A stretch of 64,000 nucleotides of DNA, from NCBI GenBank assembly GCA_034439715.1, contig JAWXAY010000043.1, positions 1 through 64,000 on the forward strand, in the 5' to 3' direction. Positions 1 to 64,000 of the stretch are shown here, piece by piece. Source of the DNA: Pseudomonadota bacterium. Its GTDB lineage: Bacteria > Bdellovibrionota > Bdellovibrionia > Bdellovibrionales > SG-bin7. The notes under the pieces are model-generated. The model searched no databases, was not told the origin of the DNA, and worked only from the letters and a program-made list of their open reading frames with translations. The translations under genes were made by a program, and so were the position numbers. Position 1 is the first letter of the stretch. Each line of letters starts with the position of its first letter.

Positions 1-340
1 CTAATAAAAATACATCAGGCTAAAAGACTAGCAGCATGATGCCGATAGAGGACAGAATCGCTGAAAAGTTAAAAGGACAGTATTCCTGGAGAACTACAGA
101 ATTGCCCTCATTGCCTCGCGTTTGCCCTCTGTCTCAATATGAACTGTTTAATTAATGTATAGCCTGGAGGATGAGTGTGTTAGAGGGTTCACACTTCTTT
201 AAATCCTCTGAGGTTTCATAGGTTTCAGTCAAAAGAAGCTACGGCATCCGCTCAAGTAATTTGAAGTAAGTTCCAAAATTTAATCCAGTAGATTATAACT
301 AAATTCACAGTAGTTTATTCAGTTAATGAAGGAGATTTTT

Positions 341-760
341 ATGAAAATTAAATTAAATATTCTTGTTTTAGCTTCGCTGGTTCTAACTCAAATTGACGCC
401 CAGGCAAAAACTGGCTGGGATTGTACCCCATGCAATGGTGACCAGACCTGTATATTTGTGAGCGAAAATGGCAGTCAAAGCGAGCCTATTACACGAGCCT
501 GTTCCAATATAAATACTGACGCCGACCCCAGAAAAGAAAAAGTATATAGATGTGCGGCGAATTGTTTTAGTTTCTCCGCATTACGTGGACTTTATGGAGA
601 GGCCTGGGGCTTTAGCGCAGTAAGTGGGTCTGGGGAATCAAGAATCGAGGCATTTGGTGACATGATGAGCGATTGTTCAGGTGGAAGTCTTTGCACAGAA
701 GCATCTTGGAATTGCCACGCTTATAATAGACGTGCGACTCCAGAAAATTCTTGTGATTGA
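341..760 (+). CDS. Secreted Cys-rich hypothetical protein
   Basis: AAGGAG precedes ATG 341 (ORF track starts at 326); signal peptide ending AQA; 10 Cys in the mature part. Confidence 0.7.
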   Translation: MKIKLNILVLASLVLTQIDAQAKTGWDCTPCNGDQTCIFVSENGSQSEPITRACSNINTDADPRKEKVYRCAANCFSFSALRGLYGEAWGFSAVSGSGESRIEAFGDMMSDCSGGSLCTEASWNCHAYNRRATPENSCD

Positions 761-784
761 GATATGACCAACTTAGGCCTCGAT

Positions 785-2044
785 TTAGGCCTTTGCTTTT
801 AGGTAAAGCCTGACGGTTTGTGAGCCCTTAACAAGATGGAAAAGGATTCGGAAAAGATAAGTTGAAATGCAAAAAGTGAAGATAACTAGTGCTAAAAAAA
901 CGCCAACATCTTTGAGAGAGTAATCTATGGCAATGAGCCCGAACGAAATACTGGCAATACTAATTAGGGCTTCTTCAAAAATCGATAGCTGAGAAAAAAC
1001 AACGCCCGAACGGTTTTCGGCAAGCAGTATGAGCCTGTTTTCTAAATGAATCTTTAACAAAGTAAAACAAAGTATGAACGCAAATAAAAACATCATGCCG
1101 AAAGTAAAATCGTCGGCCAGTGTAAAACCCAAGAAAAAAGTGGCTATCATTAGCACTATTTTACCATCAATAGGGCGGCTACTGTTTTTTACCAACATTT
1201 TTTCTATCAGAAATTTGTATAGCAATCCTCCGCAAATTATGCCAACTCCGAGAACAAAATTCGTGATGCCAACCCCTGGAATGCCCCGGTGGTAAACTTC
1301 AAATGGAAATTTAGTAGCTACAATTCCGATAAATGAATAGAGCAGTGCTAGCAAACCGTAGCGAAGCAATAATCTCCGCTGACTAGGGGCATAGAGGAGG
1401 CTAGGTTGATGATCTTCGATAACGATGCCTTTCAAAACCTCTGGGGTTGAATCGACACAATATATTTTAGAAAAACACGCCAGAGAAACTGCCGCAGAAA
1501 GTCCTGAGAATAAAATAATGGAGTGAACCGATAGATAGGACATCAAAATTCCTGACGCTGAGGTCGCTGCTACAACACCTAACATGCCCAGTAAATTCAA
1601 GTTTGTATTAACTGAAAGCCGGCTAATTTGATTCTTAAATATTTGAGAAGTAAGTTGAGCTAGTGCTGGTCGGTAGAGTCCTTCAGCGAATGAAACTCCG
1701 ATATAGGCTATTGTGCAAAAAAGAATAAAGCTTTTGTCGAGAGGATTAAAGAATAGAAGGCAAGACAGAAAAAAAAGTATCAGTGAAAATGCAATAAGAA
1801 TTAATTTTTTTGGCGAAATAGTTTGTGATAGTATTCCCGATCGATAGGCCGCAAGCGATGCCGGAAGGCGTTTGGCGGCAATTAAAAATGCCAAACCCAA
1901 GGTGGAACTAAATTCGGCTTGTATAGAGATGAGTATGGCAACAAAACTGATCCACGAAGCCCACTTTCCGATAAAATGGCCGGTTAGTAGTAACACCATG
2001 TTTTTTTTGCGGTATTTATATTGAAGGAGGTCAAGAGTTATCAT
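785..2044 (-). CDS. MFS transporter
   Basis: 419 aa with about 12 hydrophobic segments; MFS-like EGLYRPALAQL; ATGA overlap with the cyclase gene. Confidence 0.75.
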   Translation of the reverse strand: MITLDLLQYKYRKKNMVLLLTGHFIGKWASWISFVAILISIQAEFSSTLGLAFLIAAKRLPASLAAYRSGILSQTISPKKLILIAFSLILFFLSCLLFFNPLDKSFILFCTIAYIGVSFAEGLYRPALAQLTSQIFKNQISRLSVNTNLNLLGMLGVVAATSASGILMSYLSVHSIILFSGLSAAVSLACFSKIYCVDSTPEVLKGIVIEDHQPSLLYAPSQRRLLLRYGLLALLYSFIGIVATKFPFEVYHRGIPGVGITNFVLGVGIICGGLLYKFLIEKMLVKNSSRPIDGKIVLMIATFFLGFTLADDFTFGMMFLFAFILCFTLLKIHLENRLILLAENRSGVVFSQLSIFEEALISIASISFGLIAIDYSLKDVGVFLALVIFTFCISTYLFRILFHLVKGSQTVRLYLKAKA

Positions 2045-3960
2045 TTTTTCTCAGCGGTCTTTAGATTTTGGGTGTATTTGGACAGGGCCATCAAGGGGAA
2101 AGTATAAGGATAAACTGGGTAAATCGAATAGACAGATCCGGGAATTCCAGTGCCATTGACATGTTCTTCGTGCCAGCGACCCTTAAAAGTTTTCACCAAA
2201 TAGTTTGCGGCCTTGTGAGCGGCAAATTCGTAGGATCTGCCACCCTGAGCGAGAGCTTGTAATCCCCAAGCTGTCTGGGTTGGTGTACTGAGTCCTTTGC
2301 CTGCCATCCGTGAATCGCCATATGATAGCGTCGACTCTCCAAAACCGCCGTCTTCGTTCTGAACTGTTAGTAGCCAATTTAGTGATTTTTTAATATATTC
2401 AGAGGACGGGCTCTCGCCATTACTGATCAGTCCCAATATCGCGGAACTTGTTCCATACAAATAATTGTTGCCCCAGCGGCCTTGCCAGCCGTGCACGTCT
2501 TTCGACTGAGATTTTTCTAGAAATCCTATTCCATTCTTGATGGCATCAACTGGTTTGGCAGAGGCTTCTAAATGGGATAGAGCCTCGAGGACATGTCCTG
2601 TGACATCGGCGCTACTCATGTCGTAAATAAAATCCGTGCTAACAATTCCATTCAAAAAATATCGAAGGACAAAATTACCTGAGCGATCTTTCGAAAATGC
2701 GGCCCAGCCTCCGTCACTATTCTGCATAGAAACCAAAAATCTTACGGCTTTGTTGATAACACCAGAGTATTTTTCTCCATAGGGAGCCAGCGCCATAATA
2801 GCCATCGCCGTGTCGTCACAGTCAGGAGTATTCGAAAAGTCTTCGCCAAAATAGAATCCACCTGAAGAATGTTGATGTGAGGCCAAGTAGTCGGAGGCAT
2901 TTGCCATAGCGGCAAGATCTTGACTGGCGGCAGTAGGCCCAATAACAGAAAGAGATTGATGAAGCGCCATTAAAGATAAAGACGTGTCCCAATTAACACT
3001 TTCATGGTCAATTCCATAAGACTCGGCTGCTCGATGAGGGCTAAACAAAAGGTCTTCTATTCTCTTAATTCCGAGATTATTTGCAATTTGAATTCTGGAT
3101 TGATCTTCTTTGTCATGTTGAGCATGGTCCGACAGCGCAGCCGCTGCGATCAGCGTGCTGATTGCAGAGAATCCCCAGTTTCCCAGGGGCTGTTGTGCCT
3201 CTAGTAGCATTCCAATTAGTTTTTTGCCATCGTCCCGGGATAAATTAGCATCCCTGAAACTTGATTCTTCTGCCAGGTCACTGGCGATCTCTACGGAGTG
3301 GAGTTCCTTAAGCGAAAAGTCCTCTCCCAGATTCCTCACAACCTCAAATCGCCTCAGGTAACTTACCGCAACCATAGTGTCTTTCACCCATACCGCAAAG
3401 TCGTCTGCGTTAATAGGAGACCAACTACTAAAAAAAAGGTCAGCAATTTTTGGAATCTCGGCCCAAGGGTAATTGCCAAAAAGAGCTAATAGGATCTTAG
3501 TCGTAAAGGTTGCCTTAGTTAAACCACCAACATTCATAATGAACGATCTAGCCATTAACATTCGAGGATCCGTAGATGGCGTGCCTAACGCCTTCAAGGC
3601 AAAATAGTTAGTTATCGTCGGGTCAATATCGCCAGAAGATCTATTGATATCGTTTACTCCAATCCACGATCCGTCTGCCTTTTGGGTGCGAAATAACTCC
3701 TGCCTAAACTTGTCTGTTTCTAATCTGGGTGTTTCGTGGTTCAACCATCGTGACAATAACAAATACTCCGAAAACACACGTTGCCCGTAATAGGAAGGCA
3801 TGTGCCAAAACTGCTGGCCTAATTCATTTTGCCGAACCTCGGTTACCAAAGCGGCTCTGGCAGATTGGATCGTTGCTTTGAGTTCATTGGCATCTGCCAC
3901 CTCAAAAAAAGCAAAAGAAAAAAATAAATAATAAAATAGAAATATTAAATGCTTAATCAT
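2041..3960 (-). CDS. Squalene-hopene cyclase-like class II terpene cyclase with N-terminal signal peptide
   Basis: PDCDDTA (DxDD) motif; QW repeats QKADGSW, QNSDGGW, QNEDGGF; NWDT, GRWGNNYLYGT, STPTQTAW, GTGIPG. Confidence 0.9.
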   Translation of the reverse strand: MIKHLIFLFYYLFFSFAFFEVADANELKATIQSARAALVTEVRQNELGQQFWHMPSYYGQRVFSEYLLLSRWLNHETPRLETDKFRQELFRTQKADGSWIGVNDINRSSGDIDPTITNYFALKALGTPSTDPRMLMARSFIMNVGGLTKATFTTKILLALFGNYPWAEIPKIADLFFSSWSPINADDFAVWVKDTMVAVSYLRRFEVVRNLGEDFSLKELHSVEIASDLAEESSFRDANLSRDDGKKLIGMLLEAQQPLGNWGFSAISTLIAAAALSDHAQHDKEDQSRIQIANNLGIKRIEDLLFSPHRAAESYGIDHESVNWDTSLSLMALHQSLSVIGPTAASQDLAAMANASDYLASHQHSSGGFYFGEDFSNTPDCDDTAMAIMALAPYGEKYSGVINKAVRFLVSMQNSDGGWAAFSKDRSGNFVLRYFLNGIVSTDFIYDMSSADVTGHVLEALSHLEASAKPVDAIKNGIGFLEKSQSKDVHGWQGRWGNNYLYGTSSAILGLISNGESPSSEYIKKSLNWLLTVQNEDGGFGESTLSYGDSRMAGKGLSTPTQTAWGLQALAQGGRSYEFAAHKAANYLVKTFKGRWHEEHVNGTGIPGSVYSIYPVYPYTFPLMALSKYTQNLKTAEKK

Positions 3961-3963
3961 TTT

Positions 3964-5115
3964 TTATTCTGCCATTGCTTTTTCATAGAGATTTGAATTC
4001 ATATCGATAAACTTATCGAGAGCTCCGACATATGTATCGACAGCGGATTCGTCATAGCCAGCGGCAGGTACAAGTTCTAACAGGCGGCGATAGACTACGT
4101 CCTTCATTGCCCAAACTTCAGAGGGCGTGATCAACCGTTTCATAGCAAGCGTAACAATTCCCTCTTTTTTATCTTCAGCGATATCTGAAAAATCGTCTAA
4201 GTTTTGCAGCATTGCGCCCACAAGAAAAAAAGCATCAATTTCGCTTTGTTTAAAATTATGATCAGCCAACAAGGCGTAGAGAACCATCGAGTAGCCGCCT
4301 TTTCGAAATGTCGTGCGTCGTAGTTCCTCCGGCGAAATGTCGGAGTTATGCTGGCGGATTGAGTCAGTTTGTGCTTCGTGAAGTTTAAGTAGGTAATGAA
4401 AAAAAACTGAGCGATTTTGAATGGGCACTGAATTTTCCAAACCCTGAACAATACTAATTAAAAGATTTTCCATGGAGCTGGGTTTACTAATGTTATAGTC
4501 ACGAGTGATAATGCTCCTCAGGCGAGAAATTCGTTCGTCACTATTAAAATCAGAAATTAATGCGTTATCAAATAAAACGTCATAAATTGGGTGAGAAAGA
4601 CCAAAATACAAATTGGCTAGGTCGGGAACTTCGCTGTTGTGCATACTTGCCGTCAGTTTAACAAAAAACCAGTTTTTTCCACTCTCATCAATTATTTTTT
4701 GGTAAAGATACTTGTAAGCTTTTTCTTTTTCCGTCAATTCTTTTGACGAATGTTCATACGCCTCGATGAGTTCTGGAAAGTCTTTTTGAACAACGGGTAA
4801 AAAAACCTCGTCATAAATCGAGTTAAAGTCGATAAGGCCTGAAGTCATCGGAATGGCGTTGTGCCAAATGGCCTTTACGGAAATAAAAGGACCTGTATCT
4901 CTAACTATCCTGGGATGGTGAAGAAAAAGTCCTTTGCCAGAAAAATCATAATTAGAATCTAAAAGATTATCTTCATGATCGCGGTAAGGAGCGGCTGAAT
5001 ACGGAAAACTCTGTGGGCTTTCTAGAGCATCACGAATAGTCTCGCTCGAAGCCATTGATCTAAAAGAAAAACTAAGGCATCCGAGAATTAAAAATCCTAG
5101 CAGAGAGTTTCTCAC
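3964..5115 (-). CDS. Class I isoprenoid synthase-fold protein with signal peptide (paralog B)
   Basis: HPIYDVLFDN, FRKGGYS, QNLDDFSDIAED (DDxxDxxxD) Asp-rich motifs; N-terminus MRNSLLGFLILGCLSFSFRSMA. Confidence 0.7.
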   Translation of the reverse strand: MRNSLLGFLILGCLSFSFRSMASSETIRDALESPQSFPYSAAPYRDHEDNLLDSNYDFSGKGLFLHHPRIVRDTGPFISVKAIWHNAIPMTSGLIDFNSIYDEVFLPVVQKDFPELIEAYEHSSKELTEKEKAYKYLYQKIIDESGKNWFFVKLTASMHNSEVPDLANLYFGLSHPIYDVLFDNALISDFNSDERISRLRSIITRDYNISKPSSMENLLISIVQGLENSVPIQNRSVFFHYLLKLHEAQTDSIRQHNSDISPEELRRTTFRKGGYSMVLYALLADHNFKQSEIDAFFLVGAMLQNLDDFSDIAEDKKEGIVTLAMKRLITPSEVWAMKDVVYRRLLELVPAAGYDESAVDTYVGALDKFIDMNSNLYEKAMAE

Positions 5116-6188
5116 GGACTTTTCCTCTCTGAAATAGCATCCATAGAGTCCTGATATTTCTCTGCTGACATAGTCATGAGTTTATCGACGAGATCATGAA
5201 AGGTACTAACTTCGTCATAATCATATTGGTATTTATCGACAAACGAAAAAAGTTGACCCATAAAGATATCTCTAATCAGCCACTGTTCTTCTGGGACTAT
5301 CAGCTTTCTAATCGCCAACGTTTCGATTCCCTGTTCTGTATCTTCTTCCATATCTGAGAAATCATCGACTGACTGTAAAAAGGCACCCATGATAAAATAG
5401 GCGTCGAGTTCTTCTTGGCTATAGGACCTTTCATTCAAAAGTACATATAACACCATGGAATTTCCGCCTTTGCGGAATTCTATGCTACGGAGTTCCTCAT
5501 TTGAGAGATTTTTGTCATGTTGTTTAATGGAATCAACTTGATCAAAGTGCAGTTTGCGCAGCACCTGGTAGAAGGCCGCTTTATTTGAGGCCGGCAGGCG
5601 TTGATCGATGTTCTCTAGTACGTCAATCAAAAGTCTTTCTAGGGGAGTTTTATTTTCGAAATTATAATCTCTAGAGACGATTTTAGTAATACGATTTATA
5701 TTTTCTTCTTTATTAAAATCAGAAAACAAGGGGTCATCAAATAAGACATCATATATAGGATGAGCCACATCAAAATACACATTGAGTGCGTCGTCGATGT
5801 CGCTATTAAACATCGCAAAGGTTTTCTTGATATAAAGATAATTTAAAAAACCTTCGTTATAAATTTTGTCATAAAGGTGCGAGTACTTTTTATTGTATAT
5901 AAGACCCGGAAAGTGCTTTCTAATTAGGGGTTCAACATGTCGGTAAAAAGCTTGAGAGTAGGTGTTCTGCCATATCAAAAATGTAGCCGTGGTTTTAAAA
6001 AACACGCGAGGGCCGAGCAGCCAATCTCCTTCACGCAGCGCCTTGGGAACATGCTTAAACCTTCCCTTGCCGAAAGGCTTAAGGAACTTCTCCATGACTT
6101 GATCTTCGTGATCAGGAGCATGGGTAGGGGTAAAACCACTAGCAAATAGCGGCATTAACAGAGTAACGGCAAGTAGAAAACGAAACAT
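5112..6188 (-). CDS. Class I isoprenoid synthase-fold protein with signal peptide (paralog A)
   Basis: HPIYDVLFDD, FRKGGNS, QSVDDFSDMEED; start reassigned to ATG 6188 (GGAG RBS), giving MFRFLLAVTLLMPLFASG. Confidence 0.7.
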   Translation of the reverse strand: MFRFLLAVTLLMPLFASGFTPTHAPDHEDQVMEKFLKPFGKGRFKHVPKALREGDWLLGPRVFFKTTATFLIWQNTYSQAFYRHVEPLIRKHFPGLIYNKKYSHLYDKIYNEGFLNYLYIKKTFAMFNSDIDDALNVYFDVAHPIYDVLFDDPLFSDFNKEENINRITKIVSRDYNFENKTPLERLLIDVLENIDQRLPASNKAAFYQVLRKLHFDQVDSIKQHDKNLSNEELRSIEFRKGGNSMVLYVLLNERSYSQEELDAYFIMGAFLQSVDDFSDMEEDTEQGIETLAIRKLIVPEEQWLIRDIFMGQLFSFVDKYQYDYDEVSTFHDLVDKLMTMSAEKYQDSMDAISERKSP

Positions 6189-6326
6189 AATTGTCTCCAG
6201 TATATAGTGTAGATAACGCAATGTGTTAATTACAAAGCAAATTATATACCGGAAAATCTCACTCCAGAGCCAATGGATTGATTCTGCGGCAGCCTCCATG
6301 GACAGATTTAGAATTTTTTACAAAGG

Positions 6327-7721
6327 CTATGAATTATTTACAACAGAAGAGAGACTCATTTTTTCATAAGCTTTAGCGATTTGGGCTTCAACTGATGTGG
6401 GACTGGTGCCACCCTCAGACGTCCGCGCATTCATAACCGCACGGTGGCTGAGTTTTGCCGTAGTATTTTGGTCAAAGAGTACATGGAACTTCTTGAGGGT
6501 ATTTAGAGACAGATCTTCAAGTCCTATTTTGTTTGAAATGCAATCTTGAACAATATGTCCAACGACTTCATGAGCCTCACGGAAACTGAGTCCTTTTTCT
6601 ACTAAATCATCGGCTAGATCTGTCGCATTAGAAAAATCGGCCTTTAGGGCCTTTGACATGTTTTCTGTTTTCCAGCTGGTTTTCTGAAGCATCAAATTCA
6701 TCATTTGCACGCATGAAAGCACAGTTTCCAATCCTTGAAAGAGGTGCTCCTTATCCTCTTGCATATCGCGATTATAGCTAAGCGGCAAAGCTTTCATCAT
6801 TGTGAGGGCGCCCATTAGGGCTCCATACACTCTACCGACACGACCCCGAATTAATTCCGCCATGTCGGGGTTCTTCTTTTGAGGCATAATTGAAGATCCC
6901 GTGGTTACTTCATCGCCTAATTCTACGAAATTAAATTCGGGAGTGTTCCAAAGAATAAGCTCTTCGCAAAATCGGGATAAGTGCATCATTATAATTGAAG
7001 CATCCGCTAAAAACTCAATGACGAAATCTCTATCAGAAACGCCGTCGAGGCTGTTTTCGCAAACTTTTGAAAATTGGAGTTCCTCACAAACCATTTGTCT
7101 ATCAATGGGAAACCCTGTTCCCGCCAGTGCCGCAGAACCTAAGGGCAGCGAAAGAATTCTTGGCAAAGAATCCATAAGCCTTTCTACATCCCTCTGAAAC
7201 ATCCAAAAATACGCCATGAGATGGTGCGCTAGACTTACTGGTTGGGCGTGTTGCAGGTGAGTCATTCCCGGTAGAATGGAATTGGTATGTTTTTGGGCCT
7301 GATCTACAAGCTGCTTTTGCAGAGATTTTAGCTCTTGAGTTAAAACTTTAATTTTGTCATGTAGATAGAGGCGAGTGTCGGTCGCCACTTGATCATTGCG
7401 GCTGCGGGCTGTGTGGATTTTTTTGGCAGCAATGCCAATCAACTGAAAAAGCCGCTGCTCAATCGCGCCGTGAATATCCTCAGCCCCGTCATCAAAAGTC
7501 CACTCTCCCGATTGACTTTCCGCTTTTATTTGCTGAAGCCCGTGAATGATCCTTTCAGAATCGTCCAAAGAAATAATTTTTTTGTCTCCTAGCATGCGGG
7601 CGTGGGCAACAGAAGTTTTGATATCCGCCTCCCACATTTTGGAATCAATGTGAATAGAAGAAGAAAAAGTCTCGACTTCTTTCGCTGTTTCTTTTGAAAA
7701 ACGGCCGCCCCAAAGTTTCAT
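6327..7721 (-). CDS. argH: Argininosuccinate lyase
   Basis: KLWGGRF, RSRNDQVATD, THLQHAQP, GSSIMPQKKNPD. Confidence 0.97.
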   Translation of the reverse strand: MKLWGGRFSKETAKEVETFSSSIHIDSKMWEADIKTSVAHARMLGDKKIISLDDSERIIHGLQQIKAESQSGEWTFDDGAEDIHGAIEQRLFQLIGIAAKKIHTARSRNDQVATDTRLYLHDKIKVLTQELKSLQKQLVDQAQKHTNSILPGMTHLQHAQPVSLAHHLMAYFWMFQRDVERLMDSLPRILSLPLGSAALAGTGFPIDRQMVCEELQFSKVCENSLDGVSDRDFVIEFLADASIIMMHLSRFCEELILWNTPEFNFVELGDEVTTGSSIMPQKKNPDMAELIRGRVGRVYGALMGALTMMKALPLSYNRDMQEDKEHLFQGLETVLSCVQMMNLMLQKTSWKTENMSKALKADFSNATDLADDLVEKGLSFREAHEVVGHIVQDCISNKIGLEDLSLNTLKKFHVLFDQNTTAKLSHRAVMNARTSEGGTSPTSVEAQIAKAYEKMSLSSVVNNS

Positions 7722-8941
7722 TAAATTTCCTTTTGGTGTTTTTGAACCAACTGGTTATAAAGGCGTGACTGCAGACCAAAGTTTTTAACGGAACCCGTGC
7801 TCTCTCTTTGGTCAAACGTAGTCGTGTCAAACGAGGCCAGGTCCCCAGAGTAAAGTGCCCACTCCGAATGTCTTCCAATAACGGTAGCCTGCCCCTTATA
7901 AAGTTTAAGCGTTACGCCTCCATCAACACGTTTTTGGGTCGATCCAATAAACGCTTCAAGATTCTCTTTCAATGGATCCCACCACAATCCTTCGTAGGCT
8001 AAGCGACTCCATTCTTGATCAATCAGAGTCTTTACTCTAATTTCATCACGAGTAAGGACCAAGTTCTCAAGAGCTTTATGAGCTTTTAATAGAACAGTGG
8101 CTCCAGGACATTCGTAGTTTTCTCGAACTTTGAGCCCCATCATTCGGTCTTCCATAATATCGATACGACCTATTCCATGCTTTCCCGCAATGGAGTTCAG
8201 CTTCGTAACCAATTTTTGCGGAGAACTTTTTTCGTTATTAATGGCTACTGGTACCCCATCCAGAAATTGAACACTAATTTCTTCAGGGTGAGAGTCAGCA
8301 GCACCTGTGGATTTAGTCCATTGAAAAATTTCTTCAGGCGGTGGGTAGTTTGGCTCCTCTAAGCGGCCACCCTCTATCGAGCGGCCCCAAAGGTTTTCAT
8401 CAATCGACCAGATCTTGCTGAGAGATTGTTGAATGGGAATATTTTTTTTCAGTGCATATTCAATCTCCCAACTCCTTGTCATATTTCTTTCACGAACGGG
8501 GGCGTGAATAGTTGCCTGTGGCATGAGGCTTCGAATTCCAAATTCTATTCGATATTGATCGTTTCCTTTTCCCGTACAGCCATGGGCAAAAGAAGTGATT
8601 CCCAGTTTCTTGGCATACTCAACTGCCTTCGCTGCAATCAGCGGGCGGGCAATTGAAGTCGACATGGGGTAACCTTGATAATCGCCATTGGCGCGGACGG
8701 CTGGCCAGCAGAACTTCTCTACAAATTCTTCTTTAGCATCGACAGTATAATGTTCTGTTTGAAGAAATTTGGCTTTCTCCGCTGCTTGTTTGATGTCAGC
8801 CGGATCTTGGCCCACATCAATCGTAACTGTCACGACATGCTTGTATCCGTATTCTTCTCGCATCAGCGGAATGCAGATGGAGGTGTCAAGACCACCACTG
8901 TAAACTAAAAGTACTTTTTCGTTTTTTGGGACGTGATTCAT
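7721..8941 (-). CDS. argG: Argininosuccinate synthase
   Basis: YSGGLDTS, HGCTGKGNDQYRIE, SIDENLWGRSIEGG. Confidence 0.97.
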   Translation of the reverse strand: MNHVPKNEKVLLVYSGGLDTSICIPLMREEYGYKHVVTVTIDVGQDPADIKQAAEKAKFLQTEHYTVDAKEEFVEKFCWPAVRANGDYQGYPMSTSIARPLIAAKAVEYAKKLGITSFAHGCTGKGNDQYRIEFGIRSLMPQATIHAPVRERNMTRSWEIEYALKKNIPIQQSLSKIWSIDENLWGRSIEGGRLEEPNYPPPEEIFQWTKSTGAADSHPEEISVQFLDGVPVAINNEKSSPQKLVTKLNSIAGKHGIGRIDIMEDRMMGLKVRENYECPGATVLLKAHKALENLVLTRDEIRVKTLIDQEWSRLAYEGLWWDPLKENLEAFIGSTQKRVDGGVTLKLYKGQATVIGRHSEWALYSGDLASFDTTTFDQRESTGSVKNFGLQSRLYNQLVQKHQKEI

Positions 8942-8982
8942 AGTCTGCCTTTCTGTATATCCATAAAGTTGTCTGCATAGAA

Positions 8983-9020
8983 AATCTCATTATATGCACT
9001 AAAGTGCATAAAACTGCAAT
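8983..9020. promoter_or_regulatory. Tandem ARG boxes (ArgR operator), argG side
   Basis: Cores TCTCATTATATGCA (8985-8998) and TGCATAAAACTGCA (9005-9018) resemble the TGMATwwwwATKCA consensus; argR is in the same cluster. Confidence 0.6.
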
Positions 9021-9026
9021 TTAAAT

Positions 9027-9055
9027 TTGACATATAGCTTAATAGGACTCATTAT
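9027..9055 (+). promoter_or_regulatory. Sigma70-type promoter for argC
   Basis: TTGACA (9027-9032), 17 nt spacer, CATTAT (9050-9055). Confidence 0.6.
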
Positions 9056-9081
9056 GCATTAATGATGAATAAATATGCAGA
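9043..9081. promoter_or_regulatory. Tandem ARG boxes overlapping the argC -10 and start codon
   Basis: GGACTCATTATGCA (9045-9058) and near-consensus TGAATAAATATGCA (9066-9079); 18-mers spaced by 3 nt. Confidence 0.65.
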
Positions 9082-10036
9082 GGCTCAAGGCCCACTAAAA
9101 ACAGTATCCGTGGTCGGAGCTCGCGGCTATGCAGGCCTTGAACTCGTCAGGCTATTGTTGAAACACGAGTCTGTTAAGTTGACTCACTGTTTTGCGACTC
9201 AAGAATTCACTCTCGATTGCGAAGTTTTCGATTCGAAAATAAAATCGGTTTTGTGTCTAAAAGACAGTGAGCTTATGAAAAATCTGACCGATATCGTGTT
9301 CTTGGCAACCCCCGCAGAAGTTTCAGAGGGGCTGGCACCTGCTATTTTGAAGGCTGGAAAAAAGGTCATAGATTTGAGTGGAGCGTTTCGTCAAGGAACT
9401 GATTATGGACTTGTGCCTTTTGTGGGTCCCGTCGCTAAAGAAACTCAACTGATCGCTAATCCCGGATGTTATGCGACTGCAATTAGCCTGGCACTAATTC
9501 CAATTATTAAAAACAAATTAATAGATACGGACCATATAGTTGTTGATGCGAAGTCGGGCACCACAGGCGGGGGCAAAAAAGCGATTGAAAGTCTTTTGTT
9601 TTCTGAAGTAGATGGCGAATGTCGCCCTTACCGAGTAGGCCAGCATCAACATTTGCCAGAAATTCAAGAAGCCGTGCAGCGTTGGGGTGGGGCCAGCATT
9701 AATCCACACCTCTCAACTCATCTCTTGCCAACCAAGCGCGGGATTTCAGTCGCTATTTATGCAAATGCCTGCACAGAAAGTAGTGCAGATATAGAACATG
9801 CCTATACAGAAGCGTTTAAAGATTATCCCCTACTTCAACACGGATCGAATATTGAAAAATTGGCGAGTCTTTCGAAAGTGGTGGGAACTCCAAGGATTCA
9901 TATTTCCTACAAACTCGTGGGTAAAAAACTTTATGTCTTTTCGGTGATCGACAATCTTCTTAAAGGGGCCGCGAGCCAAGCGGTAGAAAACCTCAATCGG
10001 TTTTTAGATATTCCAACCTTTACTTACCTTTTATAG
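9062..10036 (+). CDS. argC: N-acetyl-gamma-glutamyl-phosphate reductase
   Basis: GARGYAG, IANPGCYATA, SGTTGGG, IDNLLKGAASQAVENLN. Confidence 0.95.
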   Translation: MMNKYAEAQGPLKTVSVVGARGYAGLELVRLLLKHESVKLTHCFATQEFTLDCEVFDSKIKSVLCLKDSELMKNLTDIVFLATPAEVSEGLAPAILKAGKKVIDLSGAFRQGTDYGLVPFVGPVAKETQLIANPGCYATAISLALIPIIKNKLIDTDHIVVDAKSGTTGGGKKAIESLLFSEVDGECRPYRVGQHQHLPEIQEAVQRWGGASINPHLSTHLLPTKRGISVAIYANACTESSADIEHAYTEAFKDYPLLQHGSNIEKLASLSKVVGTPRIHISYKLVGKKLYVFSVIDNLLKGAASQAVENLNRFLDIPTFTYLL

Positions 10037-10062
10037 AAGAAACAAATAGGAGAAATAGAAAA

Positions 10063-11259
10063 ATGACCCTTGGTCCTGGATTATTTAGAACTGTGCTTCC
10101 CCTGGGCTTCTTAGCTAGCGGTGTGAATTGTGGCGTGCGACGATATCGTCCTGATATCGGACTTATTTTTACTGAAAAGGACTGCGTGGCCGCCGGCGTT
10201 TTCACACTGAATGAGTGCAAGGCAGCGCCCGTGCTTCATTGCCAAGGGATTCTTCCGGCAAGTAATGTGCGCGCCATTGTCACTAATTCGGGTCAAGCCA
10301 ACGCAGCTACTGGTCAACAGGGGCTTCAGAACAATCACTTAATGGCAGAAGCAGTCGCTAAGGAACTAGGCCTTGATGTAGCTCAGGTTTTAACAGCGAG
10401 CACAGGAAAAATTGGCGATCAAATGGAAATCGAGAAAATTCAACAATCGATCCCAGAACTTGTTGAACGAGCCACTGACGTCGCTGAAAATTTTGCTTTG
10501 GCAATACTAACTACTGATCTTGTGCCGAAAACAGCGTCTGAAGTAGTTGAGCTGTCAGGGGGAAGGGTTCGCATTACAGGAATATGTAAAGGCTCTGGGA
10601 TGATTCATCCGAATATGGCGACCATGCTTGGTTACCTGCTAACGGACGTAAAGTTGACGCCCGCTTTGGCTCAAACACTATTAAAAGAGGCTACCGACAT
10701 TAGCTTTAACATGATCAGTGTCGACGGGGATTCTAGTACGAACGACTCCGTATTTCTAATGGCCAGCGGTGAGACGGGCATCGAAATCACGACAGATGCA
10801 GATCTTCAAAGTTTTAAGGAAGCTCTTTTTGAGGTTTCAAAAGTTTTAGCTCAGTCTATCGCGGCTGATGGCGAGGGCGCCAATAAACTCATCGAGGTCG
10901 AATTATTGGGTGCGCCCAGTTTAGAACTTGCTCGAAGCGCCGCCCGAGGGCTTACTTTAAGTCCGCTTATCAAAACCGCAATGCATGGAGAGGACCCCAA
11001 CTGGGGTAGAATTATAGCTCGACTGGGTGCTGACAGAGTCCCAGCAGCATGTCTGGCTAAAATGTCGCTTCTGATTCAAGGTGAACTTCTTTTTGAGGCG
11101 GGTACTCCTTTGAGTTTTGATCGGGCTCTAGTAAAGAATCTTTTAAAGCAACCAAAGATTCAAATCACAATCGACCTTAAATCGGGATCTGAAAAGGCTA
11201 CAGCATGGGGCTGTGATCTTTCAAAAAAGTACGTTGATATTAACACGGAGTACACATGA
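10063..11259 (+). CDS. argJ: Ornithine acetyltransferase / N-acetylglutamate synthase
   Basis: NSGQANAATG, KGSGMIHPNMATML autocleavage site, DGDSSTND, DGEGA, DPNWGRI. Confidence 0.96.
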   Translation: MTLGPGLFRTVLPLGFLASGVNCGVRRYRPDIGLIFTEKDCVAAGVFTLNECKAAPVLHCQGILPASNVRAIVTNSGQANAATGQQGLQNNHLMAEAVAKELGLDVAQVLTASTGKIGDQMEIEKIQQSIPELVERATDVAENFALAILTTDLVPKTASEVVELSGGRVRITGICKGSGMIHPNMATMLGYLLTDVKLTPALAQTLLKEATDISFNMISVDGDSSTNDSVFLMASGETGIEITTDADLQSFKEALFEVSKVLAQSIAADGEGANKLIEVELLGAPSLELARSAARGLTLSPLIKTAMHGEDPNWGRIIARLGADRVPAACLAKMSLLIQGELLFEAGTPLSFDRALVKNLLKQPKIQITIDLKSGSEKATAWGCDLSKKYVDINTEYT

Positions 11260-12101
11260 ACTCATCTAGAGTAGTTATGAAATTAGGTGGATCATCACTA
11301 ACGGATCCCAGCGTTCTCTCAATTATTACACAGGCACTAAAGCTGTATCGAAAGTATGATTACCAGGTGATTCTGGTTCACGGCGGTGGTCCAGCGATTA
11401 ATGCTGAGCTGTCTAGATGTGGAATTGAATGGAGTTTTGTCAATGGCCAAAGAGTGACAACCCCGGAAATGATGGGCGTCATCGAATCTGTCCTGTGTGG
11501 CGACATTAATCGTAAACTCGTTCGCCAGCTCGTGTCGCATGGAATCCAATCAGTGGGTTTTTCAGGAGCAGATTGCAATACTCTCTTATGCAAAAGGGCG
11601 TCCAAAATGCTAGGACAAGTCGGAGCTATCAAAGAGGTAAACACGAAATGGCTTGAAGGCCTGCTTGCTTTGCCGGGGAACCCATTGCCTGTGATAGCGC
11701 CGATTGGTATAGGGGAGCAAGGAGAAGCCTATAATATTAATGCCGACTGGGCAGCCTCTCATTTGGCTGTGGCTCTCAAAGCTGAGTACTTGATATATTT
11801 GACGGATCAAAAAGGCATTCTTGATCAGCAAAAGGAACTTATCACTCAGTTATCGGAAACTACTCTCAAAAAACTTATGCGCAATCAAGCCGTCCATGGT
11901 GGTATGGCAATCAAAACGCGAACGATGATGCACGCACTTCAAAACGGGGTAAAGGCGGCGCGAGTGATGGACGCTAGAGATGCCGAAACAGGCCTCTGGA
12001 GCAATTATGTAGGAACATGGTGTTTGCCAAAGGGCCAGGATATTTACCAATATGTTCCGGGACTACGTCCGCGTGAGGAAAGTGTGCATGTTGCGAGTTA
12101 A
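11256..12101 (+). CDS. argB: Acetylglutamate kinase
   Basis: KLGGS, VHGGGP, GQRVTT, NINAD, GGMAIK. Confidence 0.95.
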   Translation: MNSSRVVMKLGGSSLTDPSVLSIITQALKLYRKYDYQVILVHGGGPAINAELSRCGIEWSFVNGQRVTTPEMMGVIESVLCGDINRKLVRQLVSHGIQSVGFSGADCNTLLCKRASKMLGQVGAIKEVNTKWLEGLLALPGNPLPVIAPIGIGEQGEAYNINADWAASHLAVALKAEYLIYLTDQKGILDQQKELITQLSETTLKKLMRNQAVHGGMAIKTRTMMHALQNGVKAARVMDARDAETGLWSNYVGTWCLPKGQDIYQYVPGLRPREESVHVAS

Positions 12102-13017
12102 ATCAAAATTTTTTCTGACCGGTGAGGAGTTGTCTCGCTCTGAGCTTTTGGCTTTAATCGACCTTGCAGATGACCTTAGAAAAACGCGGGGGAAAGAGCG
12201 ACTAAATGTTTTGCAGGATAAAACCATCGCCTTAATTTTTGAAAAACCTTCTCTAAGAACGCGCGTGAGTTTTACCGTCGGTATCGAAGAGTTGGGAGGC
12301 CGCGTGATCGAAATTTCTGGGACTCAGAAAAAGTCTGAAGATCCCGAGGACGTCATTCGAGTTCTTCAAGGAATGGTCCACGGCGTAATGCTGAGAACCT
12401 TTGAGCACAAAATTTTGGAGCGAATGGTTAGTCATGCTAAGATTCCAATTATTAACGGTCTATCGAATTCGCATCACCCTTGTCAGGCACTTGCTGACCT
12501 GCAAACACTTTTTCAAAAATTTGGCCAGTTGAAGGGGCTTAAGTTGGCCTATATTGGTGACGGCAATAACGTTCTCCATTCGCTTTTATTACTAATGCCT
12601 TTTGCCGGCGTCGATGTTCACTATTGTTGTCCTAAGGGTTATGAACCCGATCATGAAATTCTCGCTCGTAGCAAAGAGCGAGCCGAGCAAGGCGCCGCGG
12701 TTATCAAGAAGTTTGATTCCCCCGAGGCGGCTGTAAATGGTGTTGACGCTTTATACACCGATGTCTGGACAAGCATGGGTTTTGAGACCGAAAACAAAGA
12801 AAGAATGAAACACTTTGAGGGATATCAGATCAATATGGAGCTACTAAAAAAAGCTAAACCAGAGGCAATTGTGCTGCATTGCCTGCCGATGAATAAAGGG
12901 GCGGAGATTACTCAAGAGGTTGTTGATTCCCCCCAAGCGGTTTTTTTTCAGCAGGCTGAGAATCGACTTCATGCTCAAAAAGCACTAATGATCGGAATAT
13001 ACAATGGCCTTAACTGA
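12088..13017 (+). CDS. argF: Ornithine carbamoyltransferase
   Basis: FEKPSLRTRVSF, HPCQALAD, GDGNNV, DVWTSMG, HCLP; start placed at ATG 12088 after GAGGA. Confidence 0.95.
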   Translation: MLRVKSKFFLTGEELSRSELLALIDLADDLRKTRGKERLNVLQDKTIALIFEKPSLRTRVSFTVGIEELGGRVIEISGTQKKSEDPEDVIRVLQGMVHGVMLRTFEHKILERMVSHAKIPIINGLSNSHHPCQALADLQTLFQKFGQLKGLKLAYIGDGNNVLHSLLLLMPFAGVDVHYCCPKGYEPDHEILARSKERAEQGAAVIKKFDSPEAAVNGVDALYTDVWTSMGFETENKERMKHFEGYQINMELLKKAKPEAIVLHCLPMNKGAEITQEVVDSPQAVFFQQAENRLHAQKALMIGIYNGLN

Positions 13018-13462
13018 TTCGCGTGAGAGACAAAAAGTATTAAGTAAGCTCTTGGCCGGCGGAAGAATGTCGACCCAAGAAGAGTTGGTTGAAGAACTTA
13101 GCCGTCTAAAGTTTGATGTCACCCAAAGTACAATCTCTCGTGACTTACGAAGAATTGGAGCCGTTAAAGCAGTCGACGCAAACGGCGCCACGATTTACCG
13201 TTTGGGAACTACAGCCCTACCGCCGGCGTTGCTCACATCGTCAAGTTTAAGGAGTCTTCTCGTAGATATCACTCACAACGACTCGCTTATTGTTATGCGT
13301 ACGGTGGCAGGATCGGCGAGCCTCGTTGCCGCTCATTTAGATAATAATAGGCCAGAAGGAATATTAGGAACAATTGCTGGTGATGACACCATTTTTGTGG
13401 CGCCATCTTCTACTTCAGCAATTAAAAAAACTATTAAAACTATTTATGAGTCGCTTTTATAG
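13004..13462 (+). CDS. argR: Arginine repressor
   Basis: TQEEL, VTQSTISRDL, GTIAGDDTIF. Confidence 0.96.
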   Translation: MALTDSRERQKVLSKLLAGGRMSTQEELVEELSRLKFDVTQSTISRDLRRIGAVKAVDANGATIYRLGTTALPPALLTSSSLRSLLVDITHNDSLIVMRTVAGSASLVAAHLDNNRPEGILGTIAGDDTIFVAPSSTSAIKKTIKTIYESLL

Positions 13463-14385
13463 CTCGGTACTTGTTGGGGGCCCTTGCGGCCAGGGTACCG
13501 ATCAAATTGATAAGCGCAGTGCTTAGAGCATAGCTCATTTAGGTTGCCCTTCGTCTCGCAATCTCCACAGATTTTGAATTCCGAATCACAACGTCGACAT
13601 GATTGTACTAGCTCAGCAGGTTGACCACAATGAGGGCAAAATTTATAGCGTTTTGTAGGCAAGAGATTCTGGTCAACAGCCACGCGTTCATCAAATAAAA
13701 AACATTCACCTTTAAATTTTCGATGTGGCAATTCTTGAAGGTAATTGAGGATACCATTTTTTAGTTGGTAAATATTATTGTAACCTTGCTTTTGTAAATC
13801 AGCAGTCGCCTTTTCGCAGCGGATGCCACCCGTGCAATAAATCATAATGTCTTTACTATTAGGAATGTTCTGTTTTTTAAATGCTTCTCCAAACTCGGTG
13901 AATTCATCAATTTTAAGATCAATGGCGTTTTCAAACATGCCGAGGCGGTTTTCATACCAATTGCGGACATCCACACAAACCGCACTTGAGCTGTTCAGCA
14001 TATGGTCCCACTCGAGCGGAGTGAGGTACTTGGGGTTGTGGTTTTTGGGTTCAAAATTTGGAATATCTAAAGTGCACGCCTCTGCTCTAAGTGTCACTTT
14101 CATTATTCTGAAGGGGCAAATATCAGATGTGCTATCCTTAAATTCTTCAGGCGTAAGACCGTGTTTTAGCGAAATCTCAGATTTGAAGAGTTTAATATTT
14201 TCTAGGTCGGGGCCGCTGAGCGTACCGTTAATTCCTTCAGGCGAAAGAATAAATAAGCCTTTTATTTGTAGAGAAGCGCAGAAGTTCAGCCAGGTAGTTT
14301 TAAGTGACTCAAGTTTTTTTGGCTCAATGGCAAAAAACTTATAAAAACTAGTGACAAAAAAAACGTTGTCTCTTTGAGAATTCAT
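13444..14385 (-). CDS. trhO: Rhodanese-domain tRNA U34 hydroxylase (TrhO/YceA family)
   Basis: FYKF, EGINGTL, DVRNWYE, YCTGGIRCEKA, GECFLFDERV, C-terminal Cys cluster. Confidence 0.85.
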   Translation of the reverse strand: MNSQRDNVFFVTSFYKFFAIEPKKLESLKTTWLNFCASLQIKGLFILSPEGINGTLSGPDLENIKLFKSEISLKHGLTPEEFKDSTSDICPFRIMKVTLRAEACTLDIPNFEPKNHNPKYLTPLEWDHMLNSSSAVCVDVRNWYENRLGMFENAIDLKIDEFTEFGEAFKKQNIPNSKDIMIYCTGGIRCEKATADLQKQGYNNIYQLKNGILNYLQELPHRKFKGECFLFDERVAVDQNLLPTKRYKFCPHCGQPAELVQSCRRCDSEFKICGDCETKGNLNELCSKHCAYQFDRYPGRKGPQQVPSYKSDS

Positions 14386-14442
14386 GTGTGAATTAATACT
14401 GGAATTTACACGGCTAGGTCAAATTAAACTGTCAAATTAAAC

Positions 14443-14844
14443 CTAAGGGACATCGCCCTCTTTGATCCAACGGTGCATAATAGCTTGACTATATCCGTCC
14501 AAGGTTTCGCCTCTTGGCATTGCGCCAGATTGAATTTCAGTATACCAAGGCGACGCATCGGGATTACCTTTTGTATATTGCCCAGAGATTCCTTCAACCC
14601 CACCACCAATTGAGCCAGATCCGGCAAAGTGACAAATAAAGCATTGGGTGTCATTGATAGTTTTTGCTGAGGCGTTAACCTGGGCTATAGTCAAAAGGGC
14701 TACCTCAGAAGAAAAGTCACCACTGCCATCGTGTTGGGGAGTCATAAAGTCAGCACAGTTTTGGAATAATCCCACTGGTAAAAGTAAAAGGACAATACTT
14801 GCCAAAATTCTCTGAGCTTTTGCCATGGATGGCCCCCATATCAC
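14443..14844 (-). CDS. Small monoheme c-type cytochrome, probable lipoprotein
   Basis: Signal ending LFQNC; CFICH; GNPDAS...GAMP...WIKEG; alternative start ATG 14826. Confidence 0.7.
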   Translation of the reverse strand: MIWGPSMAKAQRILASIVLLLLPVGLFQNCADFMTPQHDGSGDFSSEVALLTIAQVNASAKTINDTQCFICHFAGSGSIGGGVEGISGQYTKGNPDASPWYTEIQSGAMPRGETLDGYSQAIMHRWIKEGDVP

Positions 14845-15009
14845 TAATTGTTTTATCGGCTGAATGAGGCAAAAAATGAGACTTTAGTCCCTATTTTTTT
14901 TACTTTGATCAAAGCGTAACAATATCGAGCACTTCCAAGGTCCTTGTTAGGGTCTCAAACGAAACAAAATATTGAAATCTATGTACGACTCAGCAAAATA
15001 AAGAAGTAA

Positions 15010-16587
15010 ATGATTTTCACCCTCCTTTTAAGTTTTTTTATTCATTACTCACCCCCGGTTCAGGCCGAGCCCTGGGTATCAAATCGCTTCGCCCAAAACT
15101 GTTCCGCCTGCCATTCGCCCAATCGCAACAACGTGCCATTACTAGAAAGGCGTTGCACCCTGTCCTGCCAGGGATGCCACGTAAATCCAAATGGGGGGGG
15201 TGTCAGAAATCGTTATGGCGCTTGGAACCAAAATCGGTTTTTGCGCTCTTTGGCTTGGCCAAAAATTGTTCCCGACTATAAGCAGCCAGCACCTGTAGAG
15301 GAACAGCTTTATTACATAGCCCCTGAAAAGAGGGAGGCCGACAAAAAACAAAAAAAGAAAGAGGCGCTCGCCAAGATTAAAGATAGAAAAAATAAAAAAG
15401 ATGAACCTAAAAGCGATAAAAATAAAAAATTTGTTAAAGGGAAATTTAAAAACTACCGTAAACAAGATGACGACGACGATAAGGGTCCTGATGCCGTGAA
15501 TGCGCGAAAAGCGGCTGCTGTAGGGCTGCCTCTCGTTACGACTAATAACTTAGATATACCCGAAGAGAAGTACCGGGACTATAGAGACTGGCGTTTTACT
15601 CCCGACAAAGAGGGTTTCATGAAGCGCTTGACGGTCAATGATCCTTACCGAGAAGAAATTAATATGCGTACTTACATGAGCGGTGATTTCCGCTACATGA
15701 TGTTTAAGCAATCAGGCGACAGTGTGCCATACAGAACTTGGCGTCCCTTTTTGATGTCGGTTGATCTTGGGGCAAGACTGAGACCTATAAGACGCTATCT
15801 TTCTTTTGTCGCTGAAACCAGATGGCTTGGTAACCCTGATGATCTCGATTACGAATATACGTTGGGTAATCCTATGACTCGTTCGTTTTATATTCTGGTC
15901 GATGAAATACCAGGAAATACCTATTTTATGGCAGGCCTGTACCGTCCGCTCTTTGGCAACTACACTCCTGATCACACGGCGCTCGCGCAAGAAATGGCAG
16001 AGGTCGGAGAAACGACACGCATGAAAGCGATTTCAATAGGGACTGCACCTAACGTGCCCTTTCTATACGTACATTATATTCTACCCGAGGATGACCTCGC
16101 GAAGGACCAAAGCAAGGGCACAATTATAAATTTAGGCGGGCGCTTTGTGACAAAAGGGCTATCAGGTATGCTTTCACTTTGGAATACTACCAAGCCTCTC
16201 AACGTCGCAAGCCCTGATGTTCGTATTGGCAAAAAAATGACATCGTTCACATTAGGAGCCTATGTGAAAAACATTGTCGTCAATGCGGAAATTCTACGAA
16301 TTGAGAGAGAATTTGCTCTCGGTCAAAAAGATGCCGGAGTTGTTTACACCACAGAGTTAAAATACCGCTTTTGGCGCGAAAACTATTTACTTTTTAATTA
16401 CGCCGCCTCAAATATTGCTAGAAATTATAAAGAAGGAGACACGAACCAAATGATGATTGGGGCAAAATCTTTTTTGTTCTCTGGCCTCGAGCTTGAGTTT
16501 GTTTATAAAACCGATAATAATAATCTAGCTTCGGGTACAGCACAAAGCTACAGCACTTTGCAAATGCAAGCTCACATGTTTTTTTAG
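15010..16587 (+). CDS. Diheme cytochrome c fused to a probable outer-membrane beta-barrel
   Basis: Signal peptide; CSACH and CQGCH; C-terminal half of alternating beta strands ending QAHMFF. Confidence 0.7.
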   Translation: MIFTLLLSFFIHYSPPVQAEPWVSNRFAQNCSACHSPNRNNVPLLERRCTLSCQGCHVNPNGGGVRNRYGAWNQNRFLRSLAWPKIVPDYKQPAPVEEQLYYIAPEKREADKKQKKKEALAKIKDRKNKKDEPKSDKNKKFVKGKFKNYRKQDDDDDKGPDAVNARKAAAVGLPLVTTNNLDIPEEKYRDYRDWRFTPDKEGFMKRLTVNDPYREEINMRTYMSGDFRYMMFKQSGDSVPYRTWRPFLMSVDLGARLRPIRRYLSFVAETRWLGNPDDLDYEYTLGNPMTRSFYILVDEIPGNTYFMAGLYRPLFGNYTPDHTALAQEMAEVGETTRMKAISIGTAPNVPFLYVHYILPEDDLAKDQSKGTIINLGGRFVTKGLSGMLSLWNTTKPLNVASPDVRIGKKMTSFTLGAYVKNIVVNAEILRIEREFALGQKDAGVVYTTELKYRFWRENYLLFNYAASNIARNYKEGDTNQMMIGAKSFLFSGLELEFVYKTDNNNLASGTAQSYSTLQMQAHMFF

Positions 16588-17588
16588 GCGGCACCTTTTT
16601 TAATTTTTTTGTGGTGAGCCGTTTGGTCACGCTCTACGAGCGCTTTGAGAGCCAAAAAGGCCTCGCGATTATAGGGGCGACCCTGAATATTCTCTAGATG
16701 ATGAATGGCCTCTTTAGCCGATTTGGTTCTTGGCGAGTTAATATTAGATAGAGTGAGATTCACAAAGGCATTGGCGAGCGACACTACTTTGGCGAGGGGG
16801 TTCATGCGAACCTCTCTTAATTTTCTGGGAAAACCCTGACCAAAAGCATTTTCATGATGTTCATAGACAATCGATATCACATCATCAGGAATTGCATCGA
16901 GCGTTTGAAGGATCTGCATACCGCGATGGGGATGAGTCTCGTATTCGGTCATCTCATCGTGACTCCAGTCAATGCGCGGCTTATTCAATAATTCCTTTGA
17001 TAATTCTTTTTTACCAATATCATGGAGAATGCCACCAAGACCTAGTTTTTCAATTGTCGTATCTTTTTGCCAATTAAGCACGCGCCCGATCATCACACTA
17101 ATAGCACTAACGGCTACCGAGTGATCCACCAAGCGATCACTGGAAAGTTCTAGGCCAGCGATAATTTGACTGAGCTCGGGCTTTTGGTCCACCATTTTTA
17201 CAATTGAACCCGTAATATTTTTTGCGTGAATATAAGTCTCTCGAGAGAAGCCCAATTTTTCGATTTCATTAAAAACAGCGTTAGTGGCATGACTTAAAAC
17301 TGACGCTTGACCCGAAGGCGCTAGATCGCTGCGATTCGAAAGGACCGTACTGGCATTTAAAATATTTTTAGAGACATTTTTTCTAAATTCAATTTTTTTA
17401 ACCCATACCTCTTCGAGGTGTTGGCGAGCAAAATCCGAAAGAGCCATGACCGATGCCTCTGTGCCTGCGCGAACTACAAGCAAAAATTTGTTGTCGTCCA
17501 ACTTGACATACAGATCCAACGGAATTTTTGAGGTGCCTTCAAATTCACTAATTGAAATGGGCATGAGTTCGTCTATACTTAGTTCCAT
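16584..17588 (-). CDS. HD-GYP family protein (variant motifs)
   Basis: ILHDIGK, HPHRG, HHENAFGQGFP. Confidence 0.85.
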   Translation of the reverse strand: MELSIDELMPISISEFEGTSKIPLDLYVKLDDNKFLLVVRAGTEASVMALSDFARQHLEEVWVKKIEFRKNVSKNILNASTVLSNRSDLAPSGQASVLSHATNAVFNEIEKLGFSRETYIHAKNITGSIVKMVDQKPELSQIIAGLELSSDRLVDHSVAVSAISVMIGRVLNWQKDTTIEKLGLGGILHDIGKKELSKELLNKPRIDWSHDEMTEYETHPHRGMQILQTLDAIPDDVISIVYEHHENAFGQGFPRKLREVRMNPLAKVVSLANAFVNLTLSNINSPRTKSAKEAIHHLENIQGRPYNREAFLALKALVERDQTAHHKKIKKGAA

Positions 17589-17595
17589 ATTTATC

Positions 17596-17623
17596 TTATC
17601 GGAAAGAACTGGGTTATGGTTAA
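17596..17623 (-). promoter_or_regulatory. Sigma28 (FliA)-like promoter for the HD-GYP gene
   Basis: Minus strand TTAAC-N15-TCCGATAA, 7 nt before ATG 17588. Confidence 0.55.
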
Positions 17624-18524
17624 GCCACTATCGATAAACAAATTAGTTAAGAATTACGGGGCCTTAAGGGCAGTAGATCAAGTTACTTTTGATATTCCCG
17701 AAGGGCAAATTTTTGGCCTATTGGGTCCCAATGGCGCTGGTAAGACAACAGTTATTGCGGTGACGACTACGCTCGCTGATTCGACCAGCGGTTTTGTTGA
17801 AGTCTTTGGCGTGGACGTGGCAAAAAATCCTAAGCTTGCTAAGACTTATATGGGAGTCGTACACCAAGAGTTAGTAAATCAGGGCTTTTTTAATGTCGAA
17901 GAGATTCTTCATATTTATTCGGGTTACCACGGGATATTAAAAAATCACAGTCGCATTGAATTCTTATTAGAAAAATTGGGCTTAGTGGAGTTACGAAAAA
18001 AACCGGTAAAATTTTTGAGCGGCGGCATGAAGCGAAGACTCATGATCGCCAAAGCGTTGGTGCATTGGCCTATGTTACTTCTTTTAGATGAACCCACAGC
18101 GGGTGTCGATGTAGAGCTCAGACGCTCTCTATGGGAGTTCATGCGAGAGCTCAAAAATTTGGGCATGACGATTTTATTGACCACCCATTATCTCGAAGAA
18201 GCCGAACAGCTTTGCGATCGGGTCGGAATAATCAATAAGGGTAAACTCATTAAAGTGGGTCCCACTCAAGACTTAATTAGAGAACTTACGCAACGAGAGG
18301 TCAAATTCACTCTTGTGAATCCTATCGATAAAATAAAAAATCAGTTTTTAACTAAACAAAATGGCAAAGAATTGATTTTTGAAATTCCCTCAAGCCATCA
18401 GGTGGGGGAGCTTCTGTGTAGCTTGAATATTCCACTTCTTAATATTGCCGACATTAAAGTCAGCGAAGGTACCCTCGAAGAAGCCTTTCGCAGAGTTTTA
18501 GAGGGGGGGAGCAGTTTTGCTTGA
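17616..18524 (+). CDS. ABC transporter ATP-binding protein (YadG-like)
   Basis: GPNGAGKTT, LSGGMKRR, LLLDEPTAGVD. Confidence 0.92.
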   Translation: MVKPLSINKLVKNYGALRAVDQVTFDIPEGQIFGLLGPNGAGKTTVIAVTTTLADSTSGFVEVFGVDVAKNPKLAKTYMGVVHQELVNQGFFNVEEILHIYSGYHGILKNHSRIEFLLEKLGLVELRKKPVKFLSGGMKRRLMIAKALVHWPMLLLLDEPTAGVDVELRRSLWEFMRELKNLGMTILLTTHYLEEAEQLCDRVGIINKGKLIKVGPTQDLIRELTQREVKFTLVNPIDKIKNQFLTKQNGKELIFEIPSSHQVGELLCSLNIPLLNIADIKVSEGTLEEAFRRVLEGGSSFA

Positions 18525-19320
18525 AACCCCCCACCGCGAATTAAATTGGACACCTTTTTATGCGCTGGTTTTGCGCGAAATAAGACGTTTTTTAAAGGTC
18601 GCCACTCAAACTGTCGTGATGCCTGTGGTGAATTCATCGCTCTATCTTTTAATTTTTGGCGTGAGCTTGGGACAGCGACTCAGCGTGCAAACAGAAATCT
18701 CTTACTTGGCCTTTCTAATCCCGGGACTAGTAATGATGGCGGCTCTCAATAATGCGTTAATGAATTCTTCAAGTTCCATCATTATTGCTAAATTTAGTGG
18801 TGAGCTCGAAGACCTGCGGGTAGCGCCTCTCAGCCCTGAGAATATTTTGTGGGCGATGGCAATTGGCGGGCTATTTAGAGGCTATGTGGTGGGTGGTATT
18901 ACTTTTTTAGTGGGTTTAGCATTTTATCGTTTTTATGATGAGCAATGGTTAGTAATTTCTCACCCCTTCGTGTTGGTTTATTTTTTAAGCGCCGGCTGCC
19001 TTGCCTTTGGCAAGATTGGGATTGCGGTGGCCTTATGGGCGAAAAATTTTGATCATGTCTCTGCTGTCACGGCTTTTATTGTGATGCCTCTCTTATACTT
19101 AGGGGGAGTATTTTATTCGATAGAGAGTTTAAGTCCGTTTTGGCGAAGCGTGTCTCAATACAATCCCTTACTTTATATGATTAATGGTGTTCGTTACGGC
19201 GTTTTAGGCGTGAGCGATGTCAGTGTCGTAACTGCGGCGCTTGTCACACTGGGGGCTCTAGTGTTAAGTCATTTCTTGGCTAGATTTAGTCTCCGCACGG
19301 GTAGTTATCAACGCTGGTAG
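18517..19320 (+). CDS. ABC-2 permease (YadH-like)
   Basis: REIRRF...QT, PGLVMM, LGGVFYS, NPLLYMINGVRYG. Confidence 0.9.
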   Translation: MLETPHRELNWTPFYALVLREIRRFLKVATQTVVMPVVNSSLYLLIFGVSLGQRLSVQTEISYLAFLIPGLVMMAALNNALMNSSSSIIIAKFSGELEDLRVAPLSPENILWAMAIGGLFRGYVVGGITFLVGLAFYRFYDEQWLVISHPFVLVYFLSAGCLAFGKIGIAVALWAKNFDHVSAVTAFIVMPLLYLGGVFYSIESLSPFWRSVSQYNPLLYMINGVRYGVLGVSDVSVVTAALVTLGALVLSHFLARFSLRTGSYQRW

Positions 19321-19343
19321 AAGGAATAAACAGGAGTTCAGAT

Positions 19344-20675
19344 ATGTTTGAGGGACTACAAAATAAATTACTCACAAGTCTTAAAAAACTAAGCGGGCAA
19401 AGCAAGATTAGCGAAAAAAATATTGATGAAACTTTGCGCGAGATTCGTCTTGCTCTGTTAGAAGCCGACGTCAATTTTAAGGTAGTTAAGATATTTCTCG
19501 ATCAAGTTAAGGCCAAAGCACTTGGGGCGGAAGTCCTAGGAAGTCTCTCGGCGGGCCAAGCCTTTACTAAGATTGTGCACGATGAGCTAATAAGTCTTTT
19601 AGGAAATGAAACGCCTGAGCTTGATGTACGTGGAGAACCCGGGCTCATTTTTTTAGTGGGATTGCAGGGGGCCGGTAAAACTACATCAGCGGCAAAGCTC
19701 GCACAATTTATTCGAAAAAAGTTTTCTAAAAGACCGGGCCTAGTTCCTGCCGATGTGTATCGGCCGGCGGCCATTGAGCAGCTAAAAACTTTAGGCAAAC
19801 AGTTGGATGTGCCAGTCTTTGATTCGAAAGCGACTGATAAGCCAGAGGATATTTTAGAAAGAGCCAAGGTTTGGGCCAAGCAAGAGATGATAGACGTTTT
19901 GATTCTCGATACGGCGGGTCGGCTGCAGATAGATGTCACTCTGATGAAGGAACTATCGCGGCTCAAAGCAATGGCCGCACCCAAAGAAATTCTTTTGGTC
20001 GTCGATGCCATGTTAGGGCAAGAGTCGGTTAATGTTGCTGAGGGGTTTAATAAAGAGCTTGGCATTACCGGACTTGTGCTTACAAAAATAGACGGCGATG
20101 CTCGTGGCGGGGCGGCACTTAGCATTCGTCATACCACTGGCATTCCCATCAAGTTTTTAGGTATTGGCGAAAAGCTCTCTGATTTTGAGGTTTTTCATCC
20201 GGACCGATTGGCTTCGCGAATTCTGGATATGGGAGATGTTTTAAGCCTGGTTGAAAAAGCGCAGGAGTTCGTCGATGAAAAATCGGCCATGGAACAAGCT
20301 AAGCGCTTGGCCAAAAGCAAATTTACCATGAATGATTTTTTATCGCAGATTCAAATGATGAAAAAAATGGGCGGCATGGGAAGTATTTTAAAAATGCTAC
20401 CCGGAGCCGGACAGATGATGAAAAAAATGGAAGACATGACCGTGCCCGATAAAGAAATAAAAAAAGTCGAAGCCATTATTCATTCGATGACGCCTAAGGA
20501 ACGCGCTAATCACAAAATTTTAAATGGCTCACGCCGCAAGCGTATTGCACAAGGTTCTGGCACTCAGCCAAGTGATATCAATAAATTCATCACACAGTTT
20601 GAGCAGGCTCAAAAAATGATGTCTCAAGTTATGAAAATGGGCTTTGGACGCGGTGGGATGAAACTACCTTTCTAA
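19344..20675 (+). CDS. ffh: Signal recognition particle protein
   Basis: GLQGAGKTT, DTAGR, TKIDGDARGG, Met-rich M domain with RRKRIAQGSG. Confidence 0.98.
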   Translation: MFEGLQNKLLTSLKKLSGQSKISEKNIDETLREIRLALLEADVNFKVVKIFLDQVKAKALGAEVLGSLSAGQAFTKIVHDELISLLGNETPELDVRGEPGLIFLVGLQGAGKTTSAAKLAQFIRKKFSKRPGLVPADVYRPAAIEQLKTLGKQLDVPVFDSKATDKPEDILERAKVWAKQEMIDVLILDTAGRLQIDVTLMKELSRLKAMAAPKEILLVVDAMLGQESVNVAEGFNKELGITGLVLTKIDGDARGGAALSIRHTTGIPIKFLGIGEKLSDFEVFHPDRLASRILDMGDVLSLVEKAQEFVDEKSAMEQAKRLAKSKFTMNDFLSQIQMMKKMGGMGSILKMLPGAGQMMKKMEDMTVPDKEIKKVEAIIHSMTPKERANHKILNGSRRKRIAQGSGTQPSDINKFITQFEQAQKMMSQVMKMGFGRGGMKLPF

Positions 20676-20690
20676 TAAAGTTCTAACAAG

Positions 20691-20712
20691 TTCCACATGT
20701 GTTTCACATGAT
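20691..20712 (+). promoter_or_regulatory. Putative PHO box (11-bp-period direct repeat) upstream of pstS
   Basis: TTCCACATG (20691) and TTTCACATG (20702), 11 bp apart. Confidence 0.45.
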
Positions 20713-20750
20713 TCATGGGCACACTTTGTAAAACAACAAAGGAGATTTCG

Positions 20751-21653
20751 ATGTTAAGAATGCTGACCCTCATGGTCCTTTCATTACTCTTTTTCCAAAT
20801 GGCCCAAGCTGAAGTCGTTATACATATAGATGGCTCAAGTACAGTTTTTCCGATAACCGAAGCAGTTGCTGAAGAGTTTGGAATTAAAAATCCAAAAACA
20901 AAGATAACAGTAGGTGTCTCTGGAACCGGCGGCGGATTTAAAAAATTCTGTAATGGCGAAATTGATATCAATGATGCCAGTCGGTTAATCAAAACTTTGG
21001 AAAGCGCTGATTGCCGGAAGAATAAAATAAGCTACGTAGAAATGCCTGTTGCTTATGATGGACTTTCTGTTGTCGTTAATTCACAAAACACTTGGGTAAA
21101 CAGTTTAACCGTTGCCGAGTTAAAAAAAATCTGGGAACCAGATAGCAAAGTTAAAACCTGGAAAGACGTCAGATCCACTTGGCCCGACAGAAAAATTATT
21201 CTCTATGGCCCCGGCACAGATTCTGGAACCTTTGACTACTTTACCGAAGTGGTAAACGGCAAGGCTCAAGCAAGTCGTTCGGACTTTACAAAAAGTGAGG
21301 ACGACAACGTTTTGGTTCAAGGTATCGTTGGAGACAAAGATGCCATGGGCTATTTTGGTCACGCTTACTACGAGGCTAACAAAACAAAGCTCAAAGTTGT
21401 GCCCATTCAAGCAGAAGGTGGTAAAGCGATTACACCTACAACTGAGACAATAGCAAATGGCACCTACAAACCACTTTCTCGCATGATCTATATCTATGTG
21501 AGTGTGGCTGCGGGTAAAAAGAAAGAGGTCAGCAGTTTTATTGATTTCTACATGAAGAATGCCGGCGCTTTAGTTAAAGACGTAGGATACATTTCTTTGG
21601 AAAATAAAAAATACGAAACGGCGCTCAGCGAATTTAACAAAAGAATAAAATAG
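20751..21653 (+). CDS. pstS: Phosphate ABC transporter substrate-binding protein
   Basis: IDGSSTVFP, SGTGGGFKKF, GTDSGTFDYF, SEDDN, YKPLSR; AGGAG RBS before ATG 20751. Confidence 0.92.
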   Translation: MLRMLTLMVLSLLFFQMAQAEVVIHIDGSSTVFPITEAVAEEFGIKNPKTKITVGVSGTGGGFKKFCNGEIDINDASRLIKTLESADCRKNKISYVEMPVAYDGLSVVVNSQNTWVNSLTVAELKKIWEPDSKVKTWKDVRSTWPDRKIILYGPGTDSGTFDYFTEVVNGKAQASRSDFTKSEDDNVLVQGIVGDKDAMGYFGHAYYEANKTKLKVVPIQAEGGKAITPTTETIANGTYKPLSRMIYIYVSVAAGKKKEVSSFIDFYMKNAGALVKDVGYISLENKKYETALSEFNKRIK

Positions 21654-21675
21654 GAACACCATTGGAGAAAAGAAA

Positions 21676-22020
21676 ATGAAAGTTATTAAAGTTTTATTTA
21701 CTTTAGGTTTTTTAGTTAGCCTCGGATGCGCCAAAGACGGTATTCCAATATTGGGCCTTGACGGTGACGGTAAGGTGAGTGAGTTTTTTATAGGAGAGAA
21801 AGATTTTAAGGAAAATATGACCGGGCTTATAGATTCGGTCAATAAGTCCACGATTAAAGTGTTAGAGGAGAAAGAAGCCAAACCTTTTATGCTAAGAACA
21901 GTTGTTGTCGGTGTCGGATTAAAATTTGAAGCTGGCTTTGGTCCGTTTGCTAAAGCAAGTGCTGAGCCAAAAGTGAGATTTGTTTTTTCAAACGTCGCTA
22001 AAGACGTTCCGATGCCCTAA
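21676..22020 (+). CDS. Hypothetical lipoprotein with one helix + beta-hairpin module
   Basis: GGAG RBS; lipobox SLGC; FMLRTVVVGVGLKFEAGFGPFAKASAEPKVRFVF. Confidence 0.75.
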   Translation: MKVIKVLFTLGFLVSLGCAKDGIPILGLDGDGKVSEFFIGEKDFKENMTGLIDSVNKSTIKVLEEKEAKPFMLRTVVVGVGLKFEAGFGPFAKASAEPKVRFVFSNVAKDVPMP

Positions 22021-22025
22021 CTAAA

Positions 22026-23324
22026 ATGAAGGAGAATATGATGAAAATATTATTAATAGTTCTTATGTCTCAGGTTTGGCTAGCAGCGGATGCGCAGGCT
22101 ACTCTGACGGGTTATGTGCCCAGCTCTTGGTATGTCCTAGATCAGGGGCCCAGCCTTATCGAAGATGGTGATTTGGTAAAATTCGAAAGTACTCTACAAA
22201 AAATATTTAAAAGCCAAAGCGATGCTCTCGAGGGTTCGAACTCAGGACTTTCAGAAAAAATCAGCGCTGAAAAAAAACCCAAAGATTGGGTGCCTTGGCG
22301 CCTACACTCTTACATTACAGAATTGGCGTTGAGTGCCTCAGGCACCATAGGCGTTTTGGGAATTGGTGGTACAGCGTACAGCCAAATTTATTGGCAGAAA
22401 AAGGAAGCCACAGAAAATGTCAACACTGATGAAAACCAACCCATTGAGAGCTTTTCCGGGCTGACTTTTGCCTTTGATGGAAGCATGGGTCCCGAAAAAT
22501 GGGATTTTGAAATTGCGAGAATTACTAATGCGGTGCTGTCCCTCGGTCGTATTGAGGATGAAAAGAATTTTAGTAAAAATCTGAAAACTGAAATACTTAA
22601 ATTTAAAGAACGAGCTAATGCTGTCAGTTTTCACAATGAAAGTTCGAGCTTTTGGGTTTCACGCTATCGCCTAGATCTTAATATAGGAGCCTCAGGCAAT
22701 GTGAGTTTTGGTACAGCTGGTGGTGACGTCAACTTAAGACTTGAATGGTACCGAGCCAAACAAAAAACACCCGGTTTTGTTTCGCGAGAATTAACTGCTG
22801 AGAGCGAAAAAATCAGAGATTTTATTCTCACACTAGCTAGTGACCTGTCGACCTCTCTCGACGACCAAACTATTTTGCCAGGGAATTTTGTGGTTAACGA
22901 GTTTCGTGTGGGCTTAGGCATTGGTTTAAAGGGGGATGCAGGTATAGCAAAAATTGAAGGTAAAATGATTGGACACATTTACTTTAGCCGAAAAATTTCG
23001 AAGAAAAGTTTTGTTAATAGTGATTTATATCTCACAAAAACCACCCCAGCCTCGCGTAACATAAAAATTATTGAGGACTCTAATGGTTTTATGGGCGTGA
23101 GCGATACCTTTGAAGTAGATCGGGAAATCTTTAAGGATGGCCTCAAAAAGGCATTAAAGATCAGTTCTTTTTTAACTCGAATTTCAGGTAGTAGCCAAAG
23201 TGACAAATGGGCCATTTCAAAAGCCAAGGTTGGCTTCGACATGTCTCTTAAGGGTGACATAGCTATCGCTGCTATTACTGGTACTGTGGCAACTGAATTT
23301 GTATTAACAAATCTTAACTTTTAA
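22026..23324 (+). CDS. Secreted hypothetical protein with four helix + beta-hairpin modules
   Basis: Signal peptide ending AQA (start likely 22038/22041 after AAGGAG); four 33-aa Gly-rich hairpins. Confidence 0.8.
   Translation: MKENMMKILLIVLMSQVWLAADAQATLTGYVPSSWYVLDQGPSLIEDGDLVKFESTLQKIFKSQSDALEGSNSGLSEKISAEKKPKDWVPWRLHSYITELALSASGTIGVLGIGGTAYSQIYWQKKEATENVNTDENQPIESFSGLTFAFDGSMGPEKWDFEIARITNAVLSLGRIEDEKNFSKNLKTEILKFKERANAVSFHNESSSFWVSRYRLDLNIGASGNVSFGTAGGDVNLRLEWYRAKQKTPGFVSRELTAESEKIRDFILTLASDLSTSLDDQTILPGNFVVNEFRVGLGIGLKGDAGIAKIEGKMIGHIYFSRKISKKSFVNSDLYLTKTTPASRNIKIIEDSNGFMGVSDTFEVDREIFKDGLKKALKISSFLTRISGSSQSDKWAISKAKVGFDMSLKGDIAIAAITGTVATEFVLTNLNF
22296..23306 (+). repeat. Four protein-level 33-aa repeats (22296-22394, 22650-22748, 22887-22985, 23208-23306)
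   Basis: WRLHSYITELALSASGTIGVLGIGGTAYSQIYW / FWVSRYRLDLNIGASGNVSFGTAGGDVNLRLEW / FVVNEFRVGLGIGLKGDAGIAKIEGKMIGHIYF / WAISKAKVGFDMSLKGDIAIAAITGTVATEFVL. Confidence 0.75.
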
Positions 23325-23336
23325 GCGGGAGAAAAG

Positions 23337-23657
23337 ATGACGAAAACTTTAATTGTAGTTTTAAGCCTAATATTTGGGGCACAAAGCTGGGCGGGCACTG
23401 GTTCTTATTCTGAGCTTAATATGGATAAGTTTAGTAATTTCTTAAGAGATAATATTAACTCAGCCGAGTCCGCTCTTAACGAAAATTTGCTTGAAGGTGA
23501 GTCAGATGAGATGAATTACTTTAGGCGCTTTATGGTGAGACTTAAGGGCCGTTTTGGCATTGAGGTGCCTTGGATTGCGAGCTTCACCATTAACCCCGAA
23601 GTAGAATTGGTATTTATTCGCGAATACCCCGAAGGATGGGAAACATATAAACCCTAA
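23337..23657 (+). CDS. Secreted hypothetical protein with one helix + beta-hairpin module
   Basis: GGGAG RBS; signal ending SWA; NYFRRFMVRLKGRFGIEVPWIASFTINPEVELVF. Confidence 0.75.
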   Translation: MTKTLIVVLSLIFGAQSWAGTGSYSELNMDKFSNFLRDNINSAESALNENLLEGESDEMNYFRRFMVRLKGRFGIEVPWIASFTINPEVELVFIREYPEGWETYKP

Positions 23658-23762
23658 TAATGTAATGCGTTAATTGCGATTGGGCCTCTTACCTTATTCT
23701 TGCTCTCCGATATTTAAAAGTGTAAATCCCTAAAGGTTAGAGGTCTGTTTTTTGGAGGATTC

Positions 23763-24023
23763 ATGGCTGTTGTTATTAGATTAGCTCGTTTTGGAAGACC
23801 GCATAAACCACATTACCGCGTTACTGTCGCGGATCATAAAGCGAAACTTAAAGGAAGATTTATTGAAATCGTTGGTCAATTTGATCCTGCGCCAAAAGGA
23901 AAAGCCTTAGGTGTAAACCTAAACATGGAGCGGATAAAATATTGGCTAGGCGTTGGAGCGCAGCCCTCTGACACCGTCCGAGACCTTATTCGCAAAGCCG
24001 AAAAAGCATCACCTACTAACTAA
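23763..24023 (+). CDS. rpsP: 30S ribosomal protein S16
   Basis: MAVVIRLARFG, GRFIEIVG, GAQPSDTV. Confidence 0.97.
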   Translation: MAVVIRLARFGRPHKPHYRVTVADHKAKLKGRFIEIVGQFDPAPKGKALGVNLNMERIKYWLGVGAQPSDTVRDLIRKAEKASPTN

Positions 24024-24072
24024 TCTATTTAAAAATTGAGAGAATTATAAAAGTTGAAGCGGAGAGGTAATA

Positions 24073-24318
24073 ATGGACCATACAAACTTAAGAGATCTCG
24101 TTGAATTTATGGCTAAGGCATTAGTAGATTTGCCCGATGAAGTTGAGGTCAATGAGATCCAAGGTGAACAAACCACTGTAGTTGAACTTAAAGTTGCTAA
24201 AACTGATCTAGGTAAGGTCATAGGCAAAAAAGGCAAAACTGCCCATTCAATGCGAACTATCCTAAATGCTGCAAGCACCAAGCTTAAAAAACGTAGCGTT
24301 CTAGAAATCGTTGAATAA
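24073..24318 (+). CDS. khpA: KH-domain RNA-binding protein
   Basis: ALVDLPDEV, DLGKVIGKKGKTA; lies between rpsP and rimM. Confidence 0.9.
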   Translation: MDHTNLRDLVEFMAKALVDLPDEVEVNEIQGEQTTVVELKVAKTDLGKVIGKKGKTAHSMRTILNAASTKLKKRSVLEIVE

Positions 24319-24354
24319 AATTTAAGTAAGGGATAAAACTATTTTTATTCCACT

Positions 24355-24879
24355 ATGACGCAAAACAGCTTTTTTACATTAGGCTATATCAAACACGCTC
24401 ACGGCATTCGTGGAGAGGTGTTCGTATCATTTTTAATCAATGATGAAAATCTTTTAGATCTGGTATTTGAAAACGGCATTACTTTAAGAAAAGGGACCGT
24501 CCAAAAACACTATGCTATTGAAGAAATGAAGCCCCATAAGGATGGTTTTATCCTTTCGCTCGAGGGGATATTGGATCGAAATAAGGCTGAACTTCTAAAA
24601 GGATTTGAGTGGATCTATCCCGGCGATTATTTCACTTCGGCGCCGGGCGAAAATATTTATCTTCATGAAATTTTAGGTTTCGAAGTCTGGGATAAAAACA
24701 AAAGGGTGGGGATTATCAAAAGCTTTGGTTCGAGCAAATTTCAGGACTTACTCATGGTCGAGGATGAGTTGGGAATTAAATACGATATTCCGCTCGTAAA
24801 GAATTTCATAAAGGATATTAATTTTGTCGAAAAAAAAATCGTCATGGATTTACCGAGTGGGATGACCCATGAAGTTTAG
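24355..24879 (+). CDS. rimM: Ribosome maturation factor
   Basis: HGIRGEV, DRNKAELLKG, YLHEILG, IPLV. Confidence 0.92.
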   Translation: MTQNSFFTLGYIKHAHGIRGEVFVSFLINDENLLDLVFENGITLRKGTVQKHYAIEEMKPHKDGFILSLEGILDRNKAELLKGFEWIYPGDYFTSAPGENIYLHEILGFEVWDKNKRVGIIKSFGSSKFQDLLMVEDELGIKYDIPLVKNFIKDINFVEKKIVMDLPSGMTHEV

Positions 24880-25672
24880 CATTCTTACTATTTTTCCACA
24901 AATGTTTGAGTCGTTTTTGAAGTTCGGCCTAGTTGGTCAAGCTTTTAACAAAAACTTAGTCGATTTTGAGTTTTTTGATTTAAGAGAGTATGTCGACAAC
25001 AATTACAAGAGTGTGGATGATCGTCCCTTTGGCGGTGGTGATGGAATGGTGTTGCAGGCAGCACCCATAAAATCTGCTTTGGCTAAAGCTAAAGAGAAGG
25101 TCTCAAACAAAAAAACATTGGTTGTCTGTTTGTCAGCCCAGGGTAAAAAACTTAATCAAGAAATGGTTCATGAATTCGGCCAATATGAAAATTTGATTTT
25201 GCTATGTGGTCGCTACGGTGGAATTGATCAGAGAGTCATCAATGAATGCGTGGACCGGGAAGTATCAATAGGTGATTATATTTTAAACGGTGGCGAGAGC
25301 GCGGCACTGGTTTTGATAGATGCGGTCTCGAGAACTATTCCGGGTGTACTTGGCAATGAAGACTCTGTTAAATATGACAGTTTCGAAAATGGCCTGCTAG
25401 AAGGGCCCATTTTTACCAGACCCCGTGAAATCTTAGGGCAGGTGGTGCCCGAAATCCTCTTAAGTGGAGATCATAAAAAAATTAAAAAGTGGAAATACTC
25501 TTTAGCTTTGGTAGTGACGGCATTGCGCCGACCTGAGCTTGCAAGTATGGTTTTAAAGCAAGATATCGTAAAAGCGGCCAACGAAATTTTGAGTCTGAGC
25601 GAGAATGAAATTAGGGCCTGCGGTATCGAACCTCGCGAATTAAACGAGCTCACCCGGACTCTAGAGCTATGA
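24869..25672 (+). CDS. trmD: tRNA (guanine37-N1)-methyltransferase
   Basis: VDDRPFGGGDGMV, CGRYGGIDQR, SIGDYILNGGE, LLSGDH. Confidence 0.96.
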   Translation: MKFSILTIFPQMFESFLKFGLVGQAFNKNLVDFEFFDLREYVDNNYKSVDDRPFGGGDGMVLQAAPIKSALAKAKEKVSNKKTLVVCLSAQGKKLNQEMVHEFGQYENLILLCGRYGGIDQRVINECVDREVSIGDYILNGGESAALVLIDAVSRTIPGVLGNEDSVKYDSFENGLLEGPIFTRPREILGQVVPEILLSGDHKKIKKWKYSLALVVTALRRPELASMVLKQDIVKAANEILSLSENEIRACGIEPRELNELTRTLEL

Positions 25673-26253
25673 GTATGAGTATAAGACTGTCACTTGGATT
25701 GGTTCATCACCCTGTCGTTGATCGCTTAGGCACAACCGTCGCAACCAATGTTACTAATTATGATATTCACGATATTGCTCGCGCCTGCCAGGTTTTTGGA
25801 GTGACTAATTACTATATAATCACGCCGATGAAGGAGCAGCTATCTTTTGTAGCAAGAGTCTTAGAACATTGGAATGTTGGGTACGGTGCCAAATTTAACC
25901 CAATGCGGCGAACAGCTTTATCACCGGTAAAGACAGTAGAAAGCATCGAGGAAGCCATTAGGGACTGGGGTGCCAACACCTGTGTTATCGGCACTAGTGC
26001 GCGCGAAGTGTGTGCTGAGAAACTTATAGGTTTCAACCAGTTAAAGTCTAAACTTAATGAAGTAAATCAAAGAAAAGACCAACAGTCTTATATGTTGCTC
26101 TTTGGAACTGGATTTGGCTTACACGAAAGTGTTCTCAAGCGCTGTGATTTAGTATTGGAACCCATTAGGGGGCGGCCCCCCAAAGACTACCGCCATCTTT
26201 CGGTGAGATCCGCTGTAAGTATCTGTCTTGACCGACTTTTGGGGACGTGGTAA
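25669..26253 (+). CDS. SPOUT-class RNA methyltransferase (trmD-associated family)
   Basis: LVHHPV, TNYDIHDIAR, LLFGTGFGL, YRHLSVRSAVSICLDRL. Confidence 0.85.
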   Translation: MSMSIRLSLGLVHHPVVDRLGTTVATNVTNYDIHDIARACQVFGVTNYYIITPMKEQLSFVARVLEHWNVGYGAKFNPMRRTALSPVKTVESIEEAIRDWGANTCVIGTSAREVCAEKLIGFNQLKSKLNEVNQRKDQQSYMLLFGTGFGLHESVLKRCDLVLEPIRGRPPKDYRHLSVRSAVSICLDRLLGTW

Positions 26254-26308
26254 CAAATTTCTCTAGTTCATTTTTTTGGCTCGAAACTCTTTAAGAAGGA
26301 CTTCATCT

Positions 26309-26800
26309 ATGGCCGACATTATACAAGAAATCACACTCAAGCGACATAAAGAACAATTCAAAAAGAAAACGACAAAAGAAAAATTTAATGTGGGTGATAC
26401 TATTACCGTTTCTGCCAAAGTTCGTGAAGGCGAAAAGGAACGTATTCAAGCCTTTCGTGGTATTGTGATTAAGATACAGGGCATGGGAATGGGTCGTTCA
26501 TTTACTGTTAGAAAAGTTTCAGCGGGTGTTGGTGTTGAAAGAACATTTCCCGTAAATTGTCCCTCTGTTGACGATGTAAAAGTTGAGACAAAAGGTAGTG
26601 TTCGCCGGGCGCGATTATTTTTCTTGAGAGAGTTAAAAGGTAAAGCGGCTCGAGTGAATTCAAAACTAGCTAAATCAATGGGTATTGATACTAAAACAAT
26701 CGAAATGCAAGAAGCGGGAATTCACCCGGTTGAAGCTGAGTCTACTACTGCAACTGAAACACCTTCGACTCCGCCGCCTTCTTCTACAAAAAAATCTTGA
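26309..26800 (+). CDS. rplS: 50S ribosomal protein L19 with C-terminal extension
   Basis: [46 protein letters not shown]; start ATG 26309 after AAGGA. Confidence 0.96.
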
Positions 26801-27429
26801 TTTCTAAAAAGTTAACAACAATTGACTGGCAGGGGTTAACTCCACAGCCAGTAATTGGCGTTGATGAGGTTGGACGTGGGTGTTTGGCTGGGCCAGTCTA
26901 TGCGGCCGCTGTGGTATTAAATCCTCATAACGAAATTTTAAAATACAGAGATTCGAAATTATTGTCCGAAGTTCGGCGAGAGGAATGGGCCGAGCACATT
27001 ATTACTCACCACCAGAGTGCCGTGGGAATTGCAACGGTTGAAGAAATCGATCGGTTAAATATTTTGCAAGCGTCGCTTCTGGCCATGAAGAGAGCCGTTG
27101 AAAGTTTGGAGATCTTAGCAGGCTTAGTCATGGTTGATGGGAATCAGTCTATCCCTGGCTTAGGCTTTAAACAAATGACGGTTATTAAAGGGGACCAGCG
27201 GGTATTACCCATAGCCGCGGCCTCTATCGTGGCGAAAGTTGCCCGAGATAAATTTATGAAGGAGCTGGGAACTAGATTTCCAGAGTATCAGTTTGAAAAA
27301 CATAAAGGCTACGGTACGGAAGTTCATCAAACCGCGATTAAAATTTATGGCCCTACAGAATTTCACCGCAGGTATTTTAGGGGCGTGCGCGAGCAATATG
27401 AAAGACAAGCGGCACCTCACAGGCTATAA
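26797..27429 (+). CDS. rnhB: Ribonuclease HII
   Basis: [38 protein letters not shown]. Confidence 0.96.
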
Positions 27430-27736
27430 AAATGAGTTTTTGGTGGGCCAGTATTACCTAAGCAAGGGTTATAAAGTAGTGGCACATCGCTTTAAAACTC
27501 CATTCGCCGAAGTCGATCTCATTTGCCAACACAAGAATCAGGAATTAGTGATCGTTGAAGTTAAAAGTGCAGCCGAGCCTTTTTGGGAGTCTTACCGAAT
27601 AGGTTTTCGACAAAAACATCGCCTAAAAAACGCCGCGATCCATCTGATGGAGAAATCGGGTAGAAATATTGAAGTTCACCTGGCTTTCGTCGATAAAGAT
27701 GGCAGAATCGACATCTTAAGAGATTTCTTGGGTTGA
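27398..27736 (+). CDS. yraN: YraN family (UPF0102) nuclease-fold protein
   Basis: EVDLI...VIVEVK; follows rnhB; start placed at ATG 27398. Confidence 0.8.
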
Positions 27737-27769
27737 CAGAAGCGCTATATCCTAAAAGACTTAAGGTAT

Positions 27770-28171
27770 ATGAGACAGGTTTTGATTTTAGCGGTATCGC
27801 TCGCAGTTGCAGTATTTGGCGTCTATCAGCCGAACGCAGATGCCCAGGCATCTCCGCCAAAAGAATTCATCACTAGCGTCACTTACGGAGTATTGGCAGG
27901 GACTTTGATGGGGATAGCTTCGCTGGCGTTTACAAAAAATCCTGGTGAAAATTTAAACAGGATTGCCAGAGGGGCCTCCTTAGGACTTTACTTGGGAATT
28001 GCCTTAGGTTTTTATGTCGCCTATGGCGTGAGTGAGGAGCCTGCGGATGATATGGTACGACTAAATCAACCCAGGCAGACGCTTCCAGATCCGCGCCTAA
28101 TTGTTTATCCTTTGTTAGACGAAAAAGGCTTAGAGGGTGTCGCGGCTTTGTGGCAGGTTACCTCTTTTTAA
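27770..28171 (+). CDS. Hypothetical membrane protein with Gly-zipper helices
   Basis: Signal peptide; GVLAGTLMG and GASLGLYLGIALG. Confidence 0.65.
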   Translation: MRQVLILAVSLAVAVFGVYQPNADAQASPPKEFITSVTYGVLAGTLMGIASLAFTKNPGENLNRIARGASLGLYLGIALGFYVAYGVSEEPADDMVRLNQPRQTLPDPRLIVYPLLDEKGLEGVAALWQVTSF

Positions 28172-30525
28172 GTTCCATCAAAACTAAAATTAATCTTCGA
28201 CGTAATTTCAGGCTTCTGTAATTGTTCCTGAGTCAAAGTAAAAATAAAAACCACACAATTTCCCGGGGGCTTGATGGTAACACCTGTTCCCCAAGACTCC
28301 ACATTATAGCCAACAAAGGAATAATTTAGGCCTCCTTCAAGGTTGAAATATTTAGTGATTAAGCCGAGCTGAGTTCCCACTGTTTCCTCACGTTCAGAAA
28401 AAACAACAGATCTAACTTCGGGAATGGTAAATTTTTGTGTGTAGCTCAACTGAAAATAATTTCCAAAATTAGAAAAAAACTTTACTCGTGAAGACGTGTT
28501 AACTGTGTGATGGTAAGGGAAATACTGAAAAACTGAATTGGTTTCAAAATTATCAAACCTTAAATCCAAGAGAGTGGTAATTTCTGACCAAGTACGAATA
28601 TTAGATTCGGTATCTTTCTTAGCAGCCTCTACGAGGTCATAAGTTTGGATAACTTTTAAAGTTCCGGCTTGAAAGTACTCTGGGTCGTTAGTATTGAGAC
28701 GCTTGCGGATCAGTTTGCTGCCAACACCTAGGGTAATAAGATTTTTGTCTAAAACGCGATCAAAATAGTCAAATTGCAGGCCAGACTTTCCAAAAAAATC
28801 TTGATCGGTCAAGGGTTGGTACCTTTTAAAGTTTGGTAGATTATTGGTGTCTCCAAAAAAAGAATGATTGGGAGTTTCTATGAAGGGAATGTTTGACCAG
28901 CTGATTTCTGGAATTATTTGATGCTTATAGCGGGATTCTTTACCTTCATAAATCCGATCAAAAGTTGTGCGGGTTGATACAAGACCCTGTAGATATCTCC
29001 GTAAAGCTTGTTGCGAAAAACCGGCATTGTCAGCGCCGAACTCATAGTGAGTTTCTCGAAAAGATATAGTGGGCACAACTTCAAAAATGTCTGCAGGAAA
29101 AAATATATACGATAGTGAAGGTTGAATGTCAAAGCGTTGACCCGTGCGAATAATATCACGATCATTAGGATTTAGCACTGAACCATTAGGTTCAAAAACT
29201 CCATCGGGAGTTGGTTTCTTTTTTCTGGTTACGGTCAAGCCATCGCAACCAATGCCTACGTCTCCTGTTACCGGATTAGGATCACAGGGTGTGATATCGT
29301 CATATGCCAGTCCATTACGTGCAAAATTCTGATACTGAGCATCGAGCTTAAACAGAAAGTTAGAATTAGCAATTGGACTTTGAACCAACGAGTATTTTAT
29401 CTCTGGCAATCGATGAACGGCGTCGTCGTTATTATCTAATGGGTTTGTCTTGAGTAAATTAGTGTAGAGATCGGCCTCAATTCCTGCAAAATAACTGTCA
29501 GACTTTTTGGTAAGAGCAAATCTGTTTTCGATTGCTGGATTTCCGACCTCTTCAAGTTCTTTAGAAAAATCTGAAAGGTATTGGAGATCGCTCAAAAGCG
29601 TAAAATTTGCGCGGTGGGTGTATCCCTGAGGTAGATCCAGAAAATGTTTGTATTTTGTAAACCAACGATTGATTTCTCGGCCTTTGTCTTCATCGTTTAG
29701 CCTAAGAGAAGAAGGAAATACCCTGTCATCTATAAAGGCCCCATCAAATTCAGCAAAGCTAAGGTCTGTCAGGCGATAGCGAGAGTTTGCAAGAAACTTA
29801 AGTCCTCTGCGATCGTAGTTTTTCAAAGTAAAAGTCGCGTCCTTATTCTGAGCTACGGCCCAAAACATACTTCCCCCGAATGCAGTACCCCCATCTTGGG
29901 TAAACTCATGACTGGGCAACAGTAGACCGCTTTGTCGGTCACTTTTGAGTGGCACTATTATGTAGGGAAGAGCAAAAACTGGAATATTCAAAATTCTTAA
30001 TACGGGCCACTTCATCTTCGCATAGCCACCCATTTCGGCATCAATATCGTAGCCAGAAAAGCTCCACATGCGAGGTAAGCAGTCGCAGGCCGTGTATTTT
30101 CCCACATCGGTTTTAAAATCATTCTCGCCAGTTTTTTGAATTTTATCACCTTCAAAAATGACTTTTCCGGATTGAACTGAGCCTTGATATATCGTTCCCA
30201 AATTGGTTTTGTAATCGTATTCGACTTTTGCACCGTGAATTTGAAATTTAGCAGATTCTAACACGACGTTAGTCTCAGCGACAATTCGCTCTTCCTTTTC
30301 AAAAATATCAGCTTTTTCACAGCGAAGTTTTTTACCATCGAATTCTAAAGAAATGTTTCCGCGTAAAAAGGCGATACCTTTGCCAACGTCTCGATCCATG
30401 TCATCGGCTTTAATGCCAAAACGTCGATAGATAGAGGTTTTTGGACTGTTTTGAGCGGCAAGGTCATTTGATAAGATCAATAATAGAAGGAACCAGGCAG
30501 TAGAAATAAATCTGAATTTAATCAT
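28168..30525 (-). CDS. lptD: LPS-assembly outer-membrane protein
   Basis: Signal peptide; N-terminal OstA-like jellyroll; YTACDC, RQSGLLLP, RLPEI; long beta-barrel. Confidence 0.88.
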   Translation of the reverse strand: MIKFRFISTAWFLLLLILSNDLAAQNSPKTSIYRRFGIKADDMDRDVGKGIAFLRGNISLEFDGKKLRCEKADIFEKEERIVAETNVVLESAKFQIHGAKVEYDYKTNLGTIYQGSVQSGKVIFEGDKIQKTGENDFKTDVGKYTACDCLPRMWSFSGYDIDAEMGGYAKMKWPVLRILNIPVFALPYIIVPLKSDRQSGLLLPSHEFTQDGGTAFGGSMFWAVAQNKDATFTLKNYDRRGLKFLANSRYRLTDLSFAEFDGAFIDDRVFPSSLRLNDEDKGREINRWFTKYKHFLDLPQGYTHRANFTLLSDLQYLSDFSKELEEVGNPAIENRFALTKKSDSYFAGIEADLYTNLLKTNPLDNNDDAVHRLPEIKYSLVQSPIANSNFLFKLDAQYQNFARNGLAYDDITPCDPNPVTGDVGIGCDGLTVTRKKKPTPDGVFEPNGSVLNPNDRDIIRTGQRFDIQPSLSYIFFPADIFEVVPTISFRETHYEFGADNAGFSQQALRRYLQGLVSTRTTFDRIYEGKESRYKHQIIPEISWSNIPFIETPNHSFFGDTNNLPNFKRYQPLTDQDFFGKSGLQFDYFDRVLDKNLITLGVGSKLIRKRLNTNDPEYFQAGTLKVIQTYDLVEAAKKDTESNIRTWSEITTLLDLRFDNFETNSVFQYFPYHHTVNTSSRVKFFSNFGNYFQLSYTQKFTIPEVRSVVFSEREETVGTQLGLITKYFNLEGGLNYSFVGYNVESWGTGVTIKPPGNCVVFIFTLTQEQLQKPEITSKINFSFDGT

Positions 30526-33275
30526 TTAGTTTTCATAATAAATACTCCATCCCAATCGACTGGGGGAGGATTTTCCAAGTAATTCATACAGCGTTCTAAA
30601 TAGACCTTTGCTGGGCCGTCTAATGGATTGACGGCAAGCGCCTTGTTAAAACTATCAACGGCCTGTTGCCACTGCATCTTGTGGTAGTGAAGATATCCCT
30701 GATCAAACCATTTAATAGTTTCCATGATGTCAGAGGCAAGAGTTCCTTCGCCGACCAGCTCGAATATTTTAACGGGTTTTAGTTTTCCTTTAACCCGTAC
30801 CCAATCTAGTTCACGCATGACAAATTTGCCCTGGATGTCAGCGTAGGTAAACTCGCTCACAATAATTTTAGTCCCATACTGTTTAGTAATACCTTCTAGC
30901 CGTGAGCCTAAATTTACGCTGTCTCCCATAACAGTATAGCTTCGTACTGTCTCTGAACCCATGTTGCCAACGCTCATATCGCCGGTGTTTAGACCTATTC
31001 CAATGTCAATTTCTGGTAGACCATTTTTGCGGTACTCAGCCTGAAGCTGCCTTAACTTTACAAGTTGCTCAAGAGCACATCGTGCGGCCCAAGTCGCGTG
31101 GTCGGGAAAACTAATGGGCGCGCCGAAAAATGCCATAATAGCGTCACCCATGTATTTATCTAAAGTCCCTTTATTTTTGAAAACTATTTCAGTCATGGGC
31201 GTCAGGTAACTATTGAGCAAATCTCCGAGTGCTCGCGGGTCTAGCTTTTCTGAAATTGTCGTAAATCCTCTCACATCCGAGAAAAAAACTGTCATTCGTT
31301 CTTTACGTCCACCCAATTCAATTTTTCCAGGATCAGAAAGGACTTCATTAACGATCGACGGAGAGACGTATTTTTCAAAAGTTGACTTAAGTTTTTTCTT
31401 GTTTCGCTCCTCAGTAAAATATTTGTACGAAGTCAAAACTAGAAAAAGTCCTGCCACAAGCATCAGCGGAAAAATAATGGGAACAACGGTGCCTTTTTCA
31501 AAAAGAAAAAACTTGTCATAAAAATAAATTCCTGTGACGCCTAAGGCTGACATACCCAATGCTAGAGCCGCGCCAAAATAACTGACCACAAAGGTAAAAA
31601 TTATACCTAAGACCAATAGAGATATCAGCATCTGCGCCTCCTTGTCTTTGGAAGCCTCGATATAATAATTATGTTGTAAAATATTATCCAAAATATTGGC
31701 GTGGGTTTCCAATCCTGGATAGTTTTCTTCAAAGGGGGTAACCCTTAAGTCAAAAATGCCTGTGGCTGTGGCTCCCACAAGCAACATTTTATTTTTTAAA
31801 AATTCGGACTTGTTGGCTACAAATGTTTTCTCTTCCCAACGGTTATCTTTTTGATTTTTTACTTTTTTAGTATAGGTTAGCTTTTCGTCGCTACTTAAAA
31901 TGTCGGCGACACTTACGTGAGGGTACATCTTTTGCGGTCCGGCAAAATTTATCAAAAGTTCGCCTTTAAAGTTCACAGGTATGGAGCCAATTTTTTTTGC
32001 CTCTTCATCTACAATCTGAAAGTCTGATATTTTTTTAAAAGAGGGGTCAATTTCATCAGCATGAAACTGCATTTGAAAGTTACTTTCTGTAGTTTTACCA
32101 TAGGCCACTAAGAAAGTTTTCAATGCTAGTGACGGATAATAGTTACTGCCAGAGCGGATGATAAGCGGCGTACGTCGAATTGTTCCGTCAGAGTCTTGAA
32201 TAGCGTTGAAGAAGCCAATGTTTTTTGCGACTTCGCTAATAGCCGAATAATTATGCCACCAACGCTCGACCGCTCGCACAGGGTTGTGGGGATAGCCTTC
32301 TCTAAGTCGGGCCACGGCCTGCTCAAAAGTGGGGTTGCCCTCGATGTCCGGTTGGATAGCTGGCCAAGAATCTTTAAATTGAGAAAAAATTTCATCTGAT
32401 TTTTCATCAAGCCAACGGTCACAATAGTTAGAATTCTCGGCACGAATTTCTCGATCCAAGTATACCTGTTGTGTTTTAGTTAATGGCTGTCCAGCAGCAA
32501 TATTGTTGGTGGTCAAGTAATTATCAGTAATTTTCTTTTCTAAAGAAACTTTATGATTCTTGATGATTTCACTCCAGGGCCCTGGCATCTCATCTTCAAA
32601 CATAACCGAAACATCAAAGACTACTGGTGCAGTGGTGTGGCTCCATGAGAGATATTCTGAGGTGTCTTTATAGAAAGCGTGCGTGCACATATTGCGATGG
32701 CCATTATACAAAAAACCATTATAGTAATAGTCTCCGTACACTCCCATTACCAAGCGATCGCCAAATTTAGAAATGCTTTTAGCTAAATCATTGTCGGTGT
32801 TGGCTTTAGCAAGGGCTTCATCTATAATTGGCAGCATTTGCGGGGGAGTAGCAGGGTGCATTTTTAAATCCCGAAGAGAGAGCACTGTTGCATTGAGGTC
32901 TTCTTCAGAAAAAATAATATCGAAGCCAATCGCTCGGGCTCCTGAACTAAGTAAGTTTTCTATAATGTTTTTTATTTTTAGGCGTGGCCATGGCCAACGT
33001 CCTTCTTGCTCTAAAGATTTTTCATCAACTGTGATAAGGGCAATGTCTTCTGAAACCTCTCTCTCGCCACGAGCGCGAAATCTTAGATCGATAGAAAAAT
33101 GATGGAGCTTTTTTAGAATTTCTATATATTTGTTGGGCGCCGGATCGTCCTTATGAAGAAGGTACTGAAAAGTTCCGCCAAAATAGGTCAACGTAATCAG
33201 TGCTCCAATAAAGTAGGAAGTTGCAAAAGGCCTTAGATATTTCTTATAGTTCCAGCGGTTTTTTTTCTCATTCAT
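30522..33275 (-). CDS. CHASE2-domain class III adenylate cyclase with C-terminal TPR
   Basis: GRWPWPR, DSDGTIRR, PGLETHA, three TM helices, FSDVRGFT, DKYMGDAIM, TVMGDSVNLGSRLEG. Confidence 0.93.
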   Translation of the reverse strand: MNEKKNRWNYKKYLRPFATSYFIGALITLTYFGGTFQYLLHKDDPAPNKYIEILKKLHHFSIDLRFRARGEREVSEDIALITVDEKSLEQEGRWPWPRLKIKNIIENLLSSGARAIGFDIIFSEEDLNATVLSLRDLKMHPATPPQMLPIIDEALAKANTDNDLAKSISKFGDRLVMGVYGDYYYNGFLYNGHRNMCTHAFYKDTSEYLSWSHTTAPVVFDVSVMFEDEMPGPWSEIIKNHKVSLEKKITDNYLTTNNIAAGQPLTKTQQVYLDREIRAENSNYCDRWLDEKSDEIFSQFKDSWPAIQPDIEGNPTFEQAVARLREGYPHNPVRAVERWWHNYSAISEVAKNIGFFNAIQDSDGTIRRTPLIIRSGSNYYPSLALKTFLVAYGKTTESNFQMQFHADEIDPSFKKISDFQIVDEEAKKIGSIPVNFKGELLINFAGPQKMYPHVSVADILSSDEKLTYTKKVKNQKDNRWEEKTFVANKSEFLKNKMLLVGATATGIFDLRVTPFEENYPGLETHANILDNILQHNYYIEASKDKEAQMLISLLVLGIIFTFVVSYFGAALALGMSALGVTGIYFYDKFFLFEKGTVVPIIFPLMLVAGLFLVLTSYKYFTEERNKKKLKSTFEKYVSPSIVNEVLSDPGKIELGGRKERMTVFFSDVRGFTTISEKLDPRALGDLLNSYLTPMTEIVFKNKGTLDKYMGDAIMAFFGAPISFPDHATWAARCALEQLVKLRQLQAEYRKNGLPEIDIGIGLNTGDMSVGNMGSETVRSYTVMGDSVNLGSRLEGITKQYGTKIIVSEFTYADIQGKFVMRELDWVRVKGKLKPVKIFELVGEGTLASDIMETIKWFDQGYLHYHKMQWQQAVDSFNKALAVNPLDGPAKVYLERCMNYLENPPPVDWDGVFIMKTK

Positions 33276-33423
33276 TCGACTATTATGCCACGCCCAGGTC
33301 TTGTGACAAGTTTTGAAACACCAGGACTTTGGATTAGGTAGAGTTTTTAGGCTGCGACTTGCCGAGATTGACCTAAAAAACTATAATTGAGACATCACCT
33401 AACTCTAGAATTCGGAGCTAAAA

Positions 33424-33831
33424 ATGGAAATAAGTTTTTCTAAGTTTGATCAGGTCACAGTTGTACATCTCTCGGGCAAGATTGATTTTGAGTCGATCAA
33501 GTCGTTTCGTTTGATTTGTGCTCGAAATTGGAACAAATCCCGGGTTCTTTTTGATTTCGAGAAATTGAATTTTGTCGGTTCAAGTGGAATTACTTATTTA
33601 GTAGAAGCCGTAGAAAACCTGCACAAACTGGGCGAGGCGATTTTAGGATTTTGTTATTTGAAATCAGAGTTTCGTCGAATTTTCGAGGCAGGTCCACTAA
33701 AGGACATTCCTATATTTGACAATTTAGGTAATGCTGTAAAGGGGCTGATGCAAAGGAACTCAACAGTTATAGAGTTACCACCTATTGAGAACTTAGATCC
33801 TCTACCTCTGAAATCTGTTGACGTAAACTAG
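33424..33831 (+). CDS. STAS-domain anti-sigma-factor antagonist
   Basis: VVHLSGKID, LNFVGSSGI. Confidence 0.8.
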   Translation: MEISFSKFDQVTVVHLSGKIDFESIKSFRLICARNWNKSRVLFDFEKLNFVGSSGITYLVEAVENLHKLGEAILGFCYLKSEFRRIFEAGPLKDIPIFDNLGNAVKGLMQRNSTVIELPPIENLDPLPLKSVDVN

Positions 33832-35260
33832 GCTGTTCTAAAATAGGCTTTTTGCTGAAACCTGATTGAATTTCTGCCATAAGGGTTTCTAAATGATTAA
33901 GTTGGGTTAATGTGACCTCATTTTCTTTCGATAAGATATCAATTCGCTTTTTAGAATAATGAGTGTGCGTATGTTTTTGCTCCGTCAGTTGGTCATTTTC
34001 TTCGCGGTGAGCCTTCAATTTTAACATGAGCTCGGTATTAAGTGCTCGAAGTGACTCTTCTTTTAATTTGAGCTCGTCCATCCGAACGCGGTAATCGTTC
34101 CACAAAGCTGTCAATGACGAGACTTCGTTATCGAGATTTGCGTTCTTGATCTTAAGATCACTATTTACTTTGCGTAAAATTTCAACTTCTTCATTGAGAG
34201 CACCAAGGGAGAGATCTTTCTCATTATTTTCTCGTCGGATGGACCCAATGATAGATTGGGCGTCATCTAAATCCTTCTGAAATTGAACATTCTTTTCGGC
34301 TAGGCGACGATGATCAAAAATGATTCGATTGTCGAGCTCCACGATTTTCTCTTCAAAAGAATTACTCTTCAACAAAATTTTATTATTTTCACCCTTCAAT
34401 TGGGTCAGTGTGCTGTCTTGTACTAAAACCTGATTTTCAAGCTCCGCGATCTTTTTAAATTGACTATCAATAGTCGTCTTTTGAATGCCGATATAATTTA
34501 GTGTCTCTAGTGATTTACCTTTTAATTCTTGATGGGCTGTTGTCAAATGTTGGAGCTGAGTTTCGAATTTTTTTTGCTCTTCAATAGTTTGCTTAAAGTG
34601 CCTTAGCATTGCAGGAGCAACGCGTTTGATGCGAGTACGGTATTTTTCAGCGCGCCGCACTTTTTTCTCTAATTCTTCCCGATGGTGATACCAGTCAGAT
34701 TTAAGGGACTCGCAATCATCGGCAAGATCTAAAAATTTACTTTTTAACTCCAAAATCACCGGTGCGATGTATTTCTTAATCCGTCGTTGATACCTTTGAA
34801 ACTTTCGCTCTCCTTTTTGGTAGGCCACTTCGGCAGATTCAAGTAGAATTTTTTGGTTTTCTATTGTGTCTTCAAAAAATCGACTTTGTTGATCTGTTTT
34901 TATGAGAATATCTGTGTGGTGTTTTTCAAGTTCATCATATCTACTTGTGATTTCAGAGAAACCACGTTCTGTTTTTTCTTTTCTTTCGATAGTGTGTTTA
35001 GACTTTTCTTTAAGAATTAAAACTTGGTCATTAAGATATTCCATCTTTTGAACTAATTCTTTATTTTTGTTTAGGCCATCACGATTAAGTTGCTCTAATT
35101 TTAGAGCTCGTTTTAGGTTTACGGATAGCCGCGCCATTAGGTCATCGTTTTGATTGAGCAAATTTTCAATGGCCTGACTTTCCAATTGTTCCTTCGATAA
35201 AGAACTGACGTCTAGCTTCTTGGGAAGTTGGTCGGGCAAAGGTATAGCATTTATATCCAA
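33782..35260 (-). CDS. Long coiled-coil hypothetical protein
   Basis: 492 aa of heptad-rich E/K/L/Q sequence; GGAGG RBS before TTG. Confidence 0.7.
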   Translation of the reverse strand: MDINAIPLPDQLPKKLDVSSLSKEQLESQAIENLLNQNDDLMARLSVNLKRALKLEQLNRDGLNKNKELVQKMEYLNDQVLILKEKSKHTIERKEKTERGFSEITSRYDELEKHHTDILIKTDQQSRFFEDTIENQKILLESAEVAYQKGERKFQRYQRRIKKYIAPVILELKSKFLDLADDCESLKSDWYHHREELEKKVRRAEKYRTRIKRVAPAMLRHFKQTIEEQKKFETQLQHLTTAHQELKGKSLETLNYIGIQKTTIDSQFKKIAELENQVLVQDSTLTQLKGENNKILLKSNSFEEKIVELDNRIIFDHRRLAEKNVQFQKDLDDAQSIIGSIRRENNEKDLSLGALNEEVEILRKVNSDLKIKNANLDNEVSSLTALWNDYRVRMDELKLKEESLRALNTELMLKLKAHREENDQLTEQKHTHTHYSKKRIDILSKENEVTLTQLNHLETLMAEIQSGFSKKPILEQPSLRQQISEVEDLSSQ

Positions 35261-35398
35261 ATCCGTCCTCCATGACGAGTCTAGCCTGATTATAGGTGGA
35301 ATATCTTAGTATCAAAATGAAATTGTCACAAAATGGTAAAAGCCAGACTTTCGTCGTGGAATGCTAAATGTAGTCCTGCATTATGACGATAGTAGGGT

Positions 35399-35974
35399 AT
35401 GGGGCAAATCGTACTTCAGGCCAATCTCGAGGGATTAAGAAAAATCCAAAAAATGGAAGAGGACCTTATTCGCGAAGTGAGTGAATCAGATCGCATGGGC
35501 ACGCTTGCCCACCGGATTCTCATTCTTGTGGCTCATAAATCCTATGCTCAGGCGCTCAATGACCTTCAGGAATATGTCAAATTTAGATCGAAAGATTATT
35601 CTGCTTTTTACTTGGCCTCCCATCGTTATGTAATTCGAATGCAAAATATAATCTCCGCAATTGAAAAGCAACGGGGAGTAAAGGGTATAGAAAATTTCAC
35701 CGAGAGTAAAAAGCATGAAGTTTTTGAAGTAGTCAAAGATTACTTTAAAGAGTTAAGAAATCAAATTCGTGGAATAGAAAGTGCTGAGCATTCGTTAAAG
35801 GTCGAAGATGTTCGATCGACAGTTTGGGTTGTCTGGGCGTTGACATATAGTATGGTTGGAATTTTTGTTTTGGCTCTTATTTTAGATTTGGCATCTGGCT
35901 CGTTTCTCACCTTGTACTTAGTCTTAAAGGACACCTATTTACAGGCTTGTACATGGATCATTGGTCTTCTTTAA
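35399..35974 (+). CDS. Hypothetical membrane protein
   Basis: Helical N-terminal part with C-terminal TM segment(s). Confidence 0.65.
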   Translation: MGQIVLQANLEGLRKIQKMEEDLIREVSESDRMGTLAHRILILVAHKSYAQALNDLQEYVKFRSKDYSAFYLASHRYVIRMQNIISAIEKQRGVKGIENFTESKKHEVFEVVKDYFKELRNQIRGIESAEHSLKVEDVRSTVWVVWALTYSMVGIFVLALILDLASGSFLTLYLVLKDTYLQACTWIIGLL

Positions 35975-37167
35975 TTTAGTCCCAGTGAATTGTAGGCCTT
36001 CTGTAATACCGTTTTGCGGTGGGCATAGGGCAGTTGTCGACCATTTACGTAAATCGAGGGGGTTCCCTTTACCCCGGCTTGCTTGCCAGCATTAATTAGC
36101 TTTTTAATAGCAAGTTCAGTATCTGGAGATTTCATACATTTCTGTAAATCATCCTTATTGAGTTTGAGTTCAGTTAACGACTGTTCAATTTTCTGATCCA
36201 CTTCTGTAAATCCGCTAACTCCAACCAGATTTTTAAAAAACCAAGAGTGAGATTCGGGTCCTTTACCCAGTTGATTGGCACAAAAGGCATTTTTAGAAAT
36301 GCGGCAATTGGGTCCGACTTCCCCTTTGGGACCGGCCTCACAGCCGTCAAGTGGAAATGTGAAGTAGAGAAGTCTTGCGGTCGGATGAGAATCTACGAAT
36401 TCATGAAGTATTTGGGCAGCGGTCTGACAATGGGAACACAAGAAATCAGCAAATTCTACAATAAAAAAAGGAGAAGCGGTTTCGTGCGATCCAAACTCGA
36501 TACCTTGGAGCGCACTAAAATCATACTGAGTATTGCTTTGCCATTCTTGGATTGCGGTAGATTCCATCTTTTCAAGATCAGCAAGACCCGTGTTTTGCCA
36601 AACAATGGCGTTTACTAACCAGCTCAAAGCCAGAATAGTTAAATATACAGCTAGTGTTTTAGACTTATTTAAAGATCCCACAAAAGGAAAAAAATCCCGG
36701 TACATTTTAGTGCCGCTAAGATTCCAAAGACTGAGGAATGATACCAATGAAAACCCATAGAGCAAAATACAAAAAGGGCAATAAACATGCATCAATGAAA
36801 GCGAAATGGCGCCCATAATAAAAGAAGCAAACAGTATAGGCGTTGAAAACCAAAAACTAATTTGGGCTTGTCTGTGATTTGTCGAAAAAAGTTTATAATT
36901 GACTAGCATCAGAAGTAAAATGAGGTTGGAAACCGCTCCAAACATTGCCACTGGAGTACCAAAAATTTCAGAATATGTGCTACTGACAACGGCGGAACAG
37001 TTAAACTTCTTTGAAAGGTCGCAAATGCTATCTTCGCCAACACCAATTTGTGTCTTGAGGTGTACTGTGTAGAGGTAAATGTGGACCAGAACAGAAGCAA
37101 GTGTTGAAAAAAGAGCCAACCAGATAAGCTTAGGACTTTGGGCTGATGAATCTCTAGTGGGTATCAT
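35971..37167 (-). CDS. VKOR-DsbA fusion (disulfide bond formation)
   Basis: VKOR Cys pair CDLSKKFNC and CPFC; thioredoxin-fold CSHC and GTPSIYVNG. Confidence 0.88.
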   Translation of the reverse strand: MIPTRDSSAQSPKLIWLALFSTLASVLVHIYLYTVHLKTQIGVGEDSICDLSKKFNCSAVVSSTYSEIFGTPVAMFGAVSNLILLLMLVNYKLFSTNHRQAQISFWFSTPILFASFIMGAISLSLMHVYCPFCILLYGFSLVSFLSLWNLSGTKMYRDFFPFVGSLNKSKTLAVYLTILALSWLVNAIVWQNTGLADLEKMESTAIQEWQSNTQYDFSALQGIEFGSHETASPFFIVEFADFLCSHCQTAAQILHEFVDSHPTARLLYFTFPLDGCEAGPKGEVGPNCRISKNAFCANQLGKGPESHSWFFKNLVGVSGFTEVDQKIEQSLTELKLNKDDLQKCMKSPDTELAIKKLINAGKQAGVKGTPSIYVNGRQLPYAHRKTVLQKAYNSLGLN

Positions 37168-37279
37168 TATTAGTTGATTACAGCCACTTTAACCCAACAA
37201 ATCAACTAAAAATCTACTCATGGTGTTGGCTTTGACCAAAAATATGTTAAAATTTTTAATGAGGGTGAGGTAGTTTTTA

Positions 37280-39091
37280 GTGCAGAACTGGTATTACCTG
37301 ATTGAAGGCAAAATTCAAGGGCCGACGACAGAATTTAAAATTCGAGAAATGTTAAGGGCCGGAACCTTAACGCTTCATGATATTGTTTTTAGACAGGGAG
37401 ACCCCAAGTGGTTGCGAATCAACGAATTTACAGATCTTGATTTTAATAAAGAAATTCAAACACAAAACTGGTCCGTCTTTGTCGACTTGCCTCACGAAAA
37501 AACCGAAAAAAAAACAATAGAAACGAAAGAAACCAAACCAGCGGGGACTTTGCTTCAAGAATGGATTGTCTTGGTCAAGATTCGTAATCAAGGCGAATCT
37601 AAATTTGTGCAGCAGGGCCCATTTTCGACTGACGAAATTAAGAACAATATTCAAAGTGGACAGTATCGTTATAATGATTTTGTCTGGAAAAAAGGTTTTG
37701 AAAAGTGGGAAAGAATCGGAGATCTCGCGGATTTTAGTTTTAAGGGAGAGACTCAAATTCTGTCCTTGGCCAGTCTCGCTCAGCTTAAATTCCCAGAGGA
37801 TTCTGAGGACGCACCTTCGATTAAAATTCAAAAGCGAAAAAATGTACCTCAGCCAGAAAAAAGATCGCAGGCGCTGGATGAGTTTACTAAAACCGCGATA
37901 GCTACACAAAAGACGACAAAAAAGATAATTTTTGAAAAAACCCACGGGCTCACTGGGGCGATTAAATCGCAATCAGTAAACTATAAACCCCAAATTAATA
38001 ATCAGGAAAATTCTGATTCAATAGAATTCGACACAGCAAAAACACGCACTATTATTCAGAGGAGCACGAAGAAGAAGCGTCGGCAACTCAATAAAGCTAT
38101 TCAGTCGGGTTTATTATTTGTAATTGGTGGCGGCCTAATTATAATTTTGCAGGGTATTGTTAAGAATGATACTGCCGAAATGCCCGCAGAAAAACCTCAG
38201 GAATTATCATCCAGAGCGCCTTCGGGGGCGCCCCCTCAGAGACGGCCAGAAGTCAAAAAAGAAATTGTCAAAATTTCGACCACTGAAACTCAGGTAACTT
38301 TACCAGCTAAGGAAGAAACTAAAATTGCCATGCCATTGCCGAGACCTATTGTGGTTAGAAAAGGTAAGGCATTTGTAAAATTTAAGACGATTGATATCAA
38401 TGGCAAAAATCCAAAAATTGTTTTGTCCTCAAATGCTGCTGAGGACGAACCAATAAGAGTGAAAATTAAGGGAGCAACCGGTGAACTTTTGGGGTTGCCC
38501 AGTTTTAGTTGGGAAAATAATATTCGGCGCAAAAGAGGGCCGGAGCCTGAAATTTTACTAAAGGGACTGGGAATGAGTCCTGGTTTTTATTTTATGACTG
38601 CCGAATTGGCTGAGGCCACCGCCGAAACCGGAAAAATATTTATTGGCAGCAAAAAGGATTTTTCGAGAAAAATTGAAGAGCATCGAAAACTTATTTCGTT
38701 TAGGCAGCAACAGGAGAAAAAACAACTTTTTAGATTGTTGAGTGATTTGACCTCTCAAGCAGATGTACTTTTTTTAAGGTATAAAAGCTCCAGTAATTTG
38801 AGCGAATTCGCTCAGTTTTTGAACGGCTGGAGGAGTAAAGTTCAACGAATTAGTTCGGATGAGTTTAGATCTTTTGGCCAGCGTACGAGAAACAATTATG
38901 CCTTTCCCGAAACCTGGCAAGAAGTCAAAGATATGAAGGAAAGGCTTCTCGCTGAAGCTAAAAAGTTAGAGTCGTCATTTGATTCGTCTCGTAAGGCTGC
39001 GGCAGATGTTTCAATGACTGTAATCACAGAAATTCAAAAGCTACTTCAGAAAATTGCAGAGCTCTCGGGATGGAAGGCCAAAGTACTTTAA
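37280..39091 (+). CDS. Tandem GYF_2 (DUF4339)-domain membrane protein
   Basis: WYY...QGP...VFRQGDPKW and W...QGPFS...VWKKGFEKW; single TM near aa 275-295; extracytoplasmic C-terminal region. Confidence 0.75.
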   Translation: MQNWYYLIEGKIQGPTTEFKIREMLRAGTLTLHDIVFRQGDPKWLRINEFTDLDFNKEIQTQNWSVFVDLPHEKTEKKTIETKETKPAGTLLQEWIVLVKIRNQGESKFVQQGPFSTDEIKNNIQSGQYRYNDFVWKKGFEKWERIGDLADFSFKGETQILSLASLAQLKFPEDSEDAPSIKIQKRKNVPQPEKRSQALDEFTKTAIATQKTTKKIIFEKTHGLTGAIKSQSVNYKPQINNQENSDSIEFDTAKTRTIIQRSTKKKRRQLNKAIQSGLLFVIGGGLIIILQGIVKNDTAEMPAEKPQELSSRAPSGAPPQRRPEVKKEIVKISTTETQVTLPAKEETKIAMPLPRPIVVRKGKAFVKFKTIDINGKNPKIVLSSNAAEDEPIRVKIKGATGELLGLPSFSWENNIRRKRGPEPEILLKGLGMSPGFYFMTAELAEATAETGKIFIGSKKDFSRKIEEHRKLISFRQQQEKKQLFRLLSDLTSQADVLFLRYKSSSNLSEFAQFLNGWRSKVQRISSDEFRSFGQRTRNNYAFPETWQEVKDMKERLLAEAKKLESSFDSSRKAAADVSMTVITEIQKLLQKIAELSGWKAKVL

Positions 39092-39095
39092 AAAT

Positions 39096-41018
39096 TTAGG
39101 CCGCATCTTTAAATTTGATGGCAAAATAAGTAAGGTCATCCACTAGGGGAGAGTCTTTTCGATAAGCTTGAATTTTACCTTGAATTTTTTCGGAAAAGGA
39201 CTCAAGTGTGTCTCCCCCAATAGAGTCTAGAACGGCATTGATGTATCGTCTTTCGCCCCAACTTTTGCCAGTTTGATCTTTAAGGTCGGGAATTCCGTCA
39301 GTATAGAAGAGCACGATATCACCTTGATTCAATTGCAAGGTGGCCTGATCATATTTTGAATCAACGGCATAACCCAATCGCGGACCATTGGATTTATCTA
39401 ACATTTCGACATCTGACTTATCGAGCGGTCTTTTATTTCTGAGGACGTAGGGAAATTCATGGCTCGCGTTAGAATAAGACATTTCACCAGTGAATTTGTT
39501 AATGGCTGCTAGAAAAAATGTCATCATCATTTTACCTTTTGAAGTTCCATGGATGGCCGTATTAATGAGTTGTAAAGCTTGAAGGGGGGTGATTTCGGAA
39601 AGATTTTCGATAATACTTGCCGCTGATCTGGCGGCACTTGTTATTAAAGCCGCAGCAGCTCCGTGTCCGGTCGCATCGCCTATCCATAAAAAAACATAAT
39701 CACCTATCTCGCAATAGTGCCACCAGTCGCCACCACATTCACTGGCAGGTTCGTAAAAGCCATTAATCTCTACACTTCCAAAAGTAGCCGAGCGTGGTGG
39801 AAAAAGCGTTTCTTGGACGGTCTTTGCGGTCTTAAGTTCGTTTTGCATTCGCGCTTTTTCACCTGATTCATCAAGTAGGCGAGAAACTTCTTTGGCCATC
39901 TGATTAAAACTTTGAGAAAGGCCGCCAACTTCATCATTAGAGGTTACGGGAACCTGGATATTAAACTGCCCTCGAGCGACCGCGCGTGAGGCTTCATATA
40001 GGTTGCTGAGAGTCGCCGTCATACCTCTGGAGGCAAATATACTAATAATGAATGTTGCTGAAAACAGCATAACAAAAAAATAGATAGACTTGATTAAAAG
40101 TTCACGGCCGGCGCTGAGAGCTGTCGATTTTTTTACTAGTGAAATGACTTTTAACCCAGCCACGCCCACTTTGGAATAAGAGGCGAGCAAGGCGGATTCT
40201 CCTTTGCCGTATTCTTGAGTACCTTCGGGAATATCAGAACCACTTTGATCCTCAAAAAAACTCAGTTTCAATTGACCTCTAGGAGTAATAGAGTCTTCGC
40301 TAGGCCGAAACTCAATTGTATTATCTTCGCCTACGAGATAGCTGGTAAAAGTTGATGAGCCACTAAAAACGTCTTGAATTTGTTGCGATACGCCAATAAA
40401 AAATACGATGGAATTTTTTTTGGCAAGCGATAATTCATCACCTTCAGTCGCAGATACTTCTTTTTCAAAGGTGGAAGCATTTGGAGTGGGGAGGGTATTT
40501 TGGTTTTTGGGTTCTCCGGAAACCGCAATCAAAAGATAGGGGGAATCTTTACTCAATGATTTAATAGCAATGCCCGAAGCCTTGGCTCTAGCAACTAACA
40601 ACTTAACAAGCTCGTTATTTTGACTTAAGAATTCATCGAATTCGCTATCTTTTTTTAAGACTTCACCGAGATCATACGTCCCTCGTTCATTTCTTCTAAA
40701 AAATGATACCAACGCAATTTTTTCTTGTTTGCTGAATAAGTCTTTGGCTTGGTCTGTGAGCTTATTAACCGTCGGGTCGTATTGGGCCACCATTGGTAGG
40801 ATAGAATCTGTGAGTGATCTTAGTTCTGAGTGAACTTGGGCTGCCATTGTGCGACTTAGGGTCACTGAGGCGTCATAGACGTAGGCAATTTTATCTTTTT
40901 CAAAGAGTTGGGTAGCATACGCCAGATAAATTCCTAGAGTTACCAAAGGTATGCACGTGAGCATAAGTAGGAGTTTATATTTTAAAGAAAGGCCTTTTCT
41001 GCTCTCAGTGTTCATCAC
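39096..41018 (-). CDS. Sensor HAMP + SpoIIE (PP2C) phosphatase
   Basis: Two TMs, HAMP DEVGGLSQSFNQM, GGDWW, GDATGHG, YTDG, DDLT. Confidence 0.9.
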   Translation of the reverse strand: MMNTESRKGLSLKYKLLLMLTCIPLVTLGIYLAYATQLFEKDKIAYVYDASVTLSRTMAAQVHSELRSLTDSILPMVAQYDPTVNKLTDQAKDLFSKQEKIALVSFFRRNERGTYDLGEVLKKDSEFDEFLSQNNELVKLLVARAKASGIAIKSLSKDSPYLLIAVSGEPKNQNTLPTPNASTFEKEVSATEGDELSLAKKNSIVFFIGVSQQIQDVFSGSSTFTSYLVGEDNTIEFRPSEDSITPRGQLKLSFFEDQSGSDIPEGTQEYGKGESALLASYSKVGVAGLKVISLVKKSTALSAGRELLIKSIYFFVMLFSATFIISIFASRGMTATLSNLYEASRAVARGQFNIQVPVTSNDEVGGLSQSFNQMAKEVSRLLDESGEKARMQNELKTAKTVQETLFPPRSATFGSVEINGFYEPASECGGDWWHYCEIGDYVFLWIGDATGHGAAAALITSAARSAASIIENLSEITPLQALQLINTAIHGTSKGKMMMTFFLAAINKFTGEMSYSNASHEFPYVLRNKRPLDKSDVEMLDKSNGPRLGYAVDSKYDQATLQLNQGDIVLFYTDGIPDLKDQTGKSWGERRYINAVLDSIGGDTLESFSEKIQGKIQAYRKDSPLVDDLTYFAIKFKDAA

Positions 41019-41138
41019 CTGCCTCTTCGGAAGAAGCTGTAAAAAGTTTTAAGTCTAGTTCTTAACGAAGCTGGCCATTGATCCATGGGATGTTATCAGC
41101 ATTGTCTCGATAAGTACGAGGTGAAGGAAGGGAACCAT

Positions 41139-44069
41139 TTGAATCAATCAACATCGCAAGGTGCCGCCATTTTCGATCGCGTGTTAATGGGTATTGCGGC
41201 GGTCTGCTTTTTAGGAGCGGCCTATCTGCTATACGACGATAGTCTCCTGTTTTCTCATGAATTGGCGAGTGATGGCTTAGAAGAGGTGGGAAGAGTCATT
41301 TTAACCCAAAATGACGTCCGAAGAAAAATCAGAGATAATTTTGCCTGGTTTTCGCTTAAAAGCGAAACAATTGTATTCAACGGGGACAGTATTTTTACAG
41401 GTCCGGCTTCAAGGGTTTCACTAATATTCAATTCGGGAGCTGAGCTATCGTTAGATGAAAACTCACTTGTAGTTCTAAAAACAGAAACTAGAGATTTAAG
41501 TCTAAACTTGAAGTATGGCGAAGTATCAAAAATTGCTCAACACCAGGGAAAAGTATTTTTAGATCAAGGTGATGGGGAGAGAACAGAAGTAAGTGGCGAG
41601 AATGCTGTTTTTAAAATTAAAGCCCAAAAAGGTAGTCCCGTAGAAGTAAAAGTTATATCTGGTAAAGTGGGATTCCGAGAGAAACGCGAAAGTCCAATTG
41701 TTACTTTAACGAAAAATAATGGGATCAAGATATCGCCCCAAGGAGCACTTGAAACTACTAAGTCGTACGATGTAGAACTACTGAATCCTCGGCAAGGTGA
41801 CGAGGTCTGGATTAAAGAATTGCAGGCAAAGCTCATTTTTAACTGGAATGCAAGCGATGAGGTTAAACTGTACCAGCTAGAAATATCTCGGACTAAAAAT
41901 TTTAGCGAGGTGAGTTTTAAAAAAACCTTTGAGGACAAGAAGTTTGAGTTTCCGGACTTTAAAGATCGAGGAAAATATTACTGGCGGGTCTTGGCGCTAG
42001 AAAAAATTGAAGCTAAGGGCGTCGAGACAAAATTAAAAAAAATAGGTACCAGTGACATTAAGTATTTTATGGTTCGAGAACAAAAGTCACCCGAGCTGGT
42101 ATTTCCGCCATCAGGTTCTTCCCTGTTGCTGGGAGAAAAGCAGCTTCTCACTCCCAGTGGCAAAAAAATAAACTTGTCTGACTTTTTAATTATGGAGAAG
42201 GCCGGAATTCAAGCGCTCAAATTTACCTGGGACAAAAAAAATTACGAGAATGTGGTGTTTGAATTATCCTCGGATCGAGGCTTTAGTAAAGATATCCTTG
42301 AGAAATTTGAAATAGCTGATAACGAAATTCTGTTAGAAAAAATTCCTAAAGAAGGAATTTACTATTGGCGAATCTATGGCAATGACCCAGATAAGGGCGA
42401 GAGGTTAGCGAGCAGGCCAGCTCTATTAAATGTAGTAAAATCGATTGATCTGACGCTTGTAAAGCCAGCAAATAATTTAGTGCATTGGCTAAAACTGGGG
42501 AAAGCCGATATTGAATTTCAGTGGAAAGCCAACGATGCCATTAAGTTTTTCGAAATAGAGGTCAGCCTCTTTAAAGACATGACTAACCCTATGGTTAAGA
42601 AAATTGGAGAGGACAAAGAGTTTAAGCTCCAACAGTTTTCACAAAAAGGAGATTTTTACTGGCGCATTAACGGCATAGACAAGCAAAGTGGAAAAGAGGG
42701 ATTTGAGTATCGTAAAGTGGTTTCAAGCGAAGTCTTTCGATTTTCAACCGATGAAAATCTGGCGCCCCAACCCGTTTTTCCGCCGACGGGGTCGACCGTT
42801 ATTACTTCGATGCCCCGAGTATTTTCGTCGATTGAAAAAGTAATGGAGGGCGGTGGTAGTGCTCCCCCAGACTCTAAAGGACTTAAATTTCTCTGGAATA
42901 ATAACGGCTTTAAAAACGTCATCTTTGAACTCAGTAAAACAAATGATTTTTCAAACTTAGAGATGTCAGTGCTATTAGGAAGTAGCGGTGAGCAATTAAA
43001 GTTTCCTGAACTTAGCGATGGTAAATATTTCTGGCGCGTAAAATCTAATGAACCGACGGGAGAGCGCGAAAATCTCACGAGTCGGATTTCTGAGGTTCAA
43101 ATTCTGAAGGAAATTCCCACCGAGCCTCTTGCGGCTCCTGAACCAAAAGACATCACCAAACGGATTGAGCTTCAGCCCAGCGGGACGGGTTCCTTCATAG
43201 CCATCGACCTCAATGGAAAAAACAAACCCTATTTGGATTGGAAGGCATCGAAAAACGCCAACGCCTACCATGTCATGGTAAGTTCTGATAAGGCCATGAC
43301 CAGAGTGGTGACGGCATCAAAAGTTACAGAGACCAAATTTGACTGGAAAGAAATCAAGCCAGGTAAGTTTTTTTGGCAAGTGAAAGCGGAAAGTGAGCGG
43401 ATGCCATCGAGTTTACCAAGCGCTCCGGGGCAGCTCATAGTAACAGTGTCTTCTCCCAAGGTTGAAGGTGTAAGAAATGTTGAGGAAAAAGTGACATCGA
43501 ATGAAGAGATGAATGCTCCTATTCCTCCAGTAAATCTCAAATGGAATCTGACTCCGTTGACAGCCAAATATCTTATAGAGGTCGCCGACAATGAAGGCTT
43601 TCAAGGCGCAAAAAAAATAAAAAGTAGAGAAGAAAAAATAAAATATGAATTGCTAAAAACTGGTCAATACTTTTGGCGCGTGACGGCGCTTGATGAGTTT
43701 GATCGAGAAATTAGTTCGGTGTCCCCCCCACAGAGTTTTCAGTATCAGAGAAAAATGGGACTTAAAACTCCGCCGTTTATGAGTCCCGCCTTTGACTCAT
43801 CCATGGTTTTTTTATCAAAAGGTGCCAGTCATGTAGTATTAGTCTGGAAAAAAGTCAGTGAGGCAGAATATTATGAATTAGAAATGTCCGATAGCGTAGG
43901 TTTTTCTAAACCCTATTATGCCAATAGAAGCGCTTCAGATAGAGAGTATGTGCAGAGGGTGCTCCCCGTTGGAAAAAACTATTGGCGAATTAGGGCCGTG
44001 AACAACAAATATCAGTCTGACTGGACCCAACCAATTCCTTTCGATGTTAGCTACGGGGCCAGCCAATAG
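41139..44069 (+). CDS. FecR-like domain protein with seven FN3/Ig-like repeats
   Basis: N-terminal TM; GDSIFTG...LSLDENSL FecR-like motif; seven G-x-(Y/F/N)-(Y/F)-W-(R/Q)-(V/I) motifs; start likely TTG 41139 (ORF track 41085). Confidence 0.75.
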   Translation: MNQSTSQGAAIFDRVLMGIAAVCFLGAAYLLYDDSLLFSHELASDGLEEVGRVILTQNDVRRKIRDNFAWFSLKSETIVFNGDSIFTGPASRVSLIFNSGAELSLDENSLVVLKTETRDLSLNLKYGEVSKIAQHQGKVFLDQGDGERTEVSGENAVFKIKAQKGSPVEVKVISGKVGFREKRESPIVTLTKNNGIKISPQGALETTKSYDVELLNPRQGDEVWIKELQAKLIFNWNASDEVKLYQLEISRTKNFSEVSFKKTFEDKKFEFPDFKDRGKYYWRVLALEKIEAKGVETKLKKIGTSDIKYFMVREQKSPELVFPPSGSSLLLGEKQLLTPSGKKINLSDFLIMEKAGIQALKFTWDKKNYENVVFELSSDRGFSKDILEKFEIADNEILLEKIPKEGIYYWRIYGNDPDKGERLASRPALLNVVKSIDLTLVKPANNLVHWLKLGKADIEFQWKANDAIKFFEIEVSLFKDMTNPMVKKIGEDKEFKLQQFSQKGDFYWRINGIDKQSGKEGFEYRKVVSSEVFRFSTDENLAPQPVFPPTGSTVITSMPRVFSSIEKVMEGGGSAPPDSKGLKFLWNNNGFKNVIFELSKTNDFSNLEMSVLLGSSGEQLKFPELSDGKYFWRVKSNEPTGERENLTSRISEVQILKEIPTEPLAAPEPKDITKRIELQPSGTGSFIAIDLNGKNKPYLDWKASKNANAYHVMVSSDKAMTRVVTASKVTETKFDWKEIKPGKFFWQVKAESERMPSSLPSAPGQLIVTVSSPKVEGVRNVEEKVTSNEEMNAPIPPVNLKWNLTPLTAKYLIEVADNEGFQGAKKIKSREEKIKYELLKTGQYFWRVTALDEFDREISSVSPPQSFQYQRKMGLKTPPFMSPAFDSSMVFLSKGASHVVLVWKKVSEAEYYELEMSDSVGFSKPYYANRSASDREYVQRVLPVGKNYWRIRAVNNKYQSDWTQPIPFDVSYGASQ

Positions 44070-44114
44070 CTAGACCCTTGACTAAGTCACTTTTTAGGTT
44101 GTAGTAATAAAGCG

Positions 44115-44140
44115 ATAAGTTAATAATTGTATTAACTTAT
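44115..44140. promoter_or_regulatory. Perfect 11-bp inverted repeat overlapping a start codon (operator or hairpin candidate)
   Basis: ATAAGTTAATA-attg-TATTAACTTAT. Confidence 0.45.
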
Positions 44141-46109
44141 GCGTCTGATTAAAGTTCTTAGCCCCCCATTAATTTGCTGCTGGTTTGTTTCTTTCTTCAC
44201 TTTAGGTTTGGCTTTGGGCGCTAATGCACCTGAAGAGGATATCAAAGCAATGGAAGGCGATTCAAGGGGCGCGCCCTTGCCACAGCCAGCCGAAGATACC
44301 GATATAGAATTAAAACCAATCGTGGGTCCTGCGCTCCCCGTATCTGCGAACTTTCTAAACGCTCAGGGAGCTAAAGCAAAAGCGACGCCTATGAATTTTA
44401 ATATTCAAAAAAGTGGCGGCAAATTACTACCACAAAAATTTATTTATCTGGTCGATAAAAAAACAGTACGGGTGGGGCCTGTGTCTTATCAGGAGCAGGT
44501 AATTAACCTTGAGTTGAAGGTTACGGGGTCTAATTGGGACTTGATGTTTAATTGGCCTGATCATCTTCCTAAAGACGGAAAAATAGAGCTGATCAATCTT
44601 GCTGATCAAAGTATTGTGTGGACCGACGAATTTAGCGTCCGTGACATTGGTGACGAGGTTAAAAAAGTTGAGAAGAGGTCAAAAAAGCAAAAAAAAAGTT
44701 TTATTTTTTATCAGTGGTATGAAAAGGATGTGGGGAATAAAATTAAAGACGCGTTGAAAAACTCTAACGGCGTTCGGGCTTGTTATCGCTTTAAAGGCAA
44801 AGAATATAATCATAATTTTTGTACGGGTCCCAAGGGTATAGATACCAAAAATGGCGTTCCTAAACTTATAAGTTTAAAAAACAAACTGCCGGTTACTGTG
44901 AGTATTAACGGGAGTGCGAGTAAGCCCAAGGGAATAATAGTAATTGGTCGTGATGCAGACGAGGTTAAGTTTAAGGTGACTCTTTCAAAAGGCACATTAG
45001 TGGAGTTTGACACTCGGCCCAGCCAATTTGAAATAATCGATGCCGTCGGCTTGCCTGACAATAAAACACGATTGCGTGCTACGGGTGCAACTCCTTATGC
45101 CGAAAGCGTAAAGTTTTTGGACGATGGCTCGTGGGTAACCGAAATCAAGAATTCGAAAATGTATGTCGGGGGCACTGGAGAGATCCCGTTTTATCAAGAA
45201 ATTTTTATTAGCCAGAGACTACCCAGAGAAAATGAGAAATTATTAGTTCATAGGAAGAGTTTTCTCAACACCTATGCTGCAAATACTACTATTTATGGAT
45301 ATGTTCCGGTCACTGAGGGGTTGAGGCCGATCGACGGAAGTATTAAAAAGTATAATAACAATACCTATATTTGGAAAATCGATAAACTAAAAAAAGGTAA
45401 AATTAATAAGCGAGAGGCCACTGTCGAAGTGGGCAAAAAAGATTACACGGCAATCGCAGATATCTATCGGGGCTACCAATACGAAGTCAGTGCGCGCATT
45501 TCGGGAGTGGCGCTGGTAGAAACTCAAGAAATATTGTTTATTGGCGATCTCATCTTTGGATCTTGGTACGAATCCCTTTTTGGTAACAAGAATTATTATT
45601 ATGGGCAACAGCGCTGGGGATTGTATCTGAAGCACTTTGTAAGTTTAACTTCGGTAAGCGCATTAACCAATTTTACGGCCACAAGCGCGGATCTTAAATA
45701 TCGCCTCGTACCCGGTGTGTGGGAAAAAGATGCCACCGTCGGTTTAATTGCTGGTTTCCAGTCTGTGACATTTAATTCCACCTCACTGCCCATGTATGGT
45801 GTCGGGGCTTTTTGGGCGAGGCCTATGCCAGAGTTTTTTGATAGAATATTTAATGTTATTCCTTGGTTTCGTTACCCTAAATGGGTGGATATGGAGCTAA
45901 TTTCTTATCTCATTGCGGCCGACTCAAAATACAACTTGGGCACCAACTATGTTCTTAATTTTCACGGAAAAATGCTTTTTACGCGCCAGTTTTTTATGGA
46001 GGGAGGCATGTCGATTAGACAGACAGAGTTCAAGCTAACAACCTCTAGTCTTGCGCCTACGACGGGCTCACTTTTAACGGGTACACTAGGATTTGGATAT
46101 AATTTTTGA
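44139..46109 (+). CDS. Secreted protein with a probable C-terminal outer-membrane beta-barrel
   Basis: Signal peptide; beta-rich; ends TGTLGFGYNF (BAM beta-signal-like). Confidence 0.7.
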   Translation: MRLIKVLSPPLICCWFVSFFTLGLALGANAPEEDIKAMEGDSRGAPLPQPAEDTDIELKPIVGPALPVSANFLNAQGAKAKATPMNFNIQKSGGKLLPQKFIYLVDKKTVRVGPVSYQEQVINLELKVTGSNWDLMFNWPDHLPKDGKIELINLADQSIVWTDEFSVRDIGDEVKKVEKRSKKQKKSFIFYQWYEKDVGNKIKDALKNSNGVRACYRFKGKEYNHNFCTGPKGIDTKNGVPKLISLKNKLPVTVSINGSASKPKGIIVIGRDADEVKFKVTLSKGTLVEFDTRPSQFEIIDAVGLPDNKTRLRATGATPYAESVKFLDDGSWVTEIKNSKMYVGGTGEIPFYQEIFISQRLPRENEKLLVHRKSFLNTYAANTTIYGYVPVTEGLRPIDGSIKKYNNNTYIWKIDKLKKGKINKREATVEVGKKDYTAIADIYRGYQYEVSARISGVALVETQEILFIGDLIFGSWYESLFGNKNYYYGQQRWGLYLKHFVSLTSVSALTNFTATSADLKYRLVPGVWEKDATVGLIAGFQSVTFNSTSLPMYGVGAFWARPMPEFFDRIFNVIPWFRYPKWVDMELISYLIAADSKYNLGTNYVLNFHGKMLFTRQFFMEGGMSIRQTEFKLTTSSLAPTTGSLLTGTLGFGYNF

Positions 46110-46225
46110 ATTCCGGGTGCCAGATACTAATTTCACGTACCTATTGGAGAAACCGGGGCTAGGCTAAAGACCTGCGATTGTCTTTCTCAATACAGTACAG
46201 TTTCTAAGCCACAATGATGCACCCC

Positions 46226-46253
46226 TTAACATAGCTCAGCAAAGTACCGATAA
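46226..46253 (+). promoter_or_regulatory. Sigma28 (FliA)-like promoter
   Basis: TTAAC-N15-ACCGATAA, 8 nt before ATG 46262. Confidence 0.55.
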
Positions 46254-46258
46254 GTGTC

Positions 46259-46945
46259 TTGATGAGGTCGACAAGTTTTATTGTCTTTGCCATTTTGTTA
46301 TTAGTTGGAAACCTAGAACTTTTCCGATATTTTCAGTTTTACTTTAGTGGTACTGATCATCTCAAATTTCAAGTAAAAACTCTTCGCAAGAAAATTCAAA
46401 ATCAAGAGTTGAAAGCCGCGCTCATTCGCTACCAGTTTGATGAATTTAAGCAAGAAGTAGCGGCGCAAATGCCTTTTGTCGCGAATAAGATGAAGTCCGT
46501 CGAAGAGGGATATCCCCTAAGGAATATTGCGAGTCTCGCGGTGGCTCCCACTTTTGAAAAAAACTTTCTCATGGTCTCTGGTCTCTTTGAAAAGGGAAAA
46601 AAGTCTTTTAGAGAGGGCAAGTTTGTAAATTCTAATAAGATATTTTTAGGCCTCATAGAAAAATACCCCGAGTCTATTCATGTAGTCGAATCTTACTTCT
46701 TTTTAATCGAAGGAAAATATCAAAATAAAGAGTTAGAAGATTGTGTCGTTTTTATAGACTCGTTGATGTCGAAGTACCCAGAGAGCGAATTAACTGGCTG
46801 GTCGCTTTTAAGACTGGGCAAAATATTTGAAATTCAAGAGCGGTTTGAGGATTCTGTCGATGTCTATAATACGATAATAGGCACCTATCAGGACAAAGAA
46901 TTAAAAAAACAAGCGGGAACTCAATTATCGAATATCAAACTATGA
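46259..46945 (+). CDS. Membrane-anchored coiled-coil + TPR protein (CpoB/BamD-like architecture)
   Basis: N-terminal TM; repeated KYPES TPR-type helices. Confidence 0.7.
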   Translation: MMRSTSFIVFAILLLVGNLELFRYFQFYFSGTDHLKFQVKTLRKKIQNQELKAALIRYQFDEFKQEVAAQMPFVANKMKSVEEGYPLRNIASLAVAPTFEKNFLMVSGLFEKGKKSFREGKFVNSNKIFLGLIEKYPESIHVVESYFFLIEGKYQNKELEDCVVFIDSLMSKYPESELTGWSLLRLGKIFEIQERFEDSVDVYNTIIGTYQDKELKKQAGTQLSNIKL

Positions 46946-47712
46946 AAACTTTGAAATCTGTTTTATTTATATTGTGTTCGGTCCTAGAAATTCATGTCCA
47001 GGCCAAGGAATATATAAGTCTCCCAGTTGCAAAAAATGTTGGCCTTGAGCCCAGCGAATGTCTTTTAAAGTCTTCTCTCTGTAGTGTCACAACAGGGAGC
47101 AAAGAAAAATTTGTATTAACTTTTGGAACCAACGAAGCCACCTTGGGCCGAGACACAGTCGTAATAAGAGAAAGCGCAAACACGATTCATTTAGTCAAGG
47201 GATCTGTACTAGTGAAGAGTGATAAAAAAACAATCGTAAAATGTGAGTTTGGGCAAGTTGTGAGTTTAGACGGAGAATATTTGGTGAGCCGCGAGGCCGG
47301 GCGGGTAATGGTGCGAGCCATACTAAGTCCCTTGACAATTATTCCTAAAGGAAGCGCTGAGGAGTTGGTCGTTGAACCGGGATTTCAGAACTGGCTTTAT
47401 AAAGTATCTCAATCAGGTCAGGCCCAATCAGGTATCCCATTGGTTTGGGATTTGGAAGATATTGTAAAAACTTGGGCTCAACTTTATTCTGGGAATAAAG
47501 TTGAATTCCGCAAAAAGATGCGTAGCCTGAATGGCATTTGGAGCCAAGCTGTGATTAGTGCAAGTCAGCGTCATAAGATTTATGCCGAACGTTTACTGGC
47601 AAGCGCCGAAGAGGATAGAAAACATCGGGCATTTAGCCAAAAAAAATCCGACGAAGAGCGACGTCAAATTCGCGAGATGATGATTCAGAGAAACCACCTC
47701 GACCTTTTCTAG
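46942..47712 (+). CDS. Secreted hypothetical protein, FecR-like beta region
   Basis: Signal peptide ending VQA; IHLVKGSVLV...CEFG; ATGA overlap with the TPR gene. Confidence 0.6.
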   Translation: MKTLKSVLFILCSVLEIHVQAKEYISLPVAKNVGLEPSECLLKSSLCSVTTGSKEKFVLTFGTNEATLGRDTVVIRESANTIHLVKGSVLVKSDKKTIVKCEFGQVVSLDGEYLVSREAGRVMVRAILSPLTIIPKGSAEELVVEPGFQNWLYKVSQSGQAQSGIPLVWDLEDIVKTWAQLYSGNKVEFRKKMRSLNGIWSQAVISASQRHKIYAERLLASAEEDRKHRAFSQKKSDEERRQIREMMIQRNHLDLF

Positions 47713-47794
47713 ACCAATCCTCCAAGAAAATTTAGAAATTTCAAATGAATATGCTAAACTTGAGAATAAGAAGAAATCTCAAGGAGGAGAACCT

Positions 47795-49462
47795 ATGTCT
47801 AGTGTGTCATCAAGTTCAGGTAAAAAATCGTACAATGAATCTGTCAAAAAAAATCAAGACAAAAAGTCCGAACAGCAAAATCAAGTAACCGCCAAACATA
47901 GAAAAGAAATTAAGAGTCTCTCGCAAAAATATTCTGAAGAAATGGAGATTTTAAAGGACCGACATCAACAAGAAATGACTCAGTTGAAAACCAGGGCAAA
48001 TGAGTCGATCAGTAAACGCGACCGTAAAAATACCGAGGAAATCTCTGATGTTCGCAATATCCACCGTCAACAACTTGAGAAAACGGCCAGAGAAAACGAA
48101 GAACGTGTCGAAGTCATGAAGAACCAATATCAAACTCAAAATGAAAAGCTCAAAAAAAGCACTGAAAAACAAATAGAGATTAAAGATAAAAATTATCAGA
48201 ATGTTGTGGACGAGAATCATAAGAGGTTTGAGGGCTACGCAGAATCCATGCGTGAAGGCATGCAAGACGGATTAGAGAATCAAAGAAATAAAATCGAAAA
48301 CAAGTATACCAAAGAAGTAAAGATTCTCATTGATGATCGAGACCAGCAGATGCAAAACGCCCAAGAAGGTAACCGTCGAATGCGAGTTGACAAAGATGGT
48401 GAAATCGCGCGTCTGGAGCAACTCAAAAGAGATCAAAAGGAAAATTTGGCCGAAGACTATGTGATCAAAGTGGGCGAAGAACGAAAACACCATGCTGCAG
48501 ACATTGAAAATAGGCGTGAGGTTTATAAGGAGTCCGTGGATCAATTACGTGAGCGCTACCGGCAGGCACTGGATAAAGAAAAAATTGAGAATGCCGAGAA
48601 TCAAGGCGGTTTTAAAAGAGGGGTTGAGGGTCGGCTGGGAGAACAAGTCAGAAATCTTGAGCGTCGGGTCAATCAAATGAAGTCAGATCACGCTGCCACT
48701 GAAATAGAATTAAAAAAAGGTTACGAAAAACAAAAACAAAATTTGAGAAATGCTTTTCAACTAAACGTTGAAGATTTTGAAAAACAAAGGGACGAGTCGG
48801 TAGATCTTTATAAAGAAGTTGCCCATAAAGATGTACTTAAATCAAAAAAGGAATTTGATAAATTACTAAAAATGAGTAACACCTATCACAGGGGAGAAAT
48901 CAATAGTACAAAGTCGCGGTCCGATGAAACTATTGAGCAAAAAAAAGAAGAATATGCCCACATGAAAGATCATCTCACTCAGAGAATGAACAAGCGGGTA
49001 GCCACAGTACAAACCGGCCTGCAGCTTGAAAACAAAAAGTCACAGGATTATTATAATGATTCTTTAGAGCAAATGAAGATGGAACAAAGCGACTCGCTAA
49101 CAGATGTCCGGGAGAAACTCACTAACGATAAAAAAGAGGTCGTAGGTCACTTACGACAGAGTTTACGAAAAAATGCCATGAAAAGTAACGAACAGTTGAT
49201 AGGCACGAAATTGGAGCTAGAAAAGAAGCTGCAAGGTATTGCCGACGATAATGAGCGCCGCCTGCGCTCACTGAAATGGGAAAGTGATCGCATACTCAAA
49301 GAGCAAGCTAAAGAAAGTAAAATGTCACTGGAGATGAAAGAACAGCAATATAAATCCAAAATAGTTCAGATGCAGGATGAATATAAGAAAAACGTTGACG
49401 TCATGAACAAAAACCATCAAGACGAAGTAACAAAACTTATTATCGGGCAAAAGAAAGTCTAA
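47795..49462 (+). CDS. Highly charged coiled-coil hypothetical protein
   Basis: 555 aa dominated by K/E/Q/R with no Pro; AAGGAGG RBS. Confidence 0.75.
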   Translation: MSSVSSSSGKKSYNESVKKNQDKKSEQQNQVTAKHRKEIKSLSQKYSEEMEILKDRHQQEMTQLKTRANESISKRDRKNTEEISDVRNIHRQQLEKTARENEERVEVMKNQYQTQNEKLKKSTEKQIEIKDKNYQNVVDENHKRFEGYAESMREGMQDGLENQRNKIENKYTKEVKILIDDRDQQMQNAQEGNRRMRVDKDGEIARLEQLKRDQKENLAEDYVIKVGEERKHHAADIENRREVYKESVDQLRERYRQALDKEKIENAENQGGFKRGVEGRLGEQVRNLERRVNQMKSDHAATEIELKKGYEKQKQNLRNAFQLNVEDFEKQRDESVDLYKEVAHKDVLKSKKEFDKLLKMSNTYHRGEINSTKSRSDETIEQKKEEYAHMKDHLTQRMNKRVATVQTGLQLENKKSQDYYNDSLEQMKMEQSDSLTDVREKLTNDKKEVVGHLRQSLRKNAMKSNEQLIGTKLELEKKLQGIADDNERRLRSLKWESDRILKEQAKESKMSLEMKEQQYKSKIVQMQDEYKKNVDVMNKNHQDEVTKLIIGQKKV

Positions 49463-49468
49463 AATTTA

Positions 49469-50941
49469 ATGATCTCCCAACGTCGAGTTAAAATAATAGC
49501 CACTGCGGGGCCATCGCTGGCCACTAAAGAGGCGCTTAAAAGTGCTGTTGAAGCTGGTCTCAATGTCATAAGACTTAATTTTAGCCATGGTACACATTTA
49601 GATCATTCAAAAACTATCACATGGGTCCGTGAGCTTTCTCGAGAGCTGGGATCACCACTAACAGTGCTGCAAGATCTCCAGGGACCAAAAATTCGTGTGA
49701 CCAAATTTAAAGATGGTTTTATAAACCTCAATCCGGGACAAAATGTATCACTAGTTCCCGGTTTGGGCGTAGGGGATAACCAGAATCTAGGAATTGATTT
49801 TCTGAAAGTAGGGCAGAGTGTAAAGCCAGGCACCAAAATTTTATTGGATGATGGGCTGATTGAGTTGGTCGTGATAGCGGTCAATAGCGACGTGGTTTCG
49901 TGTCAAGTTATTGCGGGGGGAGTTCTTAAGGATCGAAAGGGAGTTAACATTCCGGGAGCCTATTTGCCCATCGAGTGTCTTACTGAGAAGGACTTGCTTG
50001 ATTTGGATTTTGGTTTGTCTCAGGGCGTAGATTATGTCGCATTAAGCTTTGCCCGACGCGGAGACGACATCATTAAGCTGCGAGATCTCATTGATAGAAA
50101 GCGTCCTGATACCCGAATTATTGCAAAAATTGAAATGCTAGAGGCCTTAGAGAATCTTAAAGAGATCATAGAGCTGAGCGATGGCATAATGGTGGCTCGA
50201 GGTGACCTCGCCGTCGAAGCCGGCCAAGAGCGTCTTCCGGGCATTCAAAAACAAATTATTAAGATGTGTAATGAATTTGGAAAACCCGTTATTACGGCTA
50301 CTCAAATGCTCGAGAGCATGGTTACTAAACCCAGTCCTACGCGGGCAGAGATTACAGATGTCGCCAATGCCGTACTTGATGGCTCCGATGCTTTAATGCT
50401 TTCAGCCGAAACAGCGAGCGGAGCGCACCCCTCAAAATGTATAAAGGTCATGAATGATATTATTATCGAAGTTGAAAAAGATTCTGACTATTATCACATC
50501 GATTATGACATTGGCGGAAATTTTTTGGCTTACGCTGACTCCATTAGTGCCAGCGCTTGTTTGTCAGCCCGAAAATTAAATGCCAAGGCTATTATCTGCC
50601 TAAGTACTTCTGGGAAAACAGCCGTTCGCATTTCGACTTATCGACCCAAAGCACATATTATTGCAGTTTCAGAGCTTCAGGAGGCCCTTAATCGCTTGGC
50701 GCTGGTGTGGGGCGCAAGGAGTTTAAAAATTAATCCTTATGCTGATTCCGAAGAGGCGTTTGCAGAAATCGAAGCTTCACTTTTAAAATACGACGTCGTA
50801 AAACCTGGCGACACAGTTATTTTTACTCTAGGCATGCCTGTCGGTTCCAAGGCTAAAACAAATAGCTTAAAAATTCTCACTATTAGTGACCGGGATGTTA
50901 AACCTCTGCCGGCATCAGAGCTTCCACTAGGGTTTCGGTAG
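49469..50941 (+). CDS. pyk: Pyruvate kinase
   Basis: RLNFSHG, DLQGPKIR, IIAKIE, MVARGDL, ATQMLESM, DALMLSAETA. Confidence 0.97.
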   Translation: MISQRRVKIIATAGPSLATKEALKSAVEAGLNVIRLNFSHGTHLDHSKTITWVRELSRELGSPLTVLQDLQGPKIRVTKFKDGFINLNPGQNVSLVPGLGVGDNQNLGIDFLKVGQSVKPGTKILLDDGLIELVVIAVNSDVVSCQVIAGGVLKDRKGVNIPGAYLPIECLTEKDLLDLDFGLSQGVDYVALSFARRGDDIIKLRDLIDRKRPDTRIIAKIEMLEALENLKEIIELSDGIMVARGDLAVEAGQERLPGIQKQIIKMCNEFGKPVITATQMLESMVTKPSPTRAEITDVANAVLDGSDALMLSAETASGAHPSKCIKVMNDIIIEVEKDSDYYHIDYDIGGNFLAYADSISASACLSARKLNAKAIICLSTSGKTAVRISTYRPKAHIIAVSELQEALNRLALVWGARSLKINPYADSEEAFAEIEASLLKYDVVKPGDTVIFTLGMPVGSKAKTNSLKILTISDRDVKPLPASELPLGFR

Positions 50942-50949
50942 CCCATAAC

Positions 50950-51936
50950 CTACTTCTTAATTTTTTTGAGGGAATAAATTATTTGCCAATAGGGGTAGAT
51001 AGTTTCAAGGTCAGCAACTTTAAGTTTAGTTAAGATCTCGCCATTATTTGACTGCATTTTTTCGTTGAGAAGACCTTTTTCGATGAGGGGATTAGCTTCT
51101 TCGAGGCGAATTACTTGGCCAAAAGTAGCCATGGACTCATTTTGCATTTTGGTGAGAGATACCGTCGAGAAACCCTTGTCATCAATCGGTGACTGTTTGG
51201 CCAATTGAATCAAGGCTCTCAAAATCAATAGCTCTCTCTCTTCGATGGTAACGCGTTTTTTTTCTTCAACAAAAAGATAGTCATTGTAGAAATCAGTCAG
51301 ATTTCCCAGCATATTGAGGTTTTTAATGATCACGCGCTGGCGCCCTTCTCCGAGATCTTGAATTATTGCGTAGCCCAACTCTTGTAAGGCTTCTATAAGT
51401 CTTTGCATTTTTGCTGTGGGCTGCTGAAATATCTGAATCGTATATTTTCTAAGAACACCACTGGGGACGATAACTCCCTCGGGGTCGGGCTCACCATACT
51501 TCGTGCCAATGAGATGTAATATGGCTAAATAGCGAGTGATGGTGTGGGCGTCAAAAACTTCTTTTTCGTGCGTGGTGGTATTTTCAAGATTTTTTATTCT
51601 TTGATTGGCCTCACGTAAATGTTGATTGATGGTTTTCACCATCACCTTTAGCCACTCCGGAAACTTTTTAAACTGAGCATTAAGCGCTACAAAGGGAAGT
51701 GCAATTACTTCAGCATCGCCGTGGGCTCTGGCACCGGCGCTTCGGGGTTTATTGTCAAAAAAAGCCATCTCGCCGAGCATTGAACCCGGTCCAAGTTCCG
51801 CCAAAATTATTTCTGAATTTCCCTTAGATTTTGTGATTATAATTTTACCAGATTTCACAACATACGCGGAGTCCGAGGCGTCGCCCTCGCGAAAAAGAAA
51901 CTGCTTGTTTAGGATCTTTTTTGAACCTGCTGACAT
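50950..51936 (-). CDS. Cyclic nucleotide-binding (Crp/Fnr-like) protein
   Basis: LFREGD, LGEMAFFDNKPRSA. Confidence 0.85.
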   Translation of the reverse strand: MSAGSKKILNKQFLFREGDASDSAYVVKSGKIIITKSKGNSEIILAELGPGSMLGEMAFFDNKPRSAGARAHGDAEVIALPFVALNAQFKKFPEWLKVMVKTINQHLREANQRIKNLENTTTHEKEVFDAHTITRYLAILHLIGTKYGEPDPEGVIVPSGVLRKYTIQIFQQPTAKMQRLIEALQELGYAIIQDLGEGRQRVIIKNLNMLGNLTDFYNDYLFVEEKKRVTIEERELLILRALIQLAKQSPIDDKGFSTVSLTKMQNESMATFGQVIRLEEANPLIEKGLLNEKMQSNNGEILTKLKVADLETIYPYWQIIYSLKKIKK

Positions 51937-52055
51937 TTCAATAGTACTTGTCGGACGAATTTATGTGAAATTGCACTGGACTAAAGGTTATTATGTTTCG
52001 ATATAGGATAAGGCTTTTCCATATATGTAAAGAAAAAGTCTGTATCTTAGTCTGG

Positions 52056-52754
52056 TTAGGTTTTGCGCTTTTTTCGATATTGCATATTGAGAACCTCAAT
52101 CAATAAAGAAAAGAACATAGCAAAATAAATATATCCTTTACCAATATGCCCACCCATACCTTCGATAACGAGCATAACACCGATAAGTAATAAAAATGAA
52201 AGCGCCAGAATTTTTATAGTAGGATGCTTGTCAACAAAGTCGGTGATGCTCTTTGCTGAGACCAACATAACAATCATCGCAACAACCATGGCTATGACCA
52301 TGACTGAGATGTTTTGAGCCATGCCCACAGCAGTAATTACCGAATCTAAAGAGAAAACAATGTCCAACAAAAGGATCTGAAAAAGAATATATCTGTGCTT
52401 ACCAGCGGCCTTGGCCGCGTCGTCAGAATTACTATCGTCGCCCTCAATTTTATGATGAATTTCTGTGGTAGATTTAAAAATAAGAAATAAACCCCCTAAA
52501 AGTAATATTATATCTCGGCCACTAAAAGTATGCTCAAACATCGAAAACCAGGGGTCCTTTAAACTCATGATCCAAGTGATAGAAAAAAGCAATGCAATGC
52601 GAATTATTAGGGCCAGTGAAATACCAAGTGACCTCATGCGATTCTGTTTTTCGATGGGCAAGCGAGCCACAAGGATGGCAATAAAAACTATATTGTCGAT
52701 GCCTAAAATAATTTCCATGGCAGTCAGAGTTAGAAGTGCTGTTACAAATTCCAT
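52056..52754 (-). CDS. TerC family membrane protein
   Basis: MEIILGIDN, GGLFLIFKSTTEIH, DIVFSLDSVITAVG. Confidence 0.93.
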   Translation of the reverse strand: MEFVTALLTLTAMEIILGIDNIVFIAILVARLPIEKQNRMRSLGISLALIIRIALLFSITWIMSLKDPWFSMFEHTFSGRDIILLLGGLFLIFKSTTEIHHKIEGDDSNSDDAAKAAGKHRYILFQILLLDIVFSLDSVITAVGMAQNISVMVIAMVVAMIVMLVSAKSITDFVDKHPTIKILALSFLLLIGVMLVIEGMGGHIGKGYIYFAMFFSLLIEVLNMQYRKKRKT

Positions 52755-52827
52755 ATTGCTATTTACCCGCCTTGTGAAGTATTTTAGTCGTTGTTAGACT
52801 GTTCGTAAAGGTTTTTGGAGGTTAAAA

Positions 52828-54090
52828 GTGGTCGTTTTATTAGCATTGATGTTTTCTCAGTTAAGTTTTTCATCAGAGAATCTATTTAAACTTTATAAAG
52901 ACCTTCACGCCAATCCCGAGCTTTCTTGGTCGGAAGAAAAAACTTCAGCTCGAATGGCTGAAGAATTAAAAAAAATAGGTTTTGAAGTCACAACTCAGGT
53001 TGGTAAAAGGGGAGTTGTGGGTGTTTTAAAAAACGGCAAAGGACCGACTCTGCTTATTCGCACCGACATGGACGCTCTGCCGGTCGAAGAAAATACGGGT
53101 TTTTCATTTGCAAGCCGGGTAAAAGCTAAAAACTCAAAGGGAGAAGAAGTGTCAGTCATGCATGCCTGCGGACATGATATTCATATGACGGTTTTTATTG
53201 GCACGGCCCAAATTATGATGAATTCAAAATCCCAATGGAAGGGCACGTTGGTTATGATGGCGCAGCCGGCAGAGGAACTGGGGCAAGGGGCGACGGCGAT
53301 GTTAAAAGATGGTCTATTTAAAAAATTTCCAACACCCCAGTTTGCACTCGCACTTCATGTAAAATCTGACGCCAAAGCGGGGCACATTGCTTACCGGTCT
53401 GGCTTTGCCATGGCTAATGTGGATTCCATCGATATCACGGTTAAAGGAATTGGTGGGCATGGGGCCTACCCACACAAAACCAAAGACCCTATTGTATTGG
53501 CGTCGCAAATTGTTCTAGCGCTTCAAACAATTGTGAGCCGCGAAGTATCGCCGCTCGATAACGCGGTCGTTACGGTCGGCGCCATCCATGCGGGTACAAA
53601 AAATAATATTATCCCTGATAGTGCCCACCTCAAGATCACGGTTCGCACCTATAAGGACGAGGTGAGGAGTCACATTCTCAAAAGTATCAAGCGTATTACT
53701 TTCGGTCTCTCTGAGGCCGCGGGTATTCCTAAGGAGTTAGAGCCTGAGATAAAAGAGTCCGAAGAGTACACGCCAGCTACTTATAATGACCCTGGACTAA
53801 TGAATAGGATAGTTCTTAGTTTTAAGAAAGTTATGCCTGAAAAAAATATTTTTGAGACTGAGCCAGTGATGGGTGGTGAAGACTTTGGCCAATTGGGTCG
53901 CACGGAACCCAAAATACCTATTGCGATGTTTATGTTGGGAGCAGCTCCACACAAAATGTATGAGGAATATCATAAGAAGAAACAGCCGCTTCCGTCACTT
54001 CATTCAAGTACGTTCACACCCGACTGGGAAACCGCAATTCCTGCCGGAGTAAAGGCCATGACTGCAGCGGCACTGGACCTTTTGCAGTAG
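52828..54090 (+). CDS. M20 family amidohydrolase with signal peptide
   Basis: HANPELS, RTDMDALP, MHACGHD, QPAEE, GGHGAYPH, GGEDF. Confidence 0.92.
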   Translation: MVVLLALMFSQLSFSSENLFKLYKDLHANPELSWSEEKTSARMAEELKKIGFEVTTQVGKRGVVGVLKNGKGPTLLIRTDMDALPVEENTGFSFASRVKAKNSKGEEVSVMHACGHDIHMTVFIGTAQIMMNSKSQWKGTLVMMAQPAEELGQGATAMLKDGLFKKFPTPQFALALHVKSDAKAGHIAYRSGFAMANVDSIDITVKGIGGHGAYPHKTKDPIVLASQIVLALQTIVSREVSPLDNAVVTVGAIHAGTKNNIIPDSAHLKITVRTYKDEVRSHILKSIKRITFGLSEAAGIPKELEPEIKESEEYTPATYNDPGLMNRIVLSFKKVMPEKNIFETEPVMGGEDFGQLGRTEPKIPIAMFMLGAAPHKMYEEYHKKKQPLPSLHSSTFTPDWETAIPAGVKAMTAAALDLLQ

Positions 54091-54092
54091 TA

Positions 54093-54120
54093 TTGAAATT
54101 GTTCGTCGATTTGCCGAAAA
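54093..54120 (+). promoter_or_regulatory. Sigma28 (FliA)-like promoter
   Basis: TTGAA-N15-GCCGAAAA, 8 nt before ATG 54129. Confidence 0.45.
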
Positions 54121-54128
54121 GCTAGGTA

Positions 54129-54518
54129 ATGAGATCATACCATGCTTTTTTAGTTATTTTTTTGAGTTTTCTCATCGGTGTTGCTTATGCTACGACGTCA
54201 AAGAAGAATTCGGATTTGGCCCCTCGAAATAAGTGGCAGGCTTATATAAGTAAAAATTTAAATAGCGCATTTTGCCATGACGGCGGTTATTTTCGAACTT
54301 GCTTTCCGATTGATATTAAAGAATGTAGCACCACCGTTAAAAAACTTTCAAAATTCTGTCTTTCTTCGATGCGCCTTCCTGACCAAATTGATATGAATCA
54401 GCATGGAATTTATTTTGGCAGTAAAATTGGCTACTGCGTAGGGCAAAAACTGGAATTAAACTTAAATCATCGCAAGGTTAACAACCCTAAGTGCGTTGAT
54501 CCCAGGAAGTGGCTATGA
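54129..54518 (+). CDS. Small secreted 6-Cys hypothetical protein
   Basis: Signal ending AYA; FCHDGGYFRTCF. Confidence 0.7.
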   Translation: MRSYHAFLVIFLSFLIGVAYATTSKKNSDLAPRNKWQAYISKNLNSAFCHDGGYFRTCFPIDIKECSTTVKKLSKFCLSSMRLPDQIDMNQHGIYFGSKIGYCVGQKLELNLNHRKVNNPKCVDPRKWL

Positions 54519-56488
54519 TAATTATTTTGTTCCTAGCCATGTTGTTTTCTACTTTGGGCTATAGTGAAGAATGCAAAGTGACGTCCGAGCAGTTAGCCGA
54601 ATTGCAAAGAATCTCCAATTGTGCACTTTCACCGAATTATCGTGAGTGTTCGATGAAATCAGGAATAGGTGTAGATGGCAATTCGATAGGTGCTAGTCAA
54701 GGTCGGCTTTTGGGAGTCAATTCGGCCGTCGAAGTATCTCAGCAACTAACTCAGCAGAAAAAAAAACGAAAAACGGCATCTTTATTTTTGTTCAGCTGGC
54801 AGTTTGCCTTGGCGCAGAGGTTTGATGACGATTTTACCTCCAAGGTAAATTCGCTTGCAGAAGTGACGGAAACTTCTATTAGCAACAAGATTGCAGAAAG
54901 CAATCAGACTATAAGAAGACTCGACGAGAGCGCATTTAAAATTAGGGTTGAAGCCATCGAGTCTGCTCGAGAAAAGGCTTTAGCTGATTTTTTAGCTAAA
55001 AATAAAGGAGCTTCGACTTATGGTATGCTAGATATCCGAGTGGAAGAATTAAAAGCTGTACCGCTAACAGACGTGGGAAAAAGAAACCAGGCATGGGTTG
55101 AGATTAGTCAGTTTTCAAGAGAGAATTTCAAGGATGCGGATTCATTTATAGAAAAAATAAAATACAACAGATATCATTCAACCGACCTCAACATTGCGAA
55201 CGATTCCGCCTTTCTCAATGACCAGTTAAGTAAAGGCGGGTTGAGCGACGCCGCCAAAAAAGAGGCTCAAGAAGTTTTAGCCGCACGGGAGATAACGTCA
55301 AAAAATCTCGGACTATTAAAAATGCAAGCCGATGCCAATAAAGCTTTTTTGAGGGGAAGTTCTGGAAGACTCAACACAGATGTCAAAGATCGACAATTGG
55401 TAAAAGCTTGGATGGAAAACATCGTAGTTTTGCATGAAGACAAGCCCAGCAACTCAGTTGTAAAAATTTATGACATTGTGAACCCCGGTAGCGAGTTTTC
55501 AAAACCTGAAGAAAGAGCCAAAAAGCTGGTGGAGCAAGGTAAAAAAATCGCTGAAGCCGAAGGTCGCGCCCTTGAAGCGCAAGAGATCGAAAAAGCAAAA
55601 AAAATTGCTGGTAAGGCTGCACAAAAATATGGACTGAAGGCCTTGGCCTATGTCAGCGTAGGTCCCCTAGGCGCAGCCCTGGCGTTAAAAGATAATGTGG
55701 CAATGGCCCATGAAATTGTCTCGGGCGAACTAGCATGCGGCATTATTAAGGAGAAGTTTACTCCTTACAAACGAGGGAATTCCGACAATGATTGTGTCCC
55801 GACCCCCGATATTCTTGATACTGATTACAACGAATTTTTGAATCTAGGAGACTTTCGTATACAAAAAGTAATTTTAGAAAGAAGCCCCGATCTCTGTGCC
55901 ATCACTGGTAAAATGGCGAAGATGTACAACCCCACCGATTGGACACTCACTTGCACCAACGAAGGGTTTGAAGCCATTAATGCCATCACTCAGGTAAAAT
56001 CCAAAGTATTTTTAGATTCAAAAACGGGCCTGCCTAACAAGGCTACTTTTGAGGGTGACGAAGATTTTATAGAAAATGGGAGGAGTGCTTTTTCATTTGA
56101 TAAAGGAGAAGTTCAAAAAATCTGCATCCGAGTAGAGGGAAAATTTAACTCTGCCGTTAGGGGTATTGCGAACTGGGCAGAAGGAGACGTGGACAAACGT
56201 TTCTGTCATCCTAGTTACAATTCTGAAATTGCTTTTGATTCTACTTTATCGGCAGGTGGCCTTTTTGATAAACCGGATCTCAGCTATGCTGAAGATCAAG
56301 AAACGGCAAAAAAACCTGGTGAACAGGGAATCAAATATTTAAAAACCAACACCTTTGCTTTTAGTGAAATGGGGCAATGCTGCTCAAAAGCGAGCACGAC
56401 ATATAGTATCGATCGCTGCAATGAATACACGCGAAAGGCCATGAAAGCCCGAATCCAATCAGAACCCAATCGTGACGTTACCCACTAG
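54509..56488 (+). CDS. Large secreted hypothetical protein (Cys-rich ends, helical core)
   Basis: Signal peptide; start may be ATG 54515, overlapping the upstream stop. Confidence 0.7.
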   Translation: MAMIIILFLAMLFSTLGYSEECKVTSEQLAELQRISNCALSPNYRECSMKSGIGVDGNSIGASQGRLLGVNSAVEVSQQLTQQKKKRKTASLFLFSWQFALAQRFDDDFTSKVNSLAEVTETSISNKIAESNQTIRRLDESAFKIRVEAIESAREKALADFLAKNKGASTYGMLDIRVEELKAVPLTDVGKRNQAWVEISQFSRENFKDADSFIEKIKYNRYHSTDLNIANDSAFLNDQLSKGGLSDAAKKEAQEVLAAREITSKNLGLLKMQADANKAFLRGSSGRLNTDVKDRQLVKAWMENIVVLHEDKPSNSVVKIYDIVNPGSEFSKPEERAKKLVEQGKKIAEAEGRALEAQEIEKAKKIAGKAAQKYGLKALAYVSVGPLGAALALKDNVAMAHEIVSGELACGIIKEKFTPYKRGNSDNDCVPTPDILDTDYNEFLNLGDFRIQKVILERSPDLCAITGKMAKMYNPTDWTLTCTNEGFEAINAITQVKSKVFLDSKTGLPNKATFEGDEDFIENGRSAFSFDKGEVQKICIRVEGKFNSAVRGIANWAEGDVDKRFCHPSYNSEIAFDSTLSAGGLFDKPDLSYAEDQETAKKPGEQGIKYLKTNTFAFSEMGQCCSKASTTYSIDRCNEYTRKAMKARIQSEPNRDVTH

Positions 56489-56529
56489 GTATTCTTGCCC
56501 TTTAGGTTCTGTTATGATTTCATAGGTTA

Positions 56530-58344
56530 ATGCAACAATCCTGGGCCCCCACAGATCCTGAAGTTAAAAAAACCAATCTCTGGCGCGCAATGCAAATCAA
56601 AGAAATCAACTCTTACGACGATTTTTATAAATGGTCTTGCAAAAATCGTGAAGAATTTTGGGCGCTGACCATCAAGCAATTAAAGATAAAATTTAACACA
56701 CCTCCCAACAAAATCTTAGACATCAGCAAAGGTCCCGCACAACCGAATTGGTTAAAAGGGGCCCTATATAATATTGCCGAAAGTTGTCTAAAGAAAGATC
56801 CCAAGGCTGTCGCTATAGTCCATCAAAGAGAGGGCGGTGAAATTAAAAAAATGACTTATGGCGAACTCGATATTCTTAGCAATCAAATTGCCAATGGGCT
56901 TATTGAGAATGGATTTAAAAAAGGTGATGCCATTGCTATTGACATGTTGATGAATGTTGAAAGTGTTGCCATTTATTTAGGAATCATCAAGTCCGGAATG
57001 ATTGTAGTTTCAATCGCAGATAGTTTTGCGGCCACGGAAATCGCGAGCCGTCTTAAAATAGCTGGCGCCAAAGGAGTTTTTACTCAGGATACAATTAGGC
57101 GGGGAGGTAAAGAGCTTCCGATGTATGAAAAGGTTATACAAGCGGGTGCGCCAAAAACAGTTGTTCTTGCTCAAGCTAAAATCAATTTGCGAAAAGGTGA
57201 TTTGTTGTTTGAAAACTTCTTAAGTTCCAATAAGAAATTCGAGACCATAGCTTGTGCGCCTTATGACACAATAAATATTTTGTTTTCATCGGGTACGAGC
57301 GGTGAGCCTAAAGCTATTCCCTGGACACACCTAACCCCTATTAAGTCAGCGATGGATGGACACTTTCATCATGATATTCAAGCTCACGATATCGTCGCCT
57401 GGCCGACTAACTTAGGCTGGATGATGGGACCGTGGTTGGTGTTTGCGAGCTTCATTAATGATGCCACAATCGCTCTGTATGACGGGTTACCCACGCAAAA
57501 AGAGTTTGGTGAATTCGTACAAAATGCCCAGGTGAGCGTTTTAGGTATTGTACCAAGCATTGTTAAATCCTGGCGAAATTCTAAGTGCATGGAAAACCTC
57601 AATTGGTCCACACTCAAAGCTTTTAGTTCGACAGGCGAATGCTCTAATGTCGAGGACTATGAATATTTAATGTCTCTCGCGAAAAACAAGCCGGTCGTAG
57701 AGTATTGTGGGGGCACAGAAATCGGCGGTGGCTACTTGACCCAGACATTTTTGCAAAAGGCTTATCCTTCAACCTTTTCTACGCCTAGCTTGGGTCTTGA
57801 GATTTTAATTTTAGATGAACATGGCCAGCCTGCTCAAGAGGGAGAATTATTTCTAATTCCTCCCTCGATTGGTTTATCTCAAACCCTTATCAATAAAAAT
57901 CACGACGAGATTTATTATCAAGATTGTCCCAAGGGTCCGAATGGTGAAATCCTGCGACGCCACGGCGATGAAGCTCAGTTATTAGAAAATAATTACTACA
58001 GAGCACTCGGCCGGGCCGACGACACTATGAATTTAGGCGGTATCAAAGTGAGCAGCGTTGAAATTGAGAGGACGCTAAATCAAAACCCAAACGTTTTAGA
58101 AACCGCCGCTATCGCCATAAATCCTAAAGGTGGTGGGCCCAGTGTGCTTGTTGTTTTTTTGGTAAAGAAGGAGGGGCCCATAGACAATGAGAGTTTCAAA
58201 AAAAACCTACAAAATGAACTCAGTAAAAAATTAAATCCCTTGTTTAAAATTCACGATCTCGTGATGGTTGATAAACTTCCGCGCACGGCCTCAAATAAAG
58301 TCATGCGCCGAGTTTTACGGGCAGAGTACCAATCACTTCTATAA
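56530..58344 (+). CDS. AMP-dependent acyl-CoA synthetase (acetate/acetoacetate-CoA ligase-like)
   Basis: FSSGTSGEPK, YCGGTEIGG, GRADD, LPRTASNKVMRR. Confidence 0.9.
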   Translation: MQQSWAPTDPEVKKTNLWRAMQIKEINSYDDFYKWSCKNREEFWALTIKQLKIKFNTPPNKILDISKGPAQPNWLKGALYNIAESCLKKDPKAVAIVHQREGGEIKKMTYGELDILSNQIANGLIENGFKKGDAIAIDMLMNVESVAIYLGIIKSGMIVVSIADSFAATEIASRLKIAGAKGVFTQDTIRRGGKELPMYEKVIQAGAPKTVVLAQAKINLRKGDLLFENFLSSNKKFETIACAPYDTINILFSSGTSGEPKAIPWTHLTPIKSAMDGHFHHDIQAHDIVAWPTNLGWMMGPWLVFASFINDATIALYDGLPTQKEFGEFVQNAQVSVLGIVPSIVKSWRNSKCMENLNWSTLKAFSSTGECSNVEDYEYLMSLAKNKPVVEYCGGTEIGGGYLTQTFLQKAYPSTFSTPSLGLEILILDEHGQPAQEGELFLIPPSIGLSQTLINKNHDEIYYQDCPKGPNGEILRRHGDEAQLLENNYYRALGRADDTMNLGGIKVSSVEIERTLNQNPNVLETAAIAINPKGGGPSVLVVFLVKKEGPIDNESFKKNLQNELSKKLNPLFKIHDLVMVDKLPRTASNKVMRRVLRAEYQSLL

Positions 58345-58364
58345 CTTTGACAGACTTTAAGAGT

Positions 58365-58775
58365 CTAAATTGGCTTGGATCTTGAGTTAGGCGAAAGAAT
58401 AATATCGTCGCACTTGCCTGTGGCTCCAATATCAGAATATTCTATTTCGGGGTCCAAAGTATAAGTGGTCTCATTACCGCGTGTTGAATACGGTACATCT
58501 TTTCCTCTAAGGTACAAAAAGGGAAAGGCCTCTTCACCCCTGTCTTTGAATAGGCGAGTAGCCGTTTCCATGTCTGCCATCTTGTCACCATCTTCATCAT
58601 AGCTACGAAAGATTACGGCCAAATTCTGTTCTTTTCCGTCTGTATCCGTAAACCAACTAGTGGCAAAACTACGAATCATTTCCCCTTTAGGTTTAAAAGC
58701 ATCGCAGGCAAAAGAATTGAAGGAATGCAGAGTAAATGCCAAAAAAGAAGCTAATGAAATGATAGAGATTTTCAT
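58365..58775 (-). CDS. Small secreted hypothetical protein
   Basis: Signal MKISIISLASFLAFTLHSFNSFA; DEDGDKMAD acidic loop; start reassigned from 58799. Confidence 0.6.
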   Translation of the reverse strand: MKISIISLASFLAFTLHSFNSFACDAFKPKGEMIRSFATSWFTDTDGKEQNLAVIFRSYDEDGDKMADMETATRLFKDRGEEAFPFLYLRGKDVPYSTRGNETTYTLDPEIEYSDIGATGKCDDIILSPNSRSKPI

Positions 58776-58920
58776 AAAAAATGGCCCCCCAGACACCAAT
58801 TGATACTATATGCTTAATATATTGGCAATTAAATGTTGATCCATTTACCTTTTTGCACTCTTTAAGATTTTGACTAGCCGGTTAAGGTTGGCGATCATTA
58901 TCTCCTGTGGAGATCTCATC

Positions 58921-60441
58921 ATGATGTGGCTACTTTGGGTTGTTTTATTAAAGGGGCTTGAGGCGCCTGCTGCTAAAATTTACCCCCCGTTCGCCGAAGA
59001 TGCTAAAAAGTTCATTGCCTCGCTCCCCTCGAAATCAGTGACCATAGACTTAGTCGTGGGATTAGCTCTAAAGAACAGTGACAAATTCCAACAAATAAGA
59101 GCTCTTGCGCCGACGACTGAGATTCCTGAACTCAATAGCAAGATTCCGTTGGAATTTACCACTGAAGCCAGTTTTGCCTATACGCTAAATCGTAATGAAC
59201 CTGACTCTGCGTTTGCGGCCACGAGGAGCGAACTCCACCAAGGTGTACTCGGGTTTTCAAAGTATTTTGCTTCAGGCACTGGCGTGGAAATGAGGGTCAC
59301 CCATGGGCATGCTTTAAAGGAACTATCAATTTTAGGTAATGTCGCCTTGGATGACAATCGCACCTCTTACGCTGAGCTCTCCCTGAGTCAGAATTTGTGG
59401 CGAGATGCCTTTGGTTATGCCACCAGGCGAAGTTTGAGGCGAGGTAAAATAGAAAGCGAATCGAGGCGACTCGAGATAGAGCAGTATGTAGAAGAGTGGC
59501 ATTTGGCTATAGTACAAACTTATTATCGAGCTTGGTCGGCACAAGCCGACGTGCGTGCTGCGGAATCAGGACTTAAGCGACGTGAAAAACTTTTGGATAC
59601 TACTCGTCGTAAAGTCACCAGCGGGACGGCCGAGCGACCCGATTTTTTTCAAGTTAAAAGTGCGTTTGTTGGCTCGAAGATTCGTTTGCAAAATTCCCGA
59701 GAAATATTGGATGCGATTTGGCGGGACTTAGTCGTGACATTGAAGTTTCCCAAGCACTGGATGAACTCAGACCCGCTGCTGGTACCTGTGGCGTTGGACA
59801 ATCCCATGGCTCCAGCGCTTCAGCTGTGTCAGCAAAACGTTAAGCCGAGCTCACAGAATAGCACTAGCGTCCGGCGCTCTGAACTAGACAAGAATGCTGC
59901 TGAACTTAATTTCGAGTCGGCGAAAAATCAGGTTTCTCCGCAGCTGCAATTAAATTTAATAATGGGCTCTAATGGTGTTGATTCTATAGACGCCGGAGAA
60001 AGTTTAAATGAGGCGTTCAGTGGCACTCATCCCAATTATACGGCAATGTTGGCGTTAAAAGTTCCGTGGGATAATTACCAAGCAAAGGCACAGGCCCTTC
60101 AGGCATTTTCGCAAAAAGGGACTAATGAAGCCAAATACAAGGACAGCATTTCTAGATTCGAAATTGATTGGATGAACCAGTGTGAACAGTTAAGGCACTG
60201 GCAAGAGAAAGTGACTGAACTTCGTGACGTAATGAATGACCAAAGATCGCGTCTGGTTTTGGAAGAAAGCCGCTTTCGTGTGGGTCGGGTGCCCCTGATA
60301 AATCTCATTCAAGCAGGTGACGATCAAACCGATGCTGAAGTTAATTTGGCGAGAGCAGAAGTAGAATATCGGTTAACGTCTTGGCGAATTCGCCATTTAT
60401 CGGGACTTCTAAAATCTTATTTGGATCAGTTGGGGAAATGA
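58921..60441 (+). CDS. TolC family outer-membrane efflux protein
   Basis: GGAG RBS before ATG 58921; LSLSQNLW, EESRFRVG; adjacent to the RND gene. Confidence 0.85.
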   Translation: MMWLLWVVLLKGLEAPAAKIYPPFAEDAKKFIASLPSKSVTIDLVVGLALKNSDKFQQIRALAPTTEIPELNSKIPLEFTTEASFAYTLNRNEPDSAFAATRSELHQGVLGFSKYFASGTGVEMRVTHGHALKELSILGNVALDDNRTSYAELSLSQNLWRDAFGYATRRSLRRGKIESESRRLEIEQYVEEWHLAIVQTYYRAWSAQADVRAAESGLKRREKLLDTTRRKVTSGTAERPDFFQVKSAFVGSKIRLQNSREILDAIWRDLVVTLKFPKHWMNSDPLLVPVALDNPMAPALQLCQQNVKPSSQNSTSVRRSELDKNAAELNFESAKNQVSPQLQLNLIMGSNGVDSIDAGESLNEAFSGTHPNYTAMLALKVPWDNYQAKAQALQAFSQKGTNEAKYKDSISRFEIDWMNQCEQLRHWQEKVTELRDVMNDQRSRLVLEESRFRVGRVPLINLIQAGDDQTDAEVNLARAEVEYRLTSWRIRHLSGLLKSYLDQLGK

Positions 60442-60442
60442 A

Positions 60443-63400
60443 GTGTTAAAAAGACTGATACGATTTTTTATAGACAACTCGACTCTGGCAAATCTGTTAA
60501 CGGTTGCCATCATAATTGTTGGGAGTATTTCAATTGTTAATATTCGTCGCGAAGTTTTTCCGAATATCAGTTTTGATATCATCTCTGTCACGACGCCTTT
60601 TCCGGGAGCTTCTCCGGCCGAAGTTGAAAAACTAGTTACTAATCCCATGGAGCAGGATCTCAACGAAGTTGACGGAATCAAGAGAATTTTGTCGTCTTCG
60701 ATTGAAAATTTCAGTGGTATTACTATTTATCTTGACCCGGATCAGACAACAGCCGACCAGGGCAAAGATGACGTTAAAAACGTGGTCGATAAGTTTAATG
60801 ATCTCCCCTCTGGGGCTGAAGAGCCACTCGTCATTAAGATTGAAAGTAAGTCACAACCCATAATCGAAGTTGCCATTTCTGCTGACGTTCCAGATCTTCG
60901 TCTTCGAGATATTGCCAAAATAATGGAAGCCGAGCTAGAGAGAACCCCTGGTGTGGCAAAAGTGGTCACACAAGGTTTGCGCGAGGTTGAAATCAGAGTA
61001 GAAGCTGACAAAAATGCCTTAAATCGCTATCATGTCTCATTAGAAGATCTTATCAATGCGCTTAAGCGCCAAAATGTTTCAGTGCCTGGTGGTCGCATAG
61101 AAACGCCAAACGATGGCCTCCAGAAAATTGTGAGAACAGTCGGTGACTTTAAAACTCTAGACGATGTTAAAAATACAATTGTGCGCGCTAACGACCTTGG
61201 CCAGTCAGTGCGAGTGAGTGATGTAGCTAAGGTCGACTATGCCCTTGAGGAAGCGACTGTGGTAACTCGGGTTAATGGTCGCCCCTCTTTAAGTCTGACT
61301 ATTCTCAAGAAAGAAAAAGCCGATGCCATAGATCTAGTTGATAACGTCAAAGCTAAAGTAAAGAGTCTTAAGAAATCTATCGAACCAACACTAGTCGTTG
61401 AATACGTCAATGACTTTTCAGTCTTCATTCGTAACCGGCTTAATATTGTTACTTACAACTTATTGTTTGGTTTGGGTTTGGTACTGCTACTTTTACCTTT
61501 TTTACTCCCATTTCGTTTTGCCTTTATTGTAGCTCTAGGAGAGCCTTTTGCCTTTTTGGGTGCCATTATTCTCCTTCATTTTACTGGCAACAGCATTAAT
61601 TTAATTTCGATGATCGGACTTATTATTGTGTCGGGGATTTTGGTTGATGACTCGATTGTGGTGTCAGAAAACGCAGTTCGATTGCTCGAAAAGGGACACG
61701 ATCCCCGAACGGCAGCTCTTAAAGGTACAATGCAAATTTTCGGACCGTTGACAGGCTCGGCCCTGTCTATCGCTATTGTTTTTGCAGCAATGGCATTTGT
61801 GAGCGGCATTTTTGGAAAGTTTATAATGCAGATTCCAATTGCTGTGATAGCTTGTTTAGTAGTCAGTCTTTTTGAATGTTATTTTATTTTACCTTCACAT
61901 ATTGCACATTGGGTTAAGGTTAAAGAAAATAAGGCGGCAGGTCTCATTGAAAATAAAAATATTTTTGTGCGTGTATCCGAAAGATCTTCCAACTATTGGG
62001 AAAAAGTTATTGTACCCGCCTATTCAAAAATTCTCAGTGCGTTTATCAGGAGTCGCTACGTGGTGGCCCTCGGTGCTCTATTGTTTATCGTGGTTACGGC
62101 CTTTGGCGCCAAATATTTTTTGAAATTTGATTTATTTCCGGCTGAAGGAGTAGAGATTTTTATCATTAGGTCCGAAGTCCCCACCGGTTTGCCGCTAGAG
62201 AAACATGTTGAATATTTATCGAAGGTAGAAGACGAGGTAAAAAAGCTAGGTAAAAAAGAACTCATCAATTTTGCAACTAAAGTAGGTGTTCAACAGCAGG
62301 ATGCCAATGATCCCAACACGCGGCGAGGAAGTGAGTTTGGACAAATAATGGTGTTTTTGACACCCGAAAATAAGCGTGAGCGTATTGCCTCGGAAATAAT
62401 TGAGGACTTGCGAAAAAAAATTGGTGTACCTGCCGAATTTAAAAGTTTGACCTTTAATCGTATGCAAACCGGTCCTCCTGCCGGTAGACCCGTTGATATA
62501 GGTGTGCGAGGTAAAGAGTATGAACATATTTTGCCAGCAGTTCTATATCTAAAAGAAAAGCTGTCTGAGGTTGAAGGCGTCTCTGATATTCTTGATACTT
62601 ATTTGTTGGGCAAATCAGAACTACAGGTCATCCCGGAACCGGTCAAAGCGGCAAGTGCCGGGTTAAGCGCTGCTTCGATTGGCTACAGTGTCGGCGCTGC
62701 CTTTGAAGGAATTATCGCAACAAAAATTCGCGGACTTGATGAAGAACAGGCGGTGAGAGTGACATTGTCTGAAGAGCAAAAAAATAGGATGGGATCTCTT
62801 GGTGACCTACGTATTCCCAATCCCTCAGGTTTTCTTGTGCCTTTAGCCCAAGTGGCAAGGATTACCGAGGGCCAAAGTCTTTTATCCTATGATCATGAGG
62901 ATCATCAGAGACAAGTAAGAGTGACAGCGGAGCTCGATGACAAAAAAGTCAGATCAGACGAAGTGAATTCCAGGATGAAAAAGTTTTTACCTGAGATGAA
63001 AAAGAAATTTCCGCAAGTCACCTTTGCTTTTGGAGGCCTCGACAAAGATACAATCGAAAGCCTTGTCTCTTTGCGAAATGCTTTTTTATTGGCAATAATG
63101 GGAGTGTTCCTGATTTTAGTCACTGTCTTCAGGAATCTCTCTCAACCGCTGGTAATATTGATGACTGTTCCTATGGGAATTATTGCGGTCATTTGGGCTT
63201 TTATTTTTCATGGATTACCACTCAGCTTTATGGGCATGTTGGGAATCATTGCGCTAACAGGTGTGATCGTTAATAACGCCATTGTTCTAATTGATTTTAT
63301 AAACCAAGAAGTGGCCAGCGGGAAATCAGTAAAGGATAGCATTCTCGAAGGTTCTAGAGTTCGAGCGCGTCCCATTTTTTTAACAACCGTGACCACAGTT

Positions 63401-63592
63401 GTGGGCTTGTTGCCCACTGCCTATGGACTTGGCGGGCTTGACAAGTTCGTTGTGCCAATTGCCATGGCGCTTGGCTGGGGCCTATCATTTGGCGCCATCC
63501 TCAATGCTTTTTTCTTTCCAGTTATTTTAGCGATTCTTGACGATGCTCAGATATTTCTCGCCAGAGTTTTTTCTAGAAAAAGAAGCGCTTAG
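60443..63592 (+). CDS. RND efflux permease (AcrB/CusA superfamily)
   Basis: PGASPAEVE, GILVDDSIVVSEN, GVIVNNAIVL, RARPIFLTTVTT. Confidence 0.95.
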   Translation: MLKRLIRFFIDNSTLANLLTVAIIIVGSISIVNIRREVFPNISFDIISVTTPFPGASPAEVEKLVTNPMEQDLNEVDGIKRILSSSIENFSGITIYLDPDQTTADQGKDDVKNVVDKFNDLPSGAEEPLVIKIESKSQPIIEVAISADVPDLRLRDIAKIMEAELERTPGVAKVVTQGLREVEIRVEADKNALNRYHVSLEDLINALKRQNVSVPGGRIETPNDGLQKIVRTVGDFKTLDDVKNTIVRANDLGQSVRVSDVAKVDYALEEATVVTRVNGRPSLSLTILKKEKADAIDLVDNVKAKVKSLKKSIEPTLVVEYVNDFSVFIRNRLNIVTYNLLFGLGLVLLLLPFLLPFRFAFIVALGEPFAFLGAIILLHFTGNSINLISMIGLIIVSGILVDDSIVVSENAVRLLEKGHDPRTAALKGTMQIFGPLTGSALSIAIVFAAMAFVSGIFGKFIMQIPIAVIACLVVSLFECYFILPSHIAHWVKVKENKAAGLIENKNIFVRVSERSSNYWEKVIVPAYSKILSAFIRSRYVVALGALLFIVVTAFGAKYFLKFDLFPAEGVEIFIIRSEVPTGLPLEKHVEYLSKVEDEVKKLGKKELINFATKVGVQQQDANDPNTRRGSEFGQIMVFLTPENKRERIASEIIEDLRKKIGVPAEFKSLTFNRMQTGPPAGRPVDIGVRGKEYEHILPAVLYLKEKLSEVEGVSDILDTYLLGKSELQVIPEPVKAASAGLSAASIGYSVGAAFEGIIATKIRGLDEEQAVRVTLSEEQKNRMGSLGDLRIPNPSGFLVPLAQVARITEGQSLLSYDHEDHQRQVRVTAELDDKKVRSDEVNSRMKKFLPEMKKKFPQVTFAFGGLDKDTIESLVSLRNAFLLAIMGVFLILVTVFRNLSQPLVILMTVPMGIIAVIWAFIFHGLPLSFMGMLGIIALTGVIVNNAIVLIDFINQEVASGKSVKDSILEGSRVRARPIFLTTVTTVVGLLPTAYGLGGLDKFVVPIAMALGWGLSFGAILNAFFFPVILAILDDAQIFLARVFSRKRSA

Positions 63593-64000
63593 TGCCTCTC
63601 AATAACCATAGCAACGGCCTCGCCGCCACCAAGACAAACTGTAGCGAGCCCATAACGCTCACCCGTGCGTTGCAGCCCATGTACTAGGGTCGTTAAAATT
63701 CGCGCCCCGCTGCAGCCAATCGGGTGACCAATTGCAACGGCGCCGCCAAAGGGATTCACCAGTTTGCGACTCAGACCTAATTCCTTGATCGTGATTATTG
63801 CAACTGCGGCGAAAGCTTCATTGATTTCCCAATGTGCTATATCAGAAACCTTCATATTTAGTTGATCCAATAATTTCTTAACGGCTCCTATTGGGGCTGT
63901 GGTGAACCATTTTGGGTCTTGAGCGAAGGTGGCGTAGCCTTTTATTTTCGCCAGAGGGACGATTCCTAAACTTTTGGCCTTAGCGCCTTCCATAATTACA
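63589..64000 (-). CDS. Thiolase (acetyl-CoA C-acyltransferase), 3' part only
   Basis: EINEAFA, GHPIGCSGAR, CLGGG; the frame runs off the window end. Confidence 0.93.
   Translation of the reverse strand, partial: VIMEGAKAKSLGIVPLAKIKGYATFAQDPKWFTTAPIGAVKKLLDQLNMKVSDIAHWEINEAFAAVAIITIKELGLSRKLVNPFGGAVAIGHPIGCSGARILTTLVHGLQRTGERYGLATVCLGGGEAVAMVIERH

Follow-up and report, generated by a model that had tools for sequence, protein, structure and literature searches.

Pepco proteins (PF24393; also called Trypco1, PF19493, and Trypco2) are described by Evans et al. (10.1101/2025.11.14.688446) as pre-assembled 9-10-mer barrels that are encoded adjacent to a sensor-fused protease and become toxic after cleavage of their tail. 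Toxicity requires the amphipathic helix of the protein, and the barrel is purified already formed. The same source infers the pore from toxicity, 2D cryo-EM, and models, its liposome assays concern EACC1 only, and the terms 'signal peptide', 'secreted', and 'periplasm' are absent from its main text (10.1101/2025.11.14.688446). Trypco1 and Trypco2 were defined by a neighbouring trypsin (Kaur et al., PMC7159879). The exported lipoprotein CsgG is described as a homo-nonamer of 36 strands, 4 nm wide, that secretes curli (PMC4594475), and the CDCL proteins of Bacteroidota as having the CDC/MACPF fold and forming protease-activated, giant 25-30-mer pores, in which all subunits are SpII lipoproteins (PMC11169675).

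The window examined here, a stretch of 64,000 nucleotides, carries three neighbouring genes for secreted proteins, which we call A, B, and C. The original prediction described six modules, each consisting of an amphipathic helix and a hairpin, split 1+4+1 over the three proteins, and the open reading frames and their translations confirm this arrangement, including all six helices that it quoted (Table 1). The gene order in the window is pstS, A, B, C, and then rpsP, with gaps of 5 bp between A and B and 12 bp between B and C. A terminator-like site was not found on the forward strand of the gap between pstS and A, and no promoter or terminator signal exceeded the shuffled controls; pstS is probably co-transcribed with A-B-C. 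The strong ribosome-binding sites that had been claimed for these genes hold for A and C, which are preceded by GGAG, and fail for B as listed, since its GGAG suits the ATG at 22038 or 22041 and not the one at 22026. Because this spacing fits the two later ATGs, B probably starts at 22038 or 22041 and comprises 427-428 amino acids, and the copy of B in the database begins at M6.

Table 1. Features of the A-B-C locus, with positions as in the window
Feature	Position	Strand	Remarks
pstS (TIGR02136 subfamily)	20751..21653	+	likely start 20751; longest open reading frame from 20715; 22 bp upstream of A
Gene A, 114 aa	21676..22020	+	probable lipoprotein signal (Cys18), short N-terminal hairpin, amphipathic helix, long hairpin, tail with Pro
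A hairpin, F71-F104	21886..21987	+	predicted pairs: strand 1 with C strand 2, strand 2 with strand 1 of B hairpin 1
Gene B, 432 aa	22026..23324	+	signal peptide, PxxW motif, four helix + hairpin modules
B hairpin 1, mature W66-W98	22296..22394	+	predicted ring position between A and B4
B hairpin 2, mature 184-216	22650..22748	+	predicted between B3 and C; conserved inward R/D/E
B hairpin 3, mature F263-F295	22887..22985	+	predicted between B4 and B2
B hairpin 4, mature 370-402	23208..23306	+	predicted between B1 and B3
Gene C, 106 aa	23337..23657	+	signal peptide, helix, one hairpin, PxGWxxYxP tail
C hairpin, residues 60-93	23514..23615	+	predicted ring closure between B2 and A

The proteins were proposed to be exported, and signal peptides are indeed predicted on A, B, and C and on nearly all of their homologues. 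A crude signal-peptide heuristic was positive for 41 of 42 A, 40 of 42 B, and all 32 separate C proteins, compared to 183 of 500 neighbouring proteins. The lipobox of A, VSLGC, matches a permissive, Prosite-type pattern and fails a strict one, and the permissive pattern occurs in only 9 of 42 A homologues. Counted by operon with this permissive pattern (n = 42), the lipobox is found on A only in 8, on B only in 12, on both in 1, and on neither in 21. Mutual exclusion of the lipoboxes on A and B was considered and discarded as not significant (p 0.23).

A and C have hairpins of 34 residues, and B has hairpins of 33. Across 150 aligned B sequences, the latter have a near-invariant W/F at both ends and a strict alternation of hydrophobic and polar residues, so that one face is large-hydrophobic and the other polar, with small Gly/Ala also present on the outer face. 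In the AlphaFold2 models, B shows its four long hairpins (pLDDT 82, pTM 0.83), and A has the order beta-beta-alpha-beta-beta, in which a helix separates a short hairpin from a long one (pLDDT 80, pTM 0.45). The homology of the modules that the original prediction assumed is above chance. As single sequences, B2, B3, and B4 resemble each other with z 4.0-6.4 compared to shuffles, whereas A and C reach only up to 3.0 against B. By profile comparison, A matches C (probability 96, E 4e-9) and B1 (probability 89, E 2e-6). A profile match of C to B was discarded as evidence of module homology, since the B alignment includes fused C parts. The C-terminal tails vary or are missing among homologues, a Pro lies near the end in 40 of 67 A proteins, and 78 of 191 B proteins are Phe-terminated.

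When searched as single sequences against Pfam and NCBIfam, A, B, and C of the window matched no family, PF24393 included. Among B homologues, 23 of 30 matched PF24393 at E up to 1, and 12 of 29 exceeded its cut-off of 27 bits (best E 1.3e-14), these scores being whole-protein sums over repeats. None of 67 A and none of 24 C homologues matched Pepco, and a single A homologue of the 67 matched Trypco1, at E 0.36. When the B profile was run against 251 genomes of one other phylum, the sole hit (E 6e-7) was a 138-aa single-module Pepco, which scores 47.8 bits on PF24393, and the A profile aligns to the 138-aa canonical Pepco over 63 columns (probability 88, E 3e-6). The suggested resemblance to Trypco/Pepco is thus borne out, by the 12 B homologues and by the B and A profiles reaching canonical Pepco, and on these sequence comparisons the A-B-C modules are Pepco homologues. 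As a system, A-B-C departs from Pepco in two defining features: there is no linked trypsin, caspase, or subtilase, and the proteins are not small, unexported, and single-module. In the window's own genome (95.7% complete), neither a paralogue nor a Pepco or Trypco1 was found.

The B profile retrieved 527 representatives (50% identity) at E up to 0.001, and 369 at 1e-30, among 1.84 billion; a word search with the window proteins returned one homologue. In genome samples that overlap each other, the B profile had matches in 35 of 401 genomes from the phylum (window genome included), in 12 of the 301 from the order, and in 16 of the 127 from another class. The distribution is patchy, with up to several copies per genome and at least three matches in several genomes. 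The sources of the homologues are named Bdellovibrionaceae, Bdellovibrionales, Oligoflexia, and Bdellovibrionota, with one 'Deltaproteobacteria' and one 'Epsilonproteobacteria' label, and these names point to Bdellovibrionota as the carrier phylum, the range outside it being sampled by one other phylum and a few source names. The producers are presumably predatory bacteria. Plasmids and phages gave no match with one query each, and scanning viral, genome, and metagenome contigs for a pattern, a nearly insensitive approach, gave one true locus and one spurious hit.

A synteny survey, proposed as a check with the original prediction, showed that the order A-B-C is conserved across genomes of the phylum. 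All 42 operons, located on 41 long stretches, had A and B; C was a separate gene in 32 of them, was joined to the end of B in 7, and went undetected in 3. Another 24 stretches comprised 17 with A-B-C, one with a B-C fusion, five that were ended by the contig, and one fragment. Among 177 proteins, no triple A-B-C fusion was confirmed.

As proposed, the hairpins of several chains are predicted to build one beta-barrel, which is supported by a complex model and by covariation. In the model of B, C, and A, partner A obtained an ipSAE of 0.85, compared to 0.06 for the best control. Of 157 solved pairs 116 attain this mark, and of 215 mismatched pairs 2 do; for a three-chain model with custom alignments these counts apply only roughly. 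Contact agreement between runs was at least 82%, and the partner pLDDT at least 73. In this model A lies against B1 and C over the full length of the strands, its second strand antiparallel to the first of B and its first meeting the second of C, and it also touches residues 205-206, 374, and 392-393 of B. Covariation among 191 B sequences recovers the four hairpins and, in addition, pairs b3 with b6 (mean z 2.07), b5 with b8 (1.36), and, weakly, b2 with b7 (1.13-1.15), all in one register. The sequential pairs b2-b3, b4-b5, and b6-b7 score less (0.81, 0.65, and 1.04, versus 2.07, 1.36, and 1.15), and helix couplings H3-H4 and H1-H4 agree with the strand pairing. With these pairs, b1 and b4 remain as unpaired edges, hence pairing of b4 with strand 1 of C was predicted beforehand, and in 57 paired operons the covariation of B2 strand 2 with C strand 1 was 2.05, the top of 36 cells. 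The values for A-B1 and C-A (0.71 and 0.74) lie within background, and both pairings are those of the model alone.

From the model and the covariation together, the predicted order of the ring is A>B1>B4>B3>B2>C>A, with 12 strands if the chains combine 1:1:1. The ring would be closed, which fits the contacts of A with both B2 and B4 in the contact list of the model. A ring that follows gene order is rejected by covariation. We consider it highly probable that A, B, and C form a heteromeric barrel. As to stoichiometry, a 2:2:2 ring, which would have 24 strands, is possible as well; rings of 9-10 modules (B2AC or BC dimers), as could be derived from Pepco stoichiometry, were considered, and the pairings found need equal A, B, and C. 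The predicted lumen contains about 14 K/R and 13 D/E; an arginine-rich, anion-selective lumen was not borne out, the charge being roughly balanced.

The original prediction regarded the barrel as either an outer-membrane channel or a pore-forming toxin. A single composite barrel is indeed predicted, but its spanning of a membrane is less certain, since the helices may cover its hydrophobic face. None of the three refuting outcomes named with the original prediction was observed. Between each helix and the mid-strand hydrophobic face of its own hairpin, 3.3-4.2% of 240 pairs covary with z>3.5, compared to 0.3-1.1% in controls with adjacent or far modules at the same level. The alignment is shallow for this purpose and single pairs are uncertain, among them 157-195, 165-214, 168-191, 172-189, 354-379, and 352-396; the couplings of helix 2 follow the right geometric order. 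Because the helices covary with the hydrophobic outer face of their own hairpins, the alternating pattern is no proof of a membrane span, and the helices may shield this face, as they would in a pre-pore or a soluble ring. The hairpin tips and distal outward positions are hydrophobic as well and showed no clear helix coupling over controls. The best picture is a helix-jacketed barrel with bare hydrophobic tips, either a pre-pore or a non-spanning ring. Since the anchor-bearing N-termini precede the helix ends nearest the tips, the tips would point to the producer's own membrane.

The pstS-A-B-C genes form an insertion between ffh and rpsP, which adjoin in two relatives. The sequence of this locus recurs with zero letter differences in contigs of four other runs, and a population variant without the insertion was not found in these contigs, which reveal presence only. 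In one genome (G401), pho-pst-phoU-A-B-C lie on a single strand. In a tree of 62 B sequences, the sister of the window B (support 0.935, 33% identity) is the one that closes this pho-pst-phoU operon, and the PstS of this operon is the best match to the window PstS (63%) in the ten genomes queried, so the two phosphate links share ancestry, yet outlasted deep divergence. A pstS of another subfamily lies 10 bp before A in a different subclade (genome G248). Other settings are carbonic anhydrase-SulP-A-B-C in G404, a preceding carbonic anhydrase elsewhere, and OprB-A-B-C-FeoA-FeoB. In G283 and G404, which belong to the window's family, the matching pstS is followed by an ordinary OmpG-like, porin-like barrel gene, and one of the two also carries A-B-C elsewhere; this OmpG-like barrel was not found in the window genome.

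Uptake-related genes were tallied by hand and post hoc in 61 operons, with four close duplicates and a fragment omitted. Of the neighbours on the same strand, 11 of 55 were of this kind, against 3 of 60 on the opposite strand (Fisher p 0.02). Once kin were merged, the counts became 7 of 37 and 2 of 45 groups (p 0.07). In 51 of the 61 operons there was no uptake-related neighbour, and in most operons the neighbours are unrelated. Neighbour families are confined to small groups of loci, save for generic ABC ATPases and kinases; the neighbourhood is unstable, and a recurrent immunity-like flanking gene was not found. The original prediction also stated that no protease is adjacent, and this agrees with the survey: among 199 flanking proteins (150 of 152 candidates plus 49 of 63, from the nearest one or two genes on each side), there was no trypsin, caspase, or subtilase, and eight matched seven other peptidase families. 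Between a channel and a toxin, this context weakly favours a channel in the producer.

Our leading explanation, which we put forward tentatively, is that A-B-C is a domesticated Pepco fold that serves as a self-assembling envelope channel for small solutes in the producer's own outer membrane. A, B, and C would leave the cytoplasm via Sec and then assemble in the periplasm as a helix-jacketed pre-pore, three chains joining 1:1:1 into a closed 12-stranded barrel in which each strand 2 pairs with strand 1 of the next module in one register. The amphipathic helices would cover the base and middle of the outer face and leave the hydrophobic hairpin tips bare, the lumen would be lined by charge-balanced R/K and D/E, and a lipid anchor on A or B would tether the complex in about half of the operons. 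The barrel would dock tip-first on the outer membrane, the helices would lift onto the membrane surface while it inserts without BAM, and small solutes would enter passively when the linked uptake operon, here for phosphate, is on. In favour of this explanation are the complex model and the covariation, the C-B fusions, the placement after uptake operons, the OmpG-like barrel that takes the place after pstS in G283 and G404, and the absence of a recurrent immunity-like gene. Against it are the helix couplings, by which the hydrophobic face need not contact lipid, the 21 operons with a lipobox on neither A nor B, the modest context signal, the shared ancestry of the window and G401 links, and a lumen that is not clearly anion-selective, and the patchy spread and multiple copies would suit a conflict system too.

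The strongest alternative, which we consider unlikely, is a secreted antibacterial pore toxin: a jacketed pre-pore, released or displayed on the surface, that inserts into the membrane of prey or competitor, perhaps after trimming by a target protease. Kinship to Pepco, itself a toxic barrel (10.1101/2025.11.14.688446), argues for it, and so do the operons of CDCL, described as two or three adjacent lipoprotein genes whose products are activated by target proteases, some without an immunity gene (PMC11169675). The patchy distribution with at least three matches in several genomes, the unstable neighbourhood, the insertion between ffh and rpsP, and the presumed predatory lifestyle of the producers point the same way. 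On the other hand, a receptor-binding domain is lacking, as is a recurrent immunity-like or protease neighbour, the tails past the last strand are variable or absent, the genes end uptake operons, and the single plasmid and phage queries gave no match. A ring fixed at 12 strands, its lumen conserved and salt-bridged, would also make a poor lytic pore.

Slightly less likely again is that the ring does not span a membrane at all, and that it is soluble in the periplasm or monotopic and anchored by its tips, two-layered with the helices permanently over the sheet, acting as tunnel, ligand carrier, or scaffold. The consistent helix-strand couplings, the small Gly/Ala on the outer face, and the half of the operons without a lipobox fit such a ring, and B matches, if weakly, two-layer alpha/beta proteins, for example tunnelling-fold enzymes and S3 domains of the ribosome (Z at most 4.7, rmsd 4-8). 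Against it speak the tips and distal outward positions, which are hydrophobic and lack helix coupling over controls, and Pepco, which is also purified pre-formed and is toxic in a manner that requires its amphipathic helix (10.1101/2025.11.14.688446). Finally, a latent periplasmic pore that kills or stalls its own cell upon a phage, predator, or stress-protease trigger, as an exported counterpart of Pepco, would fit the ancestry and defence role of the latter (10.1101/2025.11.14.688446) and the patchy, mobile-looking distribution, but is very improbable given that no sensor, protease, or defence-island neighbour was found among the 199 flanking proteins and no recurrent match by PADLOC on 30 B sequences.

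Searches for related structures gave nothing convincing. For B, the PDB search returned E 0.02 or worse, the best Z from a separate fold search was 5.3, and the top rows from a viral structure library had TM under 0.3. For A, the best Z was 4.0, to COMMD domains over residues 1-52 only, and Foldseek returned none. Hits in the ESM Atlas stayed below threshold (0.81, TM under 0.5), JUBO2 was rejected as a relative (E 0.17, a helix-only match), and solved relatives of the window proteins were not found in these searches. The permuted strand order may depress such matches, and this failure is therefore no proof of a new fold. The claim that no described system has this layout agrees with the searched literature, in which none was found, and an exported, multi-module, or heteromeric Pepco was not described there either, subscription journals being mostly outside its scope.

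Descriptions of Pepco-type barrels have so far presented them as defence toxins, gated by a protease, that act inside the producing cell, and an exported, protease-free, heteromeric barrel of fixed order would be a new way of building membrane barrels. A channel function would mean that a toxin fold became a porin, and would provide a small pore that does without BAM; a toxin function would give a predatory phylum a weapon so far undescribed. With its 527 representatives at 50% identity, the family is large, and it is unnamed; the predicted helix-jacketed state could explain the solubility of pre-formed Pepco barrels before activation. A bolder version of the channel explanation, which we regard as doubtful though worth stating, is that the fold of a phage-defence pore toxin, duplicated sixfold and split over three exported chains, is now a new class of outer-membrane channels, a permuted, BAM-independent heterotrimer of 2+8+2 strands that first assembles within a sheath of its own helices and replaces porins in phosphate, bicarbonate, and iron uptake operons.

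Compared to known systems, A-B-C shares with Pepco the homologous module of a helix and a long Gly/Ala-rich hairpin and, on the predicted side, the pre-assembled oligomeric beta-barrel with a hydrophobic outside, a charged lumen, and amphipathic helices. In Pepco a lone module of 117 aa makes up the protein, with no signal peptide reported, whereas A-B-C has six modules over three exported chains (1+4+1), and Pepco forms homo-9/10-mers, whereas A-B-C is predicted to form one heteromeric ring of non-sequential order. Moreover, Pepco is activated by tail cleavage through an adjacent sensor-fused serine or cysteine protease, whereas A-B-C has no linked protease and no conserved tail. With CDCL it shares the operon of two or three exported, related subunits, one large and one small, and the occurrence in some CDCL systems of no immunity gene. 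No CDC/MACPF domain was matched in Pfam by 30 B, 67 A, or 24 C sequences, no CDCL homology was detected, and A and C cannot hold such a domain, since their chains are only about 100 amino acids long. The predicted logic resembles that of CsgG, where hairpins from several exported chains form a composite outer-membrane barrel in the producer. No comparison made linked CsgG to A-B-C: there was no Pfam match, and it was unlisted in the fold searches of B or A, which is not an exclusion. CsgG-like channels also carry a lipoprotein signal on the pore chain, whereas, by the permissive lipobox pattern, 21 of 42 A-B-C operons have none on A or B. TolC, the anchors of trimeric autotransporters, and the NanC/KdgM porins are 12-stranded barrels, the first two built from three chains, and TolC alternates helices and hairpins. 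TolC and the autotransporter anchors are homotrimers with four strands per chain, NanC/KdgM are single-chain meanders, and these barrels are BAM-dependent. The closest match of our proteins to a 12-stranded barrel was NalP (Z 3.6, rmsd 6.1, 112 residues aligned). Unlike single-chain BAM-dependent porins, B shows a covariation that contradicts a sequential up-down meander, and compared to TolC, the trimeric anchors, and NanC/KdgM, the predicted A-B-C ring is composed of 2+8+2 strands in a reversed, permuted order.

The pstS gene and the three exported-protein genes A, B and C lie together between ffh and rpsP, and the GC content of this segment is similar to that of its surroundings. In a genome of the same family (G283) and in another of the same order (G286), ffh and rpsP are directly adjacent. 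The pstC genes of the source genome are located on other contigs (C5 and C28), apart from the pstS gene in the window. Directly 3' of pstS, two genomes of the same family carry an unnamed gene for a 261-aa OmpG-like barrel, which gave no match in a Pfam scan and is itself a candidate for a phosphate porin.

Several further genes were found near homologous operons. A GCS2/YbdK (glutamate-cysteine-ligase-like) gene is tied to one operon clade, often together with a PepSY_TM gene, and in two related genomes a putative HtrA/trypsin-like secreted protein, judged by eye, is encoded 3-4 genes from the operon. On L136, a gene for a membrane protein of PF03601, a putative sulfate-exporter family, follows 65 bp downstream of C on the same strand; this gene was not included in the tally of uptake-related neighbours on the same and opposite strands. 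The operon on L058 is apparently broken, as its copy of B ends after 311 aa and C was not detected beside it, and the same genome holds a second, intact operon copy.

Elsewhere in the window, a 525-aa secreted protein carries a pair of CxxCH motifs at the N-terminus, whereas its C-terminal half is barrel-like; its cytochrome c matches were all sub-threshold. A small CxxCH lipoprotein gene is divergent from it.

In another phylum, we observed a Pepco protein with one module and without signal peptide, encoded immediately downstream of a gene for a membrane protein that we take to resemble a Ca2+/H+ antiporter; no protease was found among the ORFs within 1.5 kb of it. For the N-terminal hairpin and helix of A, the top fold matches were COMMD domains, a weak match (Z 4.0, rmsd 4.2, 52 aligned).

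Coordinates of the features discussed (L numbers, DNA stretches from other genomes)
Feature	Stretch	Position
pstS and A-B-C between ffh and rpsP	window	20676-23762
A, N-terminal hairpin and helix	window	21742-21870
525-aa CxxCH protein	window	15010-16587
Small CxxCH lipoprotein	window	14443-14844
OmpG-like barrel gene after pstS	L076	2394-3179
OmpG-like barrel gene after pstS, second instance	L135	
GCS2/YbdK link in one operon clade	L039	6475-7635
	L041	
	L043	
	L095	
Putative HtrA/trypsin-like secreted protein	L039	4197-5246
	L050	6215-7261
PF03601 membrane-protein gene	L136	6756-7685
B copy ending after 311 aa	L058	8009-8944
Single-module Pepco	L137	1333-1749
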